From Candidatus Latescibacterota bacterium (GTDB taxonomy: Bacteria; Latescibacterota; UBA2968; GCA-2709665): 64,000 bases of DNA. The notes under the pieces are model-generated. The model was not told the DNA's origin, made no database searches, and saw only the letters and a list, made by a program, of their open reading frames with translations. The position numbers and the translations under genes were made by a program. How positions within the stretch are numbered: position 1 is the stretch's first letter; each line of letters begins with the position of its first letter. This document shows positions 1-64,000 of this stretch, in pieces. The DNA is taken from assembly GCA_965219455.1 (NCBI GenBank), contig OZ244744.1, positions 2,304,001 to 2,368,000 on the forward strand, read 5' to 3'.

Positions 1-340
1 TTTCCTCCGGGGACAGTTCCAGTTCGATGCCCTGCACCAGCGCCCTGTCCAGCAATTCCCTCACGATCTTCAACTTTTCCTCGCGTGAAATGGTTACGTC
101 CCGCTCCGCGACGTACGTGCCCATCCCCCGCTTCTTGTAGATGAAGCCCTCGCGTTCCAGTTCCAGATAGGCGCGCGCCACGGTATTCGGGTTGATCAGG
201 TACTGGCCGGCGAGTTCCCGGACCGAGGGCAACTCTTCGTGCGCCTTCAGCACCCCCCGTGCCATCTGGTACCTGATCTGCTCCATCATCTGCAGGTAGA
301 TGGGTACACCGTTGGCCGAATCAATGCGCAAGGTCAACAT
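1..340 (-). CDS. GntR family transcriptional regulator, YtrA subfamily (3' end runs off window)
   Basis: Not in ORF track; manual translation from ATG at 340 gives MLTLRIDSANGVPIYLQMMEQIRYQMARGVLKAHEELPSVRELAGQYLINPNTVARAYLELEREGFIYKKRGMGTYV, with the GntR wHTH motifs LPSVRELA, NPNTVARAY and RGxGTYV. Confidence 0.92.
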   Translation of the reverse strand, partial: MLTLRIDSANGVPIYLQMMEQIRYQMARGVLKAHEELPSVRELAGQYLINPNTVARAYLELEREGFIYKKRGMGTYVAERDVTISREEKLKIVRELLDRALVQGIELELSPEE

Positions 341-464
341 GGCAATGTTCCGATTTCACCCAATCCTGACAAAGTACACTATCAGGACCGGGTTTCGACG
401 TCCCAGACCGCCGTCCGGGCGTCATTACGTTTCAAGTGAAATGCTCGGCGAGTATTGCATGGAG

Positions 465-496
465 TATTACTGTATGAGTGAACCGATACAGTAATA
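465..496. promoter_or_regulatory. Palindromic operator upstream of YtrA-like regulator
   Basis: Perfect 11-bp inverted repeat TATTACTGTAT-N10-ATACAGTAATA; the TGTA...TACA core resembles YtrA-family operators. Confidence 0.65.
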
Positions 497-762
497 TACT
501 AATTAATCCGGCATTGAAAAGCAAGTGCTTTTTCGCAACCAAGTTAAACAAAGGGCCGGTACGTGATACCGATATGTAGATAATTTATAAAAGAATCAAT
601 ATGTTAGTGGAGGGGCTTCTTATTCTGGCGGGAACAAAGAAGCATTTTGGAGGGGCCGAACGATGTAGGGCACGAGGAAAATCTCGAAATTGTGGTCGAG
701 CACAAAGAGGCGGAAGCATTGTGCAACATTTGTATTTCAACGCCTAACGCGACCTTAAGCGT

Positions 763-1956
763 TTAGAATAAGTCTCGTTGGGTCGACATTAGTTTGTCTG
801 GGGGCTTCGATACCTCATCGACGCGAATTGCCTCAGATAGACCATCTGCTGATTCGAATATTTCCTCATCGCATCCATTGTACAATCCACAGTATTTCTC
901 CTGCGGATTCGGATCATAGATCAACTCGATTTCCCCGTTAGTGCACATTCTCATTTCCCTGACGTCATTGAACAATATTCCCACCTCCTGCTTTGTCATA
1001 ACGGGAAATCCGTAGTTTTCGTTTCTGTACTTCAACGTACGCCCTGAAGCTGTTCTTTCCCTTACGAATTCCAGGTGTCTCGCCAATCTCTCGCTAATAT
1101 ACCGATTGGATGATGCCACGATCTCGGTTGTTCTTTTCGCCAGTGCATCTACAAAGTTAGGGTCGATCTCATAGCCTACACTGTTTCTGCAAGAAGCCAT
1201 TGCAGCCGCCATGGAAGTACCGGTCCCTAAGAATGGATCCAGGACCAGATCTTCTTTCACCGAGAACATATTTAGCAGCCTATACGCAAGTTCAAAAGGA
1301 AAAGCCGCACTTCTCTTGCGTAGATTCTCGTCATCCAGGTCCTGCTTGGCTCCCTTTAGATCAAGCCAAACGTCCGAAAACCACACATTCCTTTCTTCCC
1401 AGAAAAATCCGCTTCTCCTCCTGTGGAGTCTATCGGCTTCTCGTGCGAACTCCCGTTTTCCACCCTTTCTCAAAAGAAGAATAAACTCATGCTCCAAGGT
1501 TACGTAAGCACCAGGCGGCAACATTCCGCTGCCCATGAATTTATTCGGTGCGTTGGTCTGTTTTCTCCAGAGTATCTCGGGTAATGCCTGAAAACCAGCC
1601 GTAAGGCAATTGCACATTATTCTTGAATGACTGGGGTAGAGCTTGAAATCCCCGTTTATCTTTCTTGTGGCGTCACCCACGTTTATGCAGACGATACCCC
1701 CCGGTTTTACAACTCTGTAGACTTCATTCCAGACATTGTCGAGAAGCCGATTCATCAACTCGAATGCACGATTACCATCATTGCTCCGCAATGCTTCACC
1801 AATTTCAGGATTCTGCTTGGTAAATGCGACATCCCACATTTCAATCATCGGGTAAGGTGGTGACGTAATCACCAAATCCACCGATTCATTCTTGAGTTCC
1901 TTCATGTTTTCGGAATTCTCATAAAATACTGTATGTAATGTCTTTAGGTCGCCCAT
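763..1956 (-). CDS. Type II DNA methyltransferase (beta-class N4-C/N6-A), likely CTAG m4C type
   Basis: Catalytic TSPPY precedes SAM-binding DPFLGTGT (beta order). TSPPYPMIEMWD resembles archaeal CTAG methylases. ATG at 1956 has upstream GGAGG; alternative TTG start at 2016. Confidence 0.9.
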   Translation of the reverse strand: MGDLKTLHTVFYENSENMKELKNESVDLVITSPPYPMIEMWDVAFTKQNPEIGEALRSNDGNRAFELMNRLLDNVWNEVYRVVKPGGIVCINVGDATRKINGDFKLYPSHSRIMCNCLTAGFQALPEILWRKQTNAPNKFMGSGMLPPGAYVTLEHEFILLLRKGGKREFAREADRLHRRRSGFFWEERNVWFSDVWLDLKGAKQDLDDENLRKRSAAFPFELAYRLLNMFSVKEDLVLDPFLGTGTSMAAAMASCRNSVGYEIDPNFVDALAKRTTEIVASSNRYISERLARHLEFVRERTASGRTLKYRNENYGFPVMTKQEVGILFNDVREMRMCTNGEIELIYDPNPQEKYCGLYNGCDEEIFESADGLSEAIRVDEVSKPPDKLMSTQRDLF

Positions 1957-2043
1957 CTTGCTCCATCGTCCTCCTGAATTGTCTGCACGAAGAAGTGCCT
2001 TATCCAGTTTTTCCAAGGAATCGGGGCAATAATTACTTTCCGA

Positions 2044-2643
2044 TCAAAATAGCATCGGCGGTTCTTCATCTGGAATCTCTATCGTAATACCGTCTTTCTT
2101 CTTATCGTAATAGACAATCGTTACCTGAATTGAATCGGCCAGGCTTGGCTTTGATTTAAAACTGATTGGTTTAATTGAAAACGGCTGGTCGCCAACAAAT
2201 CCATCGATTCCTTGTGCCTCTTCATACGGATGTGCCAAGCGGTAATCACAACCCTTCAATTCCGCGAGTCTTTTCAAAATTGCTTCTTGAAACCGGAGGC
2301 CAGCAAAAGTCTTCACAAGCACCAAATCCTCGACCCATCTCATCACAAGCTCCCGGCCAATGGCCGGAAATGTTGCTTGGATATTTTCCAGCATAGACGT
2401 AATTCGATCAGTCGCCACATCAATCGCGTCGGGGTATCTCTCGAGATACCACTGGACCCACTCTTGATATGTTTTGCCTGGAAACTCCTGAATCAGATCG
2501 CTCATCTGTCCGACCACCTTCGGCCTGGTTCCCTGCGCGTTTTGATTCGCAAGATTAATTATCTGAGTGGAGTACTTTGGAAAATCCGAAACAGGGGCGT
2601 CCAAGTACTCCTGAATCTCTTCGTTTTTGAGCTTAAATCTCAC
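2044..2643 (-). CDS. MjaI family restriction endonuclease
   Basis: PKYSTQIINLANQNAQGTRPKVVGQMSDLIQEF...EWVQWY and GIDGFVG...SIKP (PD-(D/E)XK-like) match recalled MjaI-family signatures; adjacent to the MTase. Confidence 0.85.
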   Translation of the reverse strand: MRFKLKNEEIQEYLDAPVSDFPKYSTQIINLANQNAQGTRPKVVGQMSDLIQEFPGKTYQEWVQWYLERYPDAIDVATDRITSMLENIQATFPAIGRELVMRWVEDLVLVKTFAGLRFQEAILKRLAELKGCDYRLAHPYEEAQGIDGFVGDQPFSIKPISFKSKPSLADSIQVTIVYYDKKKDGITIEIPDEEPPMLF

Positions 2644-2842
2644 GTATAACCTCGGATAATCAAGTCCTTAGTTGTCTGGCTTGCCCTACAACTACGAAAT
2701 TCCATTCGATGGTGGCCAATGCCTATCTCTAATTGACAATCGTCCGGACCCATGTTGAGAATCCCCAACAGGCTTTTACTTTCACCAATTTCCGAAATAT
2801 CCGTGCGATATCCCCTTGAAAATTAAACAGTTATGGATTCTC

Positions 2843-3481
2843 TCATCTAGTCTTCCATCTGCCAGGACAATATAGTTCGAAGCCATCCTTTGTAGTTATT
2901 TTTTCCGGTAACATACTGATTTTAAGGTTCTTTCTCCCGATCACGAATGTACCGGTGGCCACTCCGTTCAATGCTCCTGACCACCTGTGGGGGGGAAAGG
3001 CGACTACGACACGCTTTTGATACAATTCAACCACCTTCTCTACCGGGGGCACAAGGTCGCTATCGCCAGATATCAAAATTGCTGTGTCCAATTTATCTTG
3101 TTGGGAATCGACCAACATTTCGACAGCAATCGCGACATCAGTCCTCTTTTCTTCCGGGTTATCCCAATTGAACTTACAGGAAGGACAATACATCTCCTTC
3201 TGAACATAGTGTCCCCAATAGAATTCGATACCGCCTTTCGCTCGCAATGCTTCAAGATAAGTGTTTTGTCTCTTCCACTTGCCGCGGTCTCTATTGTTCT
3301 GAGACACACGGGACGTGAAATATTTCACCTCTATCAAAGTCTGCCGTCCGAGAAGCAGATTATAAGACAAAAGCCTCAAATCCAGCCAAAGAAAACGATT
3401 CTTCCATTTTGACTTTAGACCATAGTAGAGATTGAACCCATCTATATATACAATTACACGATCTTTGCAAGCTTGTTTCAT
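2843..3481 (-). CDS. NYN domain (PIN-fold, LabA/DUF88-like) ribonuclease
   Basis: VYIDGFNLYYG, EEKRTDV and ISGDSDLVP acidic catalytic motifs; CPSC insert. Confidence 0.88.
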   Translation of the reverse strand: MKQACKDRVIVYIDGFNLYYGLKSKWKNRFLWLDLRLLSYNLLLGRQTLIEVKYFTSRVSQNNRDRGKWKRQNTYLEALRAKGGIEFYWGHYVQKEMYCPSCKFNWDNPEEKRTDVAIAVEMLVDSQQDKLDTAILISGDSDLVPPVEKVVELYQKRVVVAFPPHRWSGALNGVATGTFVIGRKNLKISMLPEKITTKDGFELYCPGRWKTR

Positions 3482-3494
3482 GGGGAGTTTTCGC

Positions 3495-3523
3495 TTGACA
3501 GACTCTCGTCAGGATGTTAAATT
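3495..3523 (+). promoter_or_regulatory. sigma70 promoter of putative antisense sRNA
   Basis: TTGACA(3495-3500)-17 bp-TAAATT(3518-3523) with extended -10 TG. Confidence 0.7.
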
Positions 3524-3529
3524 GTCTTT

Positions 3530-3605
3530 GTGCTTAGCATATTGCCCCCCGGAGGATAGCATTCTCCGGCCGACGCTCCTGTCTCGCGGCAGGGGCGTTT
3601 CTTTT
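3530..3605 (+). ncRNA. Putative ~75-nt small RNA antisense to NYN leader
   Basis: Lies between a consensus promoter and an intrinsic terminator (GACGCTCCTGTC-TCGC-GGCAGGGGCGTT-TCTTTT); internal hairpin CCGGAGGAT-AGC-ATTCTCCGG; no credible ORF. Confidence 0.55.
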
Positions 3606-3618
3606 GTTGCCAACATCA

Positions 3619-3647
3619 AGCATAACATATAGTTATTTACCAGTCAA
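3619..3647 (-). promoter_or_regulatory. sigma70 promoter of NYN gene
   Basis: Minus strand TTGACT-17 bp-TATGCT with extended -10 TG; predicted TSS about 3612. Confidence 0.65.
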
Positions 3648-3806
3648 GGGATTTATCTCGGCACAGTAGGTGGGCGCCGGCTGGTGGCCTGACCGATGGA
3701 TCGCTGCATTTGGGTCCGTTTTCGGCTGTACCTGTTTCGGCATGCGCGCCCGTCACTTCCTAATGACGATGAAATCGACCGATTCCCGCAGGGGAGTCGG
3801 CTTCCA

Positions 3807-4499
3807 ATGGAGTTGGATGTCTTGTTGACTTCCGAAGAGTGGATGGTTCTGGCCCTCTCGCTGCGCGTGGGGCTGGTCTGCGTGTTATTGAGCCTGCCTC
3901 CGGCGGTGGTTTTGGGATGGGTGCTTGCCCGGTGTGAATTCAAGGCCAAGATGCTGCTGGACGGCTTGTGCCACCTGCCCCTGGTGCTGCCGCCCGTGGT
4001 GACCGGCTACGTGCTCCTCTTGCTCTTCAGCCGCAGGGGCATTCTGGGCGGTTTTCTGGAGGAGGCGCTGGGAATCCAGGTCGCCTTTACGTGGAAAGGG
4101 GCGGCGCTGGCATCGGCTGTTGTGGGGTTTCCCCTGGCGTTGCGCGCCATCCGGCTGGCCATTGAGCATGTGGACCCCCGGCTGGAACAGGCAGCCCGTA
4201 CATTGGGCGCTGGCCCACTCAGGGTTTTTGTGACGGTAACAATGCGGCTGGCCGCACCCGGGCTGCTGGTTGGCGCGATGCTGGCATTCGCGAGAAGCCT
4301 GGGAGAGTTCGGCGCCACGATCACCTTCGTGTCGAATATCGCCGGGGAAACCCGAACCCTGCCCCTGGCGATCTTCACGTTTCTAAACAGGCCCGGCGGC
4401 GACGCGGCCGTAGCCCGGCTGGCGATCCTGTCCGTGATCCTGTCATTTGCGGCGCTGGTGGCCAGCGAGGCGGTGGCCCGGCGAATGAGGAGAAACTGA
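3807..4499 (+). CDS. modB: Molybdate ABC transporter permease
   Basis: LPLVLPPVVTGY, LEQAARTLGA and FARSLGEFGAT motifs; ATG 3807 with GGGGAG RBS. Confidence 0.93.
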   Translation: MELDVLLTSEEWMVLALSLRVGLVCVLLSLPPAVVLGWVLARCEFKAKMLLDGLCHLPLVLPPVVTGYVLLLLFSRRGILGGFLEEALGIQVAFTWKGAALASAVVGFPLALRAIRLAIEHVDPRLEQAARTLGAGPLRVFVTVTMRLAAPGLLVGAMLAFARSLGEFGATITFVSNIAGETRTLPLAIFTFLNRPGGDAAVARLAILSVILSFAALVASEAVARRMRRN

Positions 4500-4500
4500 A

Positions 4501-5580
4501 GTGCTATCCATCCGCGTGAGGCGGGCGCTGCCGGGATTTACCCTTGACGTGGCGGTGGAATGTCCCTATCCGGCGACGGCGATTTTCGGTCCTTCCGGCG
4601 CGGGAAAAACCACGCTGTTGAACCTGGTGGCAGGCCTGCTGCTGCCGGACGCCGGGGAAATCCGACTTGGCGATCGCGTACTGTTTTCGTCCGAAGCGGG
4701 CGTCAATCTGCCGCCTGAACAGCGCCGCGTGGGTTACGTCTTCCAGGAAGATCTGTTGTTCCCGCATCTGACGGTGATGGAGAATCTGCGATACGGGTAC
4801 GATCTTCTGTCTCCGGATTCTCGCAGATTCGAGGTGGAACCGGTTGCGGGCCTTCTGGAATTGACGGGGTTGCTGGACAGGCGTCCGACGCGGCTGTCGG
4901 GCGGCGAGCGGCAGCGGGTGGCGCTGGGGCGGGCGATTCTGGCCTCGCCGGAATTGCTCCTGATGGATGAGCCCCTGGCTTCGCTGGATCAGGAATTGAA
5001 AGATCGCATCATCCCGTACCTGCGACACATCAGGTCGGACCTGGGCATTCCGATTCTCTACGTGAGCCACTCGGTCGCGGAGATCCTGGAATTGACGGGT
5101 CAGGTGATTGTCCTGAAAGCCGGACGCGTGCTTGCGCACGGAGATTTTTTTCACGTCGCCCATCACCCCGAGGTGCTGCCGCTGGCTGAGGCGCACGGGT
5201 TCGAAAACGTGTTACCGGTGGAGGTGGTGGCGCAGGACGGGGTTCGAAAGGGCTGCCGTGTGCGTTTTGGAGATCAGGATCTTCGGGTGCCTCCCTGCAA
5301 CAGACCGGTGGGAAGCCGGATTTTCATCGGTATTCGGGCAAACGACATCATCCTGAGCAGGAAACGGCCCGAAGGGTTGAGCATTCGCAACGCGATACGG
5401 GGCCGGATCCTCGACGTGACGGACGTGGATGGAAAGCAACTGGTCTACGTGGACGTGGGAAAGCGCCTCGCCGTGGAGGTCACCCTGGAGGCTGTGGAAG
5501 AGTTGGACCTTAAGGTTGGCGACCCGGTGATGTGCCTGGTGAAGGCCCACTCGATCCGGATCGGCCCGAACGTGGATTGA
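4501..5580 (+). CDS. modC: Molybdate ABC transporter ATP-binding protein with TOBE domain
   Basis: GPSGAGKT, LSGGERQRV, LLMDEP; C-terminal GLSIRN/TOBE region. Confidence 0.93.
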   Translation: MLSIRVRRALPGFTLDVAVECPYPATAIFGPSGAGKTTLLNLVAGLLLPDAGEIRLGDRVLFSSEAGVNLPPEQRRVGYVFQEDLLFPHLTVMENLRYGYDLLSPDSRRFEVEPVAGLLELTGLLDRRPTRLSGGERQRVALGRAILASPELLLMDEPLASLDQELKDRIIPYLRHIRSDLGIPILYVSHSVAEILELTGQVIVLKAGRVLAHGDFFHVAHHPEVLPLAEAHGFENVLPVEVVAQDGVRKGCRVRFGDQDLRVPPCNRPVGSRIFIGIRANDIILSRKRPEGLSIRNAIRGRILDVTDVDGKQLVYVDVGKRLAVEVTLEAVEELDLKVGDPVMCLVKAHSIRIGPNVD

Positions 5581-5621
5581 CGGTCGGCAGGATTTGGGAA
5601 ATTCATCTCCAGATCGGAAAT

Positions 5622-6578
5622 CTAGCGTTCACTGGCTTCCTTGCCTTCGTACAGTAACCTTAGAAGGGCAAGGAAGAGCCGGTCCCGCCGGTTTCGTTCC
5701 TGATCGATGGATTCCGCCGTGTACTCGTGGAAACCGCGGCCGGTCTTCACTCCGAAGTGCCCCGCGTCAACCAGCTTCCGGACGTTTCCGGGGAGTTCGG
5801 TGTCGGATCGGATTTCGGGAACGAGGATTTCGTAAACGAGAGCCGAAACGTCCAGACCCGCAAAGTCACGAACCGACAGGGGACCGGTTGCGGCCAGGCG
5901 AAAGCCGACGCTGGCTCGAACCGCGCGGTCGATGTCCTCCGGCTCGGCGACGCCACGGTCCAGGAGGTCCCAAATTTCGCGGGACATGGCCACCTGGATG
6001 CGGTTGACCAGAAAACCCGGAATCTCCTGCTTGAGGCGCACCGGCAATTTACCGATCCGCTTCAGAAGATCGACGGCGTTCTTCACGGTTCGCTCGGTCG
6101 TGCGTTCTCCAGGCACGACCTCCACGAGTGGTACTATATGCGGGGGATTGAACCAGTGGGTAACCACGGCTCGACCGGGATTTCGAAGGTCCCGGGCGAT
6201 GTCAGTCATGGGAAAAGAAGACGTGTTGCTGGCCAGAATGGTTGCCCGCGAGACGATGGTCTCGACTCTGGCGAAGAGTTCCCGCTTGACGTCGAGGTCC
6301 TCCCCGACGGCTTCCGTAACGAAGCCGGCGGTTTCAACCGCCTCTCTCTCGCTGTCTAACACGGCAATGCGTCCCAGCGTTTCCCGGGCCGAGTCGGGCG
6401 TATCCATCCCCGCCTGAATACGTTGCCGCAGGTTGGTTTCTATCCGGCGAAACAGGGATTCGCGGGCCGCAGGGGATTCGTCGTAGCAGCGGGTTGGGTG
6501 CCCTGCCGCGGCGAATGCCTGCGAGATGCCATGGCCCATGGTGCCCAGACCGATGACCGCAACTGTCCGGAGTGCCAT
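5622..6578 (-). CDS. 3-hydroxyacyl-CoA dehydrogenase family protein
   Basis: GLGTMGHG Rossmann motif, ASNTSS, HWFNPP, GFLVNR. Confidence 0.9.
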   Translation of the reverse strand: MALRTVAVIGLGTMGHGISQAFAAAGHPTRCYDESPAARESLFRRIETNLRQRIQAGMDTPDSARETLGRIAVLDSEREAVETAGFVTEAVGEDLDVKRELFARVETIVSRATILASNTSSFPMTDIARDLRNPGRAVVTHWFNPPHIVPLVEVVPGERTTERTVKNAVDLLKRIGKLPVRLKQEIPGFLVNRIQVAMSREIWDLLDRGVAEPEDIDRAVRASVGFRLAATGPLSVRDFAGLDVSALVYEILVPEIRSDTELPGNVRKLVDAGHFGVKTGRGFHEYTAESIDQERNRRDRLFLALLRLLYEGKEASER

Positions 6579-6665
6579 TTCAGTCTACCATAGTGGTCGG
6601 GTCAAATTGTGCGAGCCTTGAAGTGCCCATACACAGGGATTCTGAGGTTTCGGTTTGATGTATGT

Positions 6666-6687
6666 GAGCAGACAGGAATGTCTGCTC
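6666..6687. repeat. REP-like hairpin
   Basis: GAGCAGACA-GGAA-TGTCTGCTC perfect stem in an intergenic gap. Confidence 0.5.
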
Positions 6688-6814
6688 CACCTTTTCAAGC
6701 TTTGGTTCGAGGTATCGCTTGAGCGCGTCAACCATCCGAGACAAAACGCCTGTACTTGCTTCCACTTCCCGATGCAGCACGGTGCCGCTGTCACCTGTGT
6801 GCGCGCAGTATCGG

Positions 6815-7555
6815 TTATATTGTCTTACCGCCGTCCACAACCATCACCTGTCCGGTGACGTATTCGTTTATGATCAGACTCAGAATCGCATTGGCGATAT
6901 CGTGAGGTTCCGCGACACGTTTGAGGGGCGTGGCTTCACGATTTGCACGGACGAATTCGTCCCAGCCTTTCACCCAGCGGGTGTTCACCACGCCCGGGGC
7001 CACGGCGTTCGTCCGAATACGGGGCGCCTGGCTGATGGCCAGGGATTTGGTGAGAGAAATCAGCGCCGCCTTGGACGCGCAATATGCAATGGAACTGCCC
7101 TGCCCGCTGGTGCCCGCGATGGATGCCACGTTGACGATCTGTCCTCCCGTTTCGGGCATTTTGGATATGGCTGCCCTGGCGCAGTAGAACGCGCCCTTGA
7201 CGTTGACGTCGAAGACCGGATCCCACGCTTCATCGGTAAGGGCCTCAAGATCGGCCAGCGGCACGAAGACGGTGGTACCCGCGTTGTTGACGAGGATGTC
7301 CAATCGACCCAGTTCCTCGGCCACGCGGTCCACCATTTCAAGAACGGCACTTTCCACCGCGACGTCTGCGCAGACGGCGATCGAATTTCGACCCAGGTCG
7401 CGAACATCGGCAACCGTGGCCTCCGCTTCGAGTCTGGACCGCGAGTAATTGACCGCCACGTCGGCCCCTTCCGAGGCGAGGAGCAGGGAGGTCGCCCTGC
7501 CAATTCCCGTGCCGCCGCCGGTCACAAGCGCGACCTTTCCGTCTAAACGGCCCAT
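6815..7555 (-). CDS. SDR family oxidoreductase (FabG-like)
   Basis: TGGGTGIG, NNAG, YCASK. Confidence 0.92.
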   Translation of the reverse strand: MGRLDGKVALVTGGGTGIGRATSLLLASEGADVAVNYSRSRLEAEATVADVRDLGRNSIAVCADVAVESAVLEMVDRVAEELGRLDILVNNAGTTVFVPLADLEALTDEAWDPVFDVNVKGAFYCARAAISKMPETGGQIVNVASIAGTSGQGSSIAYCASKAALISLTKSLAISQAPRIRTNAVAPGVVNTRWVKGWDEFVRANREATPLKRVAEPHDIANAILSLIINEYVTGQVMVVDGGKTI

Positions 7556-7597
7556 AAAGAATCCTTTCGATCAGGTTTATAAGGGTTGTGCTCAGGA

Positions 7598-8878
7598 CTA
7601 CGAGCAGGAAAACGGAATGGCGACGACGTCGCGGATGTGTGTTGCATCGGTAAGCACCATCAGCAGCCTGTCAACGCCCATGGCAATGCCGCCGGCTGGC
7701 GGCATACCGGCTTCGAGGGCCCCCAGAAACCGTTCGTCTATCGGGTAGGCCGGACGACCGCTTTGTTTTCGCTGCGCGGCTTCGTTTTCCAATCGGTCTC
7801 TCTGTTCGGCGGGATTGTTCAGCTCCGTAAACGCGTTGGCGAGTTCCACGCCCGAAACATAGAGTTCGAACCGTTCCGCGATGCCGGGGGAGTCCTGTTT
7901 CAACCTGGCAAGAGCCGCCATTTCCGCGGGATAATCCAGGAGAAAGGTGGGACGCCCCACGCCGAGGTGTTTTTCCACGCCGTCCAGAAACACTTTGAAG
8001 TACGCGATCTCAAAGGGATCGCCGGGACGGACCGACCGGTGTCCCTGTTGGCGGGCTTCGCGAATGAACTCTTCAAGATTCTCTGCAGGATCGGCGTGCA
8101 CGCCGGCGTACCTGGCAAATGCCTCCTGTACGGTCAGGCGTTGCCACGGCGGGGTAAAATCGACGGATCGACCCCGGTACATGACCGTAGGCTTTCCCGT
8201 GATTTCGCACACCAGGGCGTAAATCAGGGTTTCGGCGTCGGCCATGATGGAGGTGTAGTCGGCATACGCCCTGTACCATTCAAGGAGTGTGAATTCGGGG
8301 CTGTGCATCGGGCCGGGCGTTTCCTGGCGGAAGGATTTACAGATCTGGAAGATGCGTTCGTACCCGGCGGACAGGAGGCGTTTCATCGCGTATTCAGGGG
8401 AAGTTGGCAGGTAGAGACGCTTAACGCGGCCATTGTCGCTGTACAGGGTTTCGAAGGCATCCAGATGAGGTTCCATGCCTGGGCTGTGGACGAGCAACGG
8501 CGTTTCCACTTCCAGGAAACCGGCGGTCTCGAAAAAACGTCGGACAAACGAAAGAACCCGTGCGCGCGTACGCAGGTTTCGGGGTGAGGGCCCGGATTCC
8601 GGCGGACGAAGGGCCGGCGCCAGAACGCGGTGACTTCGGACCTGAAATGTCGGAGGCCGCCAGATCCCCCGCACCTCCACGACGTCTCCCGGGCGGAGAT
8701 TGTCCGATGTCTGGCCAGATGCAAGGGTCACTTCGCCGGATTCGTCAACCAGTCGCGGCCGGTCCGTTGCCTCGCCGGCTGCAATCCGGCCGGCCAATAC
8801 TGCATCGCCCCCGGGCAGAAGGTCTTCGATGCGGTGGGTGCGGGCGCACCGGGCGGGATAAGCGGCGGAATCAGGCAT
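7598..8878 (-). CDS. epmA: EF-P lysine 34--(R)-beta-lysine ligase (GenX/PoxA) with N-terminal extension
   Basis: EVETP, YLPTSPEYAMKRLL, HSPEFTLLEWYR, ELANAFTEL and GIAMGVDRL are EpmA-type class II aaRS motifs. Confidence 0.85.
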   Translation of the reverse strand: MPDSAAYPARCARTHRIEDLLPGGDAVLAGRIAAGEATDRPRLVDESGEVTLASGQTSDNLRPGDVVEVRGIWRPPTFQVRSHRVLAPALRPPESGPSPRNLRTRARVLSFVRRFFETAGFLEVETPLLVHSPGMEPHLDAFETLYSDNGRVKRLYLPTSPEYAMKRLLSAGYERIFQICKSFRQETPGPMHSPEFTLLEWYRAYADYTSIMADAETLIYALVCEITGKPTVMYRGRSVDFTPPWQRLTVQEAFARYAGVHADPAENLEEFIREARQQGHRSVRPGDPFEIAYFKVFLDGVEKHLGVGRPTFLLDYPAEMAALARLKQDSPGIAERFELYVSGVELANAFTELNNPAEQRDRLENEAAQRKQSGRPAYPIDERFLGALEAGMPPAGGIAMGVDRLLMVLTDATHIRDVVAIPFSCS

Positions 8879-9208
8879 TGGCGGATGGGGACATTCCGGA
8901 CATACCCTGTATCATGTTGAGAGACATTGGCTCCAACGCAAACGATTGCGCGTAAAGCGCGCTCGACCGAACTTGTGGAGGCGGCCCGGCCGCATCGGCG
9001 ATCGTACGCGCGTTATGATCGACGCACCTCTGCTACGCCCTAGCCAATTGGCGGGCGCTGAGGAATATAGGACAACCGCTTCCGGGGAGCAATAGCCATC
9101 CTGCCGGGGCCGAGGCCCCGGCGGAAAAATCCCTTGCCGCTGGTTCTTTTCCGGTCATATATTTCCTCGACAAAACACTTGCCACTTGTTCCGGAGGACC
9201 TCGCTGAC

Positions 9209-9790
9209 ATGAGACGTCGAACAACCCGGCAACCGCTCTTAATACCTTTCGCCTTTTTTTCGGCAATGGCGGTTCTCTTTCTTGGCTCTCCGGCGTCGGC
9301 CGGGTCCTTCAAGGCCGGCGGCGGGATGTTCTTCAACAATAATGAACCAGGGGGGGGCATCTCTGTCGACCTGGGCGATGAGGGGTTGGCGCTTTCGCCG
9401 TTTGTGGATTATTTCGGCAAATCCGGCTCCCGCTTTTTCGGCGGCGGGCTTAATGTCGTTGCTAAACGGGCCGGGGGCGAGCAGTCGCAACTCTATATTG
9501 GCGTGGGCGGAGGCATCGCCTCCGTCGACGTGGAAGAAAGTTCGGCCGGCATTACCGGTTCGGCGTCAAAAACACAGGCAATGGCGGATCTCGTGCTGGG
9601 TCTCGAGTTCGACCTGCACGAAAATATCGGAGGTTTCCTGCAGGTAAAATGGCTGGGGACTTTCGGCGGCGGCCGGGTGGACATTACGGGTCAGATTGAA
9701 GGAAGGACCGTTACGATTCCGGACGCGATCGACCTGGAACTCAGAAATTTCGCGACCCAGGCCGGCATCACGATCGATTTCTGGCGTTGA
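9209..9790 (+). CDS. Outer-membrane beta-barrel protein (paralog 1)
   Basis: Signal peptide (ASA), alternating hydrophobic strands, YIGVGGG, terminal QAGITIDF; ATG 9209 with GGAGG. Confidence 0.7.
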   Translation: MRRRTTRQPLLIPFAFFSAMAVLFLGSPASAGSFKAGGGMFFNNNEPGGGISVDLGDEGLALSPFVDYFGKSGSRFFGGGLNVVAKRAGGEQSQLYIGVGGGIASVDVEESSAGITGSASKTQAMADLVLGLEFDLHENIGGFLQVKWLGTFGGGRVDITGQIEGRTVTIPDAIDLELRNFATQAGITIDFWR

Positions 9791-10097
9791 CAGGCATTTC
9801 TTTCGGGTGACCAAAACGGTCCACGACGTCCGGCAATCGGGCTCCGGTCCCGGCGGAAGACATCCAGGGAACAATTGATCTGTTCCGTATCAAACTATCC
9901 GTTTCGTCGGGCCCGCCTTTAAAGCGAGTGGTGAATAGAAAAAGTCCATTGGATAACGACGGTTGAAGCCCGAATGTTTGGCCGGCGGTTTTTGGGTTGA
10001 TTTTTGGCGGTATTTTGTCGATCATTGTTGGTGTCGAACCGTTCCTGTATCCTACCGATCCATTGGTCAATGCCGCACCAGACCCAGGGAGGCTTGA

Positions 10098-10700
10098 ATG
10101 CACGCGTTGATCCGCGTTCTCTTAGTCATTGGCTTTACTGCAATGCTCACCACCTCGACCGCGTGGGCGCAGCATGCGCTCAAGCTGGGCGGAGGTATAC
10201 ACCTTGACGAAGAAACGCCGGGGATAGGACTCGCGTACGACATCAGTGCCTCGGAAGGGTTGGTTGCGTTTTCTCCATTTGTCGATTTCTTCTCCAAATC
10301 CGCCAATACGGTCTTCGGGGGCGGGTTGAACCTGATCGTGAAGCGTCCTGTGGGTGAAAAAGGCGTCTTCTTCTTCGGCGGCGGGGGTGGGTTCGGCAGT
10401 GTGAAGGACACGCAGGAATTCGATGTTGACATAGGCGAAACCACCGATTTATCGGTAGAGACAGTCGAGGCTTCAAGAACACAGGCAATGGTCAATGTGC
10501 TGATCGGCCTGGAACTTGCCGCCACCGAGAGGGCATCGGTTTTCCTGCAGGCCAAGTGGATTGGCATGTACAGCGGAGAACCCGAAGTCTACCGTCTCTC
10601 CAATGACGAGGAGGTGGCGCCTGAACTGGACGTGAAGAGTTTCGCATTTCAGGTTGGCCTGTCTATCAATATTGGCCAACCGCAAGTTGAAGAATACTAG
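10098..10700 (+). CDS. Outer-membrane beta-barrel protein (paralog 2)
   Basis: Signal peptide (AWA); shares SPFVDFF.KS...FGGGLN, TQAM, FLQAKW and QVGLSINI with paralog 1. Confidence 0.7.
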   Translation: MHALIRVLLVIGFTAMLTTSTAWAQHALKLGGGIHLDEETPGIGLAYDISASEGLVAFSPFVDFFSKSANTVFGGGLNLIVKRPVGEKGVFFFGGGGGFGSVKDTQEFDVDIGETTDLSVETVEASRTQAMVNVLIGLELAATERASVFLQAKWIGMYSGEPEVYRLSNDEEVAPELDVKSFAFQVGLSINIGQPQVEEY

Positions 10701-10864
10701 CAAATCGATCGCGCCTGTAAGTGGGATTCAGACGTGGTCGGCCGCACGCCGCCTGGCGTCAGGTGGCGACCGTAATTTGCGAGCGGTCCGCCCCAAAGAT
10801 GTCTCCGTTGGAAACGGGCAAGACTTATTTCACGCGCCGCCAACGCGCCGCAGGTAATGGAGGT

Positions 10865-11371
10865 ATGATGAGACTTCGAATATTGGCTTTGCTGTCGGGC
10901 TTCGCCTTTCTGGCCGCCACGCCCGTCGCCGCCAGAGACTTCGCGGTGAGTGCGGGTGGGGGAACGCTGTTCAACCCGACCCGGCCGGGCGGTCACTTTT
11001 CGTTCGAGATGTCGCTGAGCGACGAGTATCCCACCCACCTCGCGCCATTCTTCGAGCTGTACAACGATTCAGGCACAAGGATTATCCCGATAGGAATCTC
11101 GCTGCTATACAAACCGCCTCTTTCTGAATACGGCGGCACGATATATTTCGGCGCCGGCGGCGGCGCGTTGCTGGTTCGCGGCCAACCCGGTCCTGGCCTT
11201 GCAACCGGTACAGACGGGATGATCACCGTGGCGGGCGGCTTATCGTTTGGCGTGGGGCCGCGCGCGGGGGTGTTTATGCAGGTGCGCTGGTTTCGATCCT
11301 TCGAAGATCAGACGGCAGAGAACGAAATTGGCATTCAGGCAGGCGTACGCTTCAATCTGAGCGGCGGTTGA
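10865..11371 (+). CDS. Outer-membrane beta-barrel protein (paralog 3)
   Basis: Signal peptide, APFFELY, YFGAGGG, FMQVRW, QAGVRFN; ATG 10865 with GGAGG. Confidence 0.65.
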   Translation: MMRLRILALLSGFAFLAATPVAARDFAVSAGGGTLFNPTRPGGHFSFEMSLSDEYPTHLAPFFELYNDSGTRIIPIGISLLYKPPLSEYGGTIYFGAGGGALLVRGQPGPGLATGTDGMITVAGGLSFGVGPRAGVFMQVRWFRSFEDQTAENEIGIQAGVRFNLSGG

Positions 11372-11407
11372 GTACCGGACAACGCGCGGGTGAACATCGG
11401 TAATTCG

Positions 11408-11446
11408 AAAGCGCCGGAAACCCACTTCAGGGTGCCGGCGCTTTTC
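11408..11446. terminator. Probable bidirectional intrinsic terminator
   Basis: AAAGCGCCGG...CCGGCGCTTTT stem between convergent genes. Confidence 0.5.
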
Positions 11447-11529
11447 GTTTGAATCGCCCATAACGTCAGGATATTCATCCTCGCTGCGACGGGGAGAAAT
11501 ACGGCGTCTAAAGTCCTGTTTCGGCAGAA

Positions 11530-13029
11530 TCAACCCCGGTTGCGGAGCAGATCGACCAGGAGACGCACCCCCACCCCGGTGCCGCCCTTGGGGATATGCG
11601 GCAGGTCTTTGTGCGCCCAGGCGGTGCCGGCAATGTCCAGGTGGGCCCAGGGAAAGCCCTCCACGAAGGCTTCGATGAACGCCGCGCCGGTGATGGCGCC
11701 GCCGCCGCGGCCGCCGGTGTTCTTCAGATCGGCAATATCGCTCTTCATCTCCTCGCGGTGGCCGTCCAGAATGGGAAGGCGCCATGCGATCTCCCCCGTT
11801 CTTTCACCGGCGGCGGCAATTTCGGATGCCAAGGGGTCATCGTTGGAGAAGAGGCCGCTGGCCTCGTGTCCCAGGGCAACGATGCAGGCGCCGGTAAGCG
11901 TGGCCAGATCGATGGCGGCAGAGGGTTTATAGCGGGCGGCATAGGCCACGGCGTCGGCCAGAACCAGGCGGCCCTCGGCGTCTGTGGACCGGATTTCGAT
12001 GGTTTTTCCCAGCAGAGACCGGATAATGTCGCCCGGCTTGAGCGCGCGGCTGCCCGGCATGTTTTCCGAGGCGGCGACCAGGCCGACCGTGTGTACCGGT
12101 AGATTCAGCCTCGCAACGGCCTGCATGGCGCCGATCACGGCAGCGGCACCTCCCATGTCGAATTTCATATCCCACATGCCATCGGATCCCTTGATGGAAA
12201 TACCGCCGGAGTCGAAAGTGATGCCTTTGCCGATAAGCACCACGGGGGCCGCCTCCGGCTCGCCGCCCTCGTGTTCGAGAATGATGAACCTGGGGGGTTC
12301 TGCGCTGCCCTGCGCCACGGACTGGATGGTGCGCATGCCTTCGCTGGCAATCCGCGCCTCGTCGAAGACCTCGCACCTCATGCCCGTTTCAAGGGCCATC
12401 GTTTCGGCGCGGTCGGCGAGTACGGCGGGCGTCATTTCGTTCCCCGGATGACTGCCCAGATCCCGGGCAAGACAGGCGGCTTCGGCAATAATTCGCCCTG
12501 CATCCGACCCTTTCCCAACGTCGGTCTGCTTGCCTGCGTCGAATTCGACCAGCGTCAGCTGTTCGAGGTCGTTGGCGTCTTCGTCTTCCCCGCTCTTGTA
12601 TGGGGTGAAGCGGTAGGTGCCGAGAATGGCGCCTTCGACAACGGCCTGCGTGGCGGCGGCGACGTCCATGCCGCCCGTCCCACCCCCGTGAACCACGGTG
12701 GCCAGGTGTCCCGCGCCGAGGCTGCGCGCACGCTGCGCCGCAGCCGCGGAGACCTGCCGGACCCGGTCGAGCGTGAATTCCTCGCGTTTACCCAGACCCA
12801 CAAGGAGGAGGCGCTTTGCGGAAATGCCATCCCGTGGATATAGTACGGCAATCTGTTTGAACTTGCCGGTGAAGTCACCGTCGGAGATCAGGTTCCGGAT
12901 CTGGCCGTTCAGTGCCGCATCCGCGGCGCCCGTGGCGCCACCGGGTTCCGTGACACCCTCGAAGAGATTCAGCGCAATGGCTTCCGCATCCCGTTCCAGG
13001 ATGTTTTCGATCGCAACAGATATGTTCAC
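11530..13029 (-). CDS. pepA: Leucyl aminopeptidase (M17)
   Basis: GKGITFDSGG, MKFDMGG, TDAEGRL, ATLTGA, WAHLDIAG; GTG 13029 with AAAGGAGG. Confidence 0.95.
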   Translation of the reverse strand: MNISVAIENILERDAEAIALNLFEGVTEPGGATGAADAALNGQIRNLISDGDFTGKFKQIAVLYPRDGISAKRLLLVGLGKREEFTLDRVRQVSAAAAQRARSLGAGHLATVVHGGGTGGMDVAAATQAVVEGAILGTYRFTPYKSGEDEDANDLEQLTLVEFDAGKQTDVGKGSDAGRIIAEAACLARDLGSHPGNEMTPAVLADRAETMALETGMRCEVFDEARIASEGMRTIQSVAQGSAEPPRFIILEHEGGEPEAAPVVLIGKGITFDSGGISIKGSDGMWDMKFDMGGAAAVIGAMQAVARLNLPVHTVGLVAASENMPGSRALKPGDIIRSLLGKTIEIRSTDAEGRLVLADAVAYAARYKPSAAIDLATLTGACIVALGHEASGLFSNDDPLASEIAAAGERTGEIAWRLPILDGHREEMKSDIADLKNTGGRGGGAITGAAFIEAFVEGFPWAHLDIAGTAWAHKDLPHIPKGGTGVGVRLLVDLLRNRG

Positions 13030-13042
13030 AAAACCTCCTTTA

Positions 13043-13100
13043 GTGTCCCGTCCCGGAAATAGATTGCCAGACCTCGGTATTGATTTCTTCCGGACGCAAT
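13043..13100. repeat. Short inverted-repeat element (degenerate copy, opposite orientation)
   Basis: GTGTCCCGTCCCGGAAATAGATTGCC shared with elements at 34827, 37698 and 60355. Confidence 0.55.
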
Positions 13101-13172
13101 GGCCTTTCCGGGTTGTTCGTGTGGCGGACTCGACGGTTGTTCGGGGCCGGTGCGGTCGCGGCGCATCCAAAC

Positions 13173-13811
13173 CTACCACACGCCTGAATGCCCCACGATA
13201 AAGGGATTGCTCACTTTCTCACGGCCAACGGTGGTGAAGGGCCCATGTCCGGGATAGACCCTCGTCTCGTCGTTCAGAATCAGGATCTTTTCCCGTATTG
13301 ATCTGAGCAGAAGGTCCACGTCGCCGCCCGGCAGGTCGGTGCGGCCGATGGAGCCGGCAAAAAGTGAGTCCCCCACAATCGCGTGCCCCGGCCACTTGAG
13401 GGTGATATTGCCGCGGGCGTGGCCCGGCGTGTGGACAATCTCGAGGGTTTCTCCACCCATTCTGACGACATCGCCCTCTTCGAGAAAACGATCGATACGC
13501 GGCGGCGGATCTGCGTCCATACCTATGGATCCGGCGATTTCGACCAGGTTTTCAACCTCGAAGCGGTCTGCGGGATGAATGGCAAAGGGGGCGCCGGTTT
13601 CACGAACCGCGGAGGACGCATGCGCAATGTGGTCGTAATGCCCATGGGTGGCTATGACTTCCACAACGCGGATGTCGTCTTCCAGGACCAGCTCAATGAC
13701 GTCCGGGATGTTGTCGCCCGGATCGACGATGATACCCTCGAGGGTCTTTTCGCAGGCCAGGACGAAACAGTTTACCTGCAGCGGACCGACCACGATTGAT
13801 TTGAAGATCAA
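13173..13811 (-). CDS. MBL-fold metallo-hydrolase (glyoxalase II-like)
   Basis: THGHYDH, HTPGH, GDSLF, GRTD, PGHG. Confidence 0.92.
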   Translation of the reverse strand: MIFKSIVVGPLQVNCFVLACEKTLEGIIVDPGDNIPDVIELVLEDDIRVVEVIATHGHYDHIAHASSAVRETGAPFAIHPADRFEVENLVEIAGSIGMDADPPPRIDRFLEEGDVVRMGGETLEIVHTPGHARGNITLKWPGHAIVGDSLFAGSIGRTDLPGGDVDLLLRSIREKILILNDETRVYPGHGPFTTVGREKVSNPFIVGHSGVW

Positions 13812-13863
13812 GAACTACCTCTATAAAATGATTCCACTGGAGCGTTTCGTTACCCGTGCGGTA

Positions 13864-14148
13864 GAATCTCCTCAGTGGAGTAGACTGGCGACTGTGCCCT
13901 TCGTACGCGTATAGACAAATCGTGCTTCGGTGCTGAACGGAATTGCGTGGAAAAACCCCCCACGCGACCACCGGACGGTTGTGAGGTAGTCCGGATCGGA
14001 CCGCCAAATGGATTTGCGTTTGTGCCGCCTGTCAGTGGCCGTTGACTGCTGTATTTCCTTTGTGTCTTCGTGTCTCCGTGTGAGGCCGATTTTCCGGGTT
14101 TTGCACCCCCTTTCCTTCAGGAGAGGGGGCCGGGGGGAGAGGTCCCGC
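13864..14148. repeat. Partial copy of foldback repeat family plus G-rich end motif
   Basis: GAATCTCCTCAGTGG...GACTGTGCCCT.CGTAC...CGTGGAAAAACCCCC...GTGAGGTAG aligns with 33268-33432; GAGGGGGCCGGGGGGAGAGGTCCCGC at 14123 is identical to 62575. Confidence 0.7.
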
Positions 14149-14151
14149 CAC

Positions 14152-15480
14152 TTATCCCTCGAGGCCTTCCTCTCCAGCGTGGATGGACGCCAGCACCCAC
14201 GGATCCCGGGTCCCGACCCGGAACGCCTTTACTTTCCGACGCATCGCTTCCGCGACGTCCGCGACCTCCGGATCGTGAATTATATTGGTCGATTCTACCG
14301 GATCGGCTTCAACGTCGAACAATGCCTCTCCATCCTGGTGCAGGAATCGCTCGGTGGGCCGCTGCCCCATCATCCCGATTCCCTCCGACAGGATTGACTG
14401 CCACGTCGGAGACGCCCACAGATCGCCCGGTATCGGCGTTGTCAACTCCGGATAGAGATTACGCACGTATTTGTACTTTCGCCCCCTCAACACACGATAC
14501 GGATAGTAGTTCGTCACCTCGTGGAACGAATGCGAAAAGAACGTCTCCTCCCATCCTACCGGATGCGCCTCGTCCAGAATCGGGAGCAGCGAGCGTTCCG
14601 GAAGCCCTTCCGGCCCTTCCACCCCGCACCACTCCAGAACCGTCGGTGCGATATTGCACCAGTTCACAAGCGCATCGCACCGCACGGACGCCTTGCCTGG
14701 CCGCACCAGGATTAGCGGACAACGATGTCCGGAGTCAAACGACGACCCCTTCGCACCGGGAAACGGCATCCCATGGTCGCTCATCACGACAATCAACGTA
14801 TCCTCCGCCCGGCCGGCGGCCTCCAGCGCGTCCACCGCCATCCCGATACCCTGATCCAGCCTGGATATCGACTGATAATACGCCGCCAGCTCGCACCGTA
14901 CAGCGGGATGGTCGGGCAGGAAATCGGGCACGACCACCTCTTCCGGCGAATAAAACACCTCGTCCACCTCCGGATAGGTCCCCCGATTTCCGAAATCCCG
15001 GTGCGGATCTCCGAATCCCATATGCAGATAGAAGGGCCTGTCGCCCGTTTGCGATAAGAACGCCCCGGCCTGCCTGGCCATCTCCGCTACGTTCCGCGTT
15101 CCGCCGCTCACCTGTTCCCCGTTATACGTCCACGGATATACCTCTCCGGGCTGTACGTGCAGCTTGCCCACGATCCCGGTCGCAAACCCCGCCGATCCGA
15201 GGGTCCGGGGGATGGAGGGCATGGACAGATGCGTATGGAAATTGTGGATCCCATGCGTATGCCCGTACTGCCCGTGGGTATGGCTGTAATGTCCCGTCAA
15301 CACGCACGCCCGGCTGGCCGCACAGGATGGCGTGGTACAGAACGCCCGGGTAAACACCGTTCCACGAGACGCAAGTGCGTCCACGTTCGGCGTCCGGATC
15401 GCCGAATTCCCGTAACATCCGGCAATCGGGCTCCAGTCGTCCGCAATTAACAAAAGAACGCTGCGATGGTCTGTCGTCAT
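14152..15480 (-). CDS. Sulfatase (N-sulfoglucosamine sulfohydrolase-like)
   Basis: IADD, CAASRA formylglycine motif, GKLH, SDHG. Confidence 0.9.
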   Translation of the reverse strand: MTTDHRSVLLLIADDWSPIAGCYGNSAIRTPNVDALASRGTVFTRAFCTTPSCAASRACVLTGHYSHTHGQYGHTHGIHNFHTHLSMPSIPRTLGSAGFATGIVGKLHVQPGEVYPWTYNGEQVSGGTRNVAEMARQAGAFLSQTGDRPFYLHMGFGDPHRDFGNRGTYPEVDEVFYSPEEVVVPDFLPDHPAVRCELAAYYQSISRLDQGIGMAVDALEAAGRAEDTLIVVMSDHGMPFPGAKGSSFDSGHRCPLILVRPGKASVRCDALVNWCNIAPTVLEWCGVEGPEGLPERSLLPILDEAHPVGWEETFFSHSFHEVTNYYPYRVLRGRKYKYVRNLYPELTTPIPGDLWASPTWQSILSEGIGMMGQRPTERFLHQDGEALFDVEADPVESTNIIHDPEVADVAEAMRRKVKAFRVGTRDPWVLASIHAGEEGLEG

Positions 15481-15544
15481 GGCGGTCCCTCTTTGAGTTT
15501 CCCAAGAGTGAATCGGCTTGTCAGGCCGGGTGAGATCATTTATC

Positions 15545-15988
15545 TTAACCGCGGTCCGGCGCAGGTACGGGGGACCCCAGCACCCTGTCTTTCAACGCCG
15601 TGTTCTCCCCGGTATTGATTTTCCACAACAGATACACCATTAACAAAACGCCGGCGGCGTCATACAGCACGTCGGTCCAGGTTCCGAGGCGCTCCGGCAC
15701 GGAATTCTGATGGAACTCATCGGCCACACCGTAACAGACGGAAAGCACCGCGCTCCATGCCAGGCATGGGCCGAACCGCCGCGGCTCTGTCCGGATTGAC
15801 CGCAGCCAGAGATACGTCAGAACCGCATATTCGGCCAGATGCGCGAGCTTGCGAACGGTATAATTCAAGACACCCAGATATTCACCCGTGGCATCCGCGG
15901 ACATCCCGAAAGCCAGCCATCTGCTCGACATCAGAAAAATCAACCCCATCCAACCCGCCAGCACAATTCGCCACCGTCTGACTGTCAA
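15545..15988 (-). CDS. VanZ family membrane protein
   Basis: RKLAHLAEY, DEFHQ..VPER, DV..D. Confidence 0.88.
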   Translation of the reverse strand: MTVRRWRIVLAGWMGLIFLMSSRWLAFGMSADATGEYLGVLNYTVRKLAHLAEYAVLTYLWLRSIRTEPRRFGPCLAWSAVLSVCYGVADEFHQNSVPERLGTWTDVLYDAAGVLLMVYLLWKINTGENTALKDRVLGSPVPAPDRG

Positions 15989-16140
15989 TCTGACCTCGAT
16001 TCGGTGTTTAGTCTGTTTACCTCGTCAACCGATCTCTAAGATCGTCTTTTGACAAAATCGCGTCAAGCACAAACGCGGCCGTTAACCGATTCTGCGCGGC
16101 GCGTCTGTCTGCCGGGTACCAGCAATCCGGAGTTTCCGCA

Positions 16141-16815
16141 ATGCACGCCTATCAGCAAGATTTCATGGACTTCCTCATTGAGACCCGCGCCCTCCGCTTC
16201 GGCAAATTCACACTAAAGAGCGGCAGAAGGTCGCCCTACTTCCTCAACGCCGGCCAATTCAACACCGGTGCGGAAATCGAGCGGCTCGGCTATTACTACG
16301 CTTGCGCCATTCGTGAGTTCGACGTCGAACCCACACTTGTTTTCGGCCCTGCGTACAAAGGCATCCCCCTGTGCATCGCCGCGGCCATTGCGCTCCGACA
16401 GCGGTTTGACATGGATACGTACTATGGCTTCGACCGGAAAGAGATCAAGGAACATGGCGAGGGGGGTTGGCTGGTAGGCAAGGAACCCGACGGGCTGGAC
16501 CGCGTCGTACTGGTAGACGACGTCGTTACCGACGGCGCCACCAAAATCCAAATGATCGACCGACTTAAGGCAAGGTGCAGCGCCCGGATATCGGGCCTGG
16601 TCATCGCTCTGGACCGCAAAGAAAAAAATACTGACGGCGAAGATGCCGTTGCGGCTCTCCAGATCGCCGCGGGCGTACCCGTCCGATCCATTATCACCAT
16701 CCACGACATCCTCGAATACCTGCCCGGCCGCAGCATCAACGGACGAATCGCCCTCACATCCCACCTGAAACGACAAATCGAAACCTACCTCGACGACCAC
16801 GGGGCCGCCGTGTAG
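16141..16815 (+). CDS. pyrE: Orotate phosphoribosyltransferase
   Basis: FGKFTLKSGRRSPYF, GPAYKGIP, RKEIKEHGEGG, VDDVVTDG. Confidence 0.95.
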   Translation: MHAYQQDFMDFLIETRALRFGKFTLKSGRRSPYFLNAGQFNTGAEIERLGYYYACAIREFDVEPTLVFGPAYKGIPLCIAAAIALRQRFDMDTYYGFDRKEIKEHGEGGWLVGKEPDGLDRVVLVDDVVTDGATKIQMIDRLKARCSARISGLVIALDRKEKNTDGEDAVAALQIAAGVPVRSIITIHDILEYLPGRSINGRIALTSHLKRQIETYLDDHGAAV

Positions 16816-16964
16816 ACGAATCGGCCGTAACGCCGTCGATATCGACGATTCTCTTCAAAAACCCCTCGATAGCAGTTGCCAGGTTTATTTTTGAAATCCG
16901 AACGAAAGCCGGCGGTATGGCTTTATTTGGGAACTACATACAATGTTAGCCGGTGACAAACAAA

Positions 16965-16992
16965 AAAAGGTCCCGATGAGAGGGGCCTTTAA
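16965..16992. terminator. Probable intrinsic terminator
   Basis: A-tract followed by AAAGGTCCC...GGGGCCTTT stem. Confidence 0.4.
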
Positions 16993-17425
16993 TATTTCAG
17001 TTTCAACTGTTACTAGCTTAGGAAGACCTACTGCACAAGAATAAGAACCAGCTCAAGACGAGGAATGAGAATCTTTATCCTGAGTCGGTTCGATTCTAGA
17101 AACGACGTTTCGGAAGGTTATGAGAAACCGTTCAACCCTTAAACTAGCGGGATGGTGTGGGTCAGTGTTAGACATCAGTTCAGTCAGACCCGAACACAAA
17201 ACGTCCTAGAATTTTTCCAATTGATTTTGTTCGTCGCCTGCTGAATTGATGGCGAGGATTACAGCCTCGATAATGGATGCCGCGATAATCTGGTCATAGT
17301 AAAGCTCATCATGTTCAAGCGTATTCATTTACCGTCTTCGTTCGGACGGACCGGCAGATGGGCATCGTGGTTTCAGGGATCGTTGGTAAGAGGCTAATAT
17401 ATAAGGACTTGAAAGAATCGACATT

Positions 17426-18022
17426 TTAATATTCAGAGATTTTCCGTAGAAATGAAGCCACTGGTCGAAGGATATTGCCCTGTCTTTCAGAAAAGCGCCT
17501 ATCAGATTCTTGAGGGGCATTGACGTAATCATCTCGGTGATCTCGGATAAGTTGTGGCAACGAACCTTTTTTGTTTTCTGGAAATCCCTTGTTTTTCATG
17601 CAGATTATATAATAGCAGAGGGCTCTCGCTGTTCGTCCGTTGCCGTTTACAAATGGATGTATCCAGTTCAATCGCCACAAGGCAAGAGCCGCAAGCATTA
17701 TCGCACTCGACGTATCCCAATACGTGTTGAGGACTTCGATCATATCGTCCATGAGACCTTTAACCTTTTCAGGGCGAGGGGGGATGTGATTTCCTACTTC
17801 TACCTCTATAGGTCTGTATTCTCCTGCATTGTCATGCAGGCAGGCAATAGCGTGATGATTTAGTGCACAGATCAATCCCTGGGATACCTCAAACCAATGG
17901 GATTCTAACGCTGCGACGATGATCGAATCCAGAAAATCGTATTGTCTCTCAAGAGAGGAAGCCGATAACTTCCTGTAGATTGGGTGGTGCTCGCTGCGGC
18001 CAACTAAGTCAAAGAGGATCAT
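17426..18022 (-). CDS. Fic family protein
   Basis: HPFVNGNGRTAR Fic motif; AGEYR..EV.VG flap. Confidence 0.9.
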   Translation of the reverse strand: MILFDLVGRSEHHPIYRKLSASSLERQYDFLDSIIVAALESHWFEVSQGLICALNHHAIACLHDNAGEYRPIEVEVGNHIPPRPEKVKGLMDDMIEVLNTYWDTSSAIMLAALALWRLNWIHPFVNGNGRTARALCYYIICMKNKGFPENKKGSLPQLIRDHRDDYVNAPQESDRRFSERQGNILRPVASFLRKISEY

Positions 18023-18024
18023 TA

Positions 18025-18237
18025 TTAATCATTCTCTTCAAGAAGCTCCTTTACATCCTCCATAGACAAGTTCATGCGTGCTGGAAGATTCCCATACACA
18101 AAAGCAATACGCTGCTGCCGCTTTTGTTCCTTAGTGCGATGCAGAGTATAGGTTTCCCCTAAATCAGAATCGGGCACATCGTATTCTTGGGCTTCTCGCA
18201 ATATATCAACGCATTTTATTTCTTTTTTGGCCGTCAT
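18025..18237 (-). CDS. Small protein upstream of Fic, putative antitoxin
   Basis: 70 aa, GGAGG RBS, 2-bp gap to the fic start, helical C-terminus QRIAFVYGNL. Confidence 0.6.
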   Translation of the reverse strand: MTAKKEIKCVDILREAQEYDVPDSDLGETYTLHRTKEQKRQQRIAFVYGNLPARMNLSMEDVKELLEEND

Positions 18238-18280
18238 CCGTCACCTCCGTCCGAAAAGGTAGATTCTTCCGTGTCGGAAA

Positions 18281-18309
18281 AGTATAGCACAATACGTGAA
18301 AAAATCCAA
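18281..18309 (-). promoter_or_regulatory. sigma70 promoter of antitoxin-fic operon
   Basis: Minus strand TTGGAT-17 bp-TATACT with extended TG. Confidence 0.55.
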
Positions 18310-18460
18310 GGGTTGTGTGACTGTTTGCTAATTACTGTCGAAAAATAGCATGTTCTTTCATCGCCCCCACAGGCGAAGCCAAAAGCAGTGCCGGAACCAG
18401 CACGACAGCAAGCCGTGACATAAGACCTCCCACATATATATTTCCCCTTTATTTTAATTC

Positions 18461-19651
18461 CTATCCCATCCCACCACAGTACCGAACCGCCGTCATCGCA
18501 TATACCCGCGCCACCCGAACCAATTCGTCTACGGTCACCGACTCGGACAACGTATGCGCTCCCTTTGCATCCGGTCCGTGGGTCAGCGCCGGAATACCGG
18601 CAAGGGCCGCGTAAGTATTGCCATCGTCCACGAACGGCTTTCCTCCAACCGGCAGATCTCTACCCGAAACAGCCGCGTGTGCTACCTGAAACGCGTTGAC
18701 GATGGCGTCTTCGCGCGAGATCCTGAACGCGTCTCCCTGAACCTGGAACTCAACCGTCACCGACGTTCCGGACTCGAGCGCGAGTTCTTCGACCAGCGCG
18801 CGAAACTCCCGTTCGACGACTCCCGTGCGGCCGGGCGTGACCCATCGCCTCGTGCCCCGAACGCTGCACGCCACCGGCGCCTGATTGTAAATCTCGCCCG
18901 ACTCCATGCGCCCCACGAACACCGTATCGCACCCGGAATAGGGGTCGGAAGTCCTCACCAGCGTCCTATTCAGGTTCCGAAGGCGGCACACCAGTTCGGC
19001 GCCGGCTCCCAGTACATCGGGTGTATCCGGCGCCCGAAGAACCTCGTGCACCGGATCCCCTTCCCTGCACAGTGAAATCTCGAAAATGGCCATTCCCCGC
19101 CCGGCCAGAGGCAATCGATCCGCCAGATACTCCGGGAGCATCACAGCGTCGCCCACGCAGCCCGCCGCAATCAGCGCGCGCACCTGGCGCCGATCTCCCC
19201 AGGGACCTTCGTGATGGTCGTGCGCGGTGAGCAGAACACCCCCGCCAGCAAGTGCTCCGGTCTCGCGCAACGCCCGGAGCGCCTCGACCGCCGCCGCGAT
19301 TCCGCCCTTCATATCCGAGGCGCCGGAGCCGTACAGGACGCCTTCTTGCAACCTGGGCGGTACAAAGGGCAGATGCACCGTATCCAGATGGCCGTCGAAC
19401 TGCAAGGTACGTCCCGGCCGACCTGTTTCCAACCGGACCACAACCGCTGGCGCCTCTGGCCAGTCTGCGTCCGGTCGTTCCACCTCGAACCCATCGTCGG
19501 CCAGAATCTCCGCCAGACAATCCGCCACGGCGCCGGCGCTCCGCGTGGGGCTGGGCAACGCGATCAGCGACATCGCCGTTTCTACAAGCCGTTCCCGATT
19601 CACCGCGGATCGAATTTTGTCCAGCCGGCCCGCATCTGACGTGTCGTCCAT
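18461..19651 (-). CDS. M20/ArgE family metallopeptidase/deacylase
   Basis: DGHLDTV, GSGASDMKGG, C-terminal AHT..E. Confidence 0.88.
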   Translation of the reverse strand: MDDTSDAGRLDKIRSAVNRERLVETAMSLIALPSPTRSAGAVADCLAEILADDGFEVERPDADWPEAPAVVVRLETGRPGRTLQFDGHLDTVHLPFVPPRLQEGVLYGSGASDMKGGIAAAVEALRALRETGALAGGGVLLTAHDHHEGPWGDRRQVRALIAAGCVGDAVMLPEYLADRLPLAGRGMAIFEISLCREGDPVHEVLRAPDTPDVLGAGAELVCRLRNLNRTLVRTSDPYSGCDTVFVGRMESGEIYNQAPVACSVRGTRRWVTPGRTGVVEREFRALVEELALESGTSVTVEFQVQGDAFRISREDAIVNAFQVAHAAVSGRDLPVGGKPFVDDGNTYAALAGIPALTHGPDAKGAHTLSESVTVDELVRVARVYAMTAVRYCGGMG

Positions 19652-19905
19652 GAAACCCTCCGCGGCGCAACGCGTTTGCGACTCGAACTGCGTACGGAAA
19701 ACGGATATTCAGTGATGGAGAAAAGGGAAAGTGGTTGCGTAGTACGCTGCAAATGTAGTATAAATATACCTGGCCGGCGGCGTGTCGCCGGGAGGGCGAC
19801 GAACAATATAGATCAACTCCGGCGCACTTCAAGTACACAAACGAGTGCCGCCCGGGGGACCGGAGGTCGGCTTCACGTATCACCCATCTGAGGAGACAAG
19901 GCAAA

Positions 19906-21072
19906 ATGACGCAGGGCAGTCGTGTCGACCCCCTCGCGATTACGCTCGGGGTCGAAGAAGAGTTCTTCCTTATCGATCCGGGTACGCGCGATCTTCTACC
20001 GGATCCGGACCGCCGGATTTTCGAGGACTGCGAGAAAAACCGCGGTCCTCACAAGGTCGTGGCCGAGTTCCTCCGATCTCAGATAGAAACCACGACCAGA
20101 GTTTGCCAATCCGTAGCGGAGGTGCGCGAAGCCCTGGTAGAGACCCGACGCTTCGTCATCAATGCGGCGGTAGATCACGGGGCCGCGGTGCTGGCCGCGT
20201 CCATACATCCCTTTGCAGCCTGGCACAACCAGGTCGTGACCGCCGGACGCCGATACGAGCAATTCGCAATGACCTATCAACAGGCGGTTCGGCAACTTCT
20301 CGTCGGCGGGATGCACATCCATGCGGGATTCGGCGACCCGGACAGCCGCGTGAGGGTGATGACGGCACTGCGGCAGCACCTTCCGTTGCTCCATGCGCTT
20401 TCGGCCTCATCCCCGTTCAGCAGCGGTCGGGAAACGGGTTTCAAGTCCTACAGGATCATCCTCTTCAGCAGTATGCCGCGCACGGGCCTTCCCGGTCCGC
20501 TGCGCAACTGGGATGAATTCGACCGCCTGGTGGCCGACTACCAGCGTATGCAATTCATACAGGACAGCACCGAACTGTGGTGGCACATCCGTCCATCGCT
20601 CGCCTATCCGACGGTGGAATTGCGCATCTGCGACATCTGCCACACCATAGACGAAGCGATTTGCGTCGTGGCTCTCTATGCTTCGCTGGTGCGGCGCCTG
20701 CTGCGCCAGGATATGGAGGGCAGGCTTCCGCCGGAACCGCCCACCGAGTTGATCGCCGAGAACTGCTGGCTCGCGCAGCGATACGGCGTCCTCGCCTTCC
20801 TGGGCAATACCGGCGGAGAAGGACGCATGGATATCGACGAACTCGCGCACTCGCTTGTGGAAGAACTTGCCGACGATGCACGGGCCCTGGGTTGCGAGGC
20901 GGAACTGCGCCATGCCCTGGACGTTATACGATACGGTACCGGCGCGGACCGGCAGATCGATCATTTCCGCTTACGCCGCCTGGAAGGCGATTCGGAACCG
21001 GAAGCCTTGCGGGAGGTGGTGGACTTGGTGGTCGAGGACACCCGGCGCGGGGTCGACGGGCTGTCCGGGTGA
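19906..21072 (+). CDS. Carboxylate-amine ligase, YbdK/GCS2 family
   Basis: TLGVEEE, GMHIH, SASSPF, WWHIRP, TVELRICD. Confidence 0.92.
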   Translation: MTQGSRVDPLAITLGVEEEFFLIDPGTRDLLPDPDRRIFEDCEKNRGPHKVVAEFLRSQIETTTRVCQSVAEVREALVETRRFVINAAVDHGAAVLAASIHPFAAWHNQVVTAGRRYEQFAMTYQQAVRQLLVGGMHIHAGFGDPDSRVRVMTALRQHLPLLHALSASSPFSSGRETGFKSYRIILFSSMPRTGLPGPLRNWDEFDRLVADYQRMQFIQDSTELWWHIRPSLAYPTVELRICDICHTIDEAICVVALYASLVRRLLRQDMEGRLPPEPPTELIAENCWLAQRYGVLAFLGNTGGEGRMDIDELAHSLVEELADDARALGCEAELRHALDVIRYGTGADRQIDHFRLRRLEGDSEPEALREVVDLVVEDTRRGVDGLSG

Positions 21073-21152
21073 TTGGGGCCGGACCAGCCAACGTATCCGA
21101 TCGCTCCGGGATAGTGTTCTACGACACAGGATACAGGAGGATCGCAGCAAAC

Positions 21153-22235
21153 GTGACGAACTGTGCCACATTAACACTGAGAACGGGCGAGCCGCTCGTC
21201 ATCAGCGAGATCGAGCCGCCCCTCGGACGCTATGCCGGCAACGTGGGATGCTGGTGGGATGCGGTGGACGAGGATCTTCTCGCCGGCGCCCTTGCGCCCT
21301 GGCTTCATTGCCCTTACTACATCGGCGAGATAGACGGGGAAGTTGCCGGGTACATGACCTGCCTTACATCGGTGCGGAATCCCGAGGTAGGCCTCCTGGA
21401 GTTCGTGAGCACCGCGAACGAACACCGGCGCAAAGGCGTGGGAACGGCGCTGCTGCGGCAACTGATCGCCCGCTTCGAAGCCAACGGCGGACTGGCCCTG
21501 TACCTGTGCACCACGAATCCGGTGGCCGGGCAGCTGTACGAAAACTGCGGGTTCGACTACGCCGTCGGCGACGGTATGCGGTACCTCTCGGCCACGGCAG
21601 GTGACTTCGATGCCCGGTATCTGGCGCGCGAGGGCGAGGCGATTGCGCGTGAGGCCCACTGGGGAGACCTGCCGGGCGCCACTGTCCTCTTCTGCCACCC
21701 GCAGCCGGCGTGGGAGATCAAGGAATACCTGAGCCAGTGTTTCCGCGACACCCGTTTCGAGGGCCATTACGTGAAGCTGATGCGCCGCGTCGAGGAGGAC
21801 CGCGGCGTCATCATGGTGCTGGAGAACCGGCGGCAACGGGTGGTGGGCTGTGCCATCGTCGAACGCCTGCCCACGTTTCAACAGCAGCACGTCGCACAGT
21901 TGAGCTTCCGTGTCGCCCCGGAATACAACGACCAGACCGTCGCGTTGCTCGACGCCGCCGCCGCCCGCGCTCACGCAATCGGCATTTCGGTTCTGCAGAC
22001 GTACGTCTCGGACGGAGACCAGGACGCCGGAAGGAGGCTGGCGGAGGCCGGGTTCGAATGCGAGGCGGTCCTGCCCCGTCGCCTGCGAACCGGCGGCGGG
22101 CTGACCGGGGTCGCCGTGTACGGCAGGTATCTCGGCAACGCCAGTCCGTGGCGTCCCCTGAAGGCGTATTACGGAGAGAGGAAACCCTGGCAGGAACAAA
22201 GGGTCCGCGCCAGGGAGAGAGACGGAACTTCATAA
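21153..22235 (+). CDS. Tandem GNAT-domain acetyltransferase
   Basis: VSTANEHRRKGVG acetyl-CoA motif, LYENCGF; second GNAT-like half ending LAEAGF. GTG 21153 with AGGAGG upstream. Confidence 0.75.
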   Translation: MTNCATLTLRTGEPLVISEIEPPLGRYAGNVGCWWDAVDEDLLAGALAPWLHCPYYIGEIDGEVAGYMTCLTSVRNPEVGLLEFVSTANEHRRKGVGTALLRQLIARFEANGGLALYLCTTNPVAGQLYENCGFDYAVGDGMRYLSATAGDFDARYLAREGEAIAREAHWGDLPGATVLFCHPQPAWEIKEYLSQCFRDTRFEGHYVKLMRRVEEDRGVIMVLENRRQRVVGCAIVERLPTFQQQHVAQLSFRVAPEYNDQTVALLDAAAARAHAIGISVLQTYVSDGDQDAGRRLAEAGFECEAVLPRRLRTGGGLTGVAVYGRYLGNASPWRPLKAYYGERKPWQEQRVRARERDGTS

Positions 22236-22303
22236 TTCAGCCGATTCCGCCGGACGCTCACGTGGGCCGGCGGCGTGATGCAGAATGAGAAAGGTAAAAG
22301 GAA

Positions 22304-23116
22304 TTGTCTTACCAGGAAGTGATAACCCAACTCAAGGCGCAGGTCCAGCATATCGCCCACCAGCTCACCGATGCCGCGCCCCGGATCGCCGGCGCCCTGG
22401 CCCTGGCGTTACTGGGTCTGGCGCTGGCTTTCCTGATCCGCGCCCTGAGCCGCAGGTTGATCGCCCGGCTGGACCGGTTGGTTCCGCGCCTCAGGCTGCA
22501 CAGAGGGCGAGGGGCGGAATTCCGGACCGCCGCCGGCTGGGCCGTCGGCCGTGTGCTCTTCTGGCTGGTTCTGCTCTTTTTTCTTACCGTGGCCACCGAA
22601 ATACTGGGGCTGCCGGTGGTGTCCGTATGGCTCAACGGCATCGTCGTCTATCTGCCGCGGTTCCTCGCGGCCGTCCTGATCCTGTTCGCCGGCCTGGTGG
22701 GCGGTCAGTTTCTCAGGGATGTCATCATGTCCACGGGGATTGCCTACGCGACGGCACTGGCGCGCCTGGGTCAGATGTCGGTGGTGGTCGCGAGTACCCT
22801 GATCGCCGTGAACCAGGCGGGTCTGAACGTCGACCTGCTGACCAGCGGACTGCTTCTGGTCTTCGGTATCGGCCTTCTGGGCAGCACCCTGACCTTTGCT
22901 CTGGGCGCCCGTACCACCGTGGCCAATATACTGGCCTCGTACTACCTGCAGAAAACCTACAGGGTGGGTCACCGGGTCCGCGTTGGGAACTACCAGGGAG
23001 AGATCGTCCAGATCACCGCCACCGTTGTTGTTCTGGATGCCGAGCAGGGGCGAATCTCGGTGCCCGCGTCGGTCTTTGCCGAACAGGCGTCGATACTGCT
23101 CGTAGAAAGGAATTGA
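22304..23116 (+). CDS. Small mechanosensitive channel (MscS/CmpX-like)
   Basis: Multiple TM helices, YLPRFLAA, FALGAR..VANIL, GHRVRVG..QGEI. Confidence 0.82.
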   Translation: MSYQEVITQLKAQVQHIAHQLTDAAPRIAGALALALLGLALAFLIRALSRRLIARLDRLVPRLRLHRGRGAEFRTAAGWAVGRVLFWLVLLFFLTVATEILGLPVVSVWLNGIVVYLPRFLAAVLILFAGLVGGQFLRDVIMSTGIAYATALARLGQMSVVVASTLIAVNQAGLNVDLLTSGLLLVFGIGLLGSTLTFALGARTTVANILASYYLQKTYRVGHRVRVGNYQGEIVQITATVVVLDAEQGRISVPASVFAEQASILLVERN

Positions 23117-23120
23117 AACG

Positions 23121-23969
23121 ATGGACAGGGCATCGAATCTGATCGATCGCTTTGTACGCGGCCACGCCGCGGAAGCTGCCCGCGTGTTGGAAAATTGCTC
23201 GCTGGACGATCTGGTGCCCTTCTTCTCCCGGACCCCGCCCGAACTGGCTACCGCCCTTTTCAACACCATGGAATCGAGCACTGCCGTGGCCTGTCTGGAA
23301 CGTCTGCCTGCCGCGAATGCCGCGAGCGCCCTGGGTGGGTTGTCGGCGGATCGCGCCGCCCACCTCGTTCGCCGGCTGAAGTCGGAGACGAGAGCGGCGA
23401 TCCTGAACGCGTTGCCCGATGATCTCACCAGGCACCTGAATCGCCTGTTGCGTTACCGCGAGGAAACGGCCGGAGCATTGATGGAGTCGCTGGTCTTCAC
23501 CGTCCCACCCGAAATTTCCGCCGGGGAGGCGCTGGCCAGATTACAGGCCAATCAGGCCCGCGTCCTGTATTACGTGTACGTAGTGAAGCGCGATCAGACA
23601 CTGGCCGGCGTTCTCAGTCTCCGGGAACTGCTGGCTGCCGATGACGGAATATCCGTAGCCGCGCTCATGCGTCAGGACGTGATGTTTCTGCGAACGGACG
23701 ATTCGCTGGTCTCGGCGCTCGTCCATCCCTCGTGGATGGATTTCCACGCCCTGCCCGTACTCGACGAACAGGATCTGTTCGCCGGGGCGCTACGCCACAA
23801 GAGCCTCCGTCAACTGGCGGGGGGCACGGACCGACTGGTACAGCCCGGGCAGGCAGGGTCGGCGCTGGGAGAGTTATATCGCATCGGGCTATCGTCTCTG
23901 GCGAAAAGCGTCCTTGGGTCGGACAATCTCCAACCGCCCAATGCCGGTCATCCCGGTCGCCAGCTTTGA
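23121..23969 (+). CDS. MgtE intracellular N-domain plus CBS pair protein (no TM domain)
   Basis: Helical repeats, Y.EETAGALM, YYVYVV, GVLSLRELL, ALPVLD. Confidence 0.8.
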   Translation: MDRASNLIDRFVRGHAAEAARVLENCSLDDLVPFFSRTPPELATALFNTMESSTAVACLERLPAANAASALGGLSADRAAHLVRRLKSETRAAILNALPDDLTRHLNRLLRYREETAGALMESLVFTVPPEISAGEALARLQANQARVLYYVYVVKRDQTLAGVLSLRELLAADDGISVAALMRQDVMFLRTDDSLVSALVHPSWMDFHALPVLDEQDLFAGALRHKSLRQLAGGTDRLVQPGQAGSALGELYRIGLSSLAKSVLGSDNLQPPNAGHPGRQL

Positions 23970-24073
23970 TTGCATAAACGAACCGCAAGTGCCGTCACTG
24001 GGATTCCCGTTGACCGGTCACCGGTACAGTGGGGACCGTAGCAGGTGAGTACTCATCCGGCAAGGAGTCAGGA

Positions 24074-25393
24074 ATGACTGAAAACACGAAGGCCTCGCAG
24101 GCCCTGATCCGGGCCTTTTTTCGGCTCCATCCGGGTGAGGCCGCCCGTGCGCTGGCCCAGACCCCCGTGCCCGAGGCGCTTGAACTGCTTGAAGCCCAGG
24201 CCGGCGACCGGGGCGCGCAGGTCTTTGAGCGGCTGGATCCGGATCGGGCGGTCTTGCTTGTCGAGAACATGGAAGGGGCCCTGTTCCGGCGACTATGGGC
24301 GGCTATGGACGAAGGCGTCGCGGCCTCGCTCCTCGCCCGGCTGTCGCCGGATAGCCGCTCCGAGCGCCTGGACGCCCTGCCCGCCGGACTGGCTGCTGAA
24401 ATGAAGGAACTGATGAGCTATCCGGCCGGATCGGCCGGTCAGATCATGGATGGCTCGGTGACCGTTTTCAGCGCCGAGGAAACCGCGGAGGACGCGCTCA
24501 CCCGCATCCGCTCGTTTCCGGAACGGCGCCTCCTCGAACTGTGCGTCGTGGACGATGACGGGAAGCTGACCGCGGTACTTCCGTTACAGGAGGTCGCCGT
24601 GGCACAGCCCGGAGACCGCCTTGGACAACTGGCGCAGGACCCACCCGTGTGCGTGCAGGCCATGTCATCGAGAGAAGAAGTGGTAGCGCTTCTTGAAGCC
24701 CACAAATTGGCCTCGCTGCCCGTTATCGGTGGCGTCGAGGGCCGGCTTTGCGGAATCATCCGCCATGATGCCCTGGTGGTGGCCGCCAGGCATGAGGCAA
24801 GCGGGAATGTGCAGACCATGGTTGGCGCCGGCAGGGAGGAACGCGCCCTTTCGGGTCCCGTGCTGGCCGTGCGCAACCGGCTGCCCTGGCTACAGGTCAA
24901 TCTGGCCACCGCTTTTCTGGCGGCCGCGGCTGTCGCCCTGTTCGAAGACACCATCGCCAGGTTCACCGCCCTGGCCATATTTCTGCCCGTGGTCGCCGGA
25001 CAGGCGGGCAATACCGGCGCCCAGGCCCTGGCCGTCACGTCCCGCGGCCTGGCCCTGCGCGAGTTCAGGCCGCGACGCTGGTTTCGCGTTGCCCGCAAGG
25101 AACTGCTGGCGGGATTTGTCAACGGGCTGGCCGTGGCGCTGATCGCGTCTCTGGCGGCGTACCTGTGGTCCGGAACGATTGGTCTTCCCCTTGTACTGGC
25201 CGTATCCATGGTGTTTTCCATGTCCATGGCCAGTCTCACAGGGGCGCTCATTCCAATTGTTCTCACGACTTTGGGCAAGGATCCCGCCCAGTCGGCGTCA
25301 ATTTTCCTGACCACCGTAACCGACGTCGTCGGGTTCATCAGTTTTCTGGGGTTGGCCACCCTGGTGGCCGGATCTTTCGGCCTGGCCCTCTAG
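24074..25393 (+). CDS. mgtE: Magnesium transporter
   Basis: CBS pair, RLPWL, GQAGNTGAQ, DPAQSA...TTVTDVVG. Confidence 0.92.
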   Translation: MTENTKASQALIRAFFRLHPGEAARALAQTPVPEALELLEAQAGDRGAQVFERLDPDRAVLLVENMEGALFRRLWAAMDEGVAASLLARLSPDSRSERLDALPAGLAAEMKELMSYPAGSAGQIMDGSVTVFSAEETAEDALTRIRSFPERRLLELCVVDDDGKLTAVLPLQEVAVAQPGDRLGQLAQDPPVCVQAMSSREEVVALLEAHKLASLPVIGGVEGRLCGIIRHDALVVAARHEASGNVQTMVGAGREERALSGPVLAVRNRLPWLQVNLATAFLAAAAVALFEDTIARFTALAIFLPVVAGQAGNTGAQALAVTSRGLALREFRPRRWFRVARKELLAGFVNGLAVALIASLAAYLWSGTIGLPLVLAVSMVFSMSMASLTGALIPIVLTTLGKDPAQSASIFLTTVTDVVGFISFLGLATLVAGSFGLAL

Positions 25394-25553
25394 CAGCCCG
25401 TTGAAAAAGTCCATCCGGGCTACGTCCGGCCCTTGTGGCCGAATTACTGCGTTGCACTCCCTTTCCGAATCCCCCGATTCGACGCGGTCGCGCGCCTTGT
25501 CTTCGGCCACAATGATTCGGCCTCGCCTGCAGAGCGACTTTATCAACGGACTG
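25394..25553. mobile_element. 160-bp MITE-like element
   Basis: Terminal inverted repeats CAGCCCGTTGAAAAAGTC / GACTTTATCAACGGACTG; flanks CTAG and ATAG. Confidence 0.65.
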
Positions 25554-25578
25554 ATAGCAGCGTACCACGGGAGATCCG

Positions 25579-26355
25579 TTAATTCCCACCCACCGTGCCT
25601 GACTTTGTCATCCTGATCAATTCGATGATATCGTCGGTTATATCCATCACGTGGACGCCAGCCGGAACGACAAACTCGAACTGATTGTCGTCCACCTTGG
25701 GATTTATTTTCAACGATTCAAATTGCCGCGAAAGCAGTTCCCTGCCCTCAGCGTTATAGTACCTCACCTCCCGCAGCAGGCCATCCTCCGGGTGAACCGA
25801 GAAACGAACCTTGGCAGGCGGCTCCGGGAGGTCGGCATAAAGCAGCGAAACCTCCGGCACCGCTTCAAACACTCGAAGGATCTCACCCTTCAACGTGTCC
25901 GTCTCCGAATAACGGATCGACTTCCATTGAAGCGCGCGGAAGGGACGCGTGGGATTCGGCTGGTCCGCGTCTGCCTCTACCTGCGTCGCCCGATAAACCC
26001 TTGACTTGTTGATTCGGTAGACGATCTTCTCCTCGGGGTCGTAACGCCACAACAGGCTGCCATCCGACACAATCGTCTGATGGATCCGGCCGGCAAGCAC
26101 ACGCGCCACGTGCATCCTGGCCGGCGCATGTATGGTGATATCGTCCAGAATCTCATATTGCTCGCCTTCCACCGTCAACAGGGTTCTGACTCGGGTTTCG
26201 CAGGTCTTGACCGGCTTCAGCTTTTCCTGAATTGCGACCATCAGACCATCGGTCTTGGAATCGCCGGTTGACATCTTGTCCGCGCTCGCCCGCCCTCCAA
26301 TTGCCACTGTGCACAGCGCAAAGCAAACCGTCAGCGTCGTCCGAACCGTAAACAT
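25579..26355 (-). CDS. LolA-like outer-membrane lipoprotein carrier/sorting protein
   Basis: Signal peptide, IVSDGSLLWRYDP, C-terminal INPKVDDNQFEFVVPAG. Confidence 0.78.
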   Translation of the reverse strand: MFTVRTTLTVCFALCTVAIGGRASADKMSTGDSKTDGLMVAIQEKLKPVKTCETRVRTLLTVEGEQYEILDDITIHAPARMHVARVLAGRIHQTIVSDGSLLWRYDPEEKIVYRINKSRVYRATQVEADADQPNPTRPFRALQWKSIRYSETDTLKGEILRVFEAVPEVSLLYADLPEPPAKVRFSVHPEDGLLREVRYYNAEGRELLSRQFESLKINPKVDDNQFEFVVPAGVHVMDITDDIIELIRMTKSGTVGGN

Positions 26356-26503
26356 GCCGGACCTCCTTTCATGGGCGACAGGTTGAAAACACCTGCTTCA
26401 CAGAAACCGGATTCCCTCTCCACGCCGAACTTCCCGCCGGACCGTAAATCCATCGTGATTGCACCGCAGACGCCCCGCCCTCACGTCCATCGTCGTATGC
26501 CCA

Positions 26504-27244
26504 TTACAATTTACGGAAGATCACTCCCACGACCAACCCCGCGGCCAGCGCCACGACAACCGAGACAACGCCGTATAGACCCCCATGCTGGAAGGCGACG
26601 TCGGAAAGTACCCGGACGAGCCCTGTTTTCTCAACAGAAAACGTCCGAACGGTCTCCGAAACCGGACGGAGTTCGTTGAAACAGTATAGTGTAACGCGAT
26701 AGGCGCCGGGTCGAACGGTGGCCGGAATCCGGAAATCCGCTCGAAAATCGGCGAACGCGCCGTCTCCATCCGACAACGCAATCGATCCGGGCCGCACCGC
26801 GTAAAATCCACGCCGGGTTTCCAGGCGCAGGAACTCGTTGAACACGAAGCCGTCATCACCGGGAGGCGACTGTTCAATGGCGACGCTCCGCCGAAGCGCT
26901 TCAAACCCCTCCCCGACGGTTTCCAGCTGCAGCCCGACGTCCGGCGAATCGCTGGAGGAAGCAACCAGATACAGACCGGGGAGCGAGTCGAATACAACGC
27001 GGCCCGTACTTATCCATAGAGGACCGCGTCTGTCCCTTCTGCGATACGAAACGGCGCGCCGTTTCCCTTCCAGTTTCAAAACGACCCGGCAATCTTTCGG
27101 AACCCTCCCGGTCGCGACAAACCTTGCGCCCCGGAAAAAGAGGTCGACCTCAATGCGTGAAGGAAGTAGCTGGAGCGAGGGTTCCGCCGCGCAGGGCACG
27201 GACAGAAACGTCATGAAAATCCCGGCCCAGACCCGACAGGTCAT
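26504..27244 (-). CDS. TIGR02186-like membrane protein (TauE partner)
   Basis: ATG overlaps the TauE stop; FF.GA, GPLWI, P.G.Y, VEKTG, C-terminal YG...ALAAG TM helix. Confidence 0.75.
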   Translation of the reverse strand: MTCRVWAGIFMTFLSVPCAAEPSLQLLPSRIEVDLFFRGARFVATGRVPKDCRVVLKLEGKRRAVSYRRRDRRGPLWISTGRVVFDSLPGLYLVASSSDSPDVGLQLETVGEGFEALRRSVAIEQSPPGDDGFVFNEFLRLETRRGFYAVRPGSIALSDGDGAFADFRADFRIPATVRPGAYRVTLYCFNELRPVSETVRTFSVEKTGLVRVLSDVAFQHGGLYGVVSVVVALAAGLVVGVIFRKL

Positions 27245-28233
27245 CCGCGCCCTCCCCAGTCGGTAAGCAGAATCGCCGGCTCCAACAGAAGATCCGCCAG
27301 CATTTTTCCCATCACCAGGAGCACAATCGCCGCCAGAAGCATCTTGAACTGCTGCGCCCCTAACCGCCTGCCAATCCGTACGCCCGCCTGGGTACCCAAC
27401 GTTGACCCCAAAAGCAGCATCAACGCCAGCACAAAATCCACGGTATGATTGGTATAGGCATGCATCAGGGTCACGTTGATGCATGTAAACATCACCTGCA
27501 ACAGGCTGGTTCCCACCACCACGGGCATGGGCATTTTAAGCACGTACAGCATGGTCGGCACCATGATAAACCCGCCGCCCACCCCCATAATCGCCGCCAG
27601 CATACCCACCAGGACTCCCAACCCCAGCGGAACCAGCAACGACATGGTCATGCCGGCCGTCTCGAACCGTATTTTCCACGGCAGCGCCCGGTTGAGCCCG
27701 ACGACCCAGGACGCCACCCGGGCCATCCTGTTCACCCATGCCAGCGGGCGTTTCGCCCAGGTGATTCGCAATTCCTCCCTGGACCGGTCCGCGGCCTTCA
27801 CCGTCTCTCCGTTACGCCGACTCAGCAGAACCTCCACAAACATAAAGCCACCCACGGACGCCAGCATGAGCACGTAGCTTACATGTATGGCAAGGTCCGC
27901 GCTGCCGGCGGCCCGCAGCACCTTGATAAGCTGCACACCGGCTGTACCACCCGAGAACCCACCCAGAATCAGAAAAAAGGCCATACGCAGGTCGACGTTT
28001 TTCAGCCGCCAGTGGGCGTATACGCCGGATGCGGACGCGGCCACGATCTGATTGGCGTCGGATGCCGCGGCAATCGTGGGCGGAATCCCGATCATGATTA
28101 ACAGCGGTGTTAACAGAAACCCGCCACCCACGCCGAAAAGACCGGAAAGCAAGCCCACGCCGGCGCCCAGCGTCAACAAGACCCATAGGTTGACGCTCGT
28201 GCCCGCAATAGGCAGATACAGAGAAAGATCCAC
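27241..28233 (-). CDS. Sulfite exporter TauE/SafE family permease
   Basis: YLPIAG, SGLFGVGGGFLLTP, MGVGGGFIMVP, VVGTSL. Confidence 0.92.
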   Translation of the reverse strand: MDLSLYLPIAGTSVNLWVLLTLGAGVGLLSGLFGVGGGFLLTPLLIMIGIPPTIAAASDANQIVAASASGVYAHWRLKNVDLRMAFFLILGGFSGGTAGVQLIKVLRAAGSADLAIHVSYVLMLASVGGFMFVEVLLSRRNGETVKAADRSREELRITWAKRPLAWVNRMARVASWVVGLNRALPWKIRFETAGMTMSLLVPLGLGVLVGMLAAIMGVGGGFIMVPTMLYVLKMPMPVVVGTSLLQVMFTCINVTLMHAYTNHTVDFVLALMLLLGSTLGTQAGVRIGRRLGAQQFKMLLAAIVLLVMGKMLADLLLEPAILLTDWGGRG

Positions 28234-28676
28234 ACCGACCTCCTGAAATCCGCGCGTCGACCAGCGAAAACGCGACAGGTCTCATAATCTCCCACGCGGT
28301 GTGAAAAGTCAAGCGGAAACACCGGGTTCAACGTCCGCCCGAGAGACAGGGAACCTCGCCTTTACGGGGCGCAACTGGGGCGCGGAGGGCTGTCGTCGCC
28401 AATTCGCGTTTCTCCGGGCCGTCCCATTTTCACTTTCAAATTCAACCTTGTCGCCTTAGATTTCGATCCACGTGCCCTACAATGCGATCCGCCGAATTGC
28501 TCAGGGATCCGATGCCGAAACGCGTATGCCGTCTACCACAAATTCCAGTAACCGGCGGCCGGCATCCATCGGACGTTTCGGCCCGGCTACGGGAAACGAA
28601 AAGGCCGGGTACGGATTTTCCTCTTACCGGGGGTCATTCCACCCCACCTGACACTACATCGTAGAGGAGCGGATTT

Positions 28677-30353
28677 ATGCCCCGCCTGACCGGCGGCCGG
28701 TTTATCGCTGAGACGTTCCACGGACACGGTATCACCCATGTCTTTTTCATGCCCGTGATCGCGCCTCGCGCCCTGATGGAAATGGAACGGCTGGGTATCC
28801 GGCGCATCATGACCCATGGCGAAAAAAGCGCGGCCTATATGGCCGACGCCTATGCGCGCGTCCGGCGCGGCGCCGGCATCTGCATGGCCCAATCCGTGGG
28901 CGCAGCCAACCTCGCGGCCGGGCTTCAGGACGCGTACCTCGCGTGTTCTCCCGTCATCGCGATCACCGGGCGTCAGACACAGATCAACCGGCACCGGCAC
29001 GCGTACCAGGAAGTGGACCACGTTGCGCCCTTCGACGCGGTCACCAAGTACAACGTTCTGGTGGACCGACCCGAGCAGCTCCCCTATTTCCTCAGGCAGG
29101 CCTTCCGGGAAGCCACCACGGCGACGCCCGGGCCGGTTCATCTCGACATGGCGGGATTCATCGGCGAAGTCGTCGCGAACGCCGAGGCCGAACTGGATGT
29201 GGTCATTGAAGAACCCTTCACCCAACTGCCCCCCTTCCGCCCTGAGCCCGATCCCGAAGCCGTCCACAAGGCGGTCGATCTGCTGGCGGCGGCGGAACGA
29301 CCCATCGTGGTCGCCGGTGGCGGGATCATCGCCTCCGGCGCCAGCGCGGAGCTTCGGGCCTTTTCGGAAAAGCTCTCCATCCCCGTAGCGACTTCGTTGA
29401 ACGCCAAAGAGGCCTTCCCCTATGACCATCCCCTCGCCGTGGGCGTCTGCGGTTTATACTCCCGCGAGTGTGCCAACCGCGCCGTTTCCGAGGCGGACCT
29501 GGTCTTCTTTATCGGGAGCCACACCGGCGGACAGGTAACAAACGACTGGACCGTCCCCCCGGCCGGCACCCATGTCATACAACTCGACATCAACCCGGCT
29601 GAAATCGGACGCTCCTACCCGATCCGGCTTGGAATCCAGGCCGACGCGAAGGTCGGCCTGAGCCGTCTGATCGAAGCCGCGGCCGCATCCGTCACACGTA
29701 GCGCCTGGGCTTCGCGCGTCGGGCAACTCACCTCCGAATGGCGGGAGAGCGTGGCTCCGTTCGTCAACTCGGACGACGTTCCCATTCGACCCGAGCGGCT
29801 GTGCGGGGAACTGACCCGACACCTGCCCTCCGACGCCATTCTCGTTTCCGATACCGGCCACTCCGGCATCTGGACCGGTACCCTGATCGATCTCATACAT
29901 CCGGGTCAGTCCTATGTCAGATGTTCCGGCTCCCTCGGTTGGGGTATCCCCGCGGCCGTGGGCGCCCGGTGCGCCGCGCCGGATCGCCCGGTTGTGTGCT
30001 TTACGGGTGACGGCGGCATCTGGTATCACGTAACGGAACTGGACACGGCCGTCCGAAACGACGTTCCCGTTGTCATCGTGGTCAACAACAACCACTCGCT
30101 GAACCAGGAACAGGAACTCAACGAAGATATCTACGGAGGCCCGGAACCGGGTTCCGACGAACTCTGGCACATGACGGACGGCGACTTTGCGAAAATGGCG
30201 GAATCGATGGACTGCGTTGGCATTACGGTACGCCGGGCCGGGGAATTCGGGAGTGCCCTCGACCAGGCGGTTACATCGGGAAAAACCGCCGTTATCGACG
30301 TGAAAACCCATATCGAGGGAATCGCCCCGCCGGCGTGGTCTCCGCCGGCCTGA
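28677..30353 (+). CDS. Thiamine diphosphate-dependent enzyme (acetolactate synthase large subunit-like)
   Basis: E..AAYMADAYAR, PGPVHL, GDGG...NN ThDP motif. Confidence 0.9.
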   Translation: MPRLTGGRFIAETFHGHGITHVFFMPVIAPRALMEMERLGIRRIMTHGEKSAAYMADAYARVRRGAGICMAQSVGAANLAAGLQDAYLACSPVIAITGRQTQINRHRHAYQEVDHVAPFDAVTKYNVLVDRPEQLPYFLRQAFREATTATPGPVHLDMAGFIGEVVANAEAELDVVIEEPFTQLPPFRPEPDPEAVHKAVDLLAAAERPIVVAGGGIIASGASAELRAFSEKLSIPVATSLNAKEAFPYDHPLAVGVCGLYSRECANRAVSEADLVFFIGSHTGGQVTNDWTVPPAGTHVIQLDINPAEIGRSYPIRLGIQADAKVGLSRLIEAAAASVTRSAWASRVGQLTSEWRESVAPFVNSDDVPIRPERLCGELTRHLPSDAILVSDTGHSGIWTGTLIDLIHPGQSYVRCSGSLGWGIPAAVGARCAAPDRPVVCFTGDGGIWYHVTELDTAVRNDVPVVIVVNNNHSLNQEQELNEDIYGGPEPGSDELWHMTDGDFAKMAESMDCVGITVRRAGEFGSALDQAVTSGKTAVIDVKTHIEGIAPPAWSPPA

Positions 30354-30389
30354 CACAGGTTCAGCGACGAGGCACGGCACGCCGAAGTG

Positions 30390-30407
30390 CTTTCAACGGA
30401 CTGATAG
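30390..30407. repeat. Solo right end of the 25394 MITE family
   Basis: TCAACGGACTGATAG identical to 25543-25557. Confidence 0.5.
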
Positions 30408-30448
30408 AGCCGGACGGACTCCGTCGGCGCCGGAAAGGGGATTAACCC

Positions 30449-31324
30449 ATGTCGTCCCCAATCGAAGGTGGTCTCAAACTCCTGGTCGTGGTCGCTCATC
30501 CGCACGATGTGTGCCACATGGGGGGTACCTGTGCGCACCACGTCGACCGCGGCGACCACGTCTCCGTGGTGGCGTTAACCGGCGGGCAGCGCACCCACAA
30601 CGAAAAACTGGCCGACGAACTGCGCAAGCCGCCCGACCGGAGAGACAGGAACGTCCTTGACGGATCGCGGGAGAATTATGCAAAGCGCAAAACACGCGAA
30701 TTCGTCAGTGCGTGCGCCGTCTTCGGCATCACCGACGTGACTGTGCTTCCGTTTTCGGATCATCCCTTCGAGGTCACCGGCGACGTGGTGTCGGCGCTTG
30801 CCGGGATTCTGTACGACGTCCGTCCTCAAATGATTCTGACCCATGCGCCTTACACCCTGCCGGACCGCCGCTGTCACTACGCATGGGTCAACGACCATAC
30901 CGCGGCCGGTATTGCCGTGCAAAAGGCGCTCAACGACGTGTCCATTCCCGACACCGAGCGGGGTCGCGCGCCTCACAGGGTGGCTTCCATCTACTATACG
31001 GGCGTCGACTACGGGTTCCACGAGGTCGACGTCTGTATCGATATCTCCGACCAGGTCGACAAGCGGGTAGAGGCCGAGACAATATTCGAATCCCAGGGGC
31101 ACACGGCGGAATTCGCGAGAAAGCGGATCGAGTCAAGCGCCGGATTTCAGGGGTGGAAGGCCAACATCGGCTACGCCGAGACCTTCATCCGCGGGTACAG
31201 GGAGATTTCACGGTGTCTATCCGTCACCGAGGAGAACCTCCGGCTCGCGGAGAGTTCACACGAGGAGCGCCTGCGCTGGATTACCGGCCAAGGCCCGCAT
31301 GATGGTGAGCAGGCTGTAAGTTAG
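30449..31324 (+). CDS. PIG-L/LmbE family deacetylase
   Basis: VVAHPHD, T.G, RP..ILTH, DH, IDISD, FESQ. Confidence 0.8.
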   Translation: MSSPIEGGLKLLVVVAHPHDVCHMGGTCAHHVDRGDHVSVVALTGGQRTHNEKLADELRKPPDRRDRNVLDGSRENYAKRKTREFVSACAVFGITDVTVLPFSDHPFEVTGDVVSALAGILYDVRPQMILTHAPYTLPDRRCHYAWVNDHTAAGIAVQKALNDVSIPDTERGRAPHRVASIYYTGVDYGFHEVDVCIDISDQVDKRVEAETIFESQGHTAEFARKRIESSAGFQGWKANIGYAETFIRGYREISRCLSVTEENLRLAESSHEERLRWITGQGPHDGEQAVS

Positions 31325-31460
31325 CAAAGACGGGCTGTATGGCGCGTTCCGGGCACGCGTGGATTGCTGTTGCCAATACACTCGGGATTCCACATATTCA
31401 CGCAACCGACGTGCGTTCATCACTTGCGTATCCCACAACCCGATGGCAAGGAAGGTCCTT

Positions 31461-33032
31461 ATGCATAGAGTCAATCGACGTTTCGCTGTATTATTAGGTT
31501 CCATCTGGCTCCTGACGCTCGCCTTTCCCGTCCTGGCCTTTGCGGAGGGAATGGCCCAGATGGAAACCGAAACGTTAAACAGTTGGATACAGACCAATCT
31601 TGCCGAACTGGACAGCCTCTTCGGAAACACGGTCGAACTCATGGGGACGGTCCTCTTCGCGTCGTTCGGCACGGGAATTCCGCTCATCGTGATGGTCCTT
31701 CTTCTGGGAGGTATCTATTATTCCTTTTTCTTCAGATGGTTATCCATAAAGGGGTTCCGCCACTCCATAGACATCATCCGCGGCCGCTTCGATAATCCCG
31801 ACGATCCCGGCGAAATCTCACATTTCCAGGCCCTCACCAGCGCGCTCTCGGCCACGGTCGGGCTCGGAAACATCGCAGGCGTGGCCATCGCCGTGAGCCT
31901 TGGCGGCCCCGGCGCGATATTCTGGATGCTCGTCACCGCGGTCTTCGGCATGTCCTCCAAACTCGCCTCCTGCACCCTGGCCATCATGTACAGGCAGATA
32001 CACCCCGACGGTCGTGTCTCAGGCGGCCCGATGTATTACCTGGAAAACGGCCTCAAATTAAAGGGCATGCGGCAATTCGGCCGCACCCTGGCCGTGATGT
32101 TCGCCTTTCTGACCGTGGGCGGAAGCCTCGGCGGCGGCAACATGTTTCAGGCCAATCAGACGCTGGAAATACTGGGTACCGTTTCGCCGGTCTTCAAGAC
32201 CTACAACTGGTTGGTCGGCATCCTGCTCGCCGTTATGGTCGCCGTCGTGATTGTCGGCGGCATCCGGCGAATCGGCCGCGTCACGTCCCGGGTGGTGCCC
32301 ACAATGTGCCTGTTGTACGTGGCAACCTGCCTTCTGATTATCGTTTCCAACTTTACCCGGATTCCGGAATTGCTGGGCACCATCTTCAGCCAGGCCTTTT
32401 CGCCGCAGGCGCTCTATGGCGGCTTCGTGGGTGTGATGGTAACCGGCATCAAACGCGCCGCCTTCTCGAACGAGGCCGGCCTCGGATCCGCTGCGTTCGC
32501 GCACGCCGCCGCCAAAACCGACGAACCCGCCCGGGAGGGCATGGTGGCCATGATCGGACCCTTTATTGACACAGTCATCATCTGCCTGATGACGGGCCTT
32601 GTCTGTCTGATCACGGGCGTCTACGCAGACCCTCAATTCCTCGGCCAGGCCCAGCAGGGTCAACCGGTCGGCGCCGCGATGACAGCCGCGGCTTTCGAAA
32701 CCTTCATTCCCGGCGCCCGCCATGTACTCGCAATCGCCGTCGTGCTCTTTGCCTATTCCACCATGATATCCTGGTCCTATTACGGCGAGCGTGCCTGGGA
32801 GTATCTTTTCGGAGAGGGGACGATCCTTGCGTACCGCGTTATCTTCGTCGTTTTTGTCTTCCTGGGCGCCGTTACCGCCCTGGACAACGTGCTCAGCTTC
32901 ACGGACATGATGATCCTTGGAATGGCCTTCCCCAACATCATCGGCGGCGTGATCCTGAGCCCACAGATCAAAGCCACCCTCAACGAATACTGGAACCGCC
33001 TGAAGTCCGGCCAGATGACCATGTACAAGTAA
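31461..33032 (+). CDS. Alanine/glycine:cation symporter (AgcS family)
   Basis: ATVGLGNIAGV, GGPGAIFWM, GGPMYY, FSNEAGLGS, WSYYGE. Confidence 0.93.
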   Translation: MHRVNRRFAVLLGSIWLLTLAFPVLAFAEGMAQMETETLNSWIQTNLAELDSLFGNTVELMGTVLFASFGTGIPLIVMVLLLGGIYYSFFFRWLSIKGFRHSIDIIRGRFDNPDDPGEISHFQALTSALSATVGLGNIAGVAIAVSLGGPGAIFWMLVTAVFGMSSKLASCTLAIMYRQIHPDGRVSGGPMYYLENGLKLKGMRQFGRTLAVMFAFLTVGGSLGGGNMFQANQTLEILGTVSPVFKTYNWLVGILLAVMVAVVIVGGIRRIGRVTSRVVPTMCLLYVATCLLIIVSNFTRIPELLGTIFSQAFSPQALYGGFVGVMVTGIKRAAFSNEAGLGSAAFAHAAAKTDEPAREGMVAMIGPFIDTVIICLMTGLVCLITGVYADPQFLGQAQQGQPVGAAMTAAAFETFIPGARHVLAIAVVLFAYSTMISWSYYGERAWEYLFGEGTILAYRVIFVVFVFLGAVTALDNVLSFTDMMILGMAFPNIIGGVILSPQIKATLNEYWNRLKSGQMTMYK

Positions 33033-33056
33033 CCGAAACCGAAAACAGCCGAAATA

Positions 33057-33092
33057 AAGGGGCGCTGCAATTTCGCAGCGCCCCTCTTTTAT
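33057..33092 (+). terminator. Intrinsic terminator after symporter
   Basis: AGGGGCGCTGC-AATTTC-GCAGCGCCCCT followed by CTTTTATTT. Confidence 0.8.
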
Positions 33093-33189
33093 TTAAGGGC
33101 ATCACCTTTTTGCGAGTAACAACACCGGGATCTCGCGTTTCGCTACCTGCGAAATAGAATCTCCTCCACCCCCATAACGTCCCCTATTC

Positions 33190-33810
33190 CCTTGCCCTTT
33201 TTCTTTCTCGCCAAAGAAAAAGGGCCAAAAAGAACGGCGCCGCTCGGCGCGGGGCCGGTTTTTCCACGAATCCCCTCAGTGGCATAGACGGGTGACTGTG
33301 CCCTGCGTACAAATCCGACCCCGCGATGCTTCTATGCAGGACGGAATAACGTGGAAAAACCCCCCGCTCCTCCACCGGAAGGTCGTGAGGTAGACCTGGA
33401 AGGACGGCCGCCTCGATTTGCATTCGAACCGCCGATCGCCGATAGATTTCGCCAGGCCATATCGCTCGCTCTCAGATATCCATTCGGTTATCGAACGCGA
33501 CGTCTCCCGCGAGCACTCCCAGAGCAGAGCGCGCTATTCCGTTCCCCAGCGAACTCCGATATCCACCTTCGCTTGCAGGGCAGTGCATTACGTGCGTCCC
33601 CTGAGGGTATTCGCGCTGTGCATTTGGCAGGCCCCGCGCCCAGCGGCGACTTTTGGTTCCTTTTGGTCGCTTCAAAAGGAACACGCCGTAGGCAGGGAAT
33701 TTGGAGAAAGGTGGTTCTTAAATTTGGTTTTGATCCTTCATTGTCCTTCCCCGCCGGAGGCGTGGAGCCGGGGGGAGAGGTCTCGCCTTAAGCTGAAAGC
33801 TGATAGCTAA
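33190..33810. repeat. ~500-nt foldback element with terminal hairpins plus G-rich end motif and GCTGA(n)A heptamers
   Basis: 33238-33256 pairs with 33630-33648 (1 mismatch); 33268-33279 pairs with 33601-33612 (1 mismatch); homologous to 62100-62750 and 13864-14148. Confidence 0.7.
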
Positions 33811-33815
33811 TTCCG

Positions 33816-34790
33816 CTATACTTCCGCAACGGATACCGGTTCGCCCGTCTCGAGCGAACGGTTCACCGCCACAACCACCTGCTGGGTTTTCACGGCATCC
33901 GAGTACGGACATCGCAGCTTCGATCCATCACCGGTGCGCACCGCCTCAATAAACGCGTTATCCATTTCCTGCCAGTAGTCGTTGCCGACCTCGATATACT
34001 CGGACCGATCCCCCTGCACAACTGTAATGGACTTTCTCTCTCTATACTCAATAGCCATATCCTTCGTGTAGATATCCAGCCCGCCGCGATGCCCACACGA
34101 TAGGAAACACGCTGAAAAAATCGTCGCCAGCGTTCCGTTCTCGAAAATCAACGTGGCCGCACTCGCGTCTTCAATATCGTAATCCTCCACGTCCGTTATC
34201 AACCCCGTACGGCCCCCGGCATACACCGTTTTCACGTCGCCGAACAAATACCTGGCCATATCCGTCACGTGAACCGTCTGCTCGACGGCCTGCCCGCCGG
34301 ACATCTGCTTCCGCCGCCACCAGTACGTGCCCGGCAGCCCGCCCATCCAATACCCGATGGCCAGCCCAACCGGGCGGCTTGCAAGCAGACCCTGCGTCTT
34401 TTCGATAATGTCCAGGTACCGACCCTGGAAGCCCACGCAAGAGATCACGCCGTGTTCCCGAATGGCCGCGTCCGCTTCCCGCGCCGTATCCATGTGAAGG
34501 GCGATCGGCTTCTCCACAAACAGCGCGATCCCCTTTTCCGCGGCCAGTATTTCCTGCGTCTCGTGCGCAAAGGGAGGGATGCAGATATATACCGCATCCA
34601 ACGCCACTTCGTTCAACATGGACCTGTAGTCCGTAAATACCCTGGCATCCCATTCCGCCGCCGCATCGGCGGCCTTCGCCTCATCCACGTCGCAAATGGC
34701 CACCACCGTCGCGTCATCGTTGTGCTTCAAATGCCGGCGATGCGCACGTGAGATATTCCCCGCGCCTATAAAACCGACTTTCACCGTCAT
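33816..34790 (-). CDS. Gfo/Idh/MocA family oxidoreductase
   Basis: GFIGAGNI, EKP, GG..VEQ.VH..D. Confidence 0.92.
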   Translation of the reverse strand: MTVKVGFIGAGNISRAHRRHLKHNDDATVVAICDVDEAKAADAAAEWDARVFTDYRSMLNEVALDAVYICIPPFAHETQEILAAEKGIALFVEKPIALHMDTAREADAAIREHGVISCVGFQGRYLDIIEKTQGLLASRPVGLAIGYWMGGLPGTYWWRRKQMSGGQAVEQTVHVTDMARYLFGDVKTVYAGGRTGLITDVEDYDIEDASAATLIFENGTLATIFSACFLSCGHRGGLDIYTKDMAIEYRERKSITVVQGDRSEYIEVGNDYWQEMDNAFIEAVRTGDGSKLRCPYSDAVKTQQVVVAVNRSLETGEPVSVAEV

Positions 34791-34826
34791 CCGCAGATCC
34801 TCTACAGAAAACGAACCCTGCCGCAA

Positions 34827-34883
34827 GTGTCCCGTCCCAGAAACATATTACCATTCAGGCAATCTATTTCCGGGACAGAACAC
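34827..34883. repeat. 57-bp inverted-repeat element
   Basis: GTGTCCCGTCCCAGAAACA...GGCAATCTATTTCCGGGACAGAACAC. Confidence 0.75.
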
Positions 34884-34899
34884 GAGGACCGTCCGGCTT

Positions 34900-37674
34900 C
34901 TATTTCAACTCTTCCTTCAGCGCCCTGATCGTCTCCTCCAGCGCTTTCATCTCCTTTCCCGCCTGCTCCCAGTCCCACTGCTGAAACGCCGAACGCACGC
35001 GGGAATAGTGCGCGTCCGCTTTCGCCGCCAGTTCGGCCGCCGAACGGCCTGTCTGCAAGGCAACGGAAGACGCCGGCGTTTCCTCCTCACTTGCGGCCAT
35101 GGCGATGCCGGATCCCCCGCCGAACAGGACGGTCAGCGCCTCATCGAACGTTTTCCGCATCACCACCCGTCCACCGAAAGCGACAATCACCTGCTTCAAC
35201 TCCGGAATCGCCGAACTGCGTTCCTGCTGGCGCCTCGGCGGGGGCTGGCCCCCGGGTATGCCTTCCTCCTGCCCGTACCCCTGCTGTTCGGGCTCCTGCC
35301 TCGCTTGCAGATAGATGGGTTCGACATAGATGAACGACCGCTCCACCGGAATGGCCAGGAGGTTCCCCCGGATCACCTCCGACCCCCGCTGCCCCCACAA
35401 CGTCAACTGGCTGGAGATCTCCGGCTGCTGGTCCACCCGGGCCTCGATCTGCATCGGGCCGTAGATCAGCTTGTCTTTGGGCAGTTTGTACACCAGCAGA
35501 TGCCCGTAGTTTTCTCCGTCCGACCGCGCGGCGAGCCACGCAATCATATTGTCTCTCTTTGCCGGGGTAAACGGCACCATCAGCAGAAACTCCTCCCGGT
35601 CCTCTCCCGGCAGCTTGACGATAATATAGTAAGGCAGCATCGGCTGTGGCTGGTCGCTGTAGATCTCGTTGGGGACCTCCCAGAGATCCTCCTGGTTGAA
35701 AAAGACGTTGACGTCTTCCATATGGTAATTCCGGTACATAACCGCCTGTCGGAAAAACAGGTCGATCGGATACCTCACGTGCGCCTTCAAATCTTCCGGC
35801 ATGGCGGACATCGGCTGGAACAGTCCCGGAAACATCTCGCCGTAGGATCGAATCAGCGGGTCTTCCGTATCCACCTGGTAGAACGTGACCGTGCCGTTGT
35901 AGGCATCGACCACCACCTTCACCGAGTTCCTGATATAGTTGATCCGCATCCGCCCCGAGCGCGTCGAGTACGGATACATATCCGAAATCGTGTACGCGTC
36001 CTGAATCCAGAAAAGCCTTCCTTCGGAAGCCACGATATAGGGATCGGTATCGTACAGGAGAAATGGAACCAGCGTCTGAACCCGCTCCCGAATCTGCCGG
36101 CGGAACATGATGCGGCTTTCGGGCGATATGTAACCGCTCAACAGAAGGCTGACGTCCCAGAATCGAAAGGCAAACGCCAACCGATTGAAGAAGCTGCCCG
36201 TGGGCACGCCGCCCAGTCCCTCATACGTCGAATACCGGTTATCGTCTCCCTTCGGGTAGTCGAATTCCTCAATCCCCGTCTTTACCACCACGTAAGCGTA
36301 TGTTCTCTCTCCGTAATAAATCTCGGGCTGCTCGATCTCCAGCCCCGAATCCGCAATCGGCGGGATATCCTTTACCATAAACGCCGGCAGACCCTCGGAG
36401 GTCACGTGGTTGACCGGGCTCATTGCCACCCCGTATCCGTGGGTATACTGAAGGCGCTCGTTGACCCAGTTCCTCGCCTGGTCCGGCAAACGGTTGGTAT
36501 CCAGTTCCCGGGCGGACAACATCACCTGCCGGTAAACGCCATCCACCGTGTATCGATCCACGTCCACATTCGGAAATACGTAGTACGGCCGAATCTCCTG
36601 CACCTGCTGGTAAGTCTGTTTCAGGGGGCGCTCATCCCAGATCCGGATATTGCGCATCGTCAGCGGATTGGCGCGAATATCCTCCAGCGTCAGGTCTTCC
36701 GAAGCTTCAAAAGGCTGTTCGACGATTCGATCCAGCCCGTATGCCCGATTGGTCGCCTCGATATTATATTTGATATACGGACCTTCCCTGCGAAGTTCAC
36801 TCGGCTCCACCACCAGTTTCTGGACCAGGGTGGAGGGGACCGCCCCCACGACGATTGTGCCGACGACCAGAACGCCGATACCCTTGAGCGGCAACCGGGT
36901 GTTGCGCGCTCTGAAGTTAAGAAACAGAAAGACCGCCGTCGCCAGGAAAACAATCACCATCACCCAGTAAGCCCAGATCTGGACGTTGACATCCACGTAA
37001 CCGGCTCCGAAAAACCGTCCCTGCGAATACAGCAAGCCGAATATTTTAAGCCGGTACTTCCAGGCCAGCGCCAGAAGAAACACCCCGCCCAGGGCCGACA
37101 GATGAGCCATGGGCCGTTCCTTCACCTCGAGACCCTCCCGGATTCCAATACCGCCCGCCGCCACGTATACCACCACCACCACCAGCGTCGCCAGCACCAG
37201 CGCCGCAATCAGAAACCCGGACAGAAAATCGTAAAACGGGAGCAGGAATACATAAAACCCCACCTCCCGATTGAAAATCGGGTCCGCGGCCCCGAACGGC
37301 TGTTCGTAGATGTACCGCAATAGAACCGGCCACTGGCTTGCGCCGATGTTGCCCAGGATAAACACCAAAACGCCCGCGATTAACACATAGGTTTTCCTGG
37401 ACTGCAACACGCCAGCGGGTACGCCGTCAAGCTGCAATGCATGCCGCGTAACCCGTCCGGCAATCCACAGGTTCACCCCCACCACGACCGCCGCAATCGC
37501 TCCGAAAATCATACCCGACCCGAAGCGGGCGCGAACGATACGCCAGAACACCGAATCGTACTCCAGACTCCTGAACCATAGCCAATCCGTATAGTACGAC
37601 ACCAGAAAACTGATTCCGAAAAACCCGCCAACCAGCACGGCAAGAATAACCCACCCCTTCGGACGCCGATCCAT
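34900..37674 (-). CDS. UPF0182 family membrane protein
   Basis: YTDWLWF, DP.F...GFYVF.LP, NIRIWD, YTHGYG, NYIRNSVK, GP.Q, GNLL; ATG 37674 with AGGAG. Confidence 0.93.
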   Translation of the reverse strand: MDRRPKGWVILAVLVGGFFGISFLVSYYTDWLWFRSLEYDSVFWRIVRARFGSGMIFGAIAAVVVGVNLWIAGRVTRHALQLDGVPAGVLQSRKTYVLIAGVLVFILGNIGASQWPVLLRYIYEQPFGAADPIFNREVGFYVFLLPFYDFLSGFLIAALVLATLVVVVVYVAAGGIGIREGLEVKERPMAHLSALGGVFLLALAWKYRLKIFGLLYSQGRFFGAGYVDVNVQIWAYWVMVIVFLATAVFLFLNFRARNTRLPLKGIGVLVVGTIVVGAVPSTLVQKLVVEPSELRREGPYIKYNIEATNRAYGLDRIVEQPFEASEDLTLEDIRANPLTMRNIRIWDERPLKQTYQQVQEIRPYYVFPNVDVDRYTVDGVYRQVMLSARELDTNRLPDQARNWVNERLQYTHGYGVAMSPVNHVTSEGLPAFMVKDIPPIADSGLEIEQPEIYYGERTYAYVVVKTGIEEFDYPKGDDNRYSTYEGLGGVPTGSFFNRLAFAFRFWDVSLLLSGYISPESRIMFRRQIRERVQTLVPFLLYDTDPYIVASEGRLFWIQDAYTISDMYPYSTRSGRMRINYIRNSVKVVVDAYNGTVTFYQVDTEDPLIRSYGEMFPGLFQPMSAMPEDLKAHVRYPIDLFFRQAVMYRNYHMEDVNVFFNQEDLWEVPNEIYSDQPQPMLPYYIIVKLPGEDREEFLLMVPFTPAKRDNMIAWLAARSDGENYGHLLVYKLPKDKLIYGPMQIEARVDQQPEISSQLTLWGQRGSEVIRGNLLAIPVERSFIYVEPIYLQARQEPEQQGYGQEEGIPGGQPPPRRQQERSSAIPELKQVIVAFGGRVVMRKTFDEALTVLFGGGSGIAMAASEEETPASSVALQTGRSAAELAAKADAHYSRVRSAFQQWDWEQAGKEMKALEETIRALKEELK

Positions 37675-37697
37675 GATTTCTCCTTTGCCGATAACTG

Positions 37698-37753
37698 GTG
37701 TTCCGTCCCAGAAATATGTCACCACTCGGCAATCTATTTCAGTGACAGAACAC
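37698..37753. repeat. 56-bp inverted-repeat element
   Basis: GTGTTCCGTCCCAGAAATA...GGCAATCTATTTCAGTGACAGAACAC. Confidence 0.75.
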
Positions 37754-38052
37754 GCGACGAAATGATGAATTCGTCTACAAGTAAACAAAAAAACTGCTCT
37801 CTGTCAGTAAAAAAACAGTCTGCCGCGACCCGCCGTCGGCCTGCCTGCCCTACAGACACCCTGCAGACGAACCGCCCGCGAGCCCATCCGTCCCCCCTCG
37901 CAGCAGGTTCGGGAGCGTGTATGCACGCGGGATATCGGACCTGCGCCGACCATAGCACCACGCCAAATCGTTGACATCCGTTGCGGGCTTTAACTTAATT
38001 GTTCCTGTCCGTCCGTATGTTTCCGTGACCCGTCTTGAACCTGGAGTACGCC

Positions 38053-38841
38053 ATGTCGGAATTTCAGAATAAAGTCGTCATTGTCACCGGCGGAGCCAAA
38101 GGCATCGGCAGCGGGATCTGCCGGGCTTTTTCCCGGGACGGCGCCCATGTACTCTGCGCCGACGTGGACGTTAAAGCCGGTGAACGCCTGGCAGCGGAAA
38201 GCGGTTCTCTTTCCGGACAAATCCGCTTCCAGGAGGCCGACGTGGCGCAAAACGACGCCTGTCGATCGCTCGCTCGGACCGCCGTTTCCGAATGGGGCGG
38301 CGTGGACATTCTCTGCAACAACGTCGGCGTCCAGCCCACCAGCAGCTACGTGCCCGCTCATGAACTGTCCGAAGAAGCGTGGGACTACATCCTGAACGTC
38401 AACCTGAAAAGTGCCTTTCTGATGATCCGACACTGCGTACCCGAAATGATTAAACGCGGAGGCGGCGTGATCATAAACACGGCCAGCGTCCAGGGTCTGC
38501 AATCCACGAAAGGCGTCTGCGCCTACGCGGCCAGCAAGGGCGGCATCCTCTCGCTGACGCGACAACTCGCCCTGGAATACGCTGGAGACAACGTGCGCGT
38601 GCTGGCCGTAAGCCCCGGCACCATCGATACCCCGCTGGTCGACGAAGCCCTGCAGGCCATGGGTGGCAATGAGACGGAACACAGGGAACGGATGAGCCGG
38701 TCCCATCCCATCGGCCGGATCGGAACACCCGACGACATCGCGCAGGCCGTGCTGTTCCTCGCCAGCGAGAAAGCCTCGTTCATGACCGGCGAAAACGTCT
38801 GCGTGGACGGCGGGATGATGGCAAAAGGCGCGTGGAGCTGA
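38053..38841 (+). CDS. SDR family oxidoreductase
   Basis: TGGAKGIG, NNVG, YAASK. Confidence 0.92.
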   Translation: MSEFQNKVVIVTGGAKGIGSGICRAFSRDGAHVLCADVDVKAGERLAAESGSLSGQIRFQEADVAQNDACRSLARTAVSEWGGVDILCNNVGVQPTSSYVPAHELSEEAWDYILNVNLKSAFLMIRHCVPEMIKRGGGVIINTASVQGLQSTKGVCAYAASKGGILSLTRQLALEYAGDNVRVLAVSPGTIDTPLVDEALQAMGGNETEHRERMSRSHPIGRIGTPDDIAQAVLFLASEKASFMTGENVCVDGGMMAKGAWS

Positions 38842-38871
38842 TCGCACGAATCCCAGGCCACAACCGCATCT

Positions 38872-39354
38872 ATGGACTTCCATCCGTTTATCGTCCACTT
38901 CCCCGTCGCCCTGCTCACCGTCGGCTTCGTCTGCGACGCCGCCGGCATTCTGTTCCGCAGGGATCAGCTCCTCCGCACCGGCTATCTCCTTCTGGTTCTG
39001 GGCGCCGTCTCCGCAATTGCGGCCTCAATGACCGGGAACGCGGCCGAGGATACGGCCGCCGAAATCCCCGGCATTGCCGCTGCGCTTGAACAGCACGAAT
39101 CCATCTCCACCGCCGCCACGTGGCTGGCCATCGCGCTTGCCCTCGTCCGCACCCACCTCGCCGTCAAGAGAAAGTTCGCCGGAACGGTGCGTTTCGTCTA
39201 TCTGGCCGGTGTGGCGGCAACGGCAGTTCTCGTTGCGCTCAGCGGATATACGGGGGGTCGAATGACATACGAATACGGGCCGGGCATCCGGCCTGTGCTG
39301 GAATCCCTCGGCCCCGCCCTGCCGCTTCCAGGCGAAGACACGACGACGCCTTAA
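38872..39354 (+). CDS. DUF2231-like membrane protein
   Basis: HPFIVHFP, TG, H, GY.GG.MTY.YG.G. Confidence 0.8.
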   Translation: MDFHPFIVHFPVALLTVGFVCDAAGILFRRDQLLRTGYLLLVLGAVSAIAASMTGNAAEDTAAEIPGIAAALEQHESISTAATWLAIALALVRTHLAVKRKFAGTVRFVYLAGVAATAVLVALSGYTGGRMTYEYGPGIRPVLESLGPALPLPGEDTTTP

Positions 39355-39491
39355 TGTCGTTCTTGATCGGGGAACCGTTGTACCGTACCTTTCCAGGGAA
39401 AGGCATACGTACGTCTATGCCGTTTCCGGCGCCGTTTCTTCCCGCGAACCGCGATACCTTTACATGATGTCGTTCGGAAAGGTCAGGCAGA

Positions 39492-41846
39492 ATGCATCCG
39501 GAAGCACATCCTCCGTTCCGCACCGCCGCCGTTCTGGGCGCGGGTGTGATGGGATCGCAAATTGCCGCCCACCTGGCCAACGCCGGGCTGTCCGTACATC
39601 TGCTGGATCTTCCCGGCGACCAAAAAAACAGAAACGCCATCGTCGAGGGGGCACTCAAGGGACTCGAACGTGTCAGCCCCGCTCCTCTTTTTACGGAAGG
39701 GACTGCCCGTCGCATCACTCCCGGCAACATCGAGGACGACTTCCACCGCGCGTCTGAAGCGGACTGGATCATCGAAGCCGTCGTTGAGAAGCCGGACGTC
39801 AAGCAACAGATTATGGCGCGCGTGGAAGCCGCCGCGAAACGCCATACCGTTATTTCCACCAACACCAGCGGCATTCCGATCCACCTGATTGCACAGGACC
39901 GGTCGCCGGACTTCAAGAGACGCTTCCTCGGCACGCACTTCTTCAACCCGCCGCGCTACCTCAAGCTACTTGAACTCATTCCCCTTCCCGAAACCGATCC
40001 GGCCGTTGTCGACCGCGTTTCCCGGTTTGGCCGCGTGCGGCTGGGCAAAGGCATAGTGGTTGCAAACGACGTGCCGGGCTTCATTGGCAACCGCATCGGC
40101 GTGTACGCCATGATGCAGTGTATCCGCGCCGTCGCGGAGGGCGGCTACACGATCGAGGAAATAGACACCCTGACAGGGCCCCTGCTGGGACGTCCGGGAT
40201 CCGCTACGTTCAGAACGGCCGACGTTGTCGGACTGGACACCCTCGCGCACGTTGCCGGTTACCTGTACGGCGCCCTGCCGGACGACGAAAGCCGGGAACA
40301 GTTTCGGGTTCCCGAACTGGTAAGACAGCTGGTCGAAGATGGGGCCACCGGCGCCAAGGCGGGCAGGGGTTTTTACAGGAAAGAGGGCCGGAACATCCTC
40401 TCGTTCAGCCCGGAAACCCGCGCCTACGGACCACCCGAGGAACAGAAACTGGGCGACCTCGAACCCATACGGAAACAGAGGAAACTTTCCCTGCGCCTCC
40501 GCGACCTTTATGCGCACGAAGGGCGGGCAGGCGCCTTCTTTCGGAAGCACCTCCTGGAAACGCTGGCATATAGCGCCAGCCGTATCCCCGAAATCACCAC
40601 GAATCCGGCCGACATAGATCGCGCCCTTCGCTGGGGATTCGGCTGGGAGGCGGGCCCCTTTGAAATGTGGGATATCATCGGGTTCGATACTATCCTCGAG
40701 GACATGTCAGCCGGGAACATCCCCCTGCCGGGCTGGGTCGAAACCATGTCCGGAACGGGCGCCGACAGATTCCGCGACCGCTCACGGGTCTATATGCCCG
40801 ACCGCGGATACGTGCGGGAGTCCGGGGCGACCGACGAATTCCGCTCGCCCGCCATCCGCTCGGAAAAACAGCACGTCCGCTGGCAAAGCGAGGAAGCCGT
40901 TCTGCTTGACCTCGGAGATGATATCGCCCGCTTCGAATACCGCACCAAGGCAAACTCCATGGGCGAAAAACTCGTACGCGGTCTCGTCGACGCGGTCGAC
41001 ATCGTCGAAGCGGGGAATTACCGCGGAATGGTCATCTGCAACAAGGGAAAGAACTTCTCCGTAGGCGCCAACCTGCAGGAAATGGTCACGCATGCGGAGC
41101 AGAAACGCTTCGACCTGATGGACCGGCTCCTGGTCAATTTCCAGCAGATGATCCAGCGTGTCCACTATTCCGCCAAACCGGTCGTGGTCGCCACCCACGG
41201 CCGCGTCCTCGGCGGCGGGTGTGAGCTCACTCTGGCCTGCGCCAGCCCCGTGGCCGCGGCCGAATCCTACATCGGTCTTGTCGAACTGGCCGTGGGACTC
41301 ATCCCTGGCGGCTGCGGCACCATGCGCATGGCGGCGCTTTCACACGAGCGCGCATCGTCCGAGTACGACAGCCACATACAGCCCTTTCTGGCAAGGGCTT
41401 TTGAAACCGTTGCCATGGCAAAGGTATCCAACAGCGCCTATCAGGCGCGGGAATACGGTTTTCTACCGCCCGGCGCGCCCATTGTCATGAACCAGGATCA
41501 CCGGCTCCACGCCGCCAAACAGGAAGTCCTGCGCCTTTCGAACCAGGGATACGCGCCGCCGCCGGTTCGCAATGCCATCAGGGTTCTTGGCCAACCGGCC
41601 CGTGCGCGGTTCGAGGTGACAACCTACAGTATGCTCCGCTCGAGATTCATCACCGAATACGACCGCTACCTGGCCAACCGGTTCGCCTACGTGCTGACCG
41701 GCGGGGACCTCACCGGTCCCGCGGACGTACATGAAGACTACCTTCTGGAGCTGGAACGCGAAGTCTTCCTCGCCCTTACGGGCGAAGAGAAAACCCGGGA
41801 AAGGATCAACAGCATTCTGCGAACCAACAGACCCCTGCGAAATTGA
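39492..41846 (+). CDS. 3-hydroxyacyl-CoA dehydrogenase / enoyl-CoA hydratase fusion (FadN-like)
   Basis: GAGVMG, NTSG, HFFNPPRY, FSVGANL, GGGCE, terminal PLRN. Confidence 0.92.
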   Translation: MHPEAHPPFRTAAVLGAGVMGSQIAAHLANAGLSVHLLDLPGDQKNRNAIVEGALKGLERVSPAPLFTEGTARRITPGNIEDDFHRASEADWIIEAVVEKPDVKQQIMARVEAAAKRHTVISTNTSGIPIHLIAQDRSPDFKRRFLGTHFFNPPRYLKLLELIPLPETDPAVVDRVSRFGRVRLGKGIVVANDVPGFIGNRIGVYAMMQCIRAVAEGGYTIEEIDTLTGPLLGRPGSATFRTADVVGLDTLAHVAGYLYGALPDDESREQFRVPELVRQLVEDGATGAKAGRGFYRKEGRNILSFSPETRAYGPPEEQKLGDLEPIRKQRKLSLRLRDLYAHEGRAGAFFRKHLLETLAYSASRIPEITTNPADIDRALRWGFGWEAGPFEMWDIIGFDTILEDMSAGNIPLPGWVETMSGTGADRFRDRSRVYMPDRGYVRESGATDEFRSPAIRSEKQHVRWQSEEAVLLDLGDDIARFEYRTKANSMGEKLVRGLVDAVDIVEAGNYRGMVICNKGKNFSVGANLQEMVTHAEQKRFDLMDRLLVNFQQMIQRVHYSAKPVVVATHGRVLGGGCELTLACASPVAAAESYIGLVELAVGLIPGGCGTMRMAALSHERASSEYDSHIQPFLARAFETVAMAKVSNSAYQAREYGFLPPGAPIVMNQDHRLHAAKQEVLRLSNQGYAPPPVRNAIRVLGQPARARFEVTTYSMLRSRFITEYDRYLANRFAYVLTGGDLTGPADVHEDYLLELEREVFLALTGEEKTRERINSILRTNRPLRN

Positions 41847-41901
41847 TTCCCGCGGAATCCGGACCGCCGGACTGCACACGAGAAAAGAGGGCGAACCTCC
41901 C

Positions 41902-43086
<1,185 letters not shown>

Positions 43087-43091
43087 AATGC

Positions 43092-45211
43092 ATGGATGTT
43101 CTGACTTCCACCTACGGCGTCCTGTCCTTCTCGTCCGTCGAAGCCTTCGGGATCGTGGCTCTCGTATGCGGTCTGGGATTCACCGGCGCGCCGCTGTGGC
43201 TGTGGACCGCCCTCTCAGCCGCGGTTCTTTGGACATTCGGTGCGCCCGGCGGCCTCTGGCTGGGCTTCGGCGTCATCGCGCTGCTCTTCAACCTCCGGCC
43301 GCTCCGCCGCATACTGATCTCCTCCTGGATCCTCAGAGTCCTTAAGGCCCTCCGCCTCCTTCCATCCATCTCTCCGACCGAACAGGCCGCCATCGAAGCC
43401 GGAAGCGTATGGATTGACCGCGACCTCTTCTCCGGCAAACCCGATTTCAGACGTCTGAACAGCGAACCCTATCCCGAACTGAGCGAAAAGGAACGGGCAT
43501 TTCTCAGCGGCCCCGCGGAAGCCGCGTGCCGCCTGTCCGATGACTGGCAGATCCACCGGAACCGGGATCTGCCGCCGGAACTCTGGGATTACCTCAAGCA
43601 GCACCGGTTCTACGGTATCATCGTCCCGGAGGAATTCGGGGGGCTTGGATTCTCCGCGTCCGCGCACAGCGCCATCGTCGGCAAGCTGGCGTCCCGTTCC
43701 ATGCCTCTCGCCGTCACCGTAATGGTGCCCAACTCGCTCGGGCCCGCGGAACTCCTGATCCACTACGGCACCCCGGACCAGAAAGATCACTACCTGCCGC
43801 GGCTGGCGCGAGGCGATGAAATCCCCTGCTTTGCCCTCACCGAACCAAACGCCGGTTCCGACGCCGGCAGCATCCGATCCAGCGGGGTCGTCTTCAGAGA
43901 CGAGGATGGGCGGCTGTATTTGCGATTGAACTGGAACAAACGATACATCACCCTCGCTTCCATTTCCACACTCATTGGCCTGGCCTTTAAACTCAAAGAC
44001 CCGGACAATCTGCTCGGCAAAGGCGAAAATCCGGGCATCACGTGCGCCCTCGTTCCCCGCGACACGCCCGGCGTCGTCGTGGATAGACGGCACGACCCGA
44101 TGGGGGTGCCCTTTCACAACGCTCCCACCGAAGGTAGGGACGTTATCGTCCCGGCTGACGCCATCATCGGCGGACCCGATAGCGCCGGCCGGGGGTGGCG
44201 CATGCTCATGGAATCCCTCGCCGCGGGGCGCGGCATCTCCCTGCCCGCAACAGCAGCCTTCGGCGCCAAGCTGACCGCGCGAGTGGCGGGCGCCCACGCC
44301 ACCGTGCGCAAACAATTCGGCCTGTCCATCGGCCGATTCCAGGGCGTAGAGGAGCCGCTCGCGCGTATCGGCGCCTTTACCTACCTGATGGAAGCAGCGA
44401 GACGTTTCACGTGCGGAGGCCTGGACGGGGGCGCAAGATCCGCCGTTGTCTCGGCCATCGTCAAATTCAATCTCACGGAACTTCATCGGCGGGCCATTCT
44501 GGACGGCATGGACGTCCTCGCCGGCAACGCCATCGCCCAGGGGCCAAGAAACCTGCTCGCCCGGGCGTATCTCTGGGCGCCCTGAAAAAGGAAGAAAAAC
44601 TGGCGGGTCGCTTCGCGGACATCCTTTCCTGGATGTATCTGGGTGCGGCCGTCCTGCGCCGCTTCGAAGCGGAAGGCCGCAGACCCGGCCACCTGCCCTA
44701 TCTGCACTGGGCGATGCAATACGCGCTCGCGCAGATTCAGATCGGTTTCAGCGGCCTGTTCCAAAATCTGCGCGTCTTCCCGGGGCTGGGTCTGATATTC
44801 CGCTATCCCGTTGCGCTGTGGTCGCGCCTCAACCCCATCGGCAGGATGCCTTCCGACGCCCTCGGCGGCGACGTCGCCCGCGCCATCCGGACACCCGGCC
44901 CCGACAGGGACGCGCTGACCTCGGGAATATACCTGCCAGACTCAACCGATGAAGCCCTGGGCCGGCTGGAAGCCGCGTTCGAACTTTCCTGCAAGGCCGA
45001 ACCCATTGCGGTTAAGATAAAAGAAGCCGCCCGCGCGGGCCTGCTCTCGGGCCGAGACCCCAACCGTCTGGTCATACAGGCACTGGAAGAAGAGCTGATC
45101 TCACAGGAAGACGCGCAGCTGTTCCGGCGCGCCGAGGCTGCCCGGGACGAGGCGATCCGGGTGGACGCGTTCACCCCTGAAGAGTACCTCCCTTTAATGA
45201 AGAACGGGTAA
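43092..45211 (+). pseudogene. fadE: Acyl-CoA dehydrogenase FadE-type with internal deletion and frameshift
   Basis: N-part (VMVPNSLGPAELL, CFALTEP.AGSDA) stops at 44585 after PRNLLARAYLWAP. C-terminal domain (LKKEEKLAGRFADILS...VDAF) continues in another frame to 45211. The conserved ITVEGANILTR block is absent. Confidence 0.8.
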
Positions 45212-45265
45212 CGGGCCGCTGCGGCGTACCGATTAACGGGCGCCAGCCCCCGAGGAGCGCAATCC

Positions 45266-46891
45266 ATGCAAGGCCTTATGATGGACTACCCCCTCACGAT
45301 GGACCGGATCCTCGAGCACGCCAATCGTCTGTACCCCCATAAACGCATTACCACGGGTTTGCCCGACGGAACCGTTCACCGATACACCTATGCGGACCTG
45401 CATAGGCGGTCGAAGCGGCTCGCCGGCGCACTGGGTGGCCTGGGCATTGAACCCGGCGACCGGGTGGGCACCTTCGCGTGGAACAACTACCAGCACCTGG
45501 AACTGTATTTCGCCGTCCCGTGCAGCGGCGCCGTCTGCCACACACTCAACATCCGCCTATCTCCGGATCAGCTGGCCTATATCATCAGCCACGCGGAAGA
45601 CAAAGCCATCTTTGTCGACGCGACCCTGCTGCCCCTCTTTGAAGCGGTCGCCGCCAGACTCGACCGCCCCCCGCGCATCGTCCTGTTCAATACCGATCCG
45701 GGTATCCGGACAGCCCTGTCCGACACCTGCTGCTATGAAGACCTGCTAACCAGCGGAAGCGAAGCCTTCGAATGGCCCGTAACCGACGAAAACGCGGCCA
45801 TGGGCCTCTGTTACACCAGCGGCACCACCGGCGAGCCCCGGGGCGCGCTCTACTCGCACCGCTCGATGTTTCTGCATACCCTCGGCGTGAACCAGTCCAA
45901 CGCCGTGGGCATTGTTGAATCGGACATCGTTATGCCGGTCGTACCGCAGTTTCACGCCATGGCCTGGGGTCTGCCCTATGCCTGCGCCATGGCCGGCGCG
46001 GAAATGGTCCTGCCCGGACCCCACCTGAAACCCCACGCCCTGTCCAGGATGATCGCGGACGAAGGCGTGACGGTTCCCGCCGGCGTACCCACCATCTGGA
46101 CCGGGCTATTTGAAGAACTGAAAGTCAATCCGCGCGACATCTCCTGCATCCGGTCCCTGATCGTTGGGGGTTCGGCCATGCCGCGCGGTCTGATAGAAGC
46201 CTATGAAACGGAACTCAACGTCCCGGTCGTACACGCCTGGGGAATGACCGAACTCTCGCCCCTGGGCACCGTCTCCAGGCTGCAACGCCATCACCATGCC
46301 CTTTCTGACGCGGACAGGTGGGACGTCAAAGCCAGACAGGGGTATCCCATTTCCGTTGTTGAAATGCGGATTGTGGACGATTCCGGAAACGAAGCGCCCT
46401 GGGACGGCCGCAGCATGGGTGAGATACAGGTCAGGGGCCCGTGGGTGATCGGGAGTTATTACAAAGAGGATCCCGATCCCGATCACTTCACGACCGACGG
46501 GTGGTTTCGAACCGGCGACGTCGGATCGATGAGTCCGGACGGCTTCCTCACGATCACGGACCGGACCAGAGACCTCATCAAGAGCGGCGGCGAGTGGATC
46601 TCCAGCGTCGAACTGGAAAACAGGCTGATGGGCCACCCCGCCGTCACCGAGGCCGCCGTAATTGCCATACCCGACACGAAATGGGCGGAGCGCCCCTTCG
46701 CAATCGCCGTACGGTCGCCCAACGCGGACCCGGCCACGGCCGAGGAACTCCGGGCGTACCTGGCGACTGTATATCCGAAATACTGGGTGCCCGACAGAAT
46801 TGTCTTCGTGGAGCAGATCCCCAAGACCAGTGTAGGAAAACTGAATAAAAAAGTCATCCGCCGGCAATATGCGGAGAGACTGTTCGGATAG
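45266..46891 (+). CDS. Long-chain fatty-acid--CoA ligase (AlkK/DmdB-like)
   Basis: [32 protein letters not shown]. Confidence 0.92.
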
Positions 46892-46920
46892 TCAACCAAG
46901 GCCCGAGACAAAGGACAGCG

Positions 46921-47652
46921 ATGCCTCTCCATCTCAAGAACCCGCACAGCATCCTGGCCGTCCTAGAGACCCGACCCCAGGACGTCTTTGAAATCCGTCT
47001 TCCGGATCCCGTCGCCGGTCCGTGGAGAGAGATCAGGGCGTCCGCCGCGGAAATCGGCGTTAGAATCACCCGCGAAACCCGGACATCCGGGACACAAAAG
47101 CGGACCGGCCGAGCCGGCAGCGCCGAAGCCGTTGTCAAGGAACGACGCTCCGTCTCCACCCAGGACTTCTTCGCGCACGTCACCGAGACCGGTCTCTGGC
47201 TTGCGCTTGACCGGGTCCAGGATCCGCACAACGTCGGGGCGATCTTCAGAACCGCCGCCTTCTTCGGTGTCCGCGGCATCCTGCTTACACGCGACCGTTC
47301 CGCCCCGCTCACCGATACCGTGCATGACGTCGCCTCCGGCGGCGTCGAACACGTGCCCTTTTCCTTCGCGACCAACCTCAGCCAGGCTCTGGACCTGGCG
47401 CGAACGACAAACCTGTGGATTCTGGGCGCGTCCGAACACGCCGATACCGACCTCGGCCAGATCGCCGCCGACCGACCCTGGCTGCTCGTTCTGGGCAACG
47501 AGGAACGCGGGCTCCGCCGTCTCACCCTGGACAAGTGCGACGCCACCTGCAGAATTCCTTCCATCGGTAACGTCGCCTCCCTCAACGTCTCCGTCGCCGC
47601 GGGCATCATCATCCAGAAACTCGTCGCACCGCCAGAAACGACCACGCCGTAG
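46921..47652 (+). CDS. SpoU/TrmH family RNA 2'-O-methyltransferase (RlmB-like)
   Basis: DPHNVGAIFR, GNEERG, SLNVSVA. Confidence 0.88.
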   Translation: MPLHLKNPHSILAVLETRPQDVFEIRLPDPVAGPWREIRASAAEIGVRITRETRTSGTQKRTGRAGSAEAVVKERRSVSTQDFFAHVTETGLWLALDRVQDPHNVGAIFRTAAFFGVRGILLTRDRSAPLTDTVHDVASGGVEHVPFSFATNLSQALDLARTTNLWILGASEHADTDLGQIAADRPWLLVLGNEERGLRRLTLDKCDATCRIPSIGNVASLNVSVAAGIIIQKLVAPPETTTP

Positions 47653-47764
47653 ACTGTCGATTCATCCCGCCTGCCTGCGCCAAGCAACGCGCGGCAGGCA
47701 GGTCTCTTTGAGTTGTTTGCACTGAACTTGCCGAAGTGCCTTCGCTCGCCGAAACGTGGTCATT

Positions 47765-47847
47765 GAGCTTGTCGAAATGCCCTCGGTTCCGTTTCGGTCG
47801 ATTCCAATACACAACCCTTCGCCGACCCTTCGACAAGCTCAGGGAGC
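47765..47847. repeat. REP-like inverted pair
   Basis: TGAGCTTGTCGAA ... TTCGACAAGCTCA inverted repeat. Confidence 0.55.
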
Positions 47848-47951
47848 GGCTCAGGGCTCAGGCGCCGGTTTCTGATCCTGTCGATGGCGCCGCCCTTGTC
47901 ACTATTTCCGTTTTGCCGTATCTTTTGTGAAAAAATTCAGGGGAAGAGCCG

Positions 47952-48611
47952 ATGCCCGAAACCATCTTCTGGGACGTGGATACCCAGTACGACTTTATCA
48001 TGCCCGATGGCCGACTCTATATCCGGGAGGCTGAGAAAATCCTGCCCAACCTGGAGCGGCTCACGGCCTGCGCCCGGCAACGGAATATCCCCGTCTTCGG
48101 CTCAGTAGACTACCACAACCCCGAAGATCCGGAGATTTCAGATTCGCCCGACTTCCGGAACACCTTTCCGCCGCACTGCCTGAAGGGCACTCCCGGCCAG
48201 CGAAAGGTCCTGGAAACAAGCCCCGTGAATCCGCTTTGGATCGACGGCGACGCCGAAGTACCCACGTCCCTCGGCCAGCGGGTCCGGAACCACGCCGGCG
48301 AGGTCATCTTCCGCAAACAGCGTTTCGACGTTTTCACCAACCGGAACGTGGAACCTGTTCTGGACATCGTCAGACCCGAGCGAATCGTACTGTACGGCGT
48401 TGCCCTGGACGTCTGCAACGCCTACGCCATCGACGGCTTCCTTAAGAGAAACACCGCGCCCATCCAACTGGTCCTGGACGCCACGCAGGCCATCTTCCCC
48501 GAACGCGGAGAATCGCTCGTGGAAGGCTGGAAGGCCCAGGGCGTCACCGTCGTGTCTACCGACGAAGTCACAGGGCAGAGAAACTGGCATTCAGGAGATC
48601 GCGTGGGCTAA
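47952..48611 (+). CDS. Isochorismatase/nicotinamidase family cysteine hydrolase
   Basis: DVDTQYDF, D.H, FPPHC, K, GVALDVC. Confidence 0.88.
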   Translation: MPETIFWDVDTQYDFIMPDGRLYIREAEKILPNLERLTACARQRNIPVFGSVDYHNPEDPEISDSPDFRNTFPPHCLKGTPGQRKVLETSPVNPLWIDGDAEVPTSLGQRVRNHAGEVIFRKQRFDVFTNRNVEPVLDIVRPERIVLYGVALDVCNAYAIDGFLKRNTAPIQLVLDATQAIFPERGESLVEGWKAQGVTVVSTDEVTGQRNWHSGDRVG

Positions 48612-48673
48612 GGGATGGGCGAATTCGAACGGGGACCTGCCAGAGGCCAATCCTGTAGCCGCGGATGTAAACG

Positions 48674-48714
48674 AAAACACCATCGCCCGCAAATTGCGGG
48701 CGATGGTGTTTTTT
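48674..48714. terminator. Bidirectional intrinsic terminator
   Basis: AAAACACCATCGCCCGCA-AAT-TGCGGGCGATGGTGTTTTTT between convergent genes. Confidence 0.85.
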
Positions 48715-48730
48715 GTTTTGCGCGTTGCGC

Positions 48731-49828
48731 CTATTTCCCCGCGGACATATCGAGTTCTTTGAACAGGTCGAGGTACTTGCCGTACCCCGCGCCCTTCAGT
48801 TCTTCCACGGGAATAAACCGCAGCGAAGCGGAATTGATGCAATAGCGCAGCCCGGTGGGGGGAGGCCCGTCGGGAAACAGGTGGCCAAGGTGGGAATCCC
48901 CGTTTCTGCTGCGAACCTCGGTGCGGGTCATAAAGAGGTTGTTATCGACGTGCTTCACCACGTGTTCCCGGACCAACGGCTGCGTGAAACTCGGCCATCC
49001 GGTACCCGACCGGAATTTGTGCGTTGAACTGAAGAGCGGCTCGCCCGAGACGACGTCCACGTAGATTCCCGGTTTCTTGTTATCCCAGTACTCGTTGCGG
49101 AACGGGCGCTCGGTGCCGTCTTCCTGCGTCACGTTCCACTGCAGGGGTGTCAGCTTACCGCGCAACTCCGCTTCGGGTGGCTTGACCCAGGACATGCCGG
49201 AGGATTTGGCGGGTATGTCCCGCCCCCAGTTCCGTTCGATAAATCGGTCGCGGCCTGAGCCTTTCCGGTAGCGGTTGTAATGAGCCGGCTTTTTCCTGTA
49301 GTAATCCTGGTGGTATTCCTCCGCCGGATAGAACGTCTGCGCGGCGCGGATGGGCGTGACGATGGGGGCTTTGAATCGGCCAGATCCGGTAAGCGCTTCT
49401 TTCGAAGCTTCGGCCAGCTGTTTCTGCTGCTCGTCGTGGTAGAAAACGGCGGACGTGTACTGGTGTCCCCGGTCGTAGAAAGAGCCCCCGGCATCGGTTG
49501 GGTCGAACTGCCGCCAGAAAACGTCGAGCAATTGGGCATAGGTGACAACGGCCGGGTCGAATGTGACCAGGACCGACTCGATGTGCCTGGTACTGCCTGA
49601 ACTGACCTGCCCGTAGGTGGGACTCCGGGTCTCTCCGCCGGTATAGCCGGATACCGCGGAGACGACCCCCTCGAGCTTATCGAACGGGGCTTCGATGCAC
49701 CAGAAGCAGCCGCCCGCAAACGTGGCCTGCGCCAGGTTTTTCGTTTCCGTCCGGCCGTCCCGCGCGCCGAAGGCCAGGGCGACAATCAGGGCGGCAGCGG
49801 TCAATAACAGCACGAGCGTCGTTTTCAT
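48731..49828 (-). CDS. msrAB: Secreted bifunctional methionine sulfoxide reductase MsrA/MsrB
   Basis: Signal peptide from ATG 49828; [35 protein letters not shown]. Confidence 0.93.
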
Positions 49829-50038
49829 TTGAGATCCTCCTGAGATTCCCGGCAATCGGGCTGGATGTTGCACGATGGATCAATTCGACTAAAAATAACA
49901 AAATTGGGGTGTGGATGGTATCCCTAAAACCTGAAAATGGCGGATTTTTGGGGAACAAAAAAATACCCTCTCCACCACCGGTCGCCCGAGGGATAGAACG
50001 CAGGAGAAGGCGAAGCGACCCAAAGTCCACCCTTTGCG

Positions 50039-50080
50039 GGTTTTTGTAGGGGCGGTTCGCGAACCGCCCCTACAAAAACC
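50039..50080. repeat. GTAG-type REP palindrome
   Basis: Perfect 42-bp palindrome GGTTTTTGTAGGGGCGGTTCGCGAACCGCCCCTACAAAAACC. Confidence 0.75.
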
Positions 50081-50131
50081 TGAGATCCGTGATATAGATA
50101 TCGCCGTGTTTCGCGCCCACCTCTTTCGGAC

Positions 50132-50160
50132 TTGATAACTATACATTTGTACAGTATATT
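50132..50160 (+). promoter_or_regulatory. Promoter with SOS-box-like spacer
   Basis: TTGATA-17 bp-TATATT; spacer contains CTATACATTTGTACAG; ATG 6 nt after the -10. Confidence 0.55.
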
Positions 50161-50166
50161 CAGTAT

Positions 50167-50964
50167 ATGGCGCACACGCATCTGGAAATTGAAGAGACCG
50201 GGGCGCGTTCGGTCCTGATGCCGCAGGACGGCCCGCCCGTCACCCGATACACCCTGAATCCTTATATCGGTTGCGGCATGGGGTGCGCCTATTGCTACGT
50301 TATGAAATACCACTACGCTATGGAACACCCCCTGCCGTGGGGCGCATGGGTCCAGCCTAAAACGAACGCGCCCTTTCTTCTGGGCAAGGCGCGCGACAAA
50401 ATCTGGGGGCGGCGGATTTTCGTGGGTTCGGCCACCGACCCGTACCAATACGTGGAACGGCAATACCGGCTGACCCGCCGCTGCCTGCGCGTCCTGCTGG
50501 ACAGCAACCCGAAAGACGTCGTGGTGCATACGCGCAGCCACCTGATTCTGGACGACGTGGAATTGCTGCAGGCGTTCAAGACCCCCCTGCGGGTGTGTTT
50601 TTCCGTGCCCACCGACGACGACCGCGTTCGGCAGAAGCTGGAGCCGCACGCCCCTCGCATCGACGTCCGGCTGAAAACCATGCGGCGCCTCAGGTCCGCG
50701 GGCATTCACGTTACCGCGGCGGTGGCGCCTCTGCTCCACTGTAAGCCGGCCCGCTTCGTCCGGTTGCTGAAAGACGCCGTTGACGACGTCTACACCGGCA
50801 CGATGCGCTACACGGACAAAACGGGCCTGCAGCGGACGGACCGGGCGAGGGCCTATTTCCGGAGCGCCCGTTACAGGGACCTGGTCGGCGAAATGGACCG
50901 CTGCCTCGACGCCTCGGGCCTGAAGGCAAACCGGGACGACGATAGAGATTTCGCGTCACGATGA
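50167..50964 (+). CDS. Radical SAM protein, spore photoproduct lyase-like family
   Basis: NPYIGCGMGCAYCY (CX3CX2C), SATDPYQ.VE, EP.AP. Confidence 0.85.
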   Translation: MAHTHLEIEETGARSVLMPQDGPPVTRYTLNPYIGCGMGCAYCYVMKYHYAMEHPLPWGAWVQPKTNAPFLLGKARDKIWGRRIFVGSATDPYQYVERQYRLTRRCLRVLLDSNPKDVVVHTRSHLILDDVELLQAFKTPLRVCFSVPTDDDRVRQKLEPHAPRIDVRLKTMRRLRSAGIHVTAAVAPLLHCKPARFVRLLKDAVDDVYTGTMRYTDKTGLQRTDRARAYFRSARYRDLVGEMDRCLDASGLKANRDDDRDFASR

Positions 50965-51229
50965 ATGCTGCGCGGCAAGCAGGCGGAACGGAAAACAAGC
51001 GGGAAACGAAGGTTAAATCAGATCGCAGGAAATCGCATAACTTATTATTTTTAAAGCGCTGGTATTTAAATGAAAAGAAAATGAAGACGAACTATGGAAG
51101 AATATTCGGCAGGATCGTGTTCCCGAAACTGCATCGTCCGATACAGACGGTTTTAACGCTGTATCAAGTTTACGAAGGCGAAGACATACCCATTCCTGCG
51201 AGTCCCGCCACACGCACCGACGTTTGGCA

Positions 51230-54200
51230 TCAGTTCTCCCGCCAGTCCGCATCCTCCCCGCTGACATTAATTACACGCACCGATATCCGATGAGTTTCCT
51301 CTTCCGAGAGCGTCGCCTTCAGCTGTTCCTGTAGCTCATGGGGAGTTTCCAGGCGCCTTCCCGATGGAGAAACTCGGGTGAACGCCTTTCCGAACCAGAA
51401 TACCAGGTAGATGCCGTGTCCGGCCGCACCCGGGTCTCGAGTGTATTTGGCGATCAACTGCGTCTTTATCGCAGTCCACAGATCGGGACGGTTGTTCTTT
51501 TTAATTTCCACCGGCACGTTGAAGTCCTCGAAGGAAACTCGAATGTCCGCCCGTTTCTCGTCTGCGTAACGGCCCTCCGGTTGGGCGTCAATTGGCAATG
51601 GGGCCAATTTGTATTTCAAATCGGATAGCAACGCGTCCCTGCAAAGCTCTTCATGTTTCGGTTTTCGGGTTTTCTCGTCAGAAGGGTTTTCCCAATATTG
51701 ACGCCAATCGGAGGTACTGCCGTCATGTATATTTCGCGCGATCTCATGTAGATGATCGGTCACGAGAGCGGCGAGGTCGGCCGCGTTGGCAGGGCTGCCG
51801 TTGTCCAGAGTCCGGCAGACGTGTTCGAATTCGGGATGACGATAACTGGCGTCGCGTTGAATAACCCTTTGGGAATCTCGCGCGCGAGACAGGACGTCGT
51901 GCCAGGCCGAAAGCGCTGGTTCCGCAAGAAGCCTGTCCAGTGCATCGCCAGCCTCTTTGCCGTGGGAAGCAGCGAGACGTTGAATAAACGCATGCACAAG
52001 TTCAGAGTCCGTGTTTATAGAAGTATTCCATTCGTCGTCCCGTTCGTGCCGGGGCTCATAGGGTCGGAAGTAGCTACCTATAAGGCGAACTAGGACTTCC
52101 AATACCGGAATTTCCAGCTCAACGTCCGAAAGTGAAAAGCCCGCGCGTGGAAACACGTAGGGAAAGAACCCTACCAGGTTTCGCACCCGCCTTTCTTGAC
52201 CCTGCACGAAATCTACCAAAGGGTTCGTATACGCCTCGGGCACAATAACGACCGCAGCGGCCAACCAGCGCACCCGCTGAGCAACATTCATGCTTGTAGT
52301 AGCCAGCTTTCTATCGATCAGTTCCTTAAGCGACATCCTGTCCGTGTGTCGAATTGCGGCCCAAAGAAGATAGTCCAATGCTTCAATCTGTACTGCATTA
52401 CATCGCGTCGGAAAGGCCCGCAAGAACGGCAGGCTGGCGAGCTTCGCGACCTGGGCGTGGTCCTTATCATGTGCGAGCGCGAAGAGCCCGGAAACAGGCC
52501 CGCTACCACTACGAAGCTCGGAAATGCCACACTTTACCAGCATTTCGGCTACGACATCCGGGCGTGCCTCGCGGCTTCGACGATACCAATCGGGCTCGTG
52601 GGAACTTCCCGAACAGAAATGGAACGCGAGCGCCTTTCGCATCTGTTCATCGTCGAGCCGGCAGAGTGCGTCTGGCGTGGATTTTTCGATCTCCGCCAGG
52701 GCCGCCAGGAAAGGCCACCCGATATGATACACCTGGCCCTTTTTCTTGAGGGCGAGAATCTCCTCGACGCCTGGAACGTCCTTCCTTTCGATAACATCGC
52801 GGATTCCAACACGAACGGCATCGATCAAACTTTGATCCGATCCCAAGTCATTCTTAATGTCACTAGTGCCCCCGGCGATGCGGAGATTGATCGAGTCTGC
52901 GAAGTATATGCCCGCAATATGGTATAGCAGATCGTGGGTGGCCCGGTTTTCGCGCAACGCGGCCTCGTTGGCCCGGAGATGGTCCAGCCATTTCTCCTCC
53001 TCACGTCGGCGCCGGTCGATATATTGGGACCGAACCCCGCCGCTGTCTTTCACTCTAAAGCCGCTCGGGATGGATTGCGGCGCGCGTAGTCGATCCAACC
53101 TGGCTCGAAGTACTTGATTTTCCTCCGCGTGTTCTACTATCAGATCAAGCGACAGACCCTCGTTAACGCTTCGATTGTCAAGCGACTGACAGGCGAGTTC
53201 CAACAGGTGTTCCGCGACTCGAGGACTCATGTTCACTGTCGCGACGGCCATCGCCAGACACCAGCGACCGAAGTCAGGCGGCAGTTTGGCGCCGTAAAGA
53301 CGCTCTTGCACTTTCAAGGCGTGATACCTGAATTCGTCGGATTGGGGACATCGTTTCAGACCCTCGACGAACACTTTCTTCAGAATTTCGGAGCGTTCCT
53401 CCAGCCAAGACCCAATCTCACGAATCGCGTTTTTGTCGCCTCTCCAGGCGCCGTGAATCTCTGAGAAACCCACGTTCAACCAGTCATAAAGGCGCTCGGT
53501 TTCCAGTTCGTCACCGCGGGCATTTAGACCACGTGCCAGCAGTCTCGCCGGAAGTCGTTCGAGGTGCAGGCGGCCTTCCAGTGCGGAACGCAAGTCGGGA
53601 AGCCTTTGCTGCAGGGCATCCAGGAGTTCGACTATCTCCTCGTCCGAAGACCTTTCATGAAGTTCATGCTCCCAGAACCACCAGTACATGCCAGCCAGGT
53701 TCGTCTCCCCGGTCTCGATCAGGTGGTCCCATACTTCGATGGGAGATAGTTGCCGGGGGTACAGTTGCGATAACAGGATTCCCAGGAGTTCGTGGTCAGG
53801 ATCGGAGACGCTTCCGTTTTGAATCTCTTTAAGCAGGGTCTTGAGTTCGCACGTTTTGTTGTTATCGTCCTCCAAATGGATAAATGCGTTAAGGGCAGAT
53901 ATATTGACACTGGGCCACCACGTATCGTCGCGAACAATTCCGAGCAGAATCTCTGCAAAGTTTGCCGGACGCGAACTATGACACAGAATGCTCAGTACAA
54001 AATCGACGAACATCTGATACTCGTTGTCACGGCTGGCATTATCCAGGACGTTTCTGAGCACGGGTTCCATGTCCAGCGTCGCGAGAGGACCGAAAGCCGC
54101 CGCCAACTGAATGGAACCGAGCCTGGACACCTCACTGTGCAGAGCGTTCAGGAGCGCCCGTTTCTCGTCAAACGAAAACCCGCGTATATCGCCGTAGAGA

Positions 54201-55327
54201 CCGACACCTACGGGATCCCGAATGATAAGCTCACTTCGGGCGCTCTTACAGTACGCCGCGAGCCAGGCGGACAGACTCCTCAACCCGGTCACCACGATTC
54301 CGTCCTCTCCCGTGATGAGCGAAAGAACCCGCCGGGCAGGAAGTCCGTCTTCGATCAGCCGTGCGAGGTACCGAGCACCGAGGAATTCAGCGACGTGCCG
54401 GTGAATCGGGGCGAAACGGCTAAACGAACCGGAGTCCGCCTTGAACAGCTTTGTGGACAGCACCGACTGTAGCAACTCCGGGTTTTCGAATTGAATTTCC
54501 TCCAAAGTGGGAAAGTCTGTGTCCGGTTCACCGTGGCCCAGCGTGTACCCTTCGATTCCCGAAATCAATTGAACGGCGCAAAGACGCCCGGCGGCGTTCA
54601 ATAACCTATGCGTATTCGCCGGCTGACTGGCAACTTTGTGCTCAATATTGTGCTCACGTACCAGGTACGAACAGGCCTGCTCGAATGTTTGCAAGCGGCT
54701 GTCCGGCCATTGTTCGTTACGCGCTATAACAGTGGCCAGCAACTCGAGGGTCAGCGGGTTTTGGAGCAGCCCGTCGATCCGCCGCCCTCGGGCGTTTTCC
54801 AGGAACGCCCCGGTATCTTCGACGCCCTTGTCTTCCAATATCCGTACAATGTCCGATTCCGTAAGGGGATCAAGCCGGAGTACGGTGAGATCCCCGTCAG
54901 GGGATACGTCTTTCAGGCGCTGCCAATCGTTCTCTCCGAGCCAGTCCGCTTCCCGGCACGACAGGCGGAAACGCGGACGACGCAGACTTTCGAGACGATT
55001 GCGAATACTGTCAAAAGGTGTGCGTGCGTCTGCAGCGCCAACGCGGACCTCGTCAAGACCGTCGATAAAGAGTGTCTTATTGCGCCACTCGGCGTGCATT
55101 TCCACGTCTAGAGCGAGAAAGTCGCGGGCGGAGATCATACAGGCGCCGTCCCCAAGCGCCTCTTTCTCGGTCTCGAACGCGGTGGTCTTCCCCGAGCCGG
55201 GGTCACCCAGCAACACATAGGCCGGAGTGTCCCGAAACCCGGCCAGGGGTCGTGAGTCCCTTGCCTGATTCCGTTTCTCATCACCCTGCGGGATCACTGT
55301 ACTCGTGCGTGCGACGATCGTGTTCAT
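51230..55327 (-). CDS. NACHT/STAND NTPase with helical sensor region and C-terminal PD-(D/E)XK-like nuclease
   Basis: LLGDPGSGKT, FIDGLDE, LSCR, NPLTL, HRHVAEFLGA; C-terminus E.LCRDAL...EKRADI...VPVEIK...Q...Y...GIYLVFWFG. Confidence 0.82.
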   Translation of the reverse strand: MNTIVARTSTVIPQGDEKRNQARDSRPLAGFRDTPAYVLLGDPGSGKTTAFETEKEALGDGACMISARDFLALDVEMHAEWRNKTLFIDGLDEVRVGAADARTPFDSIRNRLESLRRPRFRLSCREADWLGENDWQRLKDVSPDGDLTVLRLDPLTESDIVRILEDKGVEDTGAFLENARGRRIDGLLQNPLTLELLATVIARNEQWPDSRLQTFEQACSYLVREHNIEHKVASQPANTHRLLNAAGRLCAVQLISGIEGYTLGHGEPDTDFPTLEEIQFENPELLQSVLSTKLFKADSGSFSRFAPIHRHVAEFLGARYLARLIEDGLPARRVLSLITGEDGIVVTGLRSLSAWLAAYCKSARSELIIRDPVGVGLYGDIRGFSFDEKRALLNALHSEVSRLGSIQLAAAFGPLATLDMEPVLRNVLDNASRDNEYQMFVDFVLSILCHSSRPANFAEILLGIVRDDTWWPSVNISALNAFIHLEDDNNKTCELKTLLKEIQNGSVSDPDHELLGILLSQLYPRQLSPIEVWDHLIETGETNLAGMYWWFWEHELHERSSDEEIVELLDALQQRLPDLRSALEGRLHLERLPARLLARGLNARGDELETERLYDWLNVGFSEIHGAWRGDKNAIREIGSWLEERSEILKKVFVEGLKRCPQSDEFRYHALKVQERLYGAKLPPDFGRWCLAMAVATVNMSPRVAEHLLELACQSLDNRSVNEGLSLDLIVEHAEENQVLRARLDRLRAPQSIPSGFRVKDSGGVRSQYIDRRRREEEKWLDHLRANEAALRENRATHDLLYHIAGIYFADSINLRIAGGTSDIKNDLGSDQSLIDAVRVGIRDVIERKDVPGVEEILALKKKGQVYHIGWPFLAALAEIEKSTPDALCRLDDEQMRKALAFHFCSGSSHEPDWYRRSREARPDVVAEMLVKCGISELRSGSGPVSGLFALAHDKDHAQVAKLASLPFLRAFPTRCNAVQIEALDYLLWAAIRHTDRMSLKELIDRKLATTSMNVAQRVRWLAAAVVIVPEAYTNPLVDFVQGQERRVRNLVGFFPYVFPRAGFSLSDVELEIPVLEVLVRLIGSYFRPYEPRHERDDEWNTSINTDSELVHAFIQRLAASHGKEAGDALDRLLAEPALSAWHDVLSRARDSQRVIQRDASYRHPEFEHVCRTLDNGSPANAADLAALVTDHLHEIARNIHDGSTSDWRQYWENPSDEKTRKPKHEELCRDALLSDLKYKLAPLPIDAQPEGRYADEKRADIRVSFEDFNVPVEIKKNNRPDLWTAIKTQLIAKYTRDPGAAGHGIYLVFWFGKAFTRVSPSGRRLETPHELQEQLKATLSEEETHRISVRVINVSGEDADWREN

Positions 55328-56577
55328 TATTCCTCAAACCAGTGATTGGCCGGTACTGTCAGAAACTCATTCAGCCCGATACCACCTTCCCCGACAAGCA
55401 GACACCTATCCGGACGAAAACGCTGCTCGAAAATGCGCATTCCCCGAAAAGTCAGGTTCTTTGTACTGCTTTTGACCTCGATGGCGATGATGCGAGGACC
55501 GCGTTGCAGGACGAAATCGACTTCGTTTGAACCATCCCGCCAGTAGTAGAGGCGGGTGTCGGGCGACAAGGTATTGAACAGATGCGCGCCGACCGCGCTC
55601 TCGACAATGCGCCCCCAGAATGAGCGGTCGGCCCTCGCTTCATCAAACGAGTACCCTGAACCGGCCGTCATCAGTGCGGTATTGAGCACGTTGAGCTTCG
55701 GGCTCGAGGCGCGACGTCGATGCGGACGGTTGGAATACTTCGGCAAGCCCGCGAGTAGGCCGGCGCTCGAAAGCAGGTCCAGGTAGCGGGCAAGGGTGGT
55801 GGTGTTGCCGGCATCATGCAACTGGCCCAGCATCTTCGTGTACGAAAGGATCTGCCCGGAATAGCCGGCCCCGAGTTCGAACACCCGTTTGAGTAGCGCC
55901 GGTTTGTCCACACGGGTCATAGCGAGGATATCCCGCTCCACGTTCGGTTCGATGAGCGCGCCGAGGATATAGTTGCGCCACCTATCGGGGTTTCGGATGA
56001 ATCGTACAGCGCCCGGGTAGCCTCCAAAGTAGAGATAGCTCGCCGGATCGAGACGAAACGCCTGCATCATTTCGGCGAACGACCAGTGTGTGACGCGGAT
56101 GGACTCGAAGCGGCCGGCGAGGCTCTCGCTCAATCCCGATTGCATTAATAGCGGGGCCGAGCCCAGGATAACCACATGCAAGGGGCAGTTCCGGGCCCGG
56201 TCCGCGTCCCACAGGCCCTTGACCGTATCGGACCACCGCGGAATCTTCTGTATTTCGTCTATCGCCAGCACGAAGCCGCGTCTGAATCGCTCGGCCTCCT
56301 GCCGAGCGTGTTCCCAGTTACGCACGAGCCACTCCGTGTCTCGCGCCTGTGTCAGAGGAAAGGTTAACGTGGATGAATCGGAAGGGAAGGGATTTTCATA
56401 TCTATCGGGTTCGTCCACGGACAGGTAGCGGCTTTCGATGTGGATCTGACGCAACGCCTGGCGCACGATGGTCGTCTTGCCGGTTTGACGTGGTCCAAAC
56501 AAGGCGATGAGTTGGTGGGGGGCCTCGTCCAACCTGTCCATCAGGGTCTTTACGTGAACACGTTGAAAGGAAGTCAT
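55327..56577 (-). CDS. AAA_14 ATPase with DUF4143 domain
   Basis: GPRQTGKTT, IDEIQ, LGSA, ESLAGR, GGYP, YYWRD...EVDFV...IEVKS. Confidence 0.9.
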   Translation of the reverse strand: MTSFQRVHVKTLMDRLDEAPHQLIALFGPRQTGKTTIVRQALRQIHIESRYLSVDEPDRYENPFPSDSSTLTFPLTQARDTEWLVRNWEHARQEAERFRRGFVLAIDEIQKIPRWSDTVKGLWDADRARNCPLHVVILGSAPLLMQSGLSESLAGRFESIRVTHWSFAEMMQAFRLDPASYLYFGGYPGAVRFIRNPDRWRNYILGALIEPNVERDILAMTRVDKPALLKRVFELGAGYSGQILSYTKMLGQLHDAGNTTTLARYLDLLSSAGLLAGLPKYSNRPHRRRASSPKLNVLNTALMTAGSGYSFDEARADRSFWGRIVESAVGAHLFNTLSPDTRLYYWRDGSNEVDFVLQRGPRIIAIEVKSSTKNLTFRGMRIFEQRFRPDRCLLVGEGGIGLNEFLTVPANHWFEE

Positions 56578-56583
56578 ATTGTA

Positions 56584-56612
56584 AATTTACTATATTGAGT
56601 AAATTCAGGCAA
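56584..56612 (-). promoter_or_regulatory. Leaderless promoter with palindromic operator
   Basis: Minus strand TTGCCT-17 bp-TAAATT, ATG 6 nt downstream; overlapping palindrome AATTTACT-N6-AGTAAATT. Confidence 0.6.
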
Positions 56613-56788
56613 GAGGATAATTCACGGTTTTTCCTGGTAAATGTGAATGCAGGTTGATGCGCCGCCAAACCGCCTGATGTCGGTATGAATCACAAAAACG
56701 GGATGCGCGAAGGTGGGGGTTCCTTCGGGCATCCCGTGTGCGCCATTTTGCTTATGGCAGGACGATTACGATGGTTGCATGCGGGTAT

Positions 56789-58255
56789 TCACTTCAACCG
56801 GCGCCGCATGGGGCGACGTGGAGAGGGTGAGGCCGAGCGGATCTCGTGGATGAACTCGGCCGCCACATCCCGGTAGGTCTCGAACGGATCCTGGAGACTC
56901 AGGTGGCTTTCGTTCTCAAGATAGACCGAGTCCCAGTCCACGATATACCGCATCCGGTTCTCCGACAGGGCCCTGATCACGTCGGACCGGCCCCGGGCCC
57001 GCGTATCGGCGGGCGGTTCGTCTTCCGCGTGGGCGATTTGCTTTTCCGTTAAAATGCGGCGCGTCATCCCCGTGTGTTCGAGGTCGAGGAAAAAACCCCG
57101 GTTGGGATTGATATTGTGATACTCCAGATCCAGACTCTGGAGCCACGGATCGTTCCAATCCAGGCCTTCCGACTGCACGAACATCTCCAGCATCCACTTC
57201 TTGGCCACCCAGTCCAGACGGTCCTTCAGGACCATCGGATCCAGCTCCAGGGCGTCCAGCGTCTGCTCCCACTCGTCCAGCACCCAGTCCGACTCCTCGT
57301 CCATCCCCCGCAGATGGCGCTTCGCCAGATCCAGGTACCGACGCTGGATATCCACGGCCGAAACCGGCCGGCCGTTCTTGCGTTCCAGAATCCATTTATG
57401 GGTGGGATCTCGAGAAATCTCCTTCAACGCCCAGACCGGGTCGCCCAGGCCCACGTCCTGCGGAAAAATCTTGTGCTCGAGCAGATTCAACACCATCGCG
57501 GTGGTACCGACCTTCAACGCGGTGGCGTACTCCGACATATTCGAATCGCCCATCAGCAGGTGCAGCCTTCGGTACTTGTTATAGTCCGCCAGCGGTTCGT
57601 CGCGCGTATTGATAATCGCCCGGGAAAACTGGATCCACTGGTAGATCTCCGTGACAATGTGGTCCGCGCGCTGCGAAATCTGAAAGGCGACGGGATCTTC
57701 GTGACCGGCGTCGACGTCGTCGTCCCGGCCATAATAATAGAAGCTGTCGTCGTAGCTGCCCACCCGGCCGGCGCCGCTGTAAATCTGCCGCGTTACCAGA
57801 AAAGGCAGCAACGCCGGAATCACAACCATGGAAAACGGCACGTTTCGCCGAATCAGATAGTTCTCGTGGCAACCGAAGGTAGCGCCAGTATAGTGGTCGA
57901 TGTTGTTCTTGAGGAACGATGCCTCTTTCGCCAGCCCGAGCGAACGAAGCGCGCGCTGCAGAATCCGTTCTCCCGCCCGGTCGGAGGCCACCAGGTCGAA
58001 CAGGCTCTTGCATTCCGGCGTTGTATATTCGATATGCCCCATATCGATATATACCCTGCCGGAATTGAACAAAAAACCGCCGTTACCCGGCGGTTCGTCC
58101 CGGCCCCGATAATGGATATCTATAATCCCCTTACGTTCGGTGTGGAAAATATGGTCCTTCACCTTCACCGTGATGGCATCCGGGCTGACGAACCCCTCGT
58201 GCTCCGGCGCCATGCACCCATATTCAGTTTCCAGACCGAAAATGCGACGTTCCAT
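56789..58255 (-). CDS. pafA: PafA-like UBact/Pup ligase
   Basis: RIFGLETEYG, GRVYIDMGHIEY.TPEC, KNN.D...TFGCHENY, INTRDEP, RLH...GDSNM, DLEYH. Confidence 0.88.
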   Translation of the reverse strand: MERRIFGLETEYGCMAPEHEGFVSPDAITVKVKDHIFHTERKGIIDIHYRGRDEPPGNGGFLFNSGRVYIDMGHIEYTTPECKSLFDLVASDRAGERILQRALRSLGLAKEASFLKNNIDHYTGATFGCHENYLIRRNVPFSMVVIPALLPFLVTRQIYSGAGRVGSYDDSFYYYGRDDDVDAGHEDPVAFQISQRADHIVTEIYQWIQFSRAIINTRDEPLADYNKYRRLHLLMGDSNMSEYATALKVGTTAMVLNLLEHKIFPQDVGLGDPVWALKEISRDPTHKWILERKNGRPVSAVDIQRRYLDLAKRHLRGMDEESDWVLDEWEQTLDALELDPMVLKDRLDWVAKKWMLEMFVQSEGLDWNDPWLQSLDLEYHNINPNRGFFLDLEHTGMTRRILTEKQIAHAEDEPPADTRARGRSDVIRALSENRMRYIVDWDSVYLENESHLSLQDPFETYRDVAAEFIHEIRSASPSPRRPMRRRLK

Positions 58256-58461
58256 TTCGGGCCCTTACATGCCTAATAAAGTCAAAAGCCGGAATTTACA
58301 TGGATGGACCTGTCTGCGTGCGTGCCACACGCACAGGCAGGCAGGATCGACAGGATAAAAACCCACAAGCCGGAAGCATGCTATTTGATACGGGTGATCG
58401 CAATGAATCCGTCGATCATAAACCGTGTAACGCTACGCCTCCCCCCACCGTCGCCGCAGGC

Positions 58462-58487
58462 CGGGCGCCCACGAGGGACGCCCCTAC
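58462..58487 (-). repeat. GTAG-type REP
   Basis: Reverse complement GTAGGGGCGTCCCTCGTGGGCGCCCG. Confidence 0.6.
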
Positions 58488-58548
58488 ACGGCAGGGGAAG
58501 TGGTACGGACATGCAGGCGTAAGATCAGGTTGCAGGATCCGCCGGCTC

Positions 58549-59328
58549 TCAGCGATACGGCTTGATCACGGGCAGAATCTCTTTTTCGGTAACGACGCGA
58601 TACCTGCGTTTGTCCGGACCGGACCGGTCGAAAACCACGGCCTCAACCGTGGACGATTTCAACTCGGCCTTCAAAATACCCTGCAGATCCGCCTCGTCGG
58701 CCACCCGTTCCAACTCCGACGTCTCCTGGGGGATCTCGTCCAGGTCTCCCACAAACCGCCCGGCCGCCCATACCTCCAGTGCGGCCTTCAACGCGTTCCG
58801 CAGGCTGAGCCGGTCGGTTTCCGGCAGATAGCGCCGCATCAACCCGTCCGCTTCCGGAATATCGCCCACAACGCCGCGGCCTTCGTGTTTCTGAAACGCG
58901 CCGTCGTAGTCCACCGTATAGAAGACGGCGCCTTCCTCCGATACATCCAGCTCCAGCATCAGGATCCGCACGATATACGGCGACCGGAACACCTCGTCAA
59001 AAGCCGTCTTGACCGCGGGACCCAGGCCGAAATGTATTATCTGCTGCAGGTTTACGTCCTGCTCCGAATAGTTGAACCCGATCACCGACGCCAGGTCCAC
59101 GGCGGACTGGCGCAGCTTCTCGATATCGGCGGGATGCCCGAGCGCGGCCATGCCGATACGGTCGTAAACCTCGAAGATCTTCTGTTGTCCCCGGCCCAGC
59201 GTCAAAAGCAGCGCGCCGTCCCGGTAGGTCAGGCCCACAACCGGGCTGCCGCCCCGCAGCTGGTCCTCGATATACTCCCGCCGGTTGGCTACCGCCTCCG
59301 CCCAGCGATAGGGTTCGTCCAGCATCAT
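58549..59328 (-). CDS. prcA: 20S proteasome alpha subunit
   Basis: GSPVVGL, KIFEVYDRI, G...DIEKLR; overlaps the beta gene. Confidence 0.88.
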   Translation of the reverse strand: MMLDEPYRWAEAVANRREYIEDQLRGGSPVVGLTYRDGALLLTLGRGQQKIFEVYDRIGMAALGHPADIEKLRQSAVDLASVIGFNYSEQDVNLQQIIHFGLGPAVKTAFDEVFRSPYIVRILMLELDVSEEGAVFYTVDYDGAFQKHEGRGVVGDIPEADGLMRRYLPETDRLSLRNALKAALEVWAAGRFVGDLDEIPQETSELERVADEADLQGILKAELKSSTVEAVVFDRSGPDKRRYRVVTEKEILPVIKPYR

Positions 59329-60143
59329 CCCTCAGTGTCTCCAGGCCCTTCAGCTTGAGCGAAATACCGCTCGTAGGACGCCCGCAGATCCTCCTCGGAC
59401 ACGGTACGCAGTCCATCCGCCGAGATCGTTTTCACCGTGGGCAACACCCCGGTATCACGCTCGTATCTTCCGGTGGCGGCGTCGTATTCCGCGGCCGTAT
59501 GCAGCAGGCGCAGCGCCATTCCAATGCTCTCGTTACAGTCCAGTTCGGCAAACGGACGCTCGCCCCACTGGTTGTTGTAGTACATTGCGCCCCGTATGGC
59601 CGCTGCGCCGGAACCCGTGGTGGAAAAATCGGCGCTCTCGAACTGCGCGCCCAGCACGTCGTAGAAAAAGATCTTGCCGCGGCTGTCCTGTCGATCGTAC
59701 GTGGCGAAAATGGGGATCACCGGGCCGATGCCCTGCATGGCCATCGGCAGATTGTCGCGAATCAGAAGGGAGAGGCGCCGCAGTTTGGCCGCCAGGCTCA
59801 TTTCCTGCAACTGCCGGCGCCGGTGATATTGAAACGTGTGTTCAAGAATACGGGCGATTTCGTACGCCATCGCCGGCGATCCGGAAATGGCCATCACCGA
59901 ATACGCGTCGATATCGATGACCTTGTCGGCGCGGTCGTAGAGCACCGTATGGCCGGCGGTCGCCCGGCGGTCGCCCGCTACGAGGACGCCATCCCGGTAG
60001 CGAAGCGCGAGGATGGTCGTGCCTTCGGTGGGCTGAAACGGAAGGGACGCCGCGCCGCCCGGCGCACTTTCCCGCAGGTCGGCGCCGGGCATCCGGTATC
60101 CTTCGGCCTTCAGCAGATCCAGAAAATCTCCACCCGCACCCAT
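59325..60143 (-). CDS. prcB: 20S proteasome beta subunit (41-aa propeptide)
   Basis: EG|TTILAL...AGDRRAT, K, GSG, DAATG; catalytic Thr codon at 60018-60020. Confidence 0.92.
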   Translation of the reverse strand: MGAGGDFLDLLKAEGYRMPGADLRESAPGGAASLPFQPTEGTTILALRYRDGVLVAGDRRATAGHTVLYDRADKVIDIDAYSVMAISGSPAMAYEIARILEHTFQYHRRRQLQEMSLAAKLRRLSLLIRDNLPMAMQGIGPVIPIFATYDRQDSRGKIFFYDVLGAQFESADFSTTGSGAAAIRGAMYYNNQWGERPFAELDCNESIGMALRLLHTAAEYDAATGRYERDTGVLPTVKTISADGLRTVSEEDLRASYERYFAQAEGPGDTEG

Positions 60144-60147
60144 AGGC

Positions 60148-60339
60148 TCACTCACCCGTACGCTGGCGGTAACGTCGCGCCTGATTCGGGTCCACGCGCC
60201 GCATGCGGCGCAGCAGATCCTGGGTATCGGGACGGTCAACGTCCGGTCGGGACGGTCCCTCGTCTCCGTCGTTCGGCGCCCCGTCGGGGGGCTCCGACCG
60301 TCGGGTTCGCCGTTCAAAACCGGCCAGGTCTTTTTTCAT
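60148..60339 (-). CDS. ubact: Ubiquitin-like protein modifier UBact
   Basis: 63 aa, disordered and acidic/Pro-rich, ending LLRRMRRVDPNQARRYRQRTGE (UBact R[ST]G[EQ] terminus); AAGGAGGAG RBS; between dop and prcB. Confidence 0.9.
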   Translation of the reverse strand: MKKDLAGFERRTRRSEPPDGAPNDGDEGPSRPDVDRPDTQDLLRRMRRVDPNQARRYRQRTGE

Positions 60340-60354
60340 AGCCAACTCCTCCTT

Positions 60355-60464
60355 GTGTCCCGTCCCAGAAATATTTCACCATTCATCCGCCGATTCATCC
60401 CGTCTCGCTGTGTTGCCCTCGCTCGGCGGCCGAATTCAGTCAATCTATTTCAGGGACAGAACAT
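60355..60464. repeat. Inverted-repeat element with ~53-bp internal insertion
   Basis: GTGTCCCGTCCCAGAAATA...CAATCTATTTCAGGGACAGAACA. Confidence 0.7.
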
Positions 60465-60537
60465 TCGAATCCGTTCAAGAATGCCCGCAGGTTCTCCCGA
60501 ACGGTTAAGCTGCACGCTTCGCCAACGCGACCGGCGG

Positions 60538-62058
60538 TCAGGCCTCGAGCGCGTTCAGGAACTCCTCCAGTTCATCCGATCGATCCAGCACCCTATTATA
60601 ATACGCGACCTTCTCCCCATCAACCAGATCCTTCATATCCACGGAACGCTGTTCCCCGTTCCGGGAGAAAACAATCCGGTCCCAGTTGACCGATTTGACG
60701 TCGTGGCCGAATTTCTCCAGGCATCGTCCGCGAAAATACGCCCGCGTGTCCGTGGGCGGAACGGACATCGCCTCCACGATTCGCTCGTCGTCCAGAAGCC
60801 GCACCATTTTGCCCTGGTCTTCCAGCAGAAAATAGAGTCCGGCCTCCCGATCCACGTTGTGGTACTCCAGATCCTGGCTCTGAAGCCACGACAGGTCCTC
60901 CGGATTGTCCCAGGAAAGTCCCTCCGCCTCGCAAAAACAATCCAGCAACCACTTCTTGCTTACCCAGTCGCAGGTGCCAACCATCGCCATGGGATCCCGT
61001 TCCAGGCCTGCAAGAATCTCCTCCCAGGCGTTCAGGACCCAGTCCGTTTCCACGTCCAGGCCTCCGAACCGCTCTCGCGCCCGCGCCAGGTACATCCGCT
61101 GCACGTCTACGGCCGGTACCAGCCGGTTGCTCTTGCGATCCAGTTCCACCAACCACTGATAACTCTGGTCGCGCGATACGTTCTTCAACGCCGCAATCGG
61201 ATCCTTCAAGACCACGTCGGGCAGATCATCCTGTTCAACCAGCGCCACCACCAGGGCCATCGCGCCCACTTTCAGCGCCGTGACGTATTCCGACATGTTC
61301 GCGTCGCCGAGAATCACGTGGAGCCTGCGGTAGCGGGCCGCGTCGGCGTGGGGTTCGTCGCGGGTATTGATGAGCGGCCGTTTGTGCATGGTGTCGACGC
61401 TGGCGATCACCTCGAAGAATTCGGACCGCTGCGAGAGTTGATAGATGGATGCCCTGTCGCCGCGTTCCACGCCCATCTTGCCCGCGCCCGCGTATATCTG
61501 CCGCGTAACCAGAAAGGGCAGGAGGCCCGTCACGATTCGTTCGAACGGGGTCTCACGGTCCATCAGATAATTCTCGTGACACCCGTAGCTATGGCCTTCG
61601 AAATCGGTGTTGTTCTTGTAGATCCGGACCTCGCCCTCGGGCAGCATCTCCGTTCGCCGTTGGGCGCAGATGTCGACGATCCGCTCGCCCGCGCGGTCCT
61701 GCGCGACCAGCTCGAAGAGGCTCAGACACTCGCCCGTTGAGTATTCCGGATGGGTATGGTCGTTGTAAAAGCGGGCGCCGTTGCGGATAATCAGGTCGCT
61801 CTTCAATTCCCCGAGCGGCACCTTTCGCTGACGATCCTTCTGGAGGTGTACCTTCTCGTCCGTATCGTTCAGCAGGGAATTCACTTCAAACCCCCGCACA
61901 TCCTTGCGGGGGTTCTCCAGCTGATAGTCCCACAGAGGCGTAAATTCACCCTGGAGATAGCACCGGATCAGTTGCATCGACTCTTCCACCACGTCGATCC
62001 CGTCCACTCCGTCTATCGTGATTCCGTACTCCGTTTCCAGACCGAAAAGTCGATTCAT
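60538..62058 (-). CDS. dop: Dop-like deamidase/deconjugase
   Basis: GLETEYG, WDY..ENP..DVRGF (Dop loop), NGARFYNDHTHPEYS, SYGCHENY, INTRDEPHAD, TRAYFRG, NWD. Confidence 0.88.
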   Translation of the reverse strand: MNRLFGLETEYGITIDGVDGIDVVEESMQLIRCYLQGEFTPLWDYQLENPRKDVRGFEVNSLLNDTDEKVHLQKDRQRKVPLGELKSDLIIRNGARFYNDHTHPEYSTGECLSLFELVAQDRAGERIVDICAQRRTEMLPEGEVRIYKNNTDFEGHSYGCHENYLMDRETPFERIVTGLLPFLVTRQIYAGAGKMGVERGDRASIYQLSQRSEFFEVIASVDTMHKRPLINTRDEPHADAARYRRLHVILGDANMSEYVTALKVGAMALVVALVEQDDLPDVVLKDPIAALKNVSRDQSYQWLVELDRKSNRLVPAVDVQRMYLARARERFGGLDVETDWVLNAWEEILAGLERDPMAMVGTCDWVSKKWLLDCFCEAEGLSWDNPEDLSWLQSQDLEYHNVDREAGLYFLLEDQGKMVRLLDDERIVEAMSVPPTDTRAYFRGRCLEKFGHDVKSVNWDRIVFSRNGEQRSVDMKDLVDGEKVAYYNRVLDRSDELEEFLNALEA

Positions 62059-62099
62059 GGGCTCTGCTCAGTTCTTGATCTCAGGGAAAGGCAAATACC

Positions 62100-62750
62100 G
62101 CGGTTCGCTACGCGTGGATACGCGTGGATACGCGTGAAATGGAGTCTACCCCTCCCACTAACGTCCCCTTTTCCCTTGCCCTTTTTCTTGCTTCGCCCAA
62201 GAAAAAGGGCGAAAAAGAAGGGCGCCGCTCAGACGCCGCGGGGCTGCTTTTCCGCGAATCGCCTCAGTGTGAAAGCGACGTCAGGTGGCCTACAGGGATC
62301 GCAGGTTTCACCGAGTCGAAATGCTAAACGGATAAGCGCGGAAAAGCCCCTTCCCTACAACCGTGCGCTTGAAAAGACCTCGCGAGATTCGGTACCATAG
62401 AAAAGCTGTACGATAAAGCGCCGAATCTGCCCCCACTCCGCCACCGGTCGCGCCGTCGTTGTTTTTGTAGGGGCGACTTTCAAAGTCGCCCACGTCACGG
62501 CGTTGACAATTGACATCACAAGGCCCTATCGCTAACCGGTTTTAGCTGACAGCTTACGGCTGATAGCTCTTTCCGAGGGGGCCGGGGGGAGAGGTCCCGC
62601 GACCGCGGCTATCGTGGATCGATTTCGCCAGTCCGTATCGCTCACTGCATTTTGCTTTTTGTTTCAAGCTGATTGCTGAAAGCTGACGGCTGACAGCTTT
62701 TTCTGAGGGGGCCGGGGGGAGAGGTCCGGCTCTTAGCTGACAGCTGACAC
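62100..62750. repeat. Composite repeat block: foldback-family left arm, TACGCGTGGA x3, GTAG REP (62467-62491), G-rich motif x2, GCTGA(n)A heptamers
   Basis: 62160-62270 aligns with 33175-33280; GATTTCGCCAG.CC.TATCGCTC shared with 33445. Confidence 0.7.
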
Positions 62751-62757
62751 CGGAACG

Positions 62758-64000
62758 CTAAACAGTACGACTGCCCCGCCGGGTCATCTTCCGTCCGGGG
62801 CGAATCGGCGACGCCCGCACGACGTTTTCCGGATCGTAATCGAGCAACTTCAGCCAGTCTTCCGTGTTATCCGTCGGCGGAAAAATCTCGTTTTCCGTAT
62901 ACTCGGTCTCGACGGCCTGGAGCAGATCGTCCCGGGAAATGCCCTCTTCCTCTCCCGACGCGATGGACCGCCGGATGGCCATCTCCTTTGCCCGTCTCAC
63001 AATCGATTCCATGATCGCCCCACTGGCCAGGTCCCCCCATCGGAGAACGTCCTTCCGGCCGCTTCGCAGGGTCACTTCGAGAAATCGTGTATGGCCCTTT
63101 CGGGAAAAAATCTCTTCCGCCGTGCAGGCAACGAGCGACTCCACGGCCCCTGAGGCGTCGCCCCCGTGTTGTTCAAGCGTCTTCCGGTCGATTGGCAGAC
63201 CGGGCGCCAGATAGATCTTAAGGATATCGAGGGCGCCCTCCCGGTCCGGGCGCTTTACCTTTATTTTTCTGTCGATTCTTCCCGGCCGCAATATGGCGGG
63301 ATCGATCAGGTCGGGCCGGTTGGACGCCAGAATGATCACCACGTCCTGCAGCGACTCGATGCCGTCCATCTCCGAGCAGAACATCGGCACCACCGTATTG
63401 GAAATGCTGTGCGACCGCATCGCCCGGCGCGTACCGAGAACCGACTCCGCCTCGTCGATGAATACCACCGGCAGGCAGCCCTCTTTCCGCTTCTCCCGCG
63501 CCCGGGAAAAAATCTCGCGAACCTGGCGTTCGGACTCGCCCAGCCACATATTCAGAATTTCCGGCCCTTTGATATTCATGAAACATTCTTTCAGGTTCAG
63601 ACCGGCCTTCTGCTGTGCCTGCTTAACGAGGTTGTAGGCGGTTGCCTTGCCGATGAGCGTCTTGCCGCAGCCCGGCGGGCCGTACAACAGGAACCCCTTG
63701 GGTACGCTGTATTGGAACCTGGAGAACAGATCCGGATGCAAGGCCGGCATCTCGATCGTATCTTTAATGGCCTGGATGGCCTCCTCCTGGCCGCCGATTT
63801 TATCCCAGGGCAGATATGGAATCTCTTCGAGGTAATAGTCTTTCGCCTCTTTTTCGGGCATCCGTTCCAGCGCCACGCGGAAATTCGGATCCACGCGAAC
63901 CTCGTCGCCCGCCTTCAGAGACGCCGGTATCAGGTCGCTCGAGCGGGAAAGTACGGTGACCTGACCCCCCGGCTCCTGGCCGACCCGCAGCCGGCCGTCT
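62758..64000 (-). CDS. arc: Proteasomal AAA+ ATPase ARC/Mpa-like (5' end off window)
   Basis: GPPGCGKT, IKGPEILN, FIDEAE, ASNRPDLIDPAILRPGRID; frame stays open to the window edge. Confidence 0.92.
   Translation of the reverse strand, partial: DGRLRVGQEPGGQVTVLSRSSDLIPASLKAGDEVRVDPNFRVALERMPEKEAKDYYLEEIPYLPWDKIGGQEEAIQAIKDTIEMPALHPDLFSRFQYSVPKGFLLYGPPGCGKTLIGKATAYNLVKQAQQKAGLNLKECFMNIKGPEILNMWLGESERQVREIFSRAREKRKEGCLPVVFIDEAESVLGTRRAMRSHSISNTVVPMFCSEMDGIESLQDVVIILASNRPDLIDPAILRPGRIDRKIKVKRPDREGALDILKIYLAPGLPIDRKTLEQHGGDASGAVESLVACTAEEIFSRKGHTRFLEVTLRSGRKDVLRWGDLASGAIMESIVRRAKEMAIRRSIASGEEEGISRDDLLQAVETEYTENEIFPPTDNTEDWLKLLDYDPENVVRASPIRPGRKMTRRGSRTV

Follow-up and report, generated by a model that had tools for sequence, protein, structure and literature searches.

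Comparative sequence analysis supports the conclusion that a small RNA encoded beside an NYN-domain RNase gene in a Candidatus Latescibacterota bacterium is an independently transcribed and conserved genetic partner of that gene. The pair lies in the window, the whole stretch of DNA analysed (64,000 nucleotides, positions 2,304,001 to 2,368,000 of contig OZ244744.1, assembly GCA_965219455.1), and all coordinates below are counted from its first nucleotide.

Results

The NYN locus and its surroundings

The NYN gene is present as a single copy in the source genome. Between its start (3481) and the next gene lies a gap of 214 bp, which holds all of the promoter and terminator features that an earlier note on this DNA had named (Table 1). 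Downstream of the NYN gene, on the same strand and in the same low-GC island, is a type II restriction-modification (R-M) pair (763..2643); the GC content of the island is 0.42-0.50 compared with 0.60-0.65 in the flanking GntR and modB/modC genes. The earlier note had described an R-M neighbour and a low-GC island, and the MjaI-type enzyme, the N4/N6 methylase and the drop in GC were all found. It had also remarked that the NYN start has no clear Shine-Dalgarno sequence, in agreement with the bases preceding the ATG (...AAAACTCCCC), which contain no GGAGG-like motif. Metatranscriptome contigs from three runs of one study match the NYN coding sequence at 3154-3459 with 99-100% identity, although such contigs may contain DNA and are therefore no proof of NYN transcription. 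No contig from the same three runs covered the RNA gene, which is uninformative for an RNA of 75 nt.

Table 1. Features of the NYN locus and its small RNA gene (window coordinates).
Feature	Position	Strand	Basis and remarks
N4/N6 DNA methylase	763-2016	-	Type II R-M pair; context only, outside the module
MjaI-like restriction endonuclease	2044-2643	-	Type II R-M pair; context only, outside the module
NYN-domain (PIN-like) RNase gene, PADLOC HEC-09 member	2843..3481	-	Pfam, PADLOC; 212 aa
sRNA promoter: TTGACA (3495-3500), 17-nt spacer, TG, TAAATT (3518-3523)	3495..3523	+	10/12 match
Small RNA gene, ~75 nt	3530..3607	+	Start predicted from the -10 box; covariance models match 3536-3609
5' C-run	3545..3550	+	Most conserved single-stranded element of the RNA family (alignments A2, A4, A5)
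Hairpin 1, 9-bp stem, AGC loop	3549..3569	+	Fold; covariation
Intrinsic terminator, stem 3572-3599 then T-rich tail	3572..3607	+	Sequence scan; fold; covariation
Promoter-like site facing NYN: TTGACT, 17 nt, TATGCT	3619..3647	-	9/12 match, TG present; this locus type only; function uncertain

The NYN protein is a predicted PIN-like RNase of the HEC-09 family

The product of the NYN gene matched Pfam NYN (PF01936) over residues 8-172 with 49.1 bits (cut-off 24.2; E = 1.1e-12) and the PADLOC HEC-09 profile over its full length (residues 7-210 on profile positions 2-203 of 203; 253.7 bits, E = 2.9e-76). Four residues (D14, D115, D140 and D142) were invariant among 13 homologues sharing 29-57% identity. 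The AF2 model of the protein had a pLDDT of 90.6, and its best Foldseek matches were Vibrio VPA0982 (2qip; E = 1.6e-10) followed by the NYN domains of MARF1 (5yaa and 6fdl; 9e-06); a sequence search against structures found 2qip alone, and weakly. According to the model, the product thus has the PIN-like/NYN fold with conserved acidic active-site residues, and in both respects resembles the LabA/MARF1-type NYN domains to which these structures belong. No ToxN/AbiQ-type family was detected, NYN being both the sole Pfam domain and the fold of the protein. We know of no dedicated small RNA partner of LabA/MARF1-type NYN domains.

HEC-09 has been described as an NYN/MARF1-like gene embedded in Hma systems and consisting of a single protein gene (Payne et al., bioRxiv 10.1101/2024.01.29.577857). 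As reported in the preprint, one HEC-09 representative was cloned together with ~150 bp of its upstream sequence and conferred no resistance to the phages with which it was challenged, and IPTG was left out for apparent toxicity in HEC-03 and HEC-04 only; the terms 'non-coding' and 'ncRNA' have 0 occurrences in its main text (bioRxiv 10.1101/2024.01.29.577857). The window protein is a full-length member of this family. Its gene is adjacent to the type II R-M pair and outside any Hma system, and in Thermus the NYN gene stands behind a helicase-related gene.

The small RNA gene belongs to a conserved family absent from Rfam

A promoter scan yielded 4 promoter-like sites in 3 kb compared with 1.9 ± 1.5 in shuffled sequences. 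Promoter matches by themselves are therefore not beyond chance, and the case for an RNA gene rests on comparison. The predicted RNA start, at 3530, is 49 nt from the NYN start. Folding of the plus strand at 3530-3610 gave the hairpin at 3549-3569 and a 12-bp terminator (-34.2 kcal/mol, z = -2.58), and the opposite strand of the same segment had no excess structure (z = -0.36). TRF detected no tandem repeats between 3400 and 3720, and the family alignment represents a single unit. The coding reading of a 66-aa open reading frame that spans the RNA on the plus strand (3432-3632) was ruled out by indels of 1 nt and 10 nt between subgroups and by the compensatory changes in the stems.

The source genome contains a second copy of the RNA 558 kb away, located beside ilvD, with its own TTGACA promoter and terminator and no adjacent NYN gene. 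By DNA search the element was found in 13/14 other genomes of the genus, at 1-3 copies each. In an alignment of 31 copies from these relatives the consensus comprised the C-run, hairpin 1, a CCGAC linker, the terminator and a U-tract, and RNAalifold assigned 16 pairs, with compensatory changes in 7. Pairs of the G-U type occurred in 21, 27 and 16 sequences and would be A-C mismatches on the opposite strand; they fit the plus strand only, and the RNA is therefore predicted to be read from that strand. In a larger set of 65 copies, 96.5% of cells were paired and changes on both sides were seen in 14/16 pairs (9/9 in hairpin 1 and 5/7 in the terminator helix, which was 99.3% paired), although this alignment (A4) was fitted to the model, as was A5, and its pair counts are inflated. 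The covariation score of the 65 copies was 0.513 compared with 0.192 in shuffles, of which 0/500 reached 0.513, and slid partners gave at most 0.10.

At Rfam 15 gathering scores the whole window had no match, the segment 3400-3850 had nothing relevant at E values up to 10, and among 17 diverse loci none matched on the RNA; the sole hits were to RNAI of ColE1 replicons and lay on the downstream side of NYN in enterobacterial plasmids. A sigma70-like promoter stood at a fixed distance before the RNA at 14/16 Latescibacterota loci and before 24/47 metagenome and plasmid copies, against 5/136 control windows. Orphan copies of the RNA retained both promoter and structure. By these comparisons the plus-strand RNA gene is real and represents a conserved family absent from Rfam 15. 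The earlier note had placed a plus-strand promoter, the hairpin at 3549-3569 and a terminator in this gap, all of which are present as it said, and had proposed a search for covarying stems, which returned strong covariation across copies and no matching family in Rfam 15; the comparative data add that the RNA gene is conserved.

The RNA is linked to NYN genes in several phyla and on mobile elements

A search with the single NYN protein of the window returned only 2 near-identical loci, and the wider sampling was drawn from genomes, plasmids, phages and metagenomes. HEC-09 matches were present in 39/168 Latescibacterota genomes. At 18/18 distinct Latescibacterota loci with a HEC-09 score of at least 250 bits, a hit to R1, the earlier of two covariance models of the RNA (which scores the window RNA at 88.4 bits), was adjacent to the NYN start, and some of these loci carried 2-3 tandem RNA copies. 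With the second model, R2, built from the 65 hits, a search of 151 whole genomes of the phylum recovered 57 RNA copies in 32 genomes, of which 23 lay by a full-length NYN gene, 5 by NYN fragments and 29 had no NYN match within 700 nt. Viewed from the side of the enzyme, the same search placed the RNA within 400 nt of 18/19 top-scoring NYN genes, and the nineteenth (G139) has the RNA by the R1 search. Hence, among the top Latescibacterota NYN genes the enzyme gene without the RNA was not found, and the RNA often occurs alone, as one would expect for a toxin with a protective partner.

In three genomes (G010, G004 and G008) the bases just before the RNA promoter resemble, by eye, the first codons of NYN, and the NYN gene itself was not found there. 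ARAGORN detected no tRNA at the junction in G011 or G013.

The association extends beyond the phylum. Metagenomes scanned with the aligned sequences of 13 NYN proteins yielded 80 loci (31-54% identity), and R2 detected the RNA at E < 1e-3 in 40/42 of the closest loci compared with 4/38 of the more distant ones. On the Thermus oshimai plasmid pTHEOS01 the RNA lies next to NYN (57.6-67.5 bits). It likewise accompanies NYN on a Microbacterium plasmid and two Streptomyces plasmids. Further copies occur in a prophage of Mycobacterium abscessus and on a scaffold of a gut phage. The subtypes of the RNA follow those of NYN. Conservation in homologue loci, on which the proposal in the earlier note had been made to depend, was thus found in Latescibacterota, metagenomes, plasmids and a prophage. 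Its author had known of no characterised NYN-small RNA system, and a description of such a pair was likewise absent from those parts of the published literature that our search covered.

Orientation of the RNA varies and the NYN-sense promoter is not conserved

The 44 metagenomic loci with hits comprised 39 in which the RNA is divergent and upstream of NYN, 3 in which it is co-directional and upstream, and 2 in which it is convergent and downstream. At divergent loci the 5' end of the RNA model is a median of 60 nt (range 16-129) from the NYN start. In the 3 co-directional loci the NYN ORF begins 13-19 nt past the RNA terminator and U-tract. Where the two are co-directional, a consensus promoter common to the RNA and the NYN ORF precedes the RNA. 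The RNA is co-directional and upstream of NYN in L073-L077, L086, L111, L120, L158 and L177, and the RNAs of L111 and L120 are of the window type (67.8 and 59.9 bits). In the prophage, the RNA is encoded on the strand opposite to NYN and reaches as far as the stop codon of that gene.

These arrangements bear on the possibility, raised in the earlier note and here considered improbable, that the RNA acts purely as a cis-encoded antisense RNA of the type I kind. The NYN mRNA would then start beyond the RNA, and the RNA would pair with its leader and block translation or trigger cleavage, with no contact to the protein. SymE/SymR is a type I system of this form, in which an antisense RNA lies over the 5' end of the mRNA of a nuclease-like toxin. 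The geometry of the window would allow this, as the RNA gene lies on the opposite strand where the NYN 5' UTR must run and the promoter-like site at 3619-3647 faces it; at divergent loci generally, the short distance to the NYN start leaves little room for a promoter, so that the NYN transcript must cross the RNA. However, the orientation is not conserved, and in the co-directional and convergent downstream loci complementarity to the leader is absent. A NYN-sense promoter beyond the RNA was present at only 4/16 Latescibacterota loci and at 1/41 other divergent loci, compared with 5/122 control windows. Furthermore, the sequence and structure of the RNA are kept across phyla, between loci whose proteins are 35-50% identical, which is unexpected for a purely complementary RNA, and the product is a 212-aa soluble NYN enzyme rather than the small hydrophobic or membrane peptide of type I systems.

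Of the two convergent promoters described in the earlier note, then, both are present in the window but the minus-strand one is not conserved. A conserved convergent NYN promoter is rejected on the above counts and, since NYN-sense promoters are rare across loci, the convergent pair is to be taken as a trait of this locus type and not of the module. As a general mechanism, cis-antisense pairing with the NYN leader is not supported, given these counts and the varying orientation of the RNA. Direct binding of the RNA to the enzyme would fit the data better, and antisense overlap may at most be an extra layer in the window arrangement.

Related RNAs precede NYN genes in distant clades

In distant NYN clades, 24/29 weak matches (E 3e-4 to about 1.7) lay immediately ahead of the NYN start codon and on the same strand as the gene, a target that makes up about 3% of the searched positions. 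At such loci the NYN ORF comes straight after the U-tract of an RNA that is itself preceded by a consensus promoter. The RNAs of these clades have a common design of C-run, hairpin, C-rich linker and terminator, with 94.2% of cells paired and a covariation score of 0.716 compared with 0.163, in an alignment that was fitted to the model. By eye, the same design is seen upstream of NYN in Leptospira, Methylobacterium, Granulicella and Methylorubrum plasmids, with weak or no support from the models: R2 had no match in Leptospira (L087) or Methylobacterium (L089), and Granulicella had only an 11.3-bit match (E about 0.5). On small enterobacterial plasmids (L085, L093 and L094) no model matched upstream of NYN. 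The leader before NYN on these three plasmids appears, by eye, longer and different.

Discussion

Sequence comparison establishes that the RNA gene exists, that its product is structured and that it is linked to NYN in an asymmetric manner. How the two partners act on each other is a matter of interpretation, and here we lean, by a modest degree, towards a trans-acting pair, because the association is independent of orientation, the RNA has a common architecture across phyla and the linkage is asymmetric. The RNA would most likely be an antitoxin or inhibitor that binds the RNase, in the manner of type III systems; from the independence of orientation and the asymmetry of linkage we infer binding and inhibition of the NYN protein itself.

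In the mechanism that we propose, the NYN gene and the small RNA gene would be the two parts of one module and would travel and diverge together. Produced in excess from its own strong promoter, the RNA would target the NYN RNase in trans, and its most likely role would be that of a protein-binding antitoxin or inhibitor. NYN, usually without a recognisable promoter of its own, would be weakly expressed: in the window its transcript would cross the RNA gene in antisense, and in co-directional relatives it would be made by transcription that continues past the RNA terminator. Were the RNA lost or outpaced, for example when transcription is shut off or the element disappears, the RNase would be released. 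On this view the NYN protein would be toxic and would bind the RNA, and the module could serve in defence or in plasmid addiction.

It is accordingly possible, though we advance it tentatively and at slightly less than even confidence, that the pair constitutes an undescribed and widespread RNA-protein toxin-antitoxin or defence module, in which a non-repetitive small RNA directly neutralises an NYN RNase; this would be the first RNA-antitoxin system with an NYN toxin and would make HEC-09 a two-component system. On the same tentative reading, the module would range at least over Latescibacterota, Deinococcota and Actinomycetota and occur on plasmids and in a prophage, with weaker signs in Pseudomonadota, Acidobacteriota and Spirochaetota.

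Some observations stand as counterpoints to this model. Half of the RNA copies are orphans, which is also compatible with an independent function of the RNA, the RNA differs from known type III antitoxins in having no tandem repeats, and the HEC-09 representative in the preprint is reported there without defence against the phages tested (bioRxiv 10.1101/2024.01.29.577857).

An alternative that we regard as unlikely is that the RNA assists NYN, for instance as a cofactor, guide, specificity element or sensor, or is its natural substrate. Linkage and co-divergence show partnership and not its sign, and the conserved single-stranded C-run and the hairpin loop could serve in recognition or pairing. 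Nevertheless, NYN not being found alone while orphan RNAs are common is the expected signature of a protective partner, and a cofactor would be more likely to disappear along with its enzyme. We give little credence to the proposal that the element acts chiefly on transcription, as an attenuator or insulator controlling the level of NYN expression, and has no function in trans. It would account for the co-directional loci, where the NYN ORF closely follows the terminator and shares the promoter of the RNA, but the element is on the opposite strand in 39/44 loci and its terminator, when read towards NYN, lacks a U-tract, orphan copies retain promoter and structure, and neither the conserved C-run nor hairpin 1 is necessary for termination. 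Finally, that the adjacency is incidental, the RNA being a small RNA of the host or a hot spot at which NYN islands integrate, appears very remote: in most genomes of the genus a window-type copy does occupy one constant position upstream of modB, whether or not the island is there, the island in G009 and G007 is flanked by two RNA copies, and half of the copies are orphans, but the pair is found again in several phyla and in contexts unrelated to one another, including plasmids and a prophage, the RNA and NYN subtypes correspond, and NYN-codon-like bases precede the RNA promoter (by eye) in three genomes where the NYN gene was not found.

The inhibitory, trans-acting RNA that we favour invites comparison with type III toxin-antitoxin systems (ToxIN, CptIN and TenpIN), in which the gene of an RNase has as its partner a small RNA gene with a terminator and a strong promoter of its own; ToxIN is laid out as promoter, RNA, terminator and toxin, and the type III antitoxins known so far are tandem repeats. 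The NYN-RNA pair resembles these systems in combining an RNase with a small RNA gene, in the order of promoter, RNA, terminator and toxin ORF that its co-directional relatives share, and in the asymmetry between toxins that keep their partner and partners that occur as orphans. It differs from them in that the window RNA is divergent, the commonest arrangement among its relatives, and not upstream on the same strand, in the NYN/PIN-like fold of the protein as opposed to that of ToxN/AbiQ, and in an RNA that is a single structured unit without tandem repeats. The abiF RNA motif, which accompanies AbiF/AbiD genes, is likewise a structured RNA conserved beside a defence-type gene, but the NYN-linked RNA has no match to any Rfam family and the protein family is a different one. 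HEC-09 as described in the preprint is a single protein gene without a defence phenotype, and the partner RNA is new to that description (bioRxiv 10.1101/2024.01.29.577857).

Overall, the results add to the catalogue of small RNAs an unannotated family that crosses phyla, is absent from Rfam 15 and has a specific protein partner, and they recast HEC-09, so far described as a candidate defence gene, as a system of two parts, one RNA and one protein. They also provide a rule by which more members may be found, namely an NYN gene with an RNA of C-run, hairpin and terminator within about 150 nt. If the RNA is an antitoxin, RNA-antitoxin systems would reach to NYN/PIN-like RNases and to non-repetitive RNAs.

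Genes and RNA-library contigs at the small RNA locus

The gene for the small RNA is directly followed by a modB/modC-like pair, comprising an ABC-transporter permease (BPD_transp_1) and an ATPase with a TOBE domain, and no modA-like gene adjoining this pair was seen in the ORF list of the window. Among the group-A copies listed (small RNA copies of the window type), the same permease gene lies downstream in six related genomes (G007, G012, G009, G010, G004 and G011). Part of the NYN coding region matches contigs of three metatranscriptomic libraries, all from one study, at 99-100% identity. Elsewhere in the window, three consecutive ORFs look like paralogues with glycine-rich repeats, as judged from the ORF list.

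NYN homologues on enterobacterial plasmids

Many small enterobacterial plasmids carry NYN homologues at 27-35% identity; Klebsiella accounts for 27 and Escherichia for 10 of the 59 plasmid records. Upstream of the Klebsiella NYN gene are two 53-nt direct repeats followed by a terminator immediately 5' of the ATG, and RNAI is located downstream of NYN on the plasmid. The covariance models of the small RNA found no match upstream of NYN in the enterobacterial plasmids (L094, L085 and L093).

Copies of the small RNA gene at other loci

A second small RNA copy (85% identity) lies outside the window in the same genome, where it adjoins ilvD, has its own TTGACA promoter and its own terminator, and is an orphan in that no NYN gene accompanies it. 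At the corresponding ilvD locus of the relative G007 the NYN gene is retained, with a match confined to profile positions 14-178. The -10 box of the small RNA gene is immediately adjoined, in both G011 and G013, by a stretch similar on visual inspection to a tRNA 5' half; ARAGORN called no tRNA there in either genome, and the tRNA-like stretch may represent an old junction.

Two relatives, G009 and G007, contain two direct copies of the small RNA gene, about 3.6 kb apart, that bracket the restriction-modification (R-M) and NYN island. In G012 two copies lie only 255-280 bp apart and the island between them is absent, and in the window itself there is no left-hand copy at 330-780. This paired-copy pattern may have arisen from recombination between small RNA copies, or from insertion beside a small RNA gene.

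Locations of the features described (plain coordinates are window positions)
Feature	Location	Strand	Remarks
Permease and ATPase genes	3696-5580		
NYN region matching RNA-library contigs	3154-3459		
Consecutive ORFs	9134-9790, 10098-10700, 10721-11371	+	about 200-218 aa; ORF list
Klebsiella pneumoniae NYN upstream region	L094 501-700		5.3-kb ColE1-type plasmid; also L085, L093
Orphan small RNA copy	G000:C1:2865758-2865832		L002, about 1500-1585
tRNA-5'-half-like sequence	L010 about 1476-1510; L013 about 1476-1510		by eye
Island with two flanking copies	G009:C1:3234766-3238526; G007:C53:122-3823		L020, L007, L022, L005
Copies without island	G012:C2:3058202-3058554		L006
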